In this document: one piece after another, positions 1-64,000 of the stretch | Position numbering within the stretch: the first letter of the stretch is position 1 | How the letters are laid out: each line of letters starts with the position of its first letter | Source: Ginglymostoma cirratum | Taxonomy: Eukaryota | Direction of reading: 5' to 3' | DNA length: 64,000 nt | Assembly (NCBI GenBank): GCA_024137785.1 | Contig: JAHRHZ010000289.1 | Location: forward strand, 32,538,417-32,602,416 | Notes under the pieces: model-generated | Databases searched by the model: none | The model's input: only the letters and a program-made list of their open reading frames with translations | Told to the model about the DNA's origin: nothing | Made by a program: the position numbers and the translations under genes

Positions 1-127
1 ATAGGAGCAGGAAAACTTGACGTTTCGGGCCTAAACCCTTCACATCATGCTGCTTGACCTGCTGTGTTCATCCAGCCCCATGCCTGTTATCTCGGATTCT
101 CCAGCATCTGCAGTACCTTTTATCTCT
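1..127. mobile_element. Hammerhead-bearing short element, family A; collapsed head-to-head palindrome, truncated by window start
   Basis: 1-46 reverse-complements to ...GAAGGGTTTAGGCCCGAAACGTCAAGTTTTCCTGCTCCTAT; 47-127 is the + strand 3' part of the same family (ATGCTGCTTGACCTGCTGTGTTCATCCAGC...CTCCAGCATCTGCAG), matching copies at 4270, 11215, 44380, 61253. Confidence 0.85.
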
Positions 128-129
128 CA

Positions 130-1290
130 TTGCCGATCTCTTTACCCAGTTTTGCTCCAGATCCCCTGCCACTTTTCCCTAATAAAGAAGGGTCAACCTC
201 GGTCTTGAAAATTTTAATTGGTCCTATGCACACAATAATTTAGGAGAGCCAATACCTTTTGTGTAAAGAAGTTTTGCCTGATTTTATTCTTTAATGGCCC
301 AGATCTAATTTTAAGAATGTGTAATGTTATTCTGGATTCTACTGCCAGAGGTAACAGTATCTATCAAATTCCCTTACAGTTCTGAAAACCGTGATGAGAT
401 TTACTCTTGAATATCTTAACTGCAGGCTGTACAAACCATGCTTAAGCAAATTTCCCTTACGATTTAATTGTTCAAAAGCTGATGTAAGTCGGATGAATCT
501 GCATAGTCGTTTTTCTAAGACCAATATACATTTCCTGAGATGCTGTGCCCAAAACTGAACAGTGTACTCGTGTATAATCCAGTTATGGTCAGACCAAGTC
601 TGTGTATGACAGAAGCAAAATTTCCTAATTTCGGTAATTACTTTGATCTGAAGGACTAAAGAACATAATGTGAGCAGTATCTTTGATATTTTTCCGGGAT
701 CATGACATTAGTTTTTTAGTGAGCTATGCCTGTGAACAAAATCCATTTGCTCTTCCACAGCTTTTAGTATCTCATCATTAGTGTTCCAATTTGCCTTTTG
801 CAATGCAAAGTGAATAGCTTCACACTTTTGTATATTAATTCCCACCTACCATAGTTATACCCACACACTTGGTCTATTACATGTTTATATAATCTGCAGT
901 TACCTTTTAAGCAGTTTACTTTGTCTTCACACCTGGACATATTACTTCCCATTTATTCATCCAAATCAATTTTATATGCATTGAGGTAATGAAAGAAGGC
1001 TACCTATCACTTCTTACTAATAAGGGAATATCTCCTTTACTTAGATTTCTCTCCAAATTATCAATTCAGAACAGATTACCTCCTGTACTATGTATTTTCA
1101 TTTTCACTCATAATAACATGTTAAGTGAAATTTTAAATAGATACTCTCTTATCCAACTGCCAGTGATCTTCAAAGGATTCAACTGGATTAGTTAAGCATG
1201 ACCCACAATTCATTAATCCATGCTGAGTTTCATTTATCAGCTCATAGTTGCTCAAGTGCTCGTTCACTCTGTTTGGGTTGGTGTAGCTGA
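130..1290 (-). mobile_element. Old CR1 LINE fragment (RT C-terminal region and 3' end)
   Basis: ORF 339..524 LYSLQLRYSRVNLITVFRTVREFDR resembles the CR1 motif LFSLE.RRLRGDLIEVYKIMRG.D; many stops. Confidence 0.7.
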
Positions 1291-2039
1291 GAGGAGGTTG
1301 TTCTACTTTTCAATGAGCAGGAACATGGGAGAAAAGGGATGATTGTGGGGTGACACGAGAATTCGTTACACACAAGAAACTCCGAGGTCTGTGGAGTTTT
1401 AATTCAAGTGCACAACTTTTGGTTTTCTGCCTGGAAGTCAGCCGGATTGACAGATTTGGGTCAGGAACAGCTTAATCTGATCTCTAAGCCAGTGCAGGGT
1501 GGGAGCGATCTGATCCCTGATCTCAGGGCAGCAGTCCATTTAATGGGGGGAGCCTGATCTCACACTAGCAGCGATGTGGAATTTCATCTCCTGAGGGCTC
1601 CTAACAAATGATCAAGCTGCTGGTGGGGTTTGGTTGATAATGGAGGAGGAACTCTAATACTGTTGAGGGCCTGATATGTTTGTACAGGACATTTGATTGT
1701 GGGGGAGTGGGGGTGGAGTTAGCACTCCTGGTCCCCAGCAAGTTCATTGAAGACATTTACCTTATCCATGAAGCTTTCTTCATCTTGCTGCATTTGTCAG
1801 TTTCCTAGGCACAAGGCAATTCATCAGTCACAGAAAATCTACCAACTGAGTTAAATTTGAGACTTCCAACTTGATTAATATGTTGGGATGCCTGAATATT
1901 GTTACATTAGCAAAAACTGGAAGCCAACAGGTTGAAGTCAACATGCCGACTCCCTTGAAATGTTTGCCTATTTAATTCCACCACATGCATACAATCCAAC
2001 ACTTGCTCATCCTAAAATTTCCCCCAGTCTTTTGTGTCA

Positions 2040-2310
2040 AATTCCATGAACTTCCTCACAGATTGATATGATGCTGATGGGATACTTGTGACTCATTCCT
2101 TTTCCTACCTTATTAAATAATGAAGTAACATGTGTATTTTTCTAAACCAAAGGTATAATTTCTCAATTAATAAAGCTTCGGAAAATAAGTCTATTATAGC
2201 GACAAGTTCCTCATCTGTTTGTTTTAATACTCTAGGGCAGAAACTATCACATCCTAGAGATTCATCTACTTTAAAGTTCAATGGGTCAGACCTTGCCAGA
2301 ACAATAATTG
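2040..2310 (-). mobile_element. CR1 LINE fragment (pre-RT region)
   Basis: Minus strand translates KVDESLGCDSFCPRVLKQTDEEL, matching CR1 KVDKSPGPDG.HPRVLKE..EE (compare 17930-18010). Confidence 0.65.
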
Positions 2311-3048
2311 TATGTCAATGATGCACACTGATATTAAGATGAACATTGCTTGGCAAATTCTGGGGAGTAAGAGAAATGCTATGAGTTTTGAATCTTCAAA
2401 ATCTTTTGTTGATTTGTGCAGCTCCACTCGCACTTTCACAGAACAACATCTCGCCCTTAATCTCTCTATTTTTAAGAAAGCACAACATTTCCACAATAAT
2501 TTCCTACTTAACTCACTGCAGAAATTTTGGGTTGGAAATTAACAGTTCAAGTGACTTTTTAATGGCATGATCTTTGTTAATATAATGCCAATCAATCTCT
2601 CCGACCCAGAAAGGGAATGGGCGAAATGGTTCATTCACATTTTTAAAGGCAATACATTCATAGACTCCCTTATACTGCTGGTATGTGTCCCCTTCCTTCA
2701 ATATAAAAGCAAATTTGTATTTTTGTTTAAGGTGCAAAAGTGTTACAACAGGTCAGAAGTCCATATAATTTACTTTTATAATACAGATAATCCTTTAGTA
2801 TCTCATTGGATGTGCTACTGTGTCATCCATACAAGGAAAATCATGTTTTGTAATAAATGATTTCACTTGCTAGGAGCTGCTACAGGGATAATATTGCCAG
2901 CTTTTTAATGTCAGGTGATAATGGTTGCAGCTGACAGATCTTCTTTCCATGCTTGTGATACGGAACTTTTTACAGTGGGATGCTGATTTTAAACAGCCTC
3001 ATGTAGATGAATCCTATTTCTGCCCTTGTTTTAAACGCAGAACACAAA

Positions 3049-3165
3049 GGGTCTTATGAAGCAGTGATAGTGTCCCCACCTCTGTGCCAGGAGGCCTAGT
3101 TTCAATGTCCACCTGCTCCAGAGTTGTGTCATAACATGTCCGAGCAGTTTGATTAAAAATATCTA
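3049..3165 (+). mobile_element. Short tRNA-derived SINE-like element
   Basis: A-box-like GCAGTGATAG and B-box-like GTTTCAATGTCC; homologous inverted copy at 31652-31757 (shared ATAACATGTC.GAG.AGTT.GATTAAAA). Confidence 0.55.
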
Positions 3166-3354
3166 AATCCAAAATGAAAAGCAGAAATCAGAAACATCCA
3201 GCACACATCTCCTATCTTACCTAAATTAACCTCTGTTGTAAAACATTCCGTAACTCTGAATGTGAAACTAACAACCCTCAGTTACTCCTCTACTCCACGA
3301 CATACCAAAGGAATGGGCTTTCAGCGTACACACTGCTGACGTCCATAACTTGTT

Positions 3355-3705
3355 TTAGATCTTTCACTGGATGTAAGCATCAGTGCTAAGGCTGCTGTTG
3401 CTTAGCCCAGGTTGCTTTTGAAGAGAAACAAAAACAGAAATCGCTGGAGAAACCCGAAATGTTGACTCTGCTTTCTCACCACAGATGCTGCAAGACCTGC
3501 TGAGTTTCTCCAGCTTTTTTTATTTTTGTTTCATCTGCAGTTCTTTGTTTTTGCCTTTGAAGAGGTGGTGTTGAAACACATTGCTGAATTACTACAGCCC
3601 GTCTGGTGTTGTTACACGACCAGCACTGTTCGAAAGGGATTTCTAGGATTTTGACCCAGCCAGACAGAAGGAATGCTACTGCAATTCAATGTTAGGATGC
3701 TGTGC
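3355..3705 (-). mobile_element. 3' end of the CR1/L2-group LINE family seen at 47121-48102, interrupted by a family B element
   Basis: AGGGATTTCTAGGATTTTGACCCAGC and GAAGAGGTGGTG are reverse complements of the 47930-48040 region. Confidence 0.65.
3426..3550. mobile_element. Hammerhead-family short element, family B; collapsed palindrome with 14-bp TSD
   Basis: Left arm AAACAAAAACAGAAATCGCTGGAGAAAC is the inverse of the right arm GTTTCTCCAGC...TTTTTGTTTC; residual core CCCGAAATGTTGAC; flanks TTGCTTTTGAAGAG (3412-3425) and TTGCCTTTGAAGAG (3551-3564). Confidence 0.85.
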
Positions 3706-3707
3706 GG

Positions 3708-4258
3708 CGTTATGACAACAAATTGGAATGCTGGAATAATACAGAAATTTTTAGCGTTTAATTCAAGCATCTTGTTTTTTAGAAATGAGGACTGCTATAT
3801 GCAGGCATGAAGTCCATGTCCATCTGGTACAAATAGTATGTGGAACCAATGGGCTGTAACACCTGAAGAAACTTCAAACAGAGAGAGAGGGACACTGACT
3901 TGAGATAATGAGGGACTGCAGAACTTCTGCTCAACAGCAGGCCACCCCTGCAGTTTATGACCCAAACTGCAGAAACATTTTGTATTTTTCCCTTTGAAGA
4001 ATACACAGGGGTTAAAATGCCAGCTTCAGCTCTCAGGAATGTGCTGGTGAGAGTGAAGGTTTGTGTGTGTATCATGCTGAGTTTAACATTAAAGGGTGGT
4101 TGTGTGCTGTGAAGGTTACTGTTGATGAATTATCCCTGAGTCACACCTGTGTTGCATGTAAAGAACCTTTCATCTGAGTGCTGAAAGTTAGCTAGTTATC
4201 AACTATAATCTCTTTATTGGTTTATTCTAATGTTATCCAAATGACAGATGCCAACCTA
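3708..4258 (+). mobile_element. LTR-like repeat (partial), same family as 30600-31522
   Basis: 3985-4185 aligns by eye with the reverse complement of 31020-31230 (ACAGGGGTTAAAA, TGTGC.GTGAAG, AGTCAC..CTGTGTTG, CTGAGTGC). Confidence 0.5.
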
Positions 4259-4269
4259 ACATGTAGTTT

Positions 4270-4365
4270 TTCTGAAGAAGTGTCTAGGCCCAAAACGTCA
4301 GCCTTCCTGCTCTTCTGATGCTGTTTGGCCTGCTGAGTTCATCCAGTTCTACACCTTGTTATCTT
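4270..4365 (+). mobile_element. Hammerhead-bearing short element, family A, with TSD
   Basis: CTGAAGA-AGTGTCTAGGCCC-AAAA-CGTC at 4272-4299 (GAAA mutated); flanks ACATGTAGTTT (4259-4269) and ACATATAGTTT (4366-4376). Confidence 0.9.
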
Positions 4366-4379
4366 ACATATAGTTTCCA

Positions 4380-5180
4380 TGTTTTCTGCCACCTTTCTTC
4401 TTGGATAGAAGGGTTAGATTTACTATTTTCCTATTTAAGGGAATCTTCACTGAATTAAGAAACTTTGGATAAGTAATACCATTGTATTTACTAGCTCATT
4501 AGTAACACTTTTAAAACTCTAGGATGAAGTCTATCCAGAGCCAAAGACATGTCAGCCCACAGGTCCATCAGTTTGCTTAGTACCATTTCCCTCATGATTG
4601 TAGTTTCACTAAACTCTCTCCCTTCCACTTCTTTCTTAAGCTCGATTTCTAGAATGTTTCTTTTATCATCTATAATGAAGACAGAAGCAAAATATTTGTT
4701 AATTTTATCCACTATTTCCTTAATATCTACTACAAACTCCCCATTCTTGCTTTCCAGAGGACCATCATTCACTTTTCTTACATTTGACTTTTTTACCTTC
4801 CTGTGGAAACTCTTGCTATCCATTTTGCAAATTCGTAGTTAGTATCCACTCATACACCAATTTCTTCTTCCTGATTAAACTTTTAATCATTCTCTGCCAT
4901 TGTTCATATTTTGACCCATCATCTGACCTGATGCCATCTTTGTGCAATAATATGCTTTTCTGTTAAGTTTGATGCTTTCCCTAACTTCTGCAGTTAACCG
5001 TAGATGATAGGTTCTCCCTTCAGAACTTTTCTTTACAGTAGGAATATACTTCTTCTGAGTACTCTGAAATATTCCCTCAAATATCTGCCACTGATCTATC
5101 AATCTATCCTCTTGCCTAGTACACTAGTTCATTTCAGTTTGATCAGCTTTCATGCCCACATTGTCTCCCTTATTTAGATT
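4380..5180 (-). mobile_element. CR1 LINE ORF2 fragment (endonuclease-RT linker)
   Basis: ORFs 4491..4823 (DSKSFHRKVKK..GPLES..GE...INKYFASVF...LHPRVLK) and 4887..5102 (WQIFEGIF..QKKYIP) are typical CR1 ORF2. Confidence 0.85.
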
Positions 5181-5184
5181 AAAG

Positions 5185-5976
5185 AAAAATTGGGACACAC
5201 AAAGACCACAACTTTTAAAAAAAAATCTTTAATTTGGATTGTCGACTAAAATGGGAAAAGGATTGTTTTAACCCACAGACCATGGAAGGACTTGCTGCAC
5301 TTTTCAAAACAAGCTCCTGGAACTCATTGTGAGTTGTGTTTACACTGTTGCTCTTTTCAAGCAGTGGGGGAAGAGATCTAAAATGGGGAAGTGTGTGCAC
5401 ATGTGTGTGTTGTGTTCGGGGAGGGTTGTTGTCCAGACTGAGCTTCTCCTTTCCCAGTGACACATTGGTACTTGGCTTGTGCAATTGGGACGAATTGAAG
5501 ATGCCAAAAGTCATCAGCATGATAACTCACTGATTGGCTCCTGAGTGGGTGAACAGCCTGTCAATATGGGGAGAAGCCTCCAGATTGGAGAAAATAAAAC
5601 CTCTCTCTCATAACCAAAGCCTGGAAAAAAGCTAGTCATTCCCTTTCAATGGTTGCTGTAATCTGTTACTTCTGACCAGTAACTGAAAGACTTTATCATT
5701 TGTGTGCCAATTACTCTGTGTCTTTCAAAAGAAATGAAAGAATATAGAAGTAAGGAGATCAGAGGCCAAAAGGACTTGGGAAAGCATCAGATCCTGTGGA
5801 CTGGGGTTATTGAACTGTGTTTCCCTAAGAATTGTTCCCTCCACCCACATGATCTAGGTTTGTTTGTTTGTGTCTGTCTGTCTCTATGTATATGTCAGGA
5901 TTTAAGGAAAGGGATAGAGTTTCAACTATTAAAGTTACATGTTGATTATTCAAACTTTTGGTTTCCTGCTGTTACA
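5185..5976 (+). mobile_element. Possible solo-LTR-like repeat
   Basis: Non-coding block between two CR1 pieces, TG-rich tract, ends TGTTACA; no TSD confirmed. Confidence 0.3.
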
Positions 5977-6790
5977 TGCCATTTGCTGCAAACCACTGTG
6001 TCATTTCCCCTCACTACACTTTTCACTCCTACTTGTTACTGTCCCCCACTTGAATGGCTTTTTTTTATAGAATCATAACAGTGTGGAAACAGGCCATTAG
6101 GCCCAACAAGTCCACACTGCCCCTCAGAAGAGCATCCCACTCAGACCCAGTCCCCTACCCTTTCCCTATAACCCTGCATTTGCCTATGTCTAACCTACCT
6201 AATCTAAACATCCCTAGACACTACGGGTAATTTAGCATGGTCAATCCACATAACCTGCACATCTTTGGACAGTGGAAGGAAATCGGAGCACCCGGAGGAA
6301 ACCCACGCAGTCATGGAGAGAATGTGCAAACTCCACACAGACAGTCGCCCGAGGCTGGAATTGAACCCGGGTCCCTGGTCCTGTGAGTCTGCAGTGCTAA
6401 TCATTGAGCCACCATGCCACTTGACATATATCACTGCCATAGCCATTCTGCTCATTCACCCTGTAGCTCCTGCTCTCATTCAATGTGGCTGAGATGAACA
6501 TATTGGATAAATGCAGAGGGTGGTACTCCTGCCCTCTGGATCTCCTTAAATGCCTCACTTGCTGTCATATCCTTCTTCCCCAACCACCTCCTGGTACAAA
6601 GAATCTGGGTAACTTTCCCCCTCCTTGATGTGTCACGGTGTCGTAGTTCAACCTCCAGCTTGTAAACTGTGAGCTGAAGCTGCTTGAACTTCAAACTCCA
6701 CTATAGATGTGTTAGGTCTGAATCTTAATTGTATCCAGGAGCTCCCATATGCTAACACATCACCTATTCTGAGATCATTAATGAGCTTTA
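5977..6790 (-). mobile_element. CR1 ORF1 relic interrupted by an HE1 SINE
   Basis: ORF 6476..6694 (KQLQLTVYKLEVELR) resembles the CR1 ORF1 coiled region, preceded by ATATGGGAGCTCCTGGATAC (WELLD-like). Confidence 0.55.
6067..6420 (-). mobile_element. HE1-type tRNA-derived V-SINE
   Basis: Minus strand GGCATGGTGGCTCAATGATTAGCACTG...GGGTTCAATTCC (A/B boxes), core TGTGTGGAGTTTGCACATTCTC, CR1-like tail GGCCTGTTTCCACACTG..ATGATTCTAT. Confidence 0.9.
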
Positions 6791-7189
6791 ATTAAGCACT
6801 TAATTATACAATATTCATCACTTATTTGGTACTTTTTATGTATTCTATTAACTTTATCATCAACTTACACACTGTTAAAACTTAAGAATAAAAAAAACTT
6901 AACCATTTACCACAGACCCAAATAGTTTAGGGTGTCTGTGCAAGAAAGAATCTATTCCAATCAGCTTAAGTGAATCTAGTCCTATCTCTGACAACCCATC
7001 TTGGGGGTCCTTTTCTTGCCTGCTTCTCAAAATGATAAAGAAAGTCTGTCATGTGGTCCTCACCTCACCCCTCCTCTCTATGTGATACTTGCTAATTCTG
7101 TTGATATTTACTCATTGAAATGATATTGCTGAATTGAATAGAGCAAATTAAATTGAATAGAATGGTTCGTCTCAACTGGTTGAATTCAG

Positions 7190-7632
7190 CACAGTCTGCC
7201 TGAAAGCAGATGGGGAATCACATCAGGATAAGGAGAGTCCTTATATGGCCAAGCCAATGGAAAAATATGGGATAAGCTGACCAACTTACACCTGATTGTG
7301 CACGCAACTAACCAACTGCATCCAGATAAAAATTGTTCGTGAGCACTTTCACAAGCTATATCGACACATAAACCTCTAAAAATTCCCACACTACAGCATT
7401 CAAGGAAGTAGACAACACCATCTTTAAGTTCACCTCCAAGTCACTCAACATCCTGACTTGAAAACATATCTTTATTTGTTAGGTCAAAATCCTGGAACTC
7501 CCTCTCTAATGACATTGTGGATTGGAGAGTTCAAGAAGGCAACCCACCACCACTTTTCAAGGACAACCAAGGGTGGTCAATAATTGCTGGATCAGCCACC
7601 AATGCTCACATCCCATGTGTGAATAAAAAGAA
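7190..7632 (+). mobile_element. CR1/L2-group LINE 3' fragment (47121 family)
   Basis: GGTCAAAATCCTGGAACTCCCT, GTTCAAGAAGGCAACCCACCACCAC, CACATCCCATGTGTGAATAAAAAG match 47930-48100. Confidence 0.8.
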
Positions 7633-7913
7633 CCTGACAATGGAAAGTGTAACAGTGAACAATCCCTCCTAAGCCATCTACAGTCAACTCAGATTGATCA
7701 CTTGAGATGGAACCGTATTGAAACTGTTTTGTTTAAAATGTGTTGAATTTAATGTAAGATTGTGTCAATCATAACATCTGCTCTCCAAATTGAAGAAAAA
7801 ATTAAAGCTCCTTGAAGCCATATTCAGTCTCACCTCAGCTCTTGATTTTGTCTATCAATAGCAATTGGTCGTACAGAACACAAGTACTCCTGAAAACAAA
7901 AAAAAACACATTT

Positions 7914-7954
7914 TGCCAAAACGTTTCATCTTGTACTCATCAAGATATTTGGCA
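7914..7954 (-). ncRNA. Degenerate minimal hammerhead ribozyme motif in the PLE terminal repeat
   Basis: Minus strand TGCCAAATATC-TTGATGA-GTACAAGAT-GAAA-CGTT-TTGGCA; flanking TGCCAA/TTGGCA can pair; first core base is T rather than C. Confidence 0.6.
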
Positions 7955-8250
7955 TGAGCACAAATTCAAGGGGAAAATCAATTTATACTGCATGAGAGTT
8001 CTGATTCGTTGGCAAATGGACTCTGATTTGTAGAGGTAATGCAATGGAGATTTTGCCCAATAATGCTGATTGGAGTTAACAACCAGGCTTTGTTGAATTT
8101 TAAACCAGCCAGGTTGACTCTTATTGGTCAAAGCATTGTCCTGAGCAATGAACCAGCAAATGGCTGTCACCTATTTTGTTGATTTGAAATATATGCATTG
8201 CATGTACATATTCAGTTTGTAAAGAATAAAGCTTATGTATTAATATAATA

Positions 8251-8427
8251 GTAGACGCAGACACGTTAGTGTCTTTTAAGATGTATCTGGACAGGTACAT
8301 GGATAGACAGGGAGCAAAGGGATACAGACCCTTAGAAAATAAATGACAGGTTTAGACAGAGGATCTCGATTGGCGCAGGCTTGGAGGGCCGAAGGGCCTG
8401 TTCCTGTGCTGTAATTTTCTTTGTTCT
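8251..8427 (+). mobile_element. Young CR1 3' end inserted into the PLE GIY-YIG coding region
   Basis: TTTAAG..GTATCTGGACAGGTACATGGATAG...GGCTTGGAGGGCCGAAGGGCCTGTTCCTGTGCTGTAATTTTCTTTGTTCT; removing it restores EATY-INT; same tail as 32933-33401. Confidence 0.9.
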
Positions 8428-8952
8428 ATATGTAGCTTCTAGTTCAAGAAAGCGCCCCGTACTCCAGGACCGATTGACAACTCTCAATTGGTTGTCAGCA
8501 TAATCCCTCGCACATTCTGGATTATCCTGCAAATGTTGTCCAATTGCAGAATCACATCTCACACTCTGCTGTGAGCTTTACTATTATGGGTTGGTTGGAT
8601 ATAGTCAGTACCTTGCTTGTTGTGCACAGCTGGAGGAGCATACTGTGTGACAGAATCCACCAGTCTTTGGAATGTACAGCTTAAATATCTGGCATCACAC
8701 TGACATTGAAATTCACATACCACATTACTCACCTGCGTGATAGGCAGAATATCTTTCTGGCTTCATGGCATCATTATGTTAATGGAGAATACCAGCAATA
8801 TGAGCCAGCTATCTTCATCTGTTGCTCAAACATTTAAAATACCTTTCCCTTTCAGGGTAATCTGAGGTGGACTACGAGCTTTTCTCAATCAGGAATGCCT
8901 GCCTGCGGGCAATCTGTGACTGTGCAACGTAGAGCAAGAAATGACCCGATTA

Positions 8953-9255
8953 GAGAAGTCAATATCCTGCAGGGTGGCAGAAGGCAGTTAAGAGTCAATC
9001 CCATAATTGTTGATGGGAGTCACATGTACGCCAGACCAGGTAAAGATGACAGATTTAAGGGCATTAGTTTACCAGATTTTTTTTGATTGTTTCACAGTCA
9101 CTATTACTGAGACCAGTTCTTTGTTCCAAATTTGTAAATTGGATTTCACATTTGACCAGCAATCACACGGGGACTTAAACATGAGGACTAAGACCATTAG
9201 TCAAGGCATCTATGTTACTAGCTAAGTGATATTATCATGGTATCACCATCTCTCC
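8953..9255 (-). mobile_element. tRNA-headed SINE (family of 48438, 52612, 56450), partial
   Basis: AGGCAGTTAAGAGTCAATC...GAGTCACATGTA.GCCAGACCAGGTAAAGATG.CAGATTT shared with those copies. Confidence 0.75.
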
Positions 9256-10104
9256 CAATCTGAGGATTTTACTTTAGAGATAAATAATTTTTGTCAATAG
9301 TTTGTCTTGCATTAGGATCAACACTTAGAGAACCAAAGAATGGATTTTTATAACTGTCTTAGGGACTTTTTTTATAGAATTGTGGAATTTCCTATCACCA
9401 CCTGCATAAATCTCACACTATGAAATTGATCTGTGGATTGTATTTGTCTGAGCTCTTTGATATGACGTTCCTTTGATACAATTATATTATCGGTAAATGG
9501 AATTAATGAAGCAATTCCAGAGAATATATCCAATCCTGATTGTGAAATAGTCACTATTATAAGTGCACAATCATTCTGGCTTGAATTTTATGCCAACTGG
9601 CAGAATCTTGTTCAATTTTACTCTCGTACCCATATGAATCCAATATAAACAGATGTAGGGATCATCATCTCTTCCAACTAATTAAAATAAATCTGGTTTG
9701 ACTTCAATCAGCTTCCTTGGCTTCAGTTTGCAGCACTAAACTATTTCTAACGTGTCGCTGAAATTAACACAACTGGCAGGTGTGCGAATGGAAGTGGAAT
9801 GGCACAGTAAGGAGTAATTTTCTGAGGCTGCTTTTCAGGTGCATTAAGAGGTCAGTACACAGGGTGTGCAGCATTACCTCGGCCTGCAACCTGTGAAGTA
9901 CCTTTCAATGCTTAATGTGATGCTTATTGCCTTAAGAATGAAACATTTTATTCTCCAGCATGGGCATTCATTGAACGTAGACTCATGCCTACAATTTTCA
10001 CAGATACTATTAAAAAAACACAGACAGGGTATTACAAGTAAACAAGCACGAGTGTGCATCTGGCTCTGGAAAGAATAAATCTGCTCAGTTTAGCCACAGC
10101 CTCT

Positions 10105-10600
10105 GAATCAGTTTGCAGTCCCATGTACCTGACATTCTTTCCTGCCCTTTCCCTGTAGCCCTGCATTTTTTTTCCTTTCAATGATTTATCAAATTCCATT
10201 CTGAAAACCCCAATTGAACCTACTTTCACAATGCTTTCAGGCAGTGCTTTCCAGATCATAGCCACCCTTTGTGTAAAAAATTTTGTGCATTGCCTTTGGC
10301 TCTTTTACTAAGTACTTTAAAACTGTGTTCTCTGGTCTTTGACCTTTCTGTCAATGGAAATTGTTTTCCTCTATCTCTATGCTCTGCCTGGACGTTTTCT
10401 TGAAGGAGAACAACACAGTTTCTCCAAAACTGAATTTCTTCATCCCTGGGATTTTTATGGTCAACCTCTTCTACATCCTCTCTCCTGCCAACACATCCTT
10501 CTCAACATGATTTGCCCAGCATTGCAACATTATACTGTACTTGTGACTGGACCCGCGTTATACAAAGATACATCCTAACTTACCTGTTTTTATGAGCCAG
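10105..10600 (-). mobile_element. CR1 3' fragment
   Basis: ORF 10032..10265 IWKALPESIVKVGSIGVFRMEFDKSLKGKKMQGY is the CR1 ORF2 C-terminus. Confidence 0.8.
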
Positions 10601-11214
10601 ACTTCCTCTTTGAGGTGAAAATTGCAAGTTTTCTTGACAGATTTCCTGATGTTGCATTCCATGCTCCTTCCTGGCAGTGCCTACTCACATCATTGCCATG
10701 GTGATTTTGAGGGATTGAGCTGGAGATGGAATTGTCACCTCTTGAAGCAAGTCCGAAGGATGACAGTAAGTGGATGCTGAGGGGGACCAGTTAGGAGGTT
10801 CAACTCCATTCATTGAGACATTGGGGCAATTCGGTCCATAAGTGTTAGGTACCCAAACCTTCATCCTCTTACATTCCACCTCCACATCGCCGTCCACGTC
10901 ACCTCCACACCCACAACCCCCAAATTTTATAATTACCCCTTCATACCCTCTGGGCCCCTCATCCATAAGCCCTGCAACAACATTTGGAAGTTTGAGAAAT
11001 ATTCGTCTCGAGGATAAAGTACTCTAATGCATGAACATTTTCACAATGGTGGTCAATTTAATAAGCACTTACCATTTCAGAACAAAAGTCTATCATCAAT
11101 CACAGCATTAATAACATACTTAACTTTTCATGTATTATAACATGGGAAATTATGAACTTTTTAAAAATTGCCAGTCAAAAGACTCCTGACTCCAGAATGA
11201 CTCCTGACTCTTCA

Positions 11215-11345
11215 TTTTCTGAATAAGGGTCCAGACCTGAAACGTCAGCTTTCCTGCTCCTCTGATGTTGCCTGGCCTGCTGCCTTCATACAGCTCTACA
11301 CCTTGTTATCTCAGATTCTCCAGCATCAGCAGTTCCTACTATCTA
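11215..11345 (+). mobile_element. Hammerhead-bearing short element, family A, with 13-bp direct repeat flanks
   Basis: CTGAATA-AGGGTCCAGACCT-GAAA-CGTC at 11219-11246; TGACTCCAGAATG at 11187-11199 and 11346-11358. Confidence 0.9.
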
Positions 11346-13139
11346 TGACTCCAGAATGTGGTTTCCTGATGCTTCACGGCCCTTCTGATTTGTTAAGGTT
11401 CAAACTAGCTTCAGCAACCCACCCAGTTCACTGAAAATCTCAAACTCAGTGAAATACAAGGTCGAGGTAGACAGCAAAATAGCTATTTGGAAAAGAATTG
11501 CAATATGATCATTGCAGACAAAGTGGGTTGTAATCGACTCAGTTTTCCATTCCAGTCAGATAGGTGTCTGGTGAGAACAAGGTTGCATCCAGATTGGAGT
11601 GGCCTCTATATGATTCCAGTTCTGCATTGACACTTGATATAAAGGGAAATGTGAATAGTTATGTGATGAATGTGATTGTTATACCCATATACCAGAAACA
11701 AACTTTTTGTTTAGGTTTTGAGCACTGGAAATAAAACATACTTGTGAAGCACCTTGAGATTTTTCTATTTTTGTGGTCCTTAATGAATGTAAATTGTTGT
11801 AATATTTTCAAGGAGAAAAGAATACCCATATCAGGCAATATGTTACTCCTATTATAACCAGCCGCAATATTTCTCTACATTAGTTAAAACTGTAGATTGA
11901 AGGCTATTGGGAGCTAGACAATGACAGATAACTCATTGTTTGTCTGTCTCTTAATAGTCATTCAACTGCTGGAATCTCTTTCTTACATGATCCCAGCCTT
12001 TGAGTAAGAGTAGTTTCCAAAGATGGAAAACAGTGCTTGTGATGAACTTCCTAATCAGTAAAATGCTTGTAGTTTACAGAGGCACAAACACAAACAAGGC
12101 ACAGCAATCGAAACAGTAAGGGGAGTCTCTTGAATTCTCACGATCAATTCATACATTAACGGAACACTGAAATTTCACATTCTGTATATATCCCTTCAAT
12201 CTCATTGCTACATTTCATTTATATCCTTCTGCCCAGTCCCAGTAGACTTTTCCATGGAAATACAATTCAATATAGAATACTTCCTAAGAACAGGTTGTGA
12301 GACAGAGTCTGAAAACTCACCCCTGAGGTGATCACTTATCTTCCTCTTCCCAAATGGAATGAGATTTGACAGAAGCAGGTGACATGTTATGTAGCCTAAT
12401 CTCTTTCCCTCTGTGGACACACACAGAGTTGCACATGAGAGCAACTGCCTCCTGTAAAATAATCTTAAAGTATTACCATCCATGTGGTTCAAATTTTGTG
12501 AAAAAAGAAAAACCTGGGTCTGCAAGTGCCAACTCTTCCTTATATCTTTTCTGTCCACTTTTGAAGAAGTGAAAAAAGACTGCAGCAATATCTAATCTCG
12601 GTGACAAAGCCTTGGGACCAATGAAAAGTGGGAGGATGCTTACACCATGTTAGATTCGAATGATAAATATTTTTCTGCATTTCACAAAACGAAGGAATGA
12701 TACTGAAGATTATTTGTTGGTCTCTGTATTGTTCCACTTTAGCATTACAATTGAAAATACCGAAGAAAGCAAACATTACGCACATGCATATTGTTATTGT
12801 CTGATTGAATCCTGGAGAGAACAGGTTTTCACACAGCAAAGATTAATGAGAATTGAGCCGTGGTTATCACCAACACTGTATCATGGGACTGTTGCAATGT
12901 TTTAAAGCTGCACGCAGTTTGAATATGCTTTGGAAGAATGGCTTGAATTCCCCTGAAACCCAACAGAACAAGTGATTGGTTTAATGGAGAGAAAAAAATC
13001 ATTCGATATGTGTTGTTTTGACAAAATTTCTTTTTAGTCCTGCCCATTATGGGTAATAAGGGAGCTTTATTTTATGATGCTCTAAAGCAAACATATTTTT
13101 GTGGAGACAGTTTCACATCCTTAATGAATTGCAAATATT

Positions 13140-13600
13140 ACACCACCACCAAGTTGGATTTATAAAATACCTTAAAGTATCCCATGACACTTCACAGAGG
13201 GGAAGAAATGAATACAAAGCATAAGAGGAGGACGTTGGGGAAAAATGTACTTTGATGATCATTCTAAGCATGTAGAAAAGGGAAGAGGGAGAGCTTTATG
13301 AAGGGAAATCCAGAGAATCAAGCAGCAACCTCTAGATCGGAGAAGCAGGAATAATGCATTAAGGACCAGAATTGGAGAATGGAATGTAATGATCACAGAG
13401 CTGGAGGAAGATCATGAAGTTAATATGTTGGAGAATGTAAGTTGTCAAAAATTGAAATGAATGGAAATACTGATTTGGTACCAGAAGGCAGAATTTTTTT
13501 ATGTTTGAAGTTTGTTGAGAGTGAAGACTGAGATACCAGTGACAAGGATGTTAAATCATGCTGGGTATCTTGTGTTCAGACCACCATTCTCAGACCAATT
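13140..13600 (-). mobile_element. Old L2-like 3' fragment
   Basis: GAAGGGAAATCCAGAGA, GGACCAGAATTGGAGAA, GAGCTGGAGGAAGATCA are inverse matches to the L2-like 3' block at 17688-17870. Confidence 0.45.
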
Positions 13601-14419
13601 AGAAACAGAAGTCAGGGGACATGTTGGTATTGGAATGACTGGTTGAAGATATTGCGTGACATTACAAAAATTTATAAACCATCCTGCTGTAATGGAATGC
13701 AAGAATAATGTGCACAAGAGGAAGTGCTTATCAAAATATCTAGGGGCTACATTTTTTTGGCTAAGTCAAAGTTGCATCATGTTATTTTTGGAGGGAATCA
13801 CACCACAAGGCTTAAAGAGTTTTTTTATGTATCTTAGTAAACTTGCAGCACTATTGACCTAATCTGCCTCGACGGCATCCCTCATGTTCAATTCCATCCC
13901 CACTTATCATGCACCATTCCTGGAACAATTCGTCTTTCAGCAGAAACTCACCAAGGACTGGTACCTTTTGCACCTGCACCATTCTAAACAGGCCACTATG
14001 TGCTCAGATGAGTATAGCATTATGAAGCAGCCCTGCGCACTCAGGGACAGATTGTGAACATGTCAGAGAAAGGAAGGGGGCACCACCATTACCCACAGAT
14101 CGTGTCTGAGGGTGTGCAGCAGAGGAGGCTCATCCTCTTCCTGGAGGACTGCCATTGGAGGCCATGCCACAAGGTCCTGGCATGCTCACAGTGACTCTAA
14201 AGGTCCGTTCACTGACACTGTTTACAGCGTTGACTTCCGGTTCTGGAAGTCGCTGCCTTACACACGCCCCAGAGATCCACACAGAAGAGAAAAGCATTGT
14301 GGTTATGCTGTCTGGCACCCTGTCTGAGTTTGCCACTTGGGTCAGTACCATATCCATGGTCCAGAGGAATGGGCAGTACAGCTGTATGAATGTCAGTAAC
14401 CTTCTTCAATTTAGAAGGG

Positions 14420-14880
14420 AAAGGTGCCACCCTTTTTTTTTTATCAATCCGTAAGACACCACTGATGCTGTCACATTTCATCTCTTTACTGATGATCATA
14501 GTAGACTGATGGGTGATAGTTAGCAATTGGATTGGTCTTGCTTTTTGTGTACAGGACATACCTGGACAACTTTCCACATTGTCAAGTAGATGCCACTATT
14601 GTAGCTGTGTTGAATAGGCTTGGAGTCCACAAGTTCTGGAGCAAGCCTTCAGCGCTACTATCACAATGTTGCCAGGCTCCACAGCCTTTCAGTATCCAAG
14701 GCTTCCAACCACTTCTTGATATCCTCAGAGTGAATCAAATTGGTTGAAGGCAGCCATCTGTGATGGTGGGGAGCTCATGGATCATCCACTTGGGACTACT
14801 GGATAAATATTGTTGCAAATGCTTTAGCCTTTATCCTTTGCACTGATGGGCTTCTCTGTCATTGAGAATGGGTATATATG
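14420..14880 (-). mobile_element. CR1/L2-group LINE internal (pre-RT) fragment
   Basis: Minus strand encodes ACSRTC/..W KVV QVCPVHKKQD.SNC.NY.PISL-like motif (ACAGGACATACCTGGACAACTTTCCACATT on +). Confidence 0.7.
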
Positions 14881-16499
14881 TCTGAGACGCAAGACAGTAG
14901 AATGGCAACCAAGAGGTGCGCTCAATCCTAGCCCAAGCCCCACCATCTCTGTTCTTCCAGTCAAACATCAAATGGCCAAATAATGGTTGTCAGCATACAG
15001 AATAAAAAAGGATTTCGAGAAATTACTCACATAAAAAAAACACAGACACTGTAAACCCCCCAGCTAATTCTGCTGTTATGTTTCATTATCTTATGGTACA
15101 GTCAGGCCCCTTTCACAACATTTGAGTTACCTTGCCATTAATGCACATCCAAACACGTCTGACACCTAAATGAATACAGCGAGCAACAACAATTTGTGGA
15201 TGGTTGAGTTTCTAAGTGCTTCGTTGCCTCGTTCAAAATGGGGGGTGGGCTGCCAATTTGCCCAACTGTTCACCTTTGTACTTTGGAAGACTGACATGAT
15301 GGCAAAACTTTACCGACCAGCACCATCACACCAAACGTTCTGTCAGTGAAACTGGCGTGGTTGGTCAGCATGGCCAATTTATAAATGTACAATCCAGCCA
15401 CCTTTTCTGTTCAGTCTCACAAACTGTTTTGCCATCTCCACATTAGTATCTGACTACTGGGGTTGGAGGGGGAAGCGGGGGTGCAGCTCAATGTTGTCAC
15501 TTCATATCAGGCCTTGCTTCTTTGAGATTCTACTATATCCAATGAGTTGGCCTGGATGTTATTTGAATATGGAGTTTAGAAAGGAGTTTCAGTTGTTTAT
15601 TTTAAACAAACCAATGTAGGGAATCTCTGTGTTCCTGAAAAAGGAAACAAAAACAATCTCCTCAAAGCAGTATCATAATTTTAGTTTGACTAACATCGAT
15701 GTATTAAAGACATACGGGGAAGCTGCTGTGTTCTTAAGTATCATGGAAAAACGATAGTTTGCTATTTATTTCCATTAATGTGATGGAGAGGAAGGGGAAT
15801 TGTTAAGTTGGAGTCTGTTTTTGCACTGTCAAAACAAAAGAATGATTTCCTAGAGCAGTGAAACCTAAAGTTCAGTATTGCAAGTGTTAAAATCAATTGG
15901 GTTTTCAGAGCAGTCAAACAGATAAAGCTGGTGGTCTGCACTGAAATACCCACTGGGGGGAAACTTCATACAAATAAAAATTGTATGTCTACAGAAAATA
16001 AATACCTTCTTAAAAATAATTTTGAAGTGAATCCAATGATTGCTGGATTTAATGCACCAAATCCCTGTGCTTAAACCCAGCAATCATCGCTCTTTGTACT
16101 CTAAGTAAAAAGATGAGCCAGCTTAAAATGGCTCAAAAGGACACAAACTTAAACCGCATCAGAGGTCAAATGCCAGGCTATATACCACGACTGCATGATT
16201 TGTGGAGCTTTACTCCAATGTCTGGTCTCATGTGGGTAAAAGCAAGAGCAAGGCAGAGATGATCAAGGTCTTCTTTATTGCAAGAATATAAGTGTACTTA
16301 ATTTTTTTCTTCTGAATCAGAGGACTTGCATACACATAAAATTCTTGGAGCCTGTGATCCCGTGAGCAAAGCTGGCTCGTCCAATAGCTGACAAGCTGTG
16401 TAGATCAAAGCCTAATGACGGATATTATTTTATCACATTGCTACTTTATAGAAATTGGAACTATGATATTGCCACATGCCACAAGGTAACAGGCAGTAG

Positions 16500-17625
16500 C
16501 TAAGTTGAAGACATTTTTAGTTTTGGCATTTCCACATCATTCCATGATTTCCTTGAATATTCAATTCCAATTTGTAAGCAATGGTTTAAGATAAACTGAA
16601 GCCCACGAAATTAAAGTGACACGATGGGATGGGTACACATTTGACTGATGGATAGAAAGTGAAGAGTAGAGGTAAACAATTCCTTTTAAGATGAAGAGAA
16701 ATGTGCAGTGCTATACTCTTATGGACTGGCCATGGAATTACAACTGCTTTTCAATATATATGACCAATCTGGACTTGGGTACACAGGGCATAATTTCAAA
16801 GTTCGCAAATGACACAAAGATCAGGAATGAAGGAAACAATGAAGTGATTATCAACAGATGTCAAGAGAATGTAGGTGAGTGAAATAGCCAGAACCACGAC
16901 AGACAAAATTTGATGCAGAGAAGTATGAAATTATTCATTTTGGTAGAAAAGGTGAGAGATAATAGAAACTAAATGGTATAATTTTAAAGTGGATGGAGGA
17001 AATGAAAGATGTGGGTGTACATCCATTAATCTTTCAACATGGCAAATCAAATTGAGAAGGCTATTAAAAAAGGCTTCATTGGCTTTATAAATAGAGGAAT
17101 GGAGTACAAAAGCAGGGATATTTTGCTAGATCTGTATAAAAGACTGTTTTGTACCCAGCTGGAGTACTGTGGGTAATTCTGGACACTGTGCACCTTATAA
17201 AATGCCAAGTCTTAGCAAGACCGAGGCCTGTACTCATTGGAGTTCAGAAGAATTGAAAAATACAAGAATCTTAAGTGGCTTGATAGGGTAGAATAGGTGG
17301 CTGTTTCCCCTTGTGAGGGAGTTGAGGACCAAAGGGTATAATCTCAGGGTATGGAGGTACACTTTTAACAAAGATGAGGAAGATTATTTTCCTTCTCAGA
17401 AGGTAATGAATCTGTGGAACTCATTTCCCCACAGATGGCTGTAGAGACTGGGTCCTTGGGAATATTCAAAGCTATTCAGACAAATTTTTAATCATTAAAG
17501 GGAATGAAAAGTAAGGGAAAAAGCCAGGAAAATGGAGACAAAGATTATCTGCTATGATCTCATTATAAGGCAGAGCAGGCTCAATGGGATGAACGGACAG
17601 CTTTTGCTCCTACATCACATGGGTC
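16500..17625 (+). mobile_element. Old CR1 RT-to-3' fragment
   Basis: ORF 16691..16882 FSIYMTNLDLGTQGIISKFANDTKI (KFADDTK motif); CAGCTGGAGTACTGTG; CR1 3' UTR. Confidence 0.85.
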
Positions 17626-17687
17626 TTGGAGTGAGAAGATCTATTAGAACAGTACCAGATAGGTAGACAGACTACATTATCTGAGAT

Positions 17688-17870
17688 GTCTATGGCTTTG
17701 GCCCTCCCTGTTCCTGTACAACTTTCCAGCCCACAACCCTGTGAGATATGGGCACTCTGGTTCCTGCCTCTTCTGCATCCCCAGGTTGAATTGCTCCTCC
17801 ATTGATGACTGCCTGCAGCTGTCTAGGCCCAGTCCCTAGACCTTCCTTGCAACTCTCCACCTCAAATTTC
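17688..17870 (+). mobile_element. L2-like LINE 3' fragment
   Basis: CCCTCCCTGTTCCTGTACAACTTTCCAGCCCACAACCCT..GAGATAT...GCAGCTGTCTAGGCCC; homologous to 57870-58200. Confidence 0.6.
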
Positions 17871-17871
17871 T

Positions 17872-19245
17872 CTTTTAAATCTGAGGTGAGTGTAGTGGCC
17901 ATCACTAAGGAGATGGTGCCGGGGAAGCCGAAAGGTCTGAAGGTAGATAAATCACCCAGACCAGATGGACTACACCCTAGCATTCTGAATGAGACAGCTG
18001 AGGAGAATACGGAGGCATTGGTGGTGATCTTTCAGGAATCAGTGAAGCCAAGAAGGGTCTCAGAGGACTGAAAAATGAGAGATGTTGCACCCATGTTTAA
18101 GAATGGAGCCTGGCAGAAGGCAGAAAATTATAGGCTGGTTAGCCTGACCCCTGGGTCATTGTTAAAATTTTAGTGTCCATTATCAAGAGTGAGGTCATGG
18201 AGTACTTGAAAGTGCATGGTAAAATAGGACTAAGTCAGCACAGTTTCATGAAAGGGCGGTCATAGCTGACAAATCCATTAGAATTATTTGAGGAGGTAAT
18301 TGAGCAAGTTAGACAGAGGAGAGGCAGTGGACATAACCTATTTGGATTTCAAGAAGGCCTTTGACAAGGTACTGCACACTAAGCTGCTAAATTAGATAAG
18401 AACCCATGGTGTCATGAGCAAGTTACTGGCATAGAAAGAGGATTGGCTGACTGGCAAAAGGCACAAAGTCAGGGTAAAGGTTTTTTTTTGATTGGCAGTC
18501 AGTGATTAATGGAGTTCGCAGAGGTCAGCGTTGGGACCACAACTGTTCACAATATACAATAACAATCTGGACGAATGACCTGAGGGCATTGTTGCTAAAC
18601 TTGCAAATGACAAAAAGATAAATGGAAGGACGGATAGCATTGAGGAGGTGTAGAAGCTGAGGAAGAAACTGGACAAACCAGGAGAGTAGGCAAAGAAGTG
18701 ACAGATGGAATACAATGTGGGGAAGTGTGAGGTTATACACTTTTGGTAGGAAGAATGGAAGCAAAGACTATTTTCTAAATGGAGAAGTGTTTCAGAAATC
18801 TGAAGCGCAAAGGGACTCAGGGGTTCTCATTCAGGAATCGCTTAAGGTTAACACATCGGTTCAGTTGGCGGTTAGGAAGGCAAATGCAATGTCAGCATTC
18901 ATTTCGAGGGGCCAAGAATAGAAGAGCAGAAACGTTTTGCTCAGGCTGTATAAGACTCTGAACAGACTGCGTCTGGAATTTTGTGAGCAGTTTTGGGTCC
19001 CATATCTAAGGAAGGATGTAGTGGCATTGAAGGGTGTCCAGAGGAGGTTTACAAAATTGAATCCTGGCATGAAGGGCTTGTCATAGAAAGAGCAGTACAG
19101 GCATCTAGATCTGTGTTTGATGGAATTTAGTAGAACGAGGGGGATCTCATTGAAACAGAACACTGCAAGGCTTGGATAGACTGGAGGTGGAGGAAATGTT
19201 TTCACAAGTAGAAAGGACCAGGACCCATGGGCAAAGCCTCACAGT
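17872..19245 (+). mobile_element. CR1 (HER1-like) reverse transcriptase pseudo-ORF2
   Basis: GLKVDKSPRPDGLHPSIL; NYRLVSLT; YLDFKKAFDKV; QRSALGPQLFTIYNNNLD; KLANDKKI; QLAVRKANAM; multiple stops and frameshifts. Confidence 0.95.
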
Positions 19246-19559
19246 GAAGCCACATTAAGTTTATATCACAATGAGACATTAATGCAGAGAAATGGATGAA
19301 AGTAGCCCTCTTTCCACTCATTGGCAAGATTATTGTCTCACCATTGAACACTTGATTGGAGAATGGGACGTTTAGTCTTGAAGTTAAGAATCTCATTCCT
19401 GCTGATCTTAGTCGACTTTTCAAAATTTCTCGCCAAGGTTTATGTCATCCAAAGGCAAGGAAGACGCCACCCTTTATTACAAGGCAACCTCTGAGTCAAG
19501 ATTTATCTTTCAGAACTTGCCATCATAACCTTTGATGATCCTGAATGACTCCCACAACA

Positions 19560-20220
19560 AACTGCACTTGCAAGACACTCCTAATGTAGCAAGATGTCCT
19601 GCAGCTTCATAGGATAAAACCTCAGGCTGTGACAAAGAGGGTGGCATTAGGACAGGTGAATACAAATCTGGTCAAGAATAGCAGTACAGGCACAAAGGAG
19701 TTTTGGGGTAGCTGGAGGATGAAGTGAGGGGTGCTGGAGAATTCCAGATCTTAGGAGCAAGACAGCTGAATGTTATGACCACCAAATATGAGATGAAGAG
19801 ACAGCGAAGCAAATAATAAAACTGATTTTCAGGAAGGTAGAGTTCTCAGAAGCTTGCAAGGCTGAAGGTGATCACAAGGATGGGAAGCAAGGAGGCAATG
19901 GAAATATTTTACCCATTAAGAAGGGTTTTTTGTAAATAAACTGAAATATGTGCTGATAAATGTTGACAAAGAGGCAACAGGAGATTTGGACTTTGTACCA
20001 GTTAGAATCTGGGCACCAAAGTCTTTGACAGAATCAAGTTTATTGAGTTTGGAGGATAGAAGGCTGTCCAAGAGAGCACTGGAATCATTTAGTCTCCAGG
20101 TAACAAAAACAGAATCATGACTGAGGTGAACAAAGGTAGGGAGGCTGAAGCTGGTGGTTTCGTGATGAACAGAGAGTGAGATCAAGAGGTCAGCTCTGGG
20201 TCAGATAGAATGCTGAGTTT
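19560..20220 (-). mobile_element. Old L2-like 3' fragment
   Basis: GAATTCCAGATCTTAGGAGCAAGACAGCTGAA inverse to the L2-like block; ORF 19916..20185 DSSALLDSLLSSKLNKLDSVKDFGAQILTGTKSKSPV resembles the L2 ORF2 C-terminus. Confidence 0.65.
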
Positions 20221-20461
20221 AATGCGTGGTGTGCTGTTTTCTGTTTTTATTTCAATATTAATGTCTTGCTTGTAGTTTCTATTCGACAAAAACTGAACTT
20301 AAGATTCCATATACTTTTAATAAGCCTTGTTTCTGAACAATTCCGTCTCTTCACCGTATTACTTCACGTAAAAACCTAACTCTTTTAAATGTATTTGTTT
20401 TATTTTTTGCAAATGAATGACTTTACATGGTTCTTCAGCACACTAACTCTACCATCTATTT

Positions 20462-20587
20462 AACTGCGGATACTGAAGATCTGAAACAAAAAAACAGAAA
20501 TTGCTGAAGAAACTTAACGGATCTGACAGCATCTGAGGAGAAAACACAGAATTAATTTTCCAAGTCCAGTGACCCTTCTTCAGAATT
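20462..20587 (-). mobile_element. Hammerhead-bearing short element, family B (degenerate core)
   Basis: Minus strand TTCTGAAGA-AGGGTCACTGGACTT-GGAAAATTAATT...CAGATGCTG; possible TSD TCTACCAT (20448-20455, 20597-20604). Confidence 0.8.
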
Positions 20588-20969
20588 ATTTTTGGGTCTA
20601 CCATTATCTGTTCTTCCATATCGATCATCCTGTATTTTCACTACAGTCTTCAGTAGTGTTCCTTCAAATCTGGAGTATACATCATTTACAAGCCATAGAC
20701 TCCTGTGGAAGTTCATGCACCGTTCATTTCAATTCCAGGAAACCTCATTTTAATGCTTAACATTTGTGTTTTCCTTTCTAAAAAGGTGTCTATCCTTGTG
20801 ATTTCTCCCCCCTTCATACTGTCTGCTATTTTCCAGAAAATAAAAACCTTTGCTTTTATAAATTAGAGCACTAAGCACAAGACAAAAATATTTTGCTAAT
20901 CTTGCACAAGTTATTGGATAGCTATCGTTAAGAGAATATATCCAGTTTTCTGTGTCTTGCTTGAAGAAG

Positions 20970-21268
20970 TTCACTACTCCTCATAGCGCCAAAGACCAGT
21001 GTTCAATTCCAGCATGTTCTCCCCGTGTGCATGGGTTTCCACTGGGTGTTCCAGGTTCTTCCCACAGTTCAAAGGTGTGCAGATTAGATGGATTGCAAAA
21101 TTCCCCTGCGTGCACGAATCTGCAGGCTAGGTGAGTTAGCCAGTGTAAGTGTGGAGTTATGGCGACAGGGTGGTGGTCTGGTTTTGGATGGGATAGTCTT
21201 CAGAGGGTCAGTACAGACTTGGTGGGCCAAATGGCCTCTTTCCACACTGTAGGGATTCTATGATTCTA
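20970..21268 (+). mobile_element. HE1-type SINE, internally deleted
   Basis: CCTCATAGCGCC..GTTCAATTCC, TTCTCCCCGTGTGCATGGGTTTCC, tail TTCCACACTGTAGGGATTCTATGATTCTAT. Confidence 0.85.
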
Positions 21269-21854
21269 TAATGTGGGACATAATCATGAAAATCTTTTAG
21301 TGTCTAGCATGTTAACTGTACAGCATTATTTTAGCATCACCAAAAGAAGACATTACAAGAATTTAACACAGTGAGCTGAATATTTCTGCAGGTGTCTGAA
21401 GTTGATGCTGTGACCAAATGGAGCTCCTGAACTCGCATTTGTCAACAATGAAATTGGCAGAATGGTACTCGTAAATATTACACTTAGTAGAGATTTAAGG
21501 GCAGTGGGTGGACTCCTGGTGTTGCCTGTCTACAGGAAGGGTCAGCATTCGAAGCCCCATTGGAGGAAGCAGGCAGTGCTGATATAAATAGAAAATTGAG
21601 ATCAAACCTCAAGGCAGTCACAAATTAGTAGGTTTAAAAGTAAGTTTGAGAAGGATAGAAGCTGACAGACACCCCGTATCACCTCAGGCCCACAGGACAT
21701 CTAAACTGTCCCAACAGAGACCTCAAACACGTTAAATCATCTATGCTACTGCTGCTGCTCAGTGGGCAGCTGATCCATATCTCTTCCCACTGAGAAACCT
21801 TCCTGGTAGTAGGAGCTGCACTGGAGAAATCCCACCATGAGAGCTGGTGGAGAC

Positions 21855-22065
21855 TCAATTAATAAATGATTTCACTTAATTTGGAGTGAGTCTCAGTCAT
21901 GGCAACAATGGAATGAACAATAATTGCTGTAATCTGTTTCACTAATGTCCTTGAGGGAAGAAAATCAGCCATCTTTACATCATCTGGCCTACACTTAAAT
22001 ACAGACACACAGCAATGTGATTGACTCCTTGTTCTCCTAAAAGTGCTGAACAAGCCAGTTCTTTT
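21855..22065 (+). mobile_element. tRNA-headed SINE fragment (48438 family)
   Basis: TTCACTAATGTCCTTGAGGGAAGAAAATC.GCC...CACAGCAATGTGATTGACTC. Confidence 0.65.
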
Positions 22066-23199
22066 CATAAACAATGGTTTATAAAAAGACATCCTGACTT
22101 AGCTCCTGTTACTTCTGCCACTCCCTTCTTCCACGACTGCCACCCCCAAGCACAGAAATGTCCAGTCAGTTGAATGTTATGATACAGAATGACCTACTAG
22201 GAATAGAGATGTTGGTAAAATTAATACTGATTTCAAAAAGAGAAGTGGACGAATATTTGGAAATGAATAAAAAAGGTTGGCACAAAGAATGAGATCAAGT
22301 GGAGATCTCTTTCAGAAAGGTAACATTGGCATAACTGGCCAAATTCTCCAAGACTCTGATTTTTGATGTCCTGTGTATTGGAGTTACAGTTGCAATGTGT
22401 TACAGAGGGATGCCTGGTTCTTTAGTCTATATTGGAAGGTCGCATCTTTAGTCCTGTTGTCAGGTTTTTTTTTGAGGAGTTTGTAGGGTAGATGAAGTGA
22501 TGAAACTAAAACAGTGACAGGCAGCTGTGTAGATCTATGTCTTCTGCCCATTACCCGTCCAATCTTGCATCTTGCTAGGATTTCTTAAAGCACAAAACAA
22601 GTTTGCTGCATTTCCATGTAACTGCCAAATCGACAGCAATTAAATAAAATAGCTGGAAGATTTTTCATTTCCAACAATTAAATGACTGTAGCCTAGAAAT
22701 GACAGTGGGTAATATTAACAGAAACGTGTGATGCATCCTAATGACTTTCCTTTAGGAACCGTTTTAACACAGGCATTTATTGGTCTGTTTGAAACAGTAG
22801 CCGAAAGAATCAAATGGAAGCATTCATCCACTAAAGCAGCCAGCTGTGATTTCTAGGCTCACATTATTACCTGTACTGCTTCTTCCACTCCCCAAAAAGA
22901 GAGGGCAAGGTGATTTCAAGCTACATAACTCACTGTAAATGTTTTAAATAGATTAAGAACCATGTGGATGATAGGATCTGTAACAGCCAAACATTTTTGT
23001 GATTGTTTTTGATTCTTGAGTTCTCAATAGGTGTTCTTCAGAACTGCTGACTGTATGTCTCATTAGAGAGTAAAGTATATAATTGTACCCTGGTAGTGAA
23101 AAGAAAATCCATTCATTGCATTTTGACTTCAGCAACCTACATTCATTGATTCAGAAGGCAACCACTTTAAACAATGGGTTTTTGCACAGTGTCACTCTA

Positions 23200-24620
23200 A
23201 CAGTCCTAAATACATTCTCAGTGATGAACACACAAAGGAAGGTAAGAGGTTCTGAGGAGGATACAAAAAAACTACAAAGAGGCATATAGATATGTTAAGT
23301 GAATAGGCAAGAAAGTGACAGAAGGAGTATAATGTGGGGAAATGTGAAAATATCCACTTTGGTAGGGAGATTTTGGGGACCCTTTGGCCAATCAGAGGCA
23401 TCCCGTCACCAGGTTATCCACACTTTTCACCCCTTGCATTTTGAAGGGAGACCCCCATTGCCTCATAGACATCTCCAACAACAGGCTTGTTTGGGTACTT
23501 TGGCCTAGTGGGACTGCCTGTACTTCCAAAAGTCACCAGCATTCCCCTCTCCCAGTAGTTTTCTCAGGTGGGATTTTCTCCAGAGATAGTGGTAGGAGTC
23601 TTGCATTATTGTAACTAACTATTAAAACAGAATCATTTATTCAATGTGGGCATCACTGGCTGGGCCAATATTTATTGCCCATATATAACTGCCCTTGAGA
23701 AGGTGATAGCAAGCTGCCTTCTTGAACTTCTGCAGTCTTTGTGGTGTAGGTAAACACAATGAATGTTAGTCAGAAAGGGAGTTTGAGGACTTCAACCCAA
23801 AGATATTGAACTAAAAAATAGTCTAGTTCCAAGTCAGAATGGGCTTGGAGGGGAACTTGCAGGTGATGGTGTTCACAGTGTTAAATTTCAGTGGGGCAGG
23901 TTTCAGGATTGTGGTCTGACACATAACCTTCCTCATCACACCCCAAAGCCCCCCTAAACTATCCTGCCACCAGCCCCATTCCCTGACCCTTGGCTGGGTA
24001 TCAGGGTATCCTATCAATTGCAGCGCAATGTCTTACTGCGATTATATGTCTTGTTGATTACCAGAGCTTTGCATTTAGCCTTTTGTCTCTTTACCCAAGG
24101 AAGGATACTCTTCTCTTGCAGGAGTTGCAAGCAATATTTTATTAGATTCATCTTTGGAATGAGAGGGTTGTCCTGTGAGGGGAGATTGAGTGGATAGGTC
24201 CTGTCCCATCTGGTGTTTAGAAGGATAAAAGCTAATTAAATTGATCCAAATCTGTACAACATTATTTAAGGGCTTGTTAGAGTTGATGCTGGGAAACTGT
24301 TTAACCTGATTGGGGTGTCTATGACTAGGATCCATCACCTCTTGATTCAGGAAAGTAATCTAACAATGACATGAGGAGAAATTTCTTCAGCAAGAGGGTT
24401 GTGAATTCTCTACTTCAGAGAACTGTGGATGCTCAGTTGTTATTTAAGTATATTAAGTATATTTAAGACTGAAACAGGTAGATTTTTCGATATTAAGGAA
24501 ATTCAGAGATATGGGGATAGGGCTGAAAGTGGAATTGAAGTAGCCAAGAACTTATTGAATAGTGGTGGCAATTTCACAGGCTGAATGGTGCACTGCTACC
24601 CCTGTTTATTAAGTTCACAT
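23200..24620 (+). mobile_element. CR1 fragment split by nested repeats (CR1 at about 23200-23368 and 24075-24620)
   Basis: EEDTKKLQRGID / YNVGKCE.IHFG motifs, later AGGAGAAATTTCTTC..CAAGAGGGTTGTGAAT and CR1 3' UTR. Confidence 0.7.
23633..23880 (-). mobile_element. 3' end of CR1/L2-group LINE (47121 family)
   Basis: TGTGGGCATCACTGGCTGGGCC...TGCCCTTGAGAAGGTG...GCTGCCTTCTTGAAC...GGAGGGGAACTTG are reverse complements of 47860-48090. Confidence 0.85.
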
Positions 24621-37450: not shown

Positions 37451-39149
37451 TACTTGCTCATAAAACCCCAATAATGACATTTAGAAAATAATTCATTTTA
37501 GCGCACTTTGGGACATCCAAAAAATGGATCTGATTACAAGTTGTGTAAGCAGAAATATTTCCATTCTCATTTCTCGGAACCTCATACTCCATTGGGTACA
37601 AGTACAATAGTGGGAAATAATAGAGACCAGTCCTCACAATCACTAAGCTATGAGAATGCAGATGATTTAATGTTCAAGTATTGAAGGCCCTTTACAATCT
37701 GTAATGACCTTACCCAGCAGCAGGCCAAACTGAAGCAGTTCCACACTAACTGAAGTTCTACACTAAAGATCTTCAACTGGATAAAGAAAAAAAGCTGGCT
37801 CTTCAAAGCACCTCATTTACCTGGTGCAACTTGTTCACAACAAAGTGGAGTGGATAAGTGGCAGAAATATAACAGGTCAATGTTGAACTTGCTGCATTTG
37901 AATCCAGTGGCCTGATGTTTGTTCTATCTGTACAATGAAACACAAAAAAATGTTGGTTGACTTTTACTTTTAGGAAACGACTTTCTCCGTTATATCTTTC
38001 CCTTAAATTTCATATATCATGTACTATTCACATTTGAGAGCATGAACAAATGCGAAAGTAAACTGCTACCAGGTTCCCTTAGTGTCATTTTAAGCCACAA
38101 AGAGACACACGAGGATTGCATAGTAATGGTTTTCTTCCCAATATTCTGTTCTTCTTTATGTTTAAATGTTTAGCTTCCGTTCAGTGCATCACTGCAGAGT
38201 AATAGCTGCGCATGGGTGGCTCCACTTTCTTTCTTCCATGACACCAAATCCCACACCCACCACCACTTTCATTGCCTTTCCCTAACCTTCTACTAATTTG
38301 ATGTGTCAGATGAAAGGGTAATATAACAAACCTCACTTATACAGGGATTTCATCTTTGGGATACGTGTGATCATTGTGAACAAAATGTGAATGACAAACT
38401 GGAGATTTTCCTCCAACTTCTTTAGGAAGGTGGAAATTCAGGTCATTCAGGGGTTTGATTTTCCTGGAAGTTAGAAGGGATAGCCATTCTCCACTCTTTG
38501 GAGATTCAGTGAATTGGGTGGAGCCCATATGTCAATTGCATACAGTGCAAGAGAAAAAAGCGTTTTGGTTTTGTCAATGCTGTCCTGGGTTTTACTGATC
38601 ATGTCAAGCAAAAGACAAAAATACATTGGAAACAATAAACTGTTAAGGTTGTTTTCCAGTACCAGCATGAACATTGCAGGTAGCAGATCCAATCTTGCAA
38701 AAATAACGTTAATACCAATTATTAAAGTTCAGTTACTAGCCTAAGTGTTTTCTTGCAGCAAGTGACCTGATATTTCTTAAGCCCACTCAGTAATCATTTT
38801 TCCGCTACCTTTAGGATTTTCTATGCCAATCTAAGATAGTCAGGCACAAAACAAGGCGCAATTGTTTGCAGAATATGTTACCACACTAGTGCATCAAGTG
38901 CATATTTCAGGCAACTTTGAAAGTAGTTTGGTTAACAGCAATACCGGAACAAAATATCTGATGATTTCTTACCGCTAATATTGCCCTAATAAGCCATTGG
39001 CATACACTGCTGTGGTGGTAAATTATTACAGCAAATAAAAATATGACCTGCAATATTAACAAGTACATAAGTGTACCAGAAGTATGTCAGGTTATTTCAA
39101 TGTGCCATTCACACAGTCAGTGTACACACTGGGGGTAGTTATTGGCACA

Positions 39150-39550
39150 AGGTGTCAGTGGACTTAGTTCACTGGTGGCATTCTTATTTTTAAATTATAA
39201 GGCAATGAGTTCAAGTCAAATTCTTTAAACATGAACAGCTAATCCGTAAAGGGGGTGCCCTGCTGTTAGAAATGATGTTTTCCGGATGAGACATTACACC
39301 ATCTCAGTTCTATCTGGCCTTTGAGTTGGCCTGATTTGAAGAAGAGCAAAGGAGCTGTCCAAATGCCTCAGACATGTCTGTCCCTCAAACTGCATCGTTA
39401 AAATAGATTATCTGATTAATGTGACATTACTATCTCTAGGGTCTTGCTACGTTTCCCTTTCATTGTGACAGCACTTCGAAATTCGCAGATTACCTACAGT
39501 TACAAAGTGCTGTGGTATATGCTGAGCTCATAAGATGCAGTTTACAAAGG
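39150..39550 (+). mobile_element. Deu-domain SINE (SacSINE1/AmnSINE-like)
   Basis: TTTTCCGGATGAGACATTA, ATTTGAAGAAGAGCAAAGGAG, TCCCTCAA, AAAATAGATTATCTG match the recalled Deu core. Confidence 0.75.
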
Positions 39551-42500
39551 AAAATTATATCATTCTGTGTACCTTTCATATACCTAAAGTGACAATCCAA
39601 GTGAAAAGAAATGTGAATTAGCAAAATTTTACAAGAGATAAAGCATTTGTTTAGCTTCTACTCGTTAATTCTTTTGTAAACTCAGTGCCAAGCAAATAGA
39701 CATATGAATCTCTTGTCGCTAAGGCTCAACATGTCTACATTCATCAACGTGACTGATGTGACAGAAAGGGCACGAGCTAATCAGACCTTTAGAGGTAATT
39801 ATCAAGTAGAGAATTTAAAACACCATTAGTTCATTAGCCAACTGCTAGGAAACTGCTTGACTGGAGCACAGAATAAAAAAAACTTTTGTTTGCCTTCTAC
39901 TTCTTTACAATCTGGTTTCATTCAAAATGCATTTGACACATCTGAACTGACTCAAACAATTAAGCATTTTGCTAAATCCCTGTCAATATAATAGATCAAG
40001 ATTTTGGTGATCATTTGTTAACCCTTGAGTACTTTACGTATCACATAGTGTCCATGTGTTATTTGGTTGATCTTAGAATTCAGTTTTGGTGTCTATCCTT
40101 AATTGTACCACAGTGACTGACTGCAGCTGGCTAAAAGTTAATAGTATTCACACACAGATCTCTATAGGATGACCTGGGTAGCTATGTCTGTTTTCAAATT
40201 CTTGATATGAGATTTAAAATAAAACTGGGCATCAGTACCTGATAAACTGCTTGAATTCAAATCAAATCAATGTTAGGATGTATGGTCCTCCACCAGGTTT
40301 ATTAATCGCAGAGATCTTTTTATCAATGCTAAAATATGTCTTAAAGGGAATTAAAGAAAGGCCGAAATCGAGTGGTGGAGTGTATCTGCCATAATTTTAT
40401 AACCTACCATTCCCCCATGCTCCATCTCAAGTACCTACAGATTGACAAAATGACGGATATCTGTATGGAAAGAGCCAAAATCACTTTAAGAAGGCAACCT
40501 CCAGGTGACTGGCAGCTGTGAAGCTAAATCTAAATGCTGTCCTTACAATCCTAGATCTACTATATGGTCATGCTTTACACTATAAATACCTTGCTTCATT
40601 TAAAAATTATTGCTTTAACCCTCGGAGGACTGCAGCAGCAAGGCTGCAGCAAAATCAGAGACTACAACAGGGTTACAATTCCTCCTCATTTCATTTGAAG
40701 TTTACTTTACAGGACACCAACATGTTGGATTGCTCCAAATTGCTTTAGGAGAGAGATGAAAAAAAAACCAGACAGAGGATTGGATTTCGAAGTGTGACAG
40801 GAAAATCAAAAGGACAGAGGTTAGCTTTGCATTCTGAGAACTAGCATCTCAGCACCCTGGGGTTAAATCACATAGGCCAATAGCAAAACAGAAACTAGCA
40901 AAGGACAATTATTGTAATTCAAGTACAGGACATACTGATGTGAGAAAACATTGACATCATATTAGTTAAATTAATCCATGACCTAACTAATTTGTAAATC
41001 ACTTAATGAGGAGGAGGAAGTGGATGATGAAGGAGACTCCAAGCCTGGCATCATCTGAAAAATTCCTATTCTAAATTTTTAGAAAACAATCATGATTATA
41101 TATAACAAAGGTTATTTTGAAAGTGATATGGTTAGCGCAGTCCGAACAATTTATGACAGTGATTTCCCTGTCTTTGCATTCCAGCACATGCTCTCTGAAT
41201 GATAGCAAAGCTGGAGTTCATCATCACATACCGGGAAGCAGAGAAACCCTTTTATCAGCTGTCAGCCTTCTTCAGCTCAGGCTTGTTTCACCTTCTCTGC
41301 TACATTTGTACCGTACTCAATATTGCCTCCTCAAAGCAGGCATAAATGGTCAGAAAACTGTAACCTTAAAACAAAAAAGGATGTGTGTATCTAGAATCAT
41401 CTGCTTTAAAACAAAACTGCAAGAGTCTTAGCATTCCTTACCACTTCAGTCACCATGACCTGCAGTTGTTTCCTCTATTTCCCAGCTTCACGTCTGAATC
41501 AAAGTTTGTCCACTTTTTTTTCTGCAGTGAGTCAGTCCTTTACATACATTATTTGAAAGGAAAGAAAAAAATCTGGCAAAATCGGAATGGGGAGGGGGCA
41601 AACAAAAATGAAAAACCCCCGATGTAGGATCAGGTCTAGTTGCAGCATGAAACGTTACTCACTAGGTGAGCTCAAACATTACGGACGACCGATCTAGTGT
41701 ACACAACCTTTCTCCGATTCAACCCAAAACAGTGCTACAGACTGAATGGAGGATGACATCCAATCCGTGCTTAGAGCCAGGAGTACCCATGCATAGCAAA
41801 TTGGGCTGTACCAACACAGGGTAAGGGAAAGGAGGTGGGGGGAGAGAGGTTGCTAATGGTGTGATAATATTCCACAGGAATCAAACAAATACTCTTATGA
41901 GCTGCTAAAGGTTTCATTGAAAGCCATTAACCCCAGAGAGTCCAGAAAGGTAACCTTCACAGAATGCTGCATAGTGCCTGGCGAGTATAATGCGATCCAG
42001 CTAAAATCTTGCCAAAGCAGTCTTGCTTAAATCCTCATTTCAAAGCACTTGCCAGCACAAACAGTGGGAAGCACCTCACGATGGGTAAGAGATCGCTTCA
42101 GATGCAATTTTTACCAGGTGGAAGCCCAGGTTACAAACTCCTCCCCATCAGCTGCAATCCAACACTAGCTGCGAACACAACAAATATGATGGGTTAAAAC
42201 TCCACCCCCAGCTATAAAGCTGATTCTGACTGATGAAGGTGACAGAGAATTTAGAATTTTAAAAGGAACGGCACAGCAGGAAATAGCCTCAGATCTTTGT
42301 GTGTACGTGTTAAATATAGAATCAGAGAATGAGTAATAAAGCCTGAATTTAATCAAGGGGTAGAGAATGCCATAAACCATGAGAACAAAGCTCAAGTGGG
42401 TTTATGGACATCATCAGAACCCCCAGAGATCAAATTACCAGCTCTCTGCTGTCTTATTACTTTATTTTTTCATCTGCATTATGGCCTGTATAAAACAGGT

Positions 42501-44115
42501 GCAGTATTAAGGATAGCTAAAAGTATTGCTGAAATGACATATAATAGAGTAGGAAAGAATATTGTGGTGTCACCACTGTAGCATAACACTGTTATCTGGT
42601 AGTCAGGAGGGTGTAGTTACTTCTCAAAAACTAAATTGAGCATCTCCGATAGAGTTGTGGAAATTATAATGCGTTTGAAGTATTGAGCTATTATTCTACA
42701 TACTGTGGGTTTATTCAGATTCCAGCATACATTAAACTCATATTAACATTATAGCAGATATTTGAATCATTTTGATCAAAATGGTATCTTCTACTGGCAG
42801 AGATGCCAAATTTGGAGGTGGGGGAGCACATAATGAAGAGGGGTGGTGGCAGAACTAAATCCTGCTGCTTCTCTGCCTGCCCCAGAATTAAGTGAAAGAT
42901 CCTCCCATTCTGCCACGTTTGAGGCCCTTAAGTATCCAATTAAGGACCTTGGTTCAGTGTCACTGGGCATTACACCAGCCTGTCTTCATACAGTATTCCT
43001 GGTAGCCGCAACCCTGTCAGTACTGTGTCCCCAACGTGGAAGGGGACCTCTCAATAAAAAAGCAATCAATGCCTGATCGAGGGATTGAACATCATGCAGG
43101 AGGGTCCACACTAGGAGCCAATCCCTTGTGCTTGTTGCCGAACACACTGCAAGCGCACTTGCCCACCCCATTCCCCTTTCCCAGCCAGAGAAATCCCCAC
43201 CCCACATCAAGTTACCTTTGCCCTGAGTCCTCTGCAATCGTGGGGCTTTGGGGAAAATCTAATACCAGCAGCCATGACTTCATCCATGCTACTGCTAAGC
43301 ACAAAAGCAGTAGGCCATGTGAATTCACAGGGTAGGACTTCCAGCCGCAAAGTTCTCAGTTCTAGGGGAATGCCTGCTGGCAGCTCTCTCAGTCTCTTTC
43401 GCCAGATCAGTATTATTGGGGAATTATTATTGCTATTGTTGTTGTTGTATTATTGAGGCATTGGGAGGGACTCAACTGCCAGCTAGGAAGTTGGCAATAC
43501 ACCCCTGCTGCCTCTTCCAGGAAAGGCCCATCAAACCACATGCCAACCAGCCTTCAGCATTATAAGCATTCATTCAAAAGCGGAAGAGAATTAAATGGAT
43601 GCAACACGGGTGAGCAAGTAGAGAGCTATCACAACTACAATCCTTTTAGACAAAGAGTGCAATTCACATATGTCTGGATACCAACAAACATTTCTGACTT
43701 ATGCAGTCAGGCCAGGTTATATGAAGTTATTGCAACATTGCAAAGGAACAGAAGCTGGTGTAAACTAATGTACAACACGCCAATTGGACATACGGGGAGC
43801 GAGGCAGAAATCAGTGATATTGATGACTGTGTGGTGATGCTGATCATCAGCAGCTGGCAGCAAGACAACCAACAGCAACCGAAAGTAAAATGTGCCGCTT
43901 TATGTGGGTATACAATCACCCACTCTGAATGTGCTGTCAAACCTCGAAAACACTTTGTCAAAGTTTGAAGTATTAATCTTGTCACATGTCTGTAAACTTG
44001 TTGAATTGACAACACCTGCCTATGGACAGCAAAACTTATCTGTAGGGGATTTATTTTCTTTAGAAAAAGGGGAATGTTGTGTTATGTCTCAAAGTGGGTG
44101 TTTAAGATACCTTTT

Positions 44116-44190
44116 CAGTCTCAGTCCAGGGGTTTGACCATGCTCGGTCTTGGGGGTTAGGGCTGTAAACATCAAGACACATTTTCAGGG
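44116..44190 (+). repeat. Perfect 75-bp direct repeat, copy 1
   Basis: Identical to 45830-45904. Confidence 0.95.
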
Positions 44191-44379
44191 ACACGTTCAA
44201 GATGTTATCACTGTATTATGGAATGTGACCTAATCGTATGAAGCTCTGAGTCTCCTTCTAATTGGGCTCTGTTCTCCAACAGCATGTGTGCTGATGGTAG
44301 CATGTTACAATAGGTTTGAATTGCTTAGCTTGAACCCAGACACATATTTATGCAAATAACAAGCGTTGTAAAATAAGTT

Positions 44380-44475
44380 ATAACAAGCATGGGGCTGGAT
44401 GAACACAGCAGGTCAAGCAGCATCGTAGGAGCAGGAAAACTTGACGTTTCGGGCCTAGACTCTTCATCAGAAAAA
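44380..44475 (-). mobile_element. Hammerhead-bearing short element, family A, with perfect 16-bp TSD
   Basis: TTGTAAAATAAGTTAT at 44366-44381 and 44476-44491; body matches the other family A copies. Confidence 0.95.
44438..44474 (-). ncRNA. Minimal type I hammerhead ribozyme motif with intact core nucleotides
   Basis: Minus strand TTTT-CTGATGA-A-GAGTCTAGGCCC-GAAA-C-GTC-AAG: both core boxes and GUC triplet intact; one stem II mismatch, weak stem I; activity untested. Confidence 0.7.
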
Positions 44476-44919
44476 TTGTAAAATAAGTTATTGGGTTTGT
44501 CAGTACTATGTGACCAACATCTTATTCTTACAAGAGCTAATGTAAATGTCACAATATGGTACTGGCAGATCATCAGTATATCTTGTCACCTCCCATCATG
44601 TTGCAGCAATTGGGAATCCACTAGGTACCAGGCTGCCTGTTGCTGGGTTAACCGTAGCAGAGGTGAGCTTGCATCCTTAGGTAAACACTTTAGAGCATCA
44701 GTTATCAACTGGAAAGAAAGGGTGACCATGGATCTTCCCATCCAGAACTTCATTCTGTTGGAGGTGGGAAAACAGCAGAGCTGAAATATGCCGCTAGCCT
44801 AGCTAACCAATTGCCCTACCTACCTTCAAGCTCACCAGCTCCAGGAGCAGGAGATTCCACACTGTAATACTGTTATGTTGAAGCTTTAATGAAAATATTG
44901 GGACCATAGTGCAAATATT

Positions 44920-46620
44920 TTAGGGGACTTTTCCCAGCCCTTGAGTGATATGTGAAATGGCAAGCAATTTGGGAGAATAGGATGAGGACAATAAAATCAG
45001 AATTTAAGGAAATAAAGACTGACTTTCCATTTAAGGTTTCAACAGCTAGATCAGAATCTTGCTGGTAAGCTTATTTCCATACATTTGTTCCAATTAGTAG
45101 CCAATCTTGTCTCATTTATATACAGTGCATGATTTGCCTAGTCTTGGGTGAGGAACTCAAATGGTGCCAATTTACAATTTGAAAGTCTGAGCAGCTATTG
45201 AGCAGATGCAGCTCACAGTTGTTTGCCTAAGTCTTCTTGTTCACCTGCATTCCTCAGCATCTCATAGCCTGCTCTATAGCTAGCGACCACCTCCACTCTT
45301 CATCCATGGAATTCAGTACCAAAATGCCAGCCTCACCACATCATTATGGACAATCACAGGCTAATTCAGAAGACACTTTCAGCACATCACTATTGCACTG
45401 CGGAGCTCACCAACACTTCACTTTTCAATGCACTTGCCAGGTCAGTCTGAGCACAGTTACAAATACCCATCCTGTCTCCAGGATGCATCTCAGGGACCTT
45501 AGTTTGCTTTCTTAGTGCTTACTTACTTTGCACTTCTTTGCACCATCTCTATTTTGCCTTGCCTTTTCATACATTAGCACTTCATTGAGAAATTACAAGC
45601 TTTTAGCCTCTCTGCATGCCCTTGCTTCTTGTTGTACTCAACAAGCCAGGCAGATTGTCATTGGTTGCCTGCACTGAACAATCAAGGGGCTTGACCTGTT
45701 GCTTTATGAAATGGTGCTATGTCACAGCAGCCAAATGGCCACGTCTCAATGTCTGAAGGGAACAGCCTTTCGTGGAGTGATGGGAAACTATGGTCAATCA
45801 AGGTTTCCACCACATTCAGTCAAGGGATCCAGTCTCAGTCCAGGGGTTTGACCATGCTCGGTCTTGGGGGTTAGGGCTGTAAACATCAAGACACATTTTC
45901 AGGGGCCATCCATGCTGTGTTGGACAAGGTAGAAAACTTGAATTGGAGACAATAGTCTGCAATATAAAGGGGATTATTACTGTGGGTCTGGTACAGTATG
46001 GAAGGACTGAGGGAGAGGGTTTGGTTTTCCAAATCACCACTGGCCTGGCAGACAAATAAAGCGAATGAGATGTAAGTGGCTAGAAGAACTGTTTGTGGTG
46101 GTGACGTGTCCTTGGTGAGCGAGTAGGAAACACAGAGGGCAAGTAGGCTTAGTAGCTGGGAGGACGAGGTTAATGAGAACTATTGAATGAAATGCTGCAT
46201 GTAATAGTGAGAGTAGCAGATGATTAGCCTTGGTGGGAGATGTGTGGAATGGCAAAGCTAGACAGGGTGAGATAGAGTGTAGTGGCATTTACTCTTGCAA
46301 AGTGCAGAAGGTCTTTGAGATTCTGTCTACATTGCTGAGTGTTTCTTGTCACAGGGGGTCACTGTATGTTGACCATCTCAGCCCAGGCTGGCAGTATCTG
46401 GTGCTATTGCCTACTTTGAAGTCCAGAGGAAAGACAATGACCGTCATTTCAAGCACCTTGGCAGTCAGGACCTCCAGGTCCCTGCTCACAAACTGCACAG
46501 GAACATTGCTGTGGAGCTGAGATGTAATTATTGAGATGAACAGTCGAAGATTGCATGAGAAAAATCGCCATGGTCCACAATAGGAAATCTTCCATGAAAC
46601 TCCCCAGAAAGTTGCCCTTG
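44920..46620 (-). mobile_element. PIF/Harbinger-like DNA transposon relic with Myb/SANT-like pseudo-exon at 46289-46510
   Basis: Minus strand FVSRDLEVLTAKVLEMTVIVFP (frameshift) HQILPAWAEMVNIQ*PPVTRNTQQCRQNLKDLLHFAR then GTAA; trihelix Myb/SANT pattern F...LE.L...W..VA...R...QC....DL; element limits uncertain. Confidence 0.6.
45830..45904 (+). repeat. Perfect 75-bp direct repeat, copy 2
   Basis: Identical to 44116-44190. Confidence 0.95.
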
Positions 46621-47120
46621 GATTAAAAATGCGAACATTCAGCCTATCGTGTTTTTGAAATTTTTAGCTACAATGAAGAACCCGGTGAGAGAACTATATG
46701 CATTAGCCATGAATAATCAATTTTTAGATTTAAAATTATCTTTGCAATAATGAAGCAAAAATAAACTGAGAAAGAGAGATTCATTGCCAGAAAGTATTAG
46801 GAAATTCCTTACCAATCCGGGTAAATCATTGGATCGAAATTGTACAAGATTTCTGGTGTTTCAACAAGTGAAAGTACCCCCAAGATGGTGATGGTCTCTG
46901 AATGCTTGTTAATAACAGGAAAGGCTGTCACTTTCAGTCCATCCACAGCTCCACAGGTCAGCAAGCGGCCATAACTATAGCCATCACAATCTGGCAGAAG
47001 CAATATGTGCAGGGTGTTTAAAATGCCCTCTAACATACTGGTTCTCTAATCACTTTTGACTACACCGTGGGGCATGAATGCAGACTGGGCAAGTGCCAGC
47101 ACAGGAGATGCACGTTAATA

Positions 47121-48102
47121 GGGTCCTCAGGGTAGTGTCCTAGGCCCAACCATCTTCAGCTGCTTCATCAATGACCTTCTCTCCATCATAAGGTCAGAAG
47201 TGGGGATGTTTGCCAGTGATTGCACAGTGTTCAGCACCATTCGCGACTCCTCAGATACTGAAGCAGCCCATGTTCAAATGCAACAAGATCTGGACAATAT
47301 CCAGGCTTGGGTTGACAAGTGGCAAGTGACATTTGTGCAACACGATGGCCAGGCTATGACCATCACCAATAAGAGACCATCTAACCACCGCCCCTTGACA
47401 TTCAGTGTTACCATCACTGAATCCCCCACTATCAACATCCTGGGGGTTACCATTGACCAGAAACTCAACTGGATTCACCACATTAACACAGTAGCTACAA
47501 GAGCAGGCCAGTAGCTGGGAATACTGCTGTGAATAACTCATCTCCTGACTCCTCAAAGCCTGTCCCCCATCTCCAAGGCACAAGTTAGGAGTGTGACGGA
47601 ATACTCCCCACTTGCCTGGATGGGTGCAGCCCCAACAACACTAAAGAAGCTTGACACCATCCAGGACAAAGCAGCCCGCTTGATTGGCACTACATCTGCA
47701 AGCATTCACTCCCTTCACCACCAACACTCAGTAGCAGCAGAGTGTACTATCTACAAGATGCACTGCAGAAATTCACCAAAGATCCTCAGACAGCACCTTC
47801 CAAACCCACGACCACTTCCATTTAGAAGGACAAGGGCAGCAGGTATATGGGAACACCACCACCTCCAAGTTCCCCTCCAAGTCGCTCACCATCCTGACTT
47901 GGAAATATATTGCCGCTCCTTCACTGTTGCTAGGTCAAAATCCTGGAATTCCCTGCCTAATAGCATTGTAGATCAACCCACAGCAGGAGGACTGCAGCGG
48001 TTCAAGAAGGCAGCTCACCAATACCTTCTCAAGGGCAACTAGAAATGGGCAAGAAATGCTGGCCAGCCAGCGACACCCACATCCCACAAATGAACTAAAA
48101 AA
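47121..48102 (+). mobile_element. 5'-truncated CR1/L2-group LINE, RT C-terminal half and 3' UTR, relatively young
   Basis: PQGSVLGPTIFSCFINDL..EVGMFASDCTVF..QQDLDNIQAW.DKWQVTF..ILGVTIDQKLNW; EYSPLAWMGAAPTTLKKLDTIQDKAARLI; GGTCCT at both ends (47122-47127, 48103-48108); stop at end of ORF 47200..47514. Confidence 0.95.
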
Positions 48103-48120
48103 GGTCCTATTTTTCTGCTT

Positions 48121-48240
48121 CAAAACAGAAATTACTAGAAAATGTCAGCAGGTGTAGTAGCATCTGTTGGACTAATTGAGTTTTCCAGCAATTTTTGTTT
48201 TTGTTTCTAATTTCCAGCAAACACATTTCCTTGGTTTTTC
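48121..48240. mobile_element. Family B element, collapsed palindrome lacking the ribozyme core
   Basis: CAAAACAGAAATTACTAGAAAATGTCAGCAGG..GCATCTGT joined to TGAGTTTTCCAGCAATTTTTGTTTTTGTTTC; flanks TTTTTCTGCTT (48110-48120) and TTTTTCAGCTT (48242-48252). Confidence 0.7.
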
Positions 48241-48437
48241 CTTTTTCAGCTTTATTGGCTCATTGTCACTAACATACAGATCACAGTTCTGCTCCCCACC
48301 AGGCTTCCTACAAAATGGCTCCAAGTTAGAACCCTGCTAGTGAACAGGTCAGCAGCAGGAAATTCTAGACTCAGGTCCTAGCCAAAGAAAATGGGAATGC
48401 TCCCTAGTTCCTGAAGTAAAGCATGACTGGGTGACTC

Positions 48438-48810
48438 TTTTTTTAATTTGTTCATGAAATATGAGCATTATTGGCTGGGCCAGCATTTATTGTCCACTTC
48501 TAATCATCCAGAGGGCAGTTGAGAATCAACCACATTGCTGTAGATCTGAAGTTACTTGTAGGCCAGAGCAGGTAAGGATGGCAGATTCCATCCATAAGAA
48601 ACATTAGTGCACCAGAGTTCATTGTAATGTTATGGAGTGACATTAATAATGGGTTTTCCAGACAATGGCCATCATTGGTGTCTTAATTCCACTTTGTTAA
48701 AAATTATTTAAAATTCCAAACTCTGCCGAGTGCAATTCAAACCCAGGTCCCCAGAACATTATTTAGATCACAGAATTAATAGTCTAGTGATAATTCCACT
48801 AGGCCATTCT
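48438..48810 (-). mobile_element. tRNA-headed SINE whose tail matches the 47121 LINE 3' end
   Basis: Head GGCCTAGTGGAATTATCACTAGACTATTAAT...GGGTTTGAATT; tail CAATAAATGCTGGCCCAGCCA. Confidence 0.85.
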
Positions 48811-49123
48811 CTGCCTGACTCCAAATTTCTTCCAAGCCTGCAATATGTAGGACAGGTTTAGTGAACTCACGAATGTCATTTTTAGCACCTTCCAGTCCAC
48901 TGGGCCAGAATTCTGTCATGACAGAGAATGGAACATTTTTTCTGCCCTCACAATTCTGACTAAGCTAACTCTGGGCGTAGAACTGCATTTCCTGGAGTGT
49001 TTCAATGCCCCTCCCAAATGGGCACAGTGTAGTGGACTTTATGGTTGAGGAGTATTCTCAATACATGACCCAAGTGATTCAGAAGCCTGCCAGGGCCACA
49101 TCTTTGGGCAATCTCTAACAGTA

Positions 49124-49660
49124 AGAAAGAAATAATTTACATTTATAAAGTATAATACCCTGTTGTACCACATTTGCGCAGCATGGTGGCTCAGTGGTTA
49201 GCACTCACATTGCGAATCCAGTCCTCGAGTGACTATGTGGAGTTTGCACATTTGCCCCATGTCTGCATGGATTTCCTCCCACAGTCCAAAGATATGCAGG
49301 TTTGGTGGATTGGCCATGCTAAATTGCCCATGGTGTCCTGGGCTGTGCAAACTATGTGGATCAGCCATGGGAAATGTAGGATTACAGGGATTGGGTAGGG
49401 AGGTGGGTCAGGTGGTCCGCTCTTCAGAGGGTCACTGTGGATTCAGTGGGCTGAGTAGCCTACTTCAACACTGTGAGGATTATTTGGTAGTGTACTATAC
49501 CTCAGGATATTCTGGAATACTTTACAGGCAACAAAGTAAGTTTTGAAATATATTCATTGCTGTATGTAAGAAAAGAGCAGCCAGGTGGCACACAGGCAAC
49601 AATGAGATAATCGCTCAGATAATCTGTTTTAGTAATACTCGTTGATGGATAAATAGCTCT
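49124..49660 (-). mobile_element. Deu-domain SINE 3' part interrupted by HE1 SINE
   Basis: CAGATAATCTGTTTTAGT...GTTGATGGATAAAT and TACTTTACAG.CAA..AAGTA.GTTTTGAA are inverse Deu SINE sequence; tail resumes at 49124-49170. Confidence 0.6.
49177..49482 (+). mobile_element. HE1-type SINE
   Basis: GCAGCATGGTGGCTCAGTGGTTAGCAC, TGTGGAGTTTGCACATT, CACAGTCCAAAGATATGCAGG. Confidence 0.9.
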
Positions 49661-50360
49661 TCAGTTTCATGTTATAATAGCTTACAGTTTCCACTGTGTT
49701 GTGCTGTTCTTTGCAGTGTAATTAGCCCAAATCATTCAGAACAGCATGAAGGATTAAGGAACTGCAAAGCCCATCCAGTATAAACCAATTGTGATAGTTT
49801 TGAAAACACTGGACTAGATAATAGTTTCCCCTGATAATTGTGAATTTTCACTAACTTTTTCACTCATTTTTAGAGCTTGTAAGAGGTTCCTAAATTTTAA
49901 TTGGCTGTATCTGGTGCAAGACATGTTCTAAAATAATTTCAGTGTTTAATAGAAAACTGGCTGTTATACACTGATACAACAATCAAACATTATGAATAGG
50001 TCTTTTTAAAACCAATTTCAAAATTGGACGACTCACAGCGGAAAAGGAACTCTGATTAAAATGTTGATTTACTGGTGATAAAATTAATTTTGTCTGTGTT
50101 AATGAAATAATATTAAGCTACTATTCTTAAAAGCATCAGGAAATAACTTTTAAATAAATTTATTCAAAAATGTTCTAAAATATTGCCGAGTGACAAAGGT
50201 TCATGTCATAACTTCCAAATCTGTTTCAGCAGAAATGAAAATTTAAAAAAGACTTCTTAAGCATTGCAGAATTTTCATGTGACTTCAAGCCAGCTTGCTA
50301 GTTGAACCCAAAGAAAAACTCAACCCTTATCTCTTTTTTGGAATGCATATCAATATTTTG

Positions 50361-50667
50361 GGGTGGTACGGTGGCTCAATGGTTAGCACTGCTAACTCAC
50401 AGTGCCAGGGACCCAGGTTTGATTCCACCCTCAGACGACTGCCTGTGTGGAGTTTGCACATTCTCCTGGTGTCTGCATGGGTTTCCTCCAACGGTCAAAA
50501 GATGCGTAGGTTCGGTGAATTGGCCTTACTAAATTGCCTGTAGGGTTCAAGAATGTGTAGACTAGGTGGGTTATAGGGGAATGTGTCTGGTTGGGATGCT
50601 CTGAGGGTCAGTGCGGACTTGTTGGGCCAAAGGGCCTGTTCCCACACTGTAGGGATTCTATGATCTA
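50361..50667 (+). mobile_element. HE1-type SINE, near full length
   Basis: GGTACGGTGGCTCAATGGTTAGCACTG, GGTTTGATTCC, V-core, tail CCCACACTGTAGGGATTCTATGATCTA. Confidence 0.92.
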
Positions 50668-51429
50668 TTTAATTACTATGGGGAGAAGAATTGGAAAGTT
50701 TTGAACTACTTGGACATACTCTGAACGGAAATGGGATCCTGTATGGTAATTTCTTGAAAAAGAAAGAAATCAACCAACAGCTTAATATGTACTGTAGTTT
50801 ACCTGCTGTTTACTCAAACACAAGTGACTTTGGAGAAACAGTCAATCATAAGTTTCAAGGAGATATGAGATGCTGCTTTCACCTTGATAATTGGAAAGCT
50901 TGGTTCTGAAAGCACTAGACAGCTTCTATGCCAAAGATTAACTGTCAACCCTTTCTGGTCTGAGAATTGGTATCACAGACCCAGGAGTCAGTGAAAAGAA
51001 GCTAAAAAGACTCTCCTGAAATTATGTTTCTCAGTAGAAGCTCCTGGGAATCTGATGGAGCTTCCAAATATCAATAAGTTTCTTCTCCTTGTTAAAACCT
51101 TAAGGGGTTGATTGAGGTCAAACCCTAAAGAGTCAATTCAAGTTAGTGGCAGTTGGAACAGGATGTTGACTATCAATCTATAGTTGTCAACAATTCAGCA
51201 TCATCAACAAGAAGTCCAGTGGATGTGAAAAGTCATCACATTTTATCCTTTCTTTCCCTGGATCACAGGGGTTTGTTTTTTTTTTGCCCTTTTGCACTTT
51301 TTTTTTCAAAATCTCATAATTTCTGTTGAAATATATCTTTTGAATTTTGCGTGGTTGTCTGTATGTGGAAACGAGGTGATATAGTTTTAAGTTCAGATTA
51401 TAGCTGAGGCATTAACCAGCTTTTGCCTC

Positions 51430-51770
51430 TTCATTCCCTTTCAGAACATAAAGCAATTCTCCACTATTAACAAACCTCTTCAGTTCTGAGGAAGGGTCAC
51501 TGGACCCAAAACGTTAACTCTGATCTTTTCTTCACAGATGTTGCCAGACCAGCTGATCATTTCCAGCAACTTCTGTTTTTGTTCCTTTGTCCATTGCACT
51601 GGGCCTCTGCCTCTGCCAAATGTATCAAATAAAAACATTTTCCAGCATCTTTCAGTGCTCACGAGGTTGTACCATACCTGAAATGTTTACTGTTTCTCTT
51701 TCCACAGATGCTGCCGGATCTGCTGAGTTTCTCCAGCATTCTCTGTGTTTGTTTCCAGTTTCCAACATGT
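51430..51770 (+). mobile_element. Tandem of two family B-type units, each with a hammerhead-like core
   Basis: AGTT-CTGAGGA-A-GGGTCACTGGACCC-AAAA-CGTT-AACT at 51482-51519; second CAGTG-CTCACGA-GGTTGTACCATACCT-GAAA-TGTT near 51653-51692; each followed by CACAGATG.TGCC.GA.C.GCTGA. Confidence 0.8.
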
Positions 51771-52611
51771 ACCTTTATTCAAGTGCTTGCTACTTACCTT
51801 AAGAATATATCTTGTTCATAGTAAGTGGAGTATTCGGCTCATTAAAGAAGACGATGAAAGTTTCTTTAATTGCAATACAAATGAAAGCAATTGGCCATTT
51901 TAGCAATTGAATCAACAAATTCGTTTTAATAGTGTATACTAGTTGAGTGGTGGGACTTGATTATTAGTGCATTCCTCATGCTACAGTCGTAACGGTCTTT
52001 TATTCAAACAGAAAGCCTCTTGGATTATGTCCAGTCCACATCTCTTTTATTATAATGAAAGTAGATTTGGCTTTATTTGGTTTCTCTTCATAGTTCAATA
52101 TCTTAAACCTGGATTCATTTCACTCAGTACTTTCAAATGCTTTATAGATTTTCCTGAAGTGAATCATACTCACAATGGATCATAATTATTCGGATATCTT
52201 CACATCGGTTCTTTTTAGTTCAAAGAATATCAAAGTAACTTTTTCATCTGTATACATGCAGATTAGATTTATCTTAAAATATTGCCAGAACAAACTGTGA
52301 TGATGATTTTAATATTTGATCAATAAATTTTTGACCTGTCATTTGCAATTCAATTTGTTTCTTCTATCTTATATTTATTAATGATAAATTAGGTTTATGA
52401 ATTATTTCCATAACTATAAGCTCACTGATGATCTCTTGCAATGCTGGCCTGTTCCTCCAACATCTTATTTCTCCATGCAGTATCGTTTACAAACTTAAGA
52501 TAGCCTACATTTAACAAATGCATCGATGTGATCTTTAAATAAGGTTGAGAGGATAGAGACGTCGAACAAATGCTTCATGTCTGTCTTTACAGTAAAACAC
52601 AAAGTTTTATC

Positions 52612-53010
52612 ATTCAATCCTCTCATGAAAAGCAGGCATCGCAAATGAGGCTAGCAGTCATTTCCCGTGCCTAAATGCCCTTGAACTGAGGGCTTGCTAG
52701 GCCATTTCAGAGGGCAGTTAGGAGTCAACCACATTGCTGTGGGTCTGCAGTCACATATGGGACAGACCAGAAAAGGATGGGAGATAGATTTCTCTCAATG
52801 ACATTAGTCAATCAGAATTTAGTTGTACAACTAACAAAGATAGTTTGATGATCACTATTACTGAGACAAGCTTTCATTTGCAGGCTTTAATCAAATTTAA
52901 TTTCGAGAATCTGCCATAGTGGGAATTGAACACATTTTAACCTACGCCTCCAGAGAATCAGCCTGGATCTCTGGATTACTGGTCTAGTGACATGAACAGT
53001 GCCACATTGC
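52612..53010 (-). mobile_element. tRNA-headed SINE (48438 family)
   Basis: TGCCCTTGAACTGAG..CTTGCTAGGCCATTTCAGAGGGCAGTTAGGAGTCAACCACATTGCTGTGGGTCTG...CTCTGGATTACTGGTCTAGTGACA. Confidence 0.9.
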
Positions 53011-53019
53011 TGTCACATT

Positions 53020-53730
53020 ATACTAAAAATAAAGGGTACTCAAAGAGTTAATAAGGAGGAAGAGCTTAAAACAATTAATAACCGCAGAACAAAAAATAGT
53101 GGATAAACTTAAGAGAAGATATATCTAGGTTGGTCAGACAGGCAGATCAGTGGGAGATGCAATATAACCCTGATAAGTGCGAGGTGACACACTTTGGAAG
53201 AAGTAACAAACACGGGATGCGTAATGATGGCAGAATAGTAGGAAGCTTAGATGAACAGTGGGATCTTGAAGCGCTTGTCCATAGATCCTTGAAGATGGCA
53301 GGACAGGTGAATAGGGTAGTTATGAATGTATATGGGACACTTGTCTTTATCAGTTGTGGTGTGGATTGTAAGAATATGGAGGTTGTCTTGGAGCTGGACA
53401 AAACTTTGGTTAGGCCACAGTTGGAGTAATACGTGCACTTCTGTTCGTCACACTATAGAAGGGATGTGATGGCACTCAAGGGGGTGCAAGGAGATTCACC
53501 AGGATGTTGCCTGGCTAGGAGCATTTTACCATGAAGCAAGGCTGGATAAGCTTGGGTTGTTTTCTTTAGAGCAGAGGAGGCTGAGGGAGGGACCTGAGTG
53601 AGGTGTGCAAGATTAAAAGAGGCATGGACAGGTTGGATAAAAAGCAGCTGTTCTCCACAGTGGAAGGGACAATAACAAGGGTGCATAATTTAAAAGAAAA
53701 GGGCAGGAGATTCACAGGAGGTTTGCGGAA
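53020..53730 (+). mobile_element. CR1 ORF2 C-terminal fragment
   Basis: ADQWEMQYNPDKCEVTHFGRSN...LDKTLVRPQLE; KRGMDRLDKKQLF. Confidence 0.92.
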
Positions 53731-53732
53731 AG

Positions 53733-54178
53733 ATAGAATCATTGAGACATACAGCACGGAAATAGACCCTTCGGTCCAACTTGTCCATGCCAACTAAGTT
53801 TCCCAAACTAAACTAGCCCCACTTGCCTTAATTTGGTCCATATCCCTCTAAATCTTTCCTATTCATGACCTGTCCAAATGTCTTTTATACATTGTAATTG
53901 CATCTATCACTTCCTCTGGCAGTTCATTTCAGATACGAACCACCCTCTATATGAAAAAGTTGCCCCTCAGGTCCCTTTTAAATATTTCTCCTCTTCTCAT
54001 TTTGAAATCCCCTACATTAGGGAAAAGACCTTTGCTATTCACCTTATCTATGCCCCTCATGATTTTATAAACCTCTATAAGGTCATCTGTCAACCTCCTA
54101 CGCGCCAGTGAAAACAGTCCCAGCCCATCCAGCCTCTCCTCATAACTTGAACCTTCCAGTTCCAGCAACATCCTTGTA
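53733..54178 (-). mobile_element. CR1 3' fragment
   Basis: LEGSSYEERLDGLGLFSLARRRLTDDLIEVYKIMRGIDKV; tail inverse ATAGAATCATTGAGACATACAGCACGGAAA. Confidence 0.92.
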
Positions 54179-54179
54179 T

Positions 54180-54695
54180 CCATGAAGTGGTGGACTGTTC
54201 CTGTGCTCAAATTGTCCTGGCAGCAGCATTCCAATCAAAGATGCTGGTACATTCAACATTCAGGTACAGAACTATCTCACAAGAAGCAGAGATGTGCAAT
54301 TAGGGTGCAGTGAGGCTAGTACACGCTCATTGCCAATGCCTAAGAATAGTGAGTGTGTTCAGTTGCTGCCCATATACCATGCCCTGAGATGTTAGTGACT
54401 ACTGTCCAAGAAGGAGGCCAAGAGGATCAAGCAGTGAGCTTAAGGTACCTGGTAACCACTCTGAGTTTATCAATGAGGTGAGATTAACTCATACTGAGCT
54501 GTTAATGCACACCATTAAAATCAAATAGGCCTCTTCCTGCTCACTAGTAAGATTCTCATCTTGCAATTCAAGAATTAGTTGGAGAAGGGGACTGCTTGCT
54601 CCCAATGTTGAGAATCTCATTCTTGTCAATCAAACCTGTTTTCCCTGTTTCCTCACCAATACATATGTCATTCAGGGGTAGGGAAGGTTGTACCT
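54180..54695 (+). mobile_element. Second, inverted copy of the 44920-45480 Harbinger-like terminal region
   Basis: CTGTGCTCA.A.TG.CCTGGCA...GCATT, GTGAGGCT, TGAGATG, CAAGAAG, GTGAGCT colinear with the reverse complement of 45100-45460. Confidence 0.5.
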
Positions 54696-55160
54696 GATAT
54701 GTTTTTACAAAAGACAAATCCTGTTTGTTGAGTTATGAACATTTTTGAGGACGTACTAAAGTTGATTAATATGAATTATTTGATGTTGAATACTTGGTTT
54801 TCCAAAGACATTTGATATGGTGCCACAGGACATGCTAATGCACAAGATATGGCCTTGTGGATATAGAGATAATATATTGTGGCTGGAATTAGTTACTGGT
54901 CAGAACAGTGATAAATAGGGCATTTCCATAAACAGTAGGGGAATCGATATTTTAAGATTGAGACAAGAAGAAATGTCTTCATTCAGAGGAATGTGAATCT
55001 TTGCACCATTCTCCTTTGATGTGTTGTGGAGCTCATTCATTATGTAGACTCAGAGCTGAGACAGTTTTGGTCTCATGGAGAATCAAGAGATTTTGGAAGC
55101 TGACTTGAAAGTGAAACTCGTGGAATTTCAGCCATTCCTGGATTGAATGGTGGGGTGGTC
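54696..55160 (+). mobile_element. Old CR1 fragments
   Basis: TACTTGGTTTTCCAAAGACATTTGAT..GGTGCCACA; AAGAAGAAATGTCTTCATTCAGAGGAATGTGAATCTTTG. Confidence 0.65.
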
Positions 55161-56449
55161 ATAAGATCTGGCTTTTCACTTTTTAAAAATCTTTCTCTTG
55201 CCTAACTGACAGAATTGGGAGATTACCAGGAGGAGTATGTGTGAAGCAACATACTCATGTGAATCCAGTGAGAAGGGGTTTTTTCAGCATCTTTTCATAT
55301 TTTCCTCTTAATTCACAAATTGAAAGGATACACCAATGAATCTGGAAATGCAACTTGCATTAGGATCCTTATTGATTTTTTGGGGTACTGGGATCTTGAT
55401 AAAGAAAGAAAAAGGAGGACTCTGACTATAAAGTCTCACCTCTTTCCAGCTCTATCCCACAGCCACTGGCCAAGAGCAGTTGGGCTCGTGGATCCACAAA
55501 AAATGCTTCTGTTTGCCTATCTTATGAATGAAGTACACAGCCTTTTCTGAGGAAGAAAATTTATGTAAGAGGATTATCATGACTTAGTATGGATCAAGGA
55601 AAAATTAAACTTGACTTTCTGTCATAAGACAGTGGTCTTCAAGTCCAGCAGAAACTGAGAGAGAAAAATAAACTCCAGGATTACTTAAGCGTGAGGTCAT
55701 AGCTGTAACTCTTAGCCTGCAAATTTCAACAATTGCATCAAAATTCTGTAAGCTTATTATTTCAAACTCAACATTTGGGATTTTCCCTTATAAAACTTTT
55801 CACTGTTTCTTTTATGGCGTGTTTTCTATTTGTGTGCACCTTTTACACAACCCTACACAATGTTCTCCCCTGAATTATAACTCTCACATCCTGGAAGAGC
55901 CAATGATTCATTTTGTAGGTAATTGTGCAGTTGTAGACACTTACAGATGTGTTTCAAAGTAGCTCCAGATACGGAAGATGTCTAGTCCACCTACCCTTCC
56001 TTAACCCAGTGAAGTGTAAATGCATGGTCTTATGCCACATAGCCTTTTTAAACGAATGGTAAAAAATCACTGTCAAAACTGGCAGTCACAACATCAGTGG
56101 GACCAGAAAGACAAAATTACTGAAAGCAAAGTGACTCCAGTACACAAGAAACGTAACTTTAACCCGTTGCTAAACTGCTACTACAATGGTGGTGAAGTTG
56201 ATTCGAAATCAAACATTAATTACATAACATATTTTCAGTCCTATCATGCAGGAAAGCTTGCAATAAAGGAAAATCCAAACAGAAATCATGTCTTTCTGAT
56301 AACCATACCATCAGAAGTAAAAGTGGTATTATGACAAAATGTTGCTTAATAAAGTTGTATATATCCTCAGTGCTCTGTGCTAATGGAGGTATCTACATAG
56401 TCAAAATAAATGATTTAATATCTGCATTAAAATAGCTGAGAACTTTTAG

Positions 56450-56815
56450 TTTTCATGGGATGTGGCAGTGCTTGATACACATTCATAATTGCCCTTGAAC
56501 TGAGTGATTTGTTAGACCACTTCAGAAGGCATTAACAGTCAACAACATTGCTGTACCTTGGAGTCACATGTAGATGAGATCAGAAAGGAGGTAGATTTCC
56601 TTCCTGAAAGGAGATTAGTAAACCAGTTAGGTTTTATGACAATTGACAATACTTCCATGGTCACCATTACTGAGATTAGCTTTCAATTCTAGATTTTATT
56701 TATCGATTTTAAATCCCACTTGCTGCCAAGGTGAGATTTGAACTCATATCCCCAGAGTATTAACCTGGGCCATTGGATTTAATCGAGTGACATTATCACC
56801 AGGCCATCATCTCAC
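56450..56815 (-). mobile_element. tRNA-headed SINE (48438 family)
   Basis: TAATTGCCCTTGAACTGAGTG...GGAGTCACATGTAG...CCATGGTCACCATTACTGAGA...GATTTGAACTCAT.TCCCCAGAG. Confidence 0.88.
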
Positions 56816-57869
56816 CATATATATTGGAAACAGTAATTTCTAAGCTTATTTTACAACCAAAAAAGCAATTTCCTTGAACTCAAATCTACATTGCAAAATT
56901 TCCCAAAACAGGATAAAAGTTTGACATGGATATTGCCATGCATAACAGCCATGACAGTGATGCATCTTCCAGTCTTAGTGCTAAGGTGCCCTTTAGTAGA
57001 GCTGTAGGAAGGATTTATCCTGTCCCTTGCAAATGCTGCTTCTGACATTTCAAAGCTAACTTTTGATGTCGAGGTTTAAAACAATGCAACATTTCTCATC
57101 AATGACCTCATTAACTTACAGTTAAAAAAAAGCATATATTCTCACTCTCTTTACCTCACATCTGAAAGTGAAAATACAAGATAGGAGCCACACTTTCCCT
57201 CTGTCCAACTTCTGTTTAGCTAGATTCTTTTAATAAAGGCAGCTTTGTGGCAATGACCTCAACAGTAATACAATCAGAACAATGACACATGAAAAATTGC
57301 ATCGACAAAACAAGGCCATGGGTCATATGGTCTAATTTTGCACTGCAACATTTAACCAAGCACAGGCCCCTTTGAGTTGCCAGAACATTATTGATCAGTT
57401 GTGTGTGTCAGACTCTTAGTAATTGGTATGCAAATTCCATGGAAAGACTGTGAGAAAAGCAAGTCACTGTCAAGGTATAAAAGATAAAAGCAGTTTGTTC
57501 AAGCGAGTTGTTCATTACTCTTTGGCAAAAGCTGACAGACTTTTAAAAGGAAGTTAGGTTCAATTCATCTTCATTAAAGAGTTAATTGTTCAGTGACCTC
57601 AGCATTCTTTGAAAGTACTTAAACTTTCAGATCAATAAGGACAAATGTGAGCTTGTTCAATAATTTCAGTTCTCTCTCTTTCTCTCTCTCTCTCTGTTTC
57701 TTGCACTCTTCAATACATATCAGCTTTTGTAGCATTGTACCTTTACTGATAATATATTTATCCATCAATCTTAGACAAAATTAATAAATCACCCTTTGTT
57801 CTCCAACTGTACCCATATAAGGTGCAAAAGTTAAATTATTTTCAGCAATCTTTCAGTGGTTATCAACAT

Positions 57870-58200
57870 TTGTGCTCATTCTTGTTTCCAAATCCCTTCT
57901 TGGCCATTCCACCTTTCCTGTGTGACCTCCTCCAATGCCATAGACATCTTCACTCTTCCAGTTCCGGTCACTTTGCATTTCTGATTTCCACAAGGCTAAC
58001 ACCTGCATCCACACATTTAGTTACCGAGACCCTAAGATCGGAAATACCATTCTTAAACCCACTACCTCTACCTTCTCGGTTAAAATGCTCCATTGGATAA
58101 GCTTTTTATCTCCTCTCCTAATCAGTCAGATTATGCGGTCGTTATGAGGGCAAAATTGTCAGTGCTTCTCATCCATGCTCCACTGAAACTGACCGAAACT
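57870..58200 (+). mobile_element. L2-like LINE 3' fragment
   Basis: CTCATTCTTGTTTCCAAATCCCTTC.TGGCC...TGTGACCTCCTCCA...CCCTAAGATC.GAAAT. Confidence 0.6.
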
Positions 58201-61200
58201 TTGGGAATCCACAGATACAGAGATCACCCGAAACCCAGAAGTTGCTCTCAGCAATTCTTCAGAGGAAGGTGTGTTGTCAAGGTCCTTCTCGATGGCAAAT
58301 AATTAGCTAGATTTCTGAGAAAATTGTTGAGCAGTTGAAGGTCCAGTGTTGTGCCATTAGTCTTGCTGCAGAAATGTGAACATCTGACCCTTTGAAAAGG
58401 TTGCACCTTGTTGAATGATGTGTAACTGGTTTTTAACATCAAGCTAACCTCATGATCACTGCTTAGATTTCTTTCAGGAGTGAAAAAGAAATTTTGTATT
58501 GGTACAAAATCAAATTTCCCTGGTGTAATAAAACAAAACTTTTTTTTGTATTTTTAAGCTTATTTCACTTTATTTCTACCTTAATCTAACCACACATTTG
58601 TGTTGTTTTCTAAAATTTTAAATTAAAAGTGAAGAGATTCACTGCTTTTCACTTATTAGGGTTCCATTTTCACTATGCTTCAATATGATTAGCTACTTAC
58701 TAGCACCATGCATGATGACCCCTTTGGTTTGCCACCAGATAATGTAATGTAAAATCTATGTTGAAGAGTCGTAACTTCTTTGTTGGAAGCTTTTTTCAAG
58801 TTTCGGCCAAAATCTTTGATGTGACTCAGTGACTTGCAGCTATACTCATGTGAAGTGCCTCGGTAATTTTTATGACGTTGAAGGCAATTTTTGAAAATAA
58901 GTTGTTTTTATTGCTGTTATTCTTCCCCCTGCCAAGGGCATTAACTCTACACTTTAGCCACATCGGAGCTCTTGTGCTCTTAGCATCTGAATTGCTAGAA
59001 CAAAATAAGAAACTCAAAGCTGTTTTCATTCAATAACAAGTCATCCAAATGCTCAGTTTCCAAATGAATGTTGCACCTAGCACCGAGTACCTGAGCCCCT
59101 GATCCCAGCAGGATCAGCTAGCCCATGCAGTCCCCAGAAGCTCTAATAATTTAGTCATGATTGCAAAGTGTGGAATTATGTGGTCCCAACAAAGCAGAAT
59201 GATTCATTTAGAGCAATCCTTGGATTTTGGAATTGCTCATTCTATGTAGTCCCTCAACACTAATTTGATGCTGATAAACAGTGGAACTGTTTCACAGGTG
59301 TGGTTCGCATACAACAAAATAATTTGCCAGTCTCTCGTGTCTTTGCTTGAATAAATTGTCCACTCAGTTTGATTGGTGGAACTATTGTATCCATCACTAT
59401 TTGCTAGACAACAAAATGATTTGATCAGTCAGCGTAGCCTCCGGGACAATGCAGTCTGCCAGTCAAGCAATATCTAAGGTCAGAGAGTGAAATAATTTTG
59501 ATAATGTCATTCCTGATAAGTATGGTTGCTCAAGAAATTAGTAGTGTAATAGTTCCTTAAAAAGGTTACACAATGCATTTTCATTTTAATTGAATTAAAA
59601 ATGAAACAATGTCATTGTCTTGAATTATTTCTGCAAGAACACCAGCTCTAATTTGTGATACATCGCTCTTTGAGGTCGGCAACTTCAGAAAAAGAGATTT
59701 TTTGCACTTTAGTTGCACAATGCATGAATGCAATATAATGTGCTGCTGAAATTATGAACATGGTGTATTCAATAACTTTCTTTGGAACTGAGCATCTAGA
59801 TATAGCTGGCATTTTTCTGCACCTTTTGTTTCTGACGATTCACTAGAGTCCACACAGCTGATTTTATGGGGGGCAGTTCTTGGGAAAACATCTCTTCCCC
59901 AGATATAAAAAAATAGGAAACTGGAGGGCAGACTTTTGATGATAGACCTCAATTCTCTTTACATTGCCCACAACAGTTTCAGGCCAAAATTTCCCATGGA
60001 AGTGAAGAAGAAAGAAGAGTTAATATTCTTTCCTAACATTTTTTCCTAGTGTTATCCATTTCCAGGGCAGCTGAAGGAGCAGGCAGTGGATCTTCTGCTT
60101 GCCACCCCTTCAGATCAATGGATCCGAAAGGGGTCACATGACAAGGGAAGTGTGGATCTAAATTTATAACTTTCTATTACAGCCTCTGAACAATTGATCA
60201 AGCCTAGGTGCCTTCAGACAACTGTCTTTTTCCTTAGCTGTGCTTCTGTTGCTATGCCCATTTCCCAGCACATGACCCTGCCTGCTGCCAAAAGTATGAC
60301 CTCCCAAGTTGATGACCTGACTCTACCAAACCTGGAGGCTTCAAGAGATGGAGTTTTCTTCAGATGCATTGTGCTTGACCAGAATTTGGGGACATTTAAG
60401 GAGGGTGGGAGGGCAAAATATTAAAGACAGAGTTACCAAACCCCGCATGATAACTGATAAATCCTCTGCCAAAATATGAAAGCTCAATTCATTGTCCTTA
60501 GCCATGTGACTAAAAGAACATTATATTTTTCTTTTACTGCCAATTTCAAGACAGGGTAGTGTGAACTAATAACCTTGTTGCTGTCTCCGTGCATTTTTCA
60601 ATCCTCATCAATGGTCTATTGTTCTATTTTGTAAATAATTATCTTGTGACTTGATAAAGATACCAATGAGCTAGGTCAAGCAGAAGTCTGCCCCCTCCTC
60701 AGGTAAAAGCTGTCTTTTGTGATACTCAAATTCAATACTCACATGTACTACCAGGTGCTTTTACACATCAGGCTTTTTTAAAAATGTCTGCCTGCGTAGC
60801 CTTTATTATTTTATGTGCACTCAAATCGTTGCACTGTCACGATCAAGGAGATAAATAAATTCTCATTGGCGGAGCTGTAAAATATCACACCTGACTTCAA
60901 AATAATCACGGTTGCTGATGAAAGTGGAAGAGAGATATTTGTTGCAAAATCTGTACTGCAGAAGGACAGGATATGTTCAGTGGTTCAAAAAGTTACAAGT
61001 TGTGCCTAACTTAAGAATTTTTTATGCTTGCTAACTTAGAGAATGGTCCATAGCAGACAATACCAACTGACTTGAAGCATTCTGAAAGGCACTGAGGCCA
61101 ATTTCTTTTTGCTTTAGAAAGGACGTAGGTACTGGTGGTGGAACAGGGGAAAAAAAAACTTTGATGCTTGAAACTGGATCTGAAAGATATGATAAGTGGC

Positions 61201-61252
61201 TTTTACTTTGTTTTCCTCCATGTCAATGCTACCAGCACAGGGAGTGTGTTAC

Positions 61253-61339
61253 AAGGGTCTAGGCCCGAAACGTCAAGCTTTCCTGCCCCTATGATGCTGC
61301 TTGGCCTGCTGTGTTCATCCAGCTCCACACCTTGTTATC
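61253..61339 (+). mobile_element. Family A element truncated within the ribozyme core
   Basis: AAGGGTCTAGGCCCGAAACGTCAAGCTTTCCTG...CACACCTTGTTATC; the CTGATG box is missing. Confidence 0.9.
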
Positions 61340-62344
61340 ATGGAGGAAATGTGATATTGGTTTGTGAGGGTTATCAAATTTGATCTCCTTGAATAAACAT
61401 GCATGTTGTGACATTGATAACACTGGGTTTACTCTGACAGTATCTATCTGACTCTGGTTCATATGACTTAAAGTTGTAGTTTGCTGAAGTACTGCAGGCA
61501 GTGTAGTGAAGAGCCACAAAGTCAATACCTACTCTTAGAAAATCCAAGTTCTGAAAGATTCATGTTCAACAAATTAAAATGATCTTTCAGACAACCAAAC
61601 AGTGGCAATGGTACAGGCTCATTTGCACATTTGTGGTTCTCAGAGGTAACTGCACACGATAAGAGTGGATCTGTCTCAGGCTGCCCTGATATTCATGAGT
61701 GGGATGTCAAAAACCATCCAAACCATGTACTCTCAGTGAAGCATTGTCCAAGCCCTCTGGAGAAATCAGGTACTCATTTGGATTTGGTATCTTTCATAGA
61801 GGTCAGGAGCTTTGTGGGAGCTGTAAGTTGTACTTTGGGTATACTAAATATAGGTATGAATGTGCATAAATTCACTGGGATTGTCAAGCTCGTGGCTGCC
61901 AAAATAGTTGCCCACGGTGAATACAATGTGGGCTGGCAAGGTATGTGCAAGGGAAAGTGATGGTGGGTGGTGGGGGTTTGGGGGAGGGGCGGTGGGGCAG
62001 TGAGATGGCATGACTTGGAAGTAGGTTTGCAAGCATAGGATGACATGATGGGTCTGAGAGACCATGGGGGTGTGGTGATGGTATCAGGTGGCATAGTTTG
62101 ACATGGATGGGGCATGGGCATAATGTGGGATGTGAAGGGTCAAGACTGAATGGTTGATTTGGCTTGTTTCCATCACCTCAGGCGGTAGTACACTGACCTA
62201 GGTCATCTATCCAGCCTGCCTCAAAACCAAACATGTCGCTTCACCAAACCAGTGTCTCCCACTGTGACTACCATGAAACCTTGCATCCCAGCCCATCCCA
62301 CCACCAACAACATCCCCCCCACCACCCCTACCCACCACCCCCCC

Positions 62345-62395
62345 ACACACACACAAACACATACACACACGCGCGCGCACGTGCACACACATACA
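62345..62395. repeat. (CA)n/(CG)n alternating purine-pyrimidine microsatellite
   Basis: CACACAC...CACGCGCGCGCACGTGCACACAC. Confidence 0.95.
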
Positions 62396-62599
62396 GGAGT
62401 ATTATCTGTAAGTTCTGGCCACATTTTCCTTGTTGATTTCCTGAGCTGAGAATTATTTTGACTGTTCTCTTGACCTGGGAATGGAAATTCAGGTATATAA
62501 GTAACACAAAGAGGCAGGTTCAACTTTGGAAAAGGTGATTTTTTTGACTGAGACCTAGAAACCCTTCTGTATGAAGAGAGTGATCAACACAGGACTTTG

Positions 62600-62850
62600 T
62601 GAGGTGAAAATAATTGGATGAGAGTGTTACCAATTTTGACTGGCCTTTGTGTGAAGAAATGCTTTCCGAATTTAAGATTGTGCAGCCTTTTCCCAGAATT
62701 CCTGAGGAAACTGCTTCTCTGTTTCTTTCATTTCCTCATGGACAGATTGGCCAGCATTTGTTGCCTATTCTTAATTGCCCTGGATCTGACCTTTTCAGAG
62801 GACATTTCAAGGTCAGCTACATCACTGTTGATTTGGGGTAATATGTAGGA
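62600..62850 (-). mobile_element. Old CR1 3' fragment
   Basis: CCTTTGTGTGAAGAAATGCTTTCCGAATT inverse of CR1 RKHFFTQR. Confidence 0.5.
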
Positions 62851-63334
62851 CAGAGCAGGTAAGGGCAGCAGATTTCCTTTCCCTAAACAACATTTATTTT
62901 CCTGAAATGACAGCGACGTTGATGGCCTACGTGATTTTGACAGCCTCAGGAAGTGATGTCATTGCCCTGGATTGAGATTTGAGTTTTGGTTTCAGAAGGC
63001 ATCTGTCTTCATCATGAAGTGAAGGAGCCTCACGTATTGCTGTTCAGGGATCTTTAGACCTACTATTGATATGGTCTCCATCTACTTTCGCTCAGTCTTT
63101 ACCCAGCTGTTTTTACTCTGTCTTATCTAAATGGTTCTTCTCCCACATGCTGCAGCCCAAAAGGCACAACAATGAGATACTATGACTGCAGTAAAACTAA
63201 ATGCTTCACAGAAGTCAGGAATTAATTGTAGAACAAGAGAAAGGGGAAAAGAAAGCATCCAGAACCAGCGAAGTAAAATGACAAATCAACTACTCACCAA
63301 CACAAATGATATACAAATACATATGATAAATGCC

Positions 63335-63452
63335 CAGAGATCTGAAACATCAACTTCATATCTTTCTCCCCAAATGTTGCCAGCTGTGCTGAATACTTTC
63401 AACATTTTCCCATTTTTATTGCAGCTTTCCAGCATTTGGAATACTGTGTTTC
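63335..63452 (+). mobile_element. Old family B-type element
   Basis: TCTGAAACATCAACTTC...CAAATGTTGCCAG...TGCTGAAT...TTTCCAGCATTTG. Confidence 0.6.
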
Positions 63453-63479
63453 TCATTGTGCTCTTTAAATAGCTCCGCC

Positions 63480-63640
63480 CAGTTGGTAAAAGAATGTATG
63501 GTTAGGGCTAAAGCAATCAAAGGATATGGGGAGAAAGCAGGAGTAGGGTATTGAGTTGGATGATTAGCCATGATCATATTGAATAGTGGGCTTGAAGGGC
63601 AGAATGGCCTACTCCTGCTTTTAGTTTCTGTGTTTCCATG
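63480..63640 (+). mobile_element. CR1 3' end
   Basis: AATCAAAGGATATGGGGAGAAAGCAGG...AGCCATGATCATATTGAAT...GAAGGGCAGAATGGCCTACTCCTGCT. Confidence 0.88.
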
Positions 63641-64000
63641 GTATCATGTAACTACTCAGCAAGGAGAAATCACTTTCATAAATGGGTTCTTCAAGCATTG
63701 GATCCTTTTTTAAATTTGATAATGTGACTTTTGAAACATATTCCCAAACATGTCCTGGATGGTTACAGAGGAGCCCAATTCAATCCAGCAAGATGATCCA
63801 TGCACTCTGCCTGTCATATTTGGTCCTTAGTTGCAATTGAATATTTAAGTCAATGCTATGGGAATATCTCTTCTCACTGTTTGCTGTTTTTGTGATGTGA
63901 TAAAGAGGCTCCAGGTGGAGGACTTGAGCCAAATAACTGGGCTGTTAAATAGCGCTCCTCTCAAAAGATAATGTAGCAGAAATTTGTTGCTGATAACAGG

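Follow-up and report, generated by a model that had tools for sequence, protein, structure and literature searches.

A short repeat with a minimal hammerhead motif in the shark Ginglymostoma cirratum and its probable origin from the terminal repeat of a Penelope-like element

The DNA analysed here, hereafter the window, is a stretch of 64,000 nucleotides from Ginglymostoma cirratum (assembly GCA_024137785.1, contig JAHRHZ010000289.1, positions 32,538,417 to 32,602,416 of the forward strand). Among the 144 of its 211 stop-free stretches of 65 aa or more that were compared with Pfam, no host exon was recognised; the single reverse transcriptase (RT) match belongs to a LINE piece (47122-47511) and no GIY-YIG domain was seen, and the window is probably intergenic or deep intronic. 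On the minus strand, an insert of 94 bp (44382-44475) lies between two identical 16-mers. A previous reading of the letters alone (the sequence-only reading) had claimed a perfect target-site duplication at this place, and it is borne out: the 16-mer occurs in the whole window only at 44366-44381 and 44476-44491, and such a match at a given offset has a chance probability of about 1e-9. Fourteen of the 16 nucleotides at 44366-44381 are A or T, and the two bases adjacent to the element also fit the element's own continuation. Profiles built from the copies locate 12 insertion sites, five of the family to which the focal insert belongs (family A) and seven of a related family, B; the reversed window gave no site. 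The 12 sites account for about 2% of the window (Table 1). ORF sequence is attached at none of them, ARAGORN reports no tRNA gene across the window, no Rfam match lies over any copy and no inverted repeat is present within 43900-46100, the region around the focal insert, which agrees with the earlier description of an element devoid of ORF, tRNA head and terminal inverted repeat. The ends of the copies are non-repetitive, without poly-A or microsatellite, and in a self-comparison of the window the copies link only to each other and not to LINE or SINE copies. The focal site is a real, well-preserved insertion of what is probably an abundant shark terminal repeat of Penelope-like elements (PLEs). 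As a separate observation, the region of the focal insert is bracketed by a perfect 75-bp direct repeat (44116-44190 and 45830-45904, 1714 bp apart), which may have arisen by recent duplication, by a larger insertion or as an artefact of assembly.

Table 1. Copies of families A and B in the window, with the motif and the duplications at the focal insert
Feature	Position	Strand	Remarks
Family A, inverted arm of head-to-head pair	1..42	-	element nt 10-50, cut by window edge
Family A, direct arm of pair at 1-127	47..127	+	from element nt 53, with tail
Family B, head-to-head pair	3412..3563	.	inside 12/13-nt duplication (3412-3424, 3551-3563)
Family A, tail-less	4267..4365	+	duplication 10/11 (4259-4269, 4366-4376)
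Family A, with tail	11214..11345	+	duplication 13/13 (11187-11199, 11346-11358)
Family B, single, decayed hammerhead	20460..20590	-	5' end at stem I arm
Family B, pair	35967..36180	.	inverted arm, microsatellite-like spacer, direct arm
Target-site duplication at element's 3' end	44366..44381	.	16 bp
Focal insert, tail-less family A copy, probably pLTR-only	44382..44475	-	94 bp
Minimal type I hammerhead motif	44440..44473	-	boxes and stems read by position
Target-site duplication at element's 5' end	44476..44491	.	16 bp
Family B, old head-to-head pair	48122..48219	.	tail absent from inverted arm, partial on direct arm
Family B, single	51480..51590	+	4-bp stem I, intact stem II, G12 lost
Family B, single, decayed	51655..51769	+	profile match
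Family A, tail-less, 5'-truncated	61253..61339	+	first core box absent, no direct duplication
Family B, single, decayed and 5'-truncated	63338..63450	+	profile match

The focal insert contains all core bases of a type I hammerhead in the order CUGANGA, GAAA, NUH, at the places given for them in the sequence-only reading. CUGAUGA occupies 44470-44464 and is followed by an extra A (44463), a stem II region of 12 nt (44462-44451) and GAAA (44450-44447), after which C-GUC extends to 44443, so that GAAA-C-GUC as a whole spans 44450-44443. Stem I has 3 bp (44473-44471 with 44442-44440). Stem II comprises four pairs and is closed by G10.1-C11.1, its second pair being an A-C mismatch (44461/44452), and the putative cut would fall after GUC at 44443. 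Stem III is a loop-less palindrome, ACGU; because loop 3 is missing, this stem can form only between two copies, via the palindrome. In each of the remaining four family A copies a single box or base is absent or has been lost, as in the copy at 4267-4365 (G12 lost and stem II mismatched) and that at 11214-11345 (G8 lost). The focal insert had been called the best copy of its family, which is correct insofar as its core bases are complete, but not for its stem II: the second pair is A-C here and G-C in three of the four other copies.

All four additional family A copies named previously were recovered with BLAST and nhmmer, at 77-98% identity to the focal copy over the aligned parts, and two of them have duplications of 10/11 and 13/13 nt. 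The copy at 1-127, although real, is not the single unit it had been taken for but two arms joined head to head, of which the inverted one is truncated at the edge of the window. This inverted arm is 93% identical to the focal copy and lacks the start of the first core box, while the direct arm is 98% identical over 42 nt; the copy shares subfamily-diagnostic changes with the focal one. A LINE-type 5'-inversion by twin priming was considered for it and dropped, as the inverted arm runs off the window edge. At the copy beginning at 11214, about 15 extra nucleotides (11200-11213) separate the left duplication from the element; most of them duplicate the stretch immediately upstream of the target site, and they were probably inserted by template copying when the 5' end was joined. 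At the 3' junction of the copy at 61253 the flank is present as an 11-bp inverted copy (61211-61221 and 61339-61349), which suggests an inversion or fold-back repair at insertion. In family B, G12 is lost at the one site that was examined pair by pair, and decay or truncation of the core is visible at the others.

Two features that are hallmarks of PLEs, and that the sequence-only reading had missed, are the presence of two alternative 3' ends and of inverted pairs arranged head to head. Three of the five family A copies stop at or just after TGTT, and two continue for 38-39 nt past it. The short and the tailed ends are thus 33-37 nt apart, and the length of about 95 bp given earlier holds for the short form (94 bp in the focal copy) but not as the full length of the element, which two of the five copies exceed by that distance. 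Head-to-head pairs account for four of the 12 sites in the window (1-127, 3412-3563, 35967-36180 and 48122-48219). Where the pair is complete (three of three), the tail is missing from the inverted arm and present in whole or in part on the direct one: at 3412-3563 these arms lie at about 3425-3455 and about 3452-3550, and at 35967-36180 they lie at 35967-36015 (minus strand) and 36064-36180. The 5' ends are clustered as well, since the starts of three of the five family A copies and of two of the seven of family B lie no more than about 5 nt from the first core box, those of the rest being further in; two of the starts at the edge of this box directly abut the duplication. None of the 12 sites extends 5' into shared upstream sequence, which is not what random 5' truncation alone would predict. 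Begun at the cleavage site, or circularly permuted, is no copy, and no head-to-tail array of the unit exists in the 64-kb window.

The duplications of family A measure 16, 13 and 11 bp, and that at 3412 measures 13 bp; among random pairs of positions in the window (1500 trials), lengths of 13 or more were obtained in 0.4% and of 11 or more in 1.1%. The focal duplication is rich in A/T (14/16), but the other two of family A have 8/11 and 7/13 in a window with 60%, so that three duplications do not establish a target preference. The high copy density expected by the sequence-only reading is supported by the five family A sites in 64 kb, which correspond to about 78 per Mb (95% confidence interval 25-182) if the window is typical.

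Hammerhead searches had been proposed earlier as a check. The scan of the window with Rfam returned no hammerhead and five unrelated matches at E<=5, all below the gathering score; the Rfam hammerhead models are uninformative for loop-less variants. A strict descriptor of the minimal hammerhead had no match in the window, and with one mismatch allowed the focal copy was the sole match. At least one match to this relaxed descriptor was also found in 19 of 200 Markov-simulated windows (in one of 200 if a stem I of 3 bp or more was required), and the significance of the motif therefore rests on the family context and not on the motif alone, whose box pattern had no match in 100 shuffles. The boxes are shared by two related families whose stems differ, and the family displays the extra base between 9 and 10.1, the pair G10.1-C11.1, the palindromic 15.2-16.2 and the absence of loop 3. 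Stem I has 2-3 bp in family A, fewer than the 4-5 bp expected of this type, and 4 bp in family B. Stem II is intact in three of the five family A copies, with four pairs each and a predicted pairing probability of 0.99 in two and 0.28 in one; that of the focal copy is 0.000, compared with the 0.99 of two sister copies.

Two further checks had been named, core-box conservation and covariation. Departures from the column majority number 2 in 51 cells at core positions and 34 in 358 elsewhere, a difference that is not significant (p=0.29); inserted copies decay neutrally, and this result is consequently not taken as refuting the motif. Across 11 rows and the eight pairs of stems I and II, 74% of the cells are paired, which is reached by 10 of 500 shuffles, and two-sided change is seen at a single pair, which 346 of 500 shuffles reach. 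Folding z-scores of single copies range from -1.6 to +1.5 and lend no support to a stable fold. The focal copy is predicted to prefer a hairpin that buries its first core box, and its active dimer is placed at +10.3 kcal/mol as against -20.0 for the best dimer; the folding model disfavours the active dimer for better-paired copies too. The ancestor of the family carried a hammerhead, but an intact ribozyme is present at none of the 12 sites of the window, and the focal copy's own ribozyme is, on these folding predictions, probably inactive. The epithet "ribozyme-headed" is apt as anatomy, but the cleavage site is the start of no copy, and an intact ribozyme has survived in none.

Relatives of the repeat were sought in protein libraries using translations of the element. 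One frame yielded 12 matches, the nine named ones all from Stegostoma tigrinum or Rhincodon typus (carpet sharks), and the host range is taken from these named matches; another frame yielded 26 more, 38 in total. Three of the 38 are chance matches (P0025, P0029 and P0034) and three others are isoforms of one locus. All 35 real matches are chimeras or translations of the repeat, that is, gene models that have absorbed it. Both 3' ends are present in the gene models of Stegostoma and Rhincodon as well, and head-to-head pairs occur in six of the 38 matches, with 11 of their 12 arms starting at element nt 1-12, in a search that favours pairs with short gaps. A few models share a C-rich stretch just upstream of the repeat (P0017, P0040). 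Annotated shark proteins, among them rnf8 and one with a BEN domain (P0006-P0014, Stegostoma and Rhincodon RefSeq entries), begin with an exon derived from the repeat, MLLGLLCSSSS..., that looks false and may be an annotation error or may stem from transcripts starting in the terminal repeat. A search for stray shark DNA in bacterial and archaeal genomes had no match.

A fragment of PLE RT in one of these matches led to PLE proteins in Chiloscyllium, Rhincodon and Stegostoma. One of them, P0042 of Rhincodon, possesses RT and GIY-YIG domains, and its linker has a C-x4-C-x2-C motif, which is given as characteristic of Neptune and Nematis (PMC8557442). Of the 38 matches, 36 were tested for RT fragments and two long ones left out; an antisense piece of P0042-type RT was found upstream of the repeat in four of the 36, with 67-83 bits against shuffled maxima of 17-21, and one of these four models also has a sense RT piece. 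In a fifth model the match, a weak one in sense orientation, is to the GIY-YIG region of what seems to be another PLE type than in the other four. Pieces of PLE ORF are accordingly present in five of the 38 repeat-containing models, in orientations that fit inverted 5' or direct 3' terminal repeats, and this suggests a link between the repeat and a PLE ORF. The models are chimeric and probably spliced, and LINE pieces are, by eye, at least as common in them as PLE pieces, so that the proximity may be due to chance. No PLE ORF remnant was found in the window. The family A peptide was found in none of 125 PLE proteins, among which family B gave one weak match (E 0.004). An ORF start at the core AUG or in the MLL frame was considered but is not supported: these frames are open in some copies, and neither peptide occurs in the 125 proteins. 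Presumably, repeats of this kind end long PLE copies in bamboo shark assemblies. In P0005, P0017, P0027 and P0040, the antisense of shark PLE RT is an open frame that gene finders have called an exon.

Several properties of the shark repeat are familiar from PLEs. PLE insertions are described with an optional tail of 30-40 bp, often on one arm only, and with an adjacent inverted 5'-truncated copy (PMC8557442, PMC3846280, PMC8969392). The minimal hammerheads of PLEs (Cervera and de la Pena 2014, PMC4209133) likewise have a type I core without loop 3, an extra base after A9, G10.1-C11.1 and a palindromic stem III. They number thousands per vertebrate genome, as in coelacanth and Xenopus, mostly as lone copies and partly as opposite-strand pairs close together, and lone ones in Schistosoma have been read as truncated PLEs (PMC4209133). 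The stems differ, with 4 bp in stem II and 2-3 bp in stem I here versus 7-8 and 4-5 bp in the Schistosoma families, and no shark is named in the main-text passages compared here. For Penelope of D. virilis, a helix I of 2 bp has been described (PMC4209133), transcription starts in the pLTR (PMC2377424) and the 5' side of helix I marks the end of an intron. Cleavage by hammerhead dimers is reported by Lunse et al. (as cited in PMC6765202), and PMC6155905 is a further source of background.

A close mechanistic parallel is Poseidon of Anolis carolinensis (Frangieh et al. 2024, PMC11167929), in which a hammerhead lies near the end of the pLTR and RT starts inside the RNA at two sites delimiting a tail. 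Its protein cuts and extends the two strands of the target and prefers AT-rich DNA; uncleaved RNA serves as template, and RNA with a dead ribozyme inserts normally. By contrast, the ORF of Poseidon starts at stem II and continues past the tail, while the shark repeat has no ORF attached and no start codon tied to one, and its likely partner has a zinc-finger-like linker motif (Neptune/Nematis type), unlike Poseidon. Penelope of Adineta vaga (Arkhipova et al. 2013, PMC3846280) and the Chlamys elements (Craig et al. 2021, PMC8557442) share pLTR-only copies, head-to-head arrangement, a tail on one arm and mobilisation in trans. Their pLTRs are, however, about 190-220 bp long and few, with duplications of 8-10 bp, in contrast to a dense shark repeat of 95-135 bp with duplications of 11-16 bp. 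Among repeats of cartilaginous fishes, SacSINE1 and CmiSINE (shark and chimaera, PMC5499810) are also short, non-coding, dispersed and retroposed, but consist of a tRNA head and an L2 LINE tail, neither of which is present here; the accessible text of PMC5499810 mentions neither Penelope nor hammerheads.

Terminal repeats of PLEs with minimal hammerheads are already known from fish, coelacanth, amphibians and reptiles, and a PLE expansion from the introns of the whale shark (10.1101/443036). The novelty of the repeat had therefore been overrated by the sequence-only reading, as lone minimal hammerheads from truncated PLEs and non-autonomous PLEs have both been published. Our search of the literature outside subscription papers, Dfam and Repbase found no report of this shark family or its hammerhead, and four motifs of the element occur in the main text of none of the papers searched. 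The supplements of PMC4209133 (its searchable file) and PMC11167929 contain no match, those of the preprint 10.64898/2026.07.22.740005 may list shark families, and a repeat of this density is likely to be present in automated repeat libraries.

On these grounds we consider it moderately probable (about 0.6) that the family consists of pLTR-only insertions of a shark PLE, which itself is probably of Neptune type, and that they arose by the following priming and copying process. The GIY-YIG endonuclease of the PLE would make staggered nicks in AT-rich DNA, as the duplications of 11-16 bp imply, and its RT would prime inside the element RNA at either of two sites separated by 33-37 nt, from which the short or the tailed 3' end would follow; the two ends are seen here, and internal priming at two sites is known in vitro from Poseidon of Anolis. 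The uncleaved RNA would then be copied back through the hammerhead, with a stop a few bases beyond it. The position of this stop is observed, and its simplest cause would be that the transcript, or its copyable part, starts there. If both nicked strands prime, the product would be a head-to-head pair with a tail on one arm and none on the other, the arrangement seen at 3412-3563; the extension of two strands is taken from in vitro work on the Anolis protein. The identity of the partner PLE is deduced, and the hammerhead would be an inheritance from its terminal repeat, with stem III formed in a dimer only and not needed for insertion. The focal insert, without its ORF, was probably dead on arrival. 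Three of four structural marks of a pLTR are found, namely an optional tail of 30-40 bp, an adjacent inverted copy and a variable target-site duplication; the fourth, an adjoining ORF with PLE RT and GIY-YIG endonuclease, is hinted at by the five gene models. Together with the hammerhead signatures and the named carpet-shark matches they support the earlier claims of a minimal type I hammerhead of the PLE kind, of retrotransposition by PLE machinery and of a shark host. Against the pLTR-only reading, no stretch of DNA was seen that runs uninterrupted from family A into a full PLE ORF, and the samples behind the reading are small.

The same enzymes are at work in a different explanation, possible but distinctly less probable, according to which the repeat is a separate non-autonomous family whose master is the unit of 95-135 bp alone, transcribed by itself and moved in trans by PLE proteins. 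The fixed 5' boundary, in the window as in the 11 of 12 arms of the protein matches, the lack of ORF sequence at the 12 sites and the subfamily changes common to the focal copy and that at 1-127 would all be expected of such a master, for which there are precedents in Chlamydomonas (Chlamys, PMC8557442), in the short Penelope of butterflies (PMC6685494) and in the sufficiency of pLTRs in trans (PMC3846280). It is weakened by the fact that no promoter, tRNA head or other transcription source of its own was found, that the search through proteins favours short-gap pairs, that RT fragments adjoin the repeat in four gene models, and that the C-rich stretch shared by P0017 and P0040 fits the existence of longer copies. 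The non-autonomous, SINE-like family of the sequence-only reading is favoured by the 5' clustering and the missing ORF, but the tail, the pairs and the RT fragments point to a PLE's own terminal repeat.

Much less likely are the two remaining explanations. The copies could be dispersed monomers of non-LTR retrozymes, in which dimeric hammerheads cut the transcripts of tandem arrays and the circularised products serve a PLE as template for reverse transcription. Animal retrozymes are non-coding, possess a type I hammerhead, derive from pLTRs, leave dispersed monomers and include one chondrichthyan genome (PMC7229834; 10.64898/2026.07.22.740005), and the ACGU palindrome would permit a dimeric stem III; but they are defined by head-to-tail arrays with a hammerhead per unit and by circular RNA, whereas the window has neither an array nor a copy starting at the cleavage site or circularly permuted, the motif is of the minimal PLE type with 2-3 bp in stem I and not the canonical type of PMC7229834, and the chondrichthyan families average 363 bp (10.64898/2026.07.22.740005). 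We regard this origin as improbable, and even more so an ordinary LINE-dependent SINE, a MITE or a chance look-alike of a hammerhead. For the latter one may cite the relaxed motif in 19 of 200 simulated windows, the empty Rfam scan, the core boxes that are not significantly better kept and the weak covariation. These are opposed by the lack of a tRNA head, of a poly-A or microsatellite end, of a terminal inverted repeat and of any LINE or SINE match in the window, by the same boxes recurring with different stems in two families, and by the tail and head-to-head pairs, which are not features of SINEs or MITEs, so that this explanation is largely refuted already.

Sharks might contain roughly a hundred pLTR-only inserts per Mb, produced by a dedicated ORF-less PLE parasite or by internal priming on the first pLTR of a transcript, with a fixed 5' boundary at the 5' edge of the hammerhead and not at the cleavage site; we put this forward as a tentative and rather doubtful proposal. 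Were it true, the hammerhead fold would serve as a boundary or recognition signal for PLE copying instead of as a cutter, and pairs of tail-less and tailed arms would preserve the traces of two-strand priming in the genome, with hundreds of thousands of copies available for testing. The part most worth following is the 5' boundary at the edge of the ribozyme as opposed to its cut site. With its two 3' ends, fixed 5' edge and pairs, the repeat offers a large natural data set on how PLE insertions are resolved and on the role of the hammerhead, and it matters in practice because shark gene models take it for an exon.

Other repeats are present in the window. A 5'-truncated LINE with an RT domain (Pfam RVT_1, E 2.5e-8) lies at 47122-48042 on the plus strand, and shorter 3' pieces at 7412-7629 and 23633-23877. 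A separate repeat family of 250-350 bp, about 70% identical among its copies (6067-6420, 21017-21269, 49226-49481 and 50363-50668), is what we take to be, probably, a tRNA-derived shark SINE. Finally, two 58-bp copies in opposite orientation (8370-8427 and 32944-33001), 97% identical and located at the ends of LINE-like fragments, are a young LINE 3' end.

Follow-up and report, generated by a model that had tools for sequence, protein, structure and literature searches.

The locus consists of two short repeats on the plus strand of a 64-kb window of the Ginglymostoma cirratum genome (the window being the whole stretch of DNA that was analysed), which has a G+C content of about 40% and no long reading frame. 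Unit 1 (51476–51583; profile match 51480–51586) and unit 2 (51651–51758) are separated by a spacer (51584–51650). The initial annotation had reported a second, degenerate unit about 170 nt downstream of the first, and it is present, at a distance of 172 nt from C3 to C3 (51486 to 51658). Both repeats are solo pieces of the kind found at the ends of Penelope-like elements (PLEs). Unit 1, of subfamily B, is made of a hammerhead plus about 68 nt, with its 5′ edge at 51476–51480 and without the optional tail. Unit 2, of the 36067-type subfamily, is the older one and keeps at most a remnant of the tail. Both units begin with TTCAGT, a start that we take to resemble an initiator element.

Unit 1 contains a minimal type I hammerhead (51482–51519), which matches the core at 10 of 11 positions. 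Read from the letters, it has a stem I of four pairs (AGTT, 51482–51485, with AACT, 51516–51519), a CTGAGGA box (51486–51492) of the CUGANGA form and an extra A between positions 9 and 10.1 (51493). Its stem II has five pairs (GGGTC, 51494–51498, with GACCC, 51503–51507; loop ACTG), including the G10.1–C11.1 pair (G51494–C51507), and its helix III is the palindrome ACGT (51511–51514) with no loop 3. Position H17 is T (51515), and the cut is predicted after it. The G12 position is A (51508), i.e., the general base is lost, through a CG to CA change of the CpG-decay type. The stem, core, loop and ACGT letters given in the initial annotation, the replacement of G12 included, are all confirmed by this reading. 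A minimal-hammerhead descriptor allowing one core mismatch matched unit 1 alone in the window, against an average of 0.033 sites per shuffled window (60 dinucleotide shuffles); at zero mismatches, no site in the 64-kb window passed. The “textbook fold” claimed for unit 1 is contradicted by the A at G12 and by the lowest-energy fold of 51478–51525, which keeps stem II and loses stems I and III (z −0.98). Likewise, the free energies of the unit 1 and unit 2 folds are no better than those of shuffles. Judged from its letters, unit 1 is a dead hammerhead copy and not a ribozyme, since its GAAA box lacks G12.

The hammerhead of unit 2 (51653–51692) is decayed. Its CUGANGA box is broken by a C at the G5 position (51660); the same position is A in contigs of two public runs (X6 and X12), and G5 is therefore lost there too. 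Stem II has one of five pairs in register and reaches four only when A9 is used. Both the extra nucleotide after position 9 and the G10.1–C11.1 feature are missing, and helix III reads ATGT, so that the palindrome is lost. Stem I consists of five pairs, one of them G·U, and the GAAA box keeps G12. At unit 1, 51475–51479 may be the left-hand part of a target duplication of 5 nt, though a weak one, alike at four of five positions with 51584–51588, and no exact-match duplication of at least 6 nt was found around this unit. At unit 2, a candidate target duplication (51637–51650 and 51757–51770) is alike at 11 of 14 positions. At 51520–51540 and at 51690–51712, a pyrimidine run ending in CACAG is followed by ATG and resembles a splice acceptor.

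Both units are members of a dispersed family. With a profile built from nine window copies, 16 matches at about 11 loci were obtained in the window, the nine seeds matching by construction, and none in a reversed decoy. Units 1 and 2 are only 64% alike. The closest window copy of unit 1, at 20594, is 71% alike; for unit 2, likeness reaches 81% with the copy at 3449 and 77% with that at 36058. All 11 core letters are present in one of the ten aligned copies, and none passes the full descriptor. The G12 column holds G in seven of the ten, and the ACGT palindrome of helix III is intact in five. The C11.1–G12 dinucleotide is CG in three copies, TG in four, CA in two and another in one; the corresponding numbers for C15.2–G16.2 are five, two, two and one. 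The decay of the copies looks neutral and of the CpG type. The best-kept copy in the window is a family A copy on the minus strand (44366–44491), which has all 11 core letters and an exact 16-nt duplication around it; it starts at the T-run of helix I, has no tail and carries one A·C mismatch in stem II.

Records from four public runs were placed on 50900–52300 at a threshold of 80% likeness, yielding 58,395, 47,289 and 36,093 records from three large runs and 1,402 from run X23. The depth, which is a contig depth and gives no copy number, is piled on both units and lies near background on the flanks and spacer. For the spacer bin 51605–51651, it amounts to 234, 171, 47 and 0 in the four runs, as opposed to 2.8M, 1.1M, 0.17M and 14k for the unit-1 bin 51464–51510. 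Run X23, presumed to be RNA, covers 10 of 30 bins, with nearly all of its depth on the two units, and is uninformative on expression of the locus. Joints in the runs that skip 172–196 nt correspond to solo copies elsewhere that match part of unit 1 and part of unit 2; they are neutral on the question of tandems.

The spacer is host DNA that lies outside the repeat family and is older than unit 1. It resembles neither the upstream flank of unit 1 nor the downstream flank of unit 2 (shuffle P 0.43 and 0.86, respectively), and no tandem repeat of a period near 172 was found in the window. A 1,958-nt contig of a related species, organism D (record 9 of run X17), covers 50948–51475 with its letters 156–677 and 51584–51754 with its letters 1–155. 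It thus joins 51475 to 51584, lacking unit 1 to the nucleotide (108 nt) but keeping the spacer and unit 2. Its left flank has 76 differing letters over about 525, i.e., it is about 85% alike. A single contig (depth 5.17, one run) shows this empty site, with no outgroup; it is read from the record coordinates, and its joint is not among the 15 joints listed. In organisms A and B (runs X6 and X12), the flanks are roughly 4–8% different. Contigs of these runs extend from unique flank into unit 1 for 30 and 31 letters, and others hold the last 20–22 letters of unit 1, followed by the spacer and unit 2; a bridging rule of 31 letters is reached by one of the four. Among the matches listed, the orthologous unit-1 contigs of organisms A and B end at 51505–51506, short of the G12 position.

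Because the site in organism D lacks unit 1 yet has the spacer and unit 2, the units represent two separate insertions. The simplest reading is that unit 2 inserted first and unit 1 later, beside the older unit 2; a precise deletion of unit 1 in organism D may be an alternative reading of the empty site. The “tandem” of the initial annotation does not hold, as the stretch between the units is unrepeated and the units are separate insertions. The best explanation, to which we assign a probability of about 0.88, is that the locus arose by two independent insertions of high-copy short PLE end-pieces, both non-coding and inactive, unit 2 having come first and then unit 1 from a different subfamily.

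The assignment to PLEs is based on the form of the copies. At four loci in the window (3–97, 3425–3534, 35977–36151 and 48122–48209), a minus-strand piece lies 5′ of a plus-strand piece. Such an inverted junction is absent at the unit 1/unit 2 locus. Among the matches listed, opposite-strand joints at 51481–51485 occur in 15 X6 contigs and 29 X12 contigs, and opposite-strand joints are also present in X17. The 15 3′ ends listed fall into two classes, one directly behind the U-rich run and the other some 30 nt farther on, as the loose-end consensus behind 51755 also indicates. The end-pieces are correspondingly about 105 nt long, or about 135 nt with the tail. Exact target duplications of 16, 13, 9 and 8 nt were found at 4 of the 11 loci tested, a count made without a shuffled control. 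In the available text of two studies (PMC3846280; 10.1101/2021.04.23.441226), inverted 5′ copies, a 30–40-nt tail on one end and target duplications of this kind are described as a PLE signature. We infer a PLE parent, from which the units, themselves not PLEs, would derive, because the inverted 5′ junctions, the optional tail and the variable-length duplications match this signature. The segment 3417–3564 has the look of a miniature PLE-style insertion, with an inverted and a direct piece, a tail on one end only (3425–3555) and a 9-nt exact duplication outside. Further head-to-head pairs lie at 3–136, 35977–36151 and 48122–48219, and a purine microsatellite separates the arms of the 36-kb one.

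No PLE reading frame (telomerase-like reverse transcriptase plus GIY-YIG endonuclease) was found in the window. GIY-YIG matches were absent from 150 window ORFs, which comprise all 57 of at least 90 aa, all 50 of 35–89 aa at 50000–53000 and 43 of the 195 near other copies. A tblastn search of the window with the protein of L002 gave nothing below E 0.3. L002 is a metagenome contig from another organism, picked by pattern, in which 114–1297 of the minus strand represents the 3′ part of a PLE with a cysteine-rich linker and a GIY-YIG domain (E 4.9e-05); from the linker, we take this element to be of the Neptune type. An intact minimal hammerhead is located on the same strand, about 160 nt behind the stop of the GIY-YIG frame, with stem II arms as in the window family, and this hammerhead is all that L002 has in common with the family. 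L002 was the one match of a pattern scan of metagenome contigs; a second such scan gave none. The scan of prokaryote genomes gave no match, and the two scans of viral contigs gave none and one. The latter (L001) lies inside a phage-like ORF and was rejected as a chance match.

The Rfam hammerhead models have no match in the window or at 51400–51800, nor in L002. Their silence is uninformative, because they also miss the L002 hammerhead behind the GIY-YIG frame. This matters for the view that the family is a short mobile element unrelated to PLEs, whose hammerhead likeness was inherited from elsewhere or is incidental. The lack of an Rfam match would suit such an element, as would the lack of a PLE ORF beside any window copy; however, the former carries no weight for the reason given, the published consensus of the minimal hammerhead (min-HHR) fits, and the inverted 5′ junctions, optional tail and variable duplications would have to be explained otherwise. 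We regard this view as improbable.

A LINE-type reverse transcriptase fragment is located at 47122–48039 on the plus strand (Pfam RVT_1, E 2.5e-08), with the reverse transcriptase at 47122–47511 and then a frame; other, presumably CR1-like, fragments are scattered through the window. The longest stop-to-stop frame (43366–43965, plus strand, 200 aa) belongs to no Pfam family. An exact 75-nt direct repeat (44116–44190 and 45830–45904), 1,714 nt apart, is unique in the window and has unrelated flanks; its two copies may bound a small, young element, or have arisen by local duplication or from an assembly slip.

The pair might also be the decayed relic of a head-to-tail dimer of 172-nt units, from a non-LTR retrozyme or a PLE partial tandem, that once cut as a double hammerhead and made circles. 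Units on the same strand, 172 nt apart, are what such a dimer would leave behind, but each unit is closer to distant copies than to its 64%-alike neighbor, and no tandem of a period of about 172 and, among the 15 joints listed, no go-back joint was seen. Cross-pairing of the units is formally possible (helix III 4/4 pairs; cross stems I 3/4 and 3/5), and PLE-end-derived retrozymes are reported in one chondrichthyan in the available text of 10.64898/2026.07.22.740005; nevertheless, organism D has the empty site of unit 1 with unit 2 in place, and the spacer is near single-copy. A dimeric origin is therefore very unlikely. The more specific proposal of a PLE partial tandem fails in that unit 1 is absent in organism D, the spacer is outside the family and the units are of different subfamilies. 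Nor is adjacency commoner than expected by chance: if 10–16 loci are placed at random in 64 kb, one or more pairs on the same strand with starts 110–250 nt apart arise with a probability of 0.10–0.23. Tandems no more frequent than chance and a lack of significant covariation were named in the initial annotation as grounds for refuting it, and at the level of the window both apply.

Covariation in stem II, which the initial annotation considered visible within the window, is not confirmed. Family A and unit 1 have the same 5′ strand, GGGT, and differ on one side only (T–A against T·G). The 36067-type subfamily, on the other hand, differs from unit 1 on both sides at one stem II pair (G–C against A–T), and its stem II arms are the same in the loose-end consensus at 51690 in three of the four runs. 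Across the ten copies, two-sided changes occur at 3 of 11 pairs, which was equalled in 212 of 500 shuffles and makes the overall signal insignificant. The covariation score was equalled in 39 of 500 shuffles. Paired cells amount to 76.5% versus 72.0%, equalled in 13 of 500, although this measure is inflated by relatedness. The alignment is sequence-based and made of ten decayed copies, with the 36067 copy out of structural register and a possible undercount by one pair. The G–C to G·U changes at the first stem II pair are CpG decay. At most one compensatory pair separates the subfamilies, a real but not significant signal.

The substitution G5C alone leads to loss of hammerhead activity. In a double hammerhead, each site is composite, one unit contributing CUGANGA, stem II and GAA and the other the cut site, as is established and also described in PMC4209133. 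The available part of PMC2553840 reports that cleavage with G12A is slower by a factor of more than 500 in minimal hammerheads and of about a million in full ones, and the combination of G5A with G12A serves as an inactive control in that of PMC6128941. Both composite sites of the pair would be dead, one by G12A and the other by G5>C and the broken stem II. The double-hammerhead fold has a computed ensemble share of 4e-12, in a model that ignores tertiary contacts and proteins. As far as sequence can tell, the pair does nothing as a ribozyme, and the active double hammerhead releasing unit-length RNA that had been envisaged is unsupported. It is hardly credible that two independent insertions accidentally formed a hetero double hammerhead that works, or was co-opted, within a host transcript: to the extent covered by contigs, organisms A and B do have both units at the orthologous place, unit 1 retains all stems, and protein assistance is possible for PLE hammerheads (PMC11167929, available text), but one site has G12A, G5 and stem II are missing from the other, the double fold makes up a negligible part of the ensemble, units and flanks diverge freely between species in the contig comparison, and eight of nine genomic Xenopus dimers tested did not cut (10.64898/2026.07.22.740005, available text).

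The predicted cut site is spanned by 11 of the 16 profile matches, and none starts at it; the other five start downstream, all in inverted-junction loci (the match at 48187 being counted as downstream, since its first part is the opposite arm). Because copies span the cut site, the template RNA appears to have been uncut, and the evidence argues against mobility of the family by way of a cut, unit-length RNA. A comparable case is PAc, the Poseidon PLE of Anolis carolinensis, for which the available text of PMC11167929 describes internal starts of reverse transcription, a tail between two start sites and uncut RNA as the main template, together with a ribozyme that is dispensable for insertion and active only with protein.

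In the proposed mechanism, the source would be an autonomous PLE, probably of the Neptune type, whose protein would bind the uncut transcript. Reverse transcription would start at one or the other side of the tail, about 90–125 nt past stem II, and would pass through the hammerhead and stop at or near helix I, or fold back to produce the inverted junction. The hammerhead of the parent element would cut weakly, either as a dimer via the ACGU palindrome or with protein help. Unit 1 would have inserted about 67 nt upstream of unit 2 after the lineage of organism D split off, and the inserted copies would decay neutrally as methylated DNA. Copies stopping at helix I may reflect either a transcript start there or stalling at structure. 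Tentatively, and with less than even odds, the tens of thousands of solo 105–135-nt pieces could be precise, short cDNAs running from an internal start of reverse transcription, on either side of the tail, to the transcript 5′ end at helix I. If so, they would map the transcript start and both priming sites in vivo on a genome scale, and would show that copying proceeds from RNA with an uncut hammerhead.

The locus itself matters little, being one of very many dead copies. It cautions that, where a genome is rich in repeats, neighboring hammerhead copies should be checked for an empty site before they are labeled a dimer. Given whole-genome analysis, the family could offer a large set of natural copies in which to study what the hammerhead does in PLEs and where their tail comes from. 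PLEs are expanded in the whale shark, according to the available text of 10.1101/443036. No paper describing the hammerhead of this family in sharks was found in a search without most subscription journals, Repbase and the supplements of 10.64898/2026.07.22.740005.

The closest known system is the min-HHR of PLE pseudo-LTRs, published in 2014 (PMC4209133). In the available text, these are mostly single dispersed motifs with weak cleavage that act as dimers, and dimer cleavage is ascribed to Lunse et al. 2017 via the available part of PMC6765202. The initial assignment to minimal PLE-type hammerheads with a palindromic helix III and poor, dimeric action agrees with this description. Like unit 1, min-HHRs have a CUGANGAH core, an extra nucleotide after position 9, G10.1–C11.1 and a palindromic 15.2–16.2 without loop 3. 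Like the window family, they have a short helix I with a U-rich 5′ side and occur as several families per genome, mostly as single dispersed motifs; the layout of family A resembles the Acropora Neptune row of Fig. S3 in that study. In contrast, unit 1 has A at G12, unit 2 lacks G5, and no ORF is attached. Fig. S3 includes no cartilaginous fish among its 56 motifs, and the available part of the second supplement does not mention sharks.

As described in the available text of PMC11167929, PAc shares with the window family copies that include the uncut hammerhead, and two end points that bound a 30–40-nt tail roughly 100 nt downstream of stem II. Yet PAc is an autonomous element found in ORF-bearing tandems, whereas the window shows only solo pieces of 105–135 nt. 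Non-LTR retrozymes (PMC7229834; 10.64898/2026.07.22.740005; available parts) are likewise short, non-coding and PLE-related, with a type I hammerhead, and 172 nt is in the range of their units. Animal retrozymes are described as derived from PLE ends and present in the sole chondrichthyan sampled, and one of nine genomic dimers cut (10.64898/2026.07.22.740005, available text). However, a retrozyme repeats a single unit head to tail and its ribozymes are complete, whereas the units of the window pair differ, their spacer is unrepeated and neither ribozyme is complete. Collectively, the hammerhead class is already known, and units 1 and 2 are ordinary genomic fossils of a common element.
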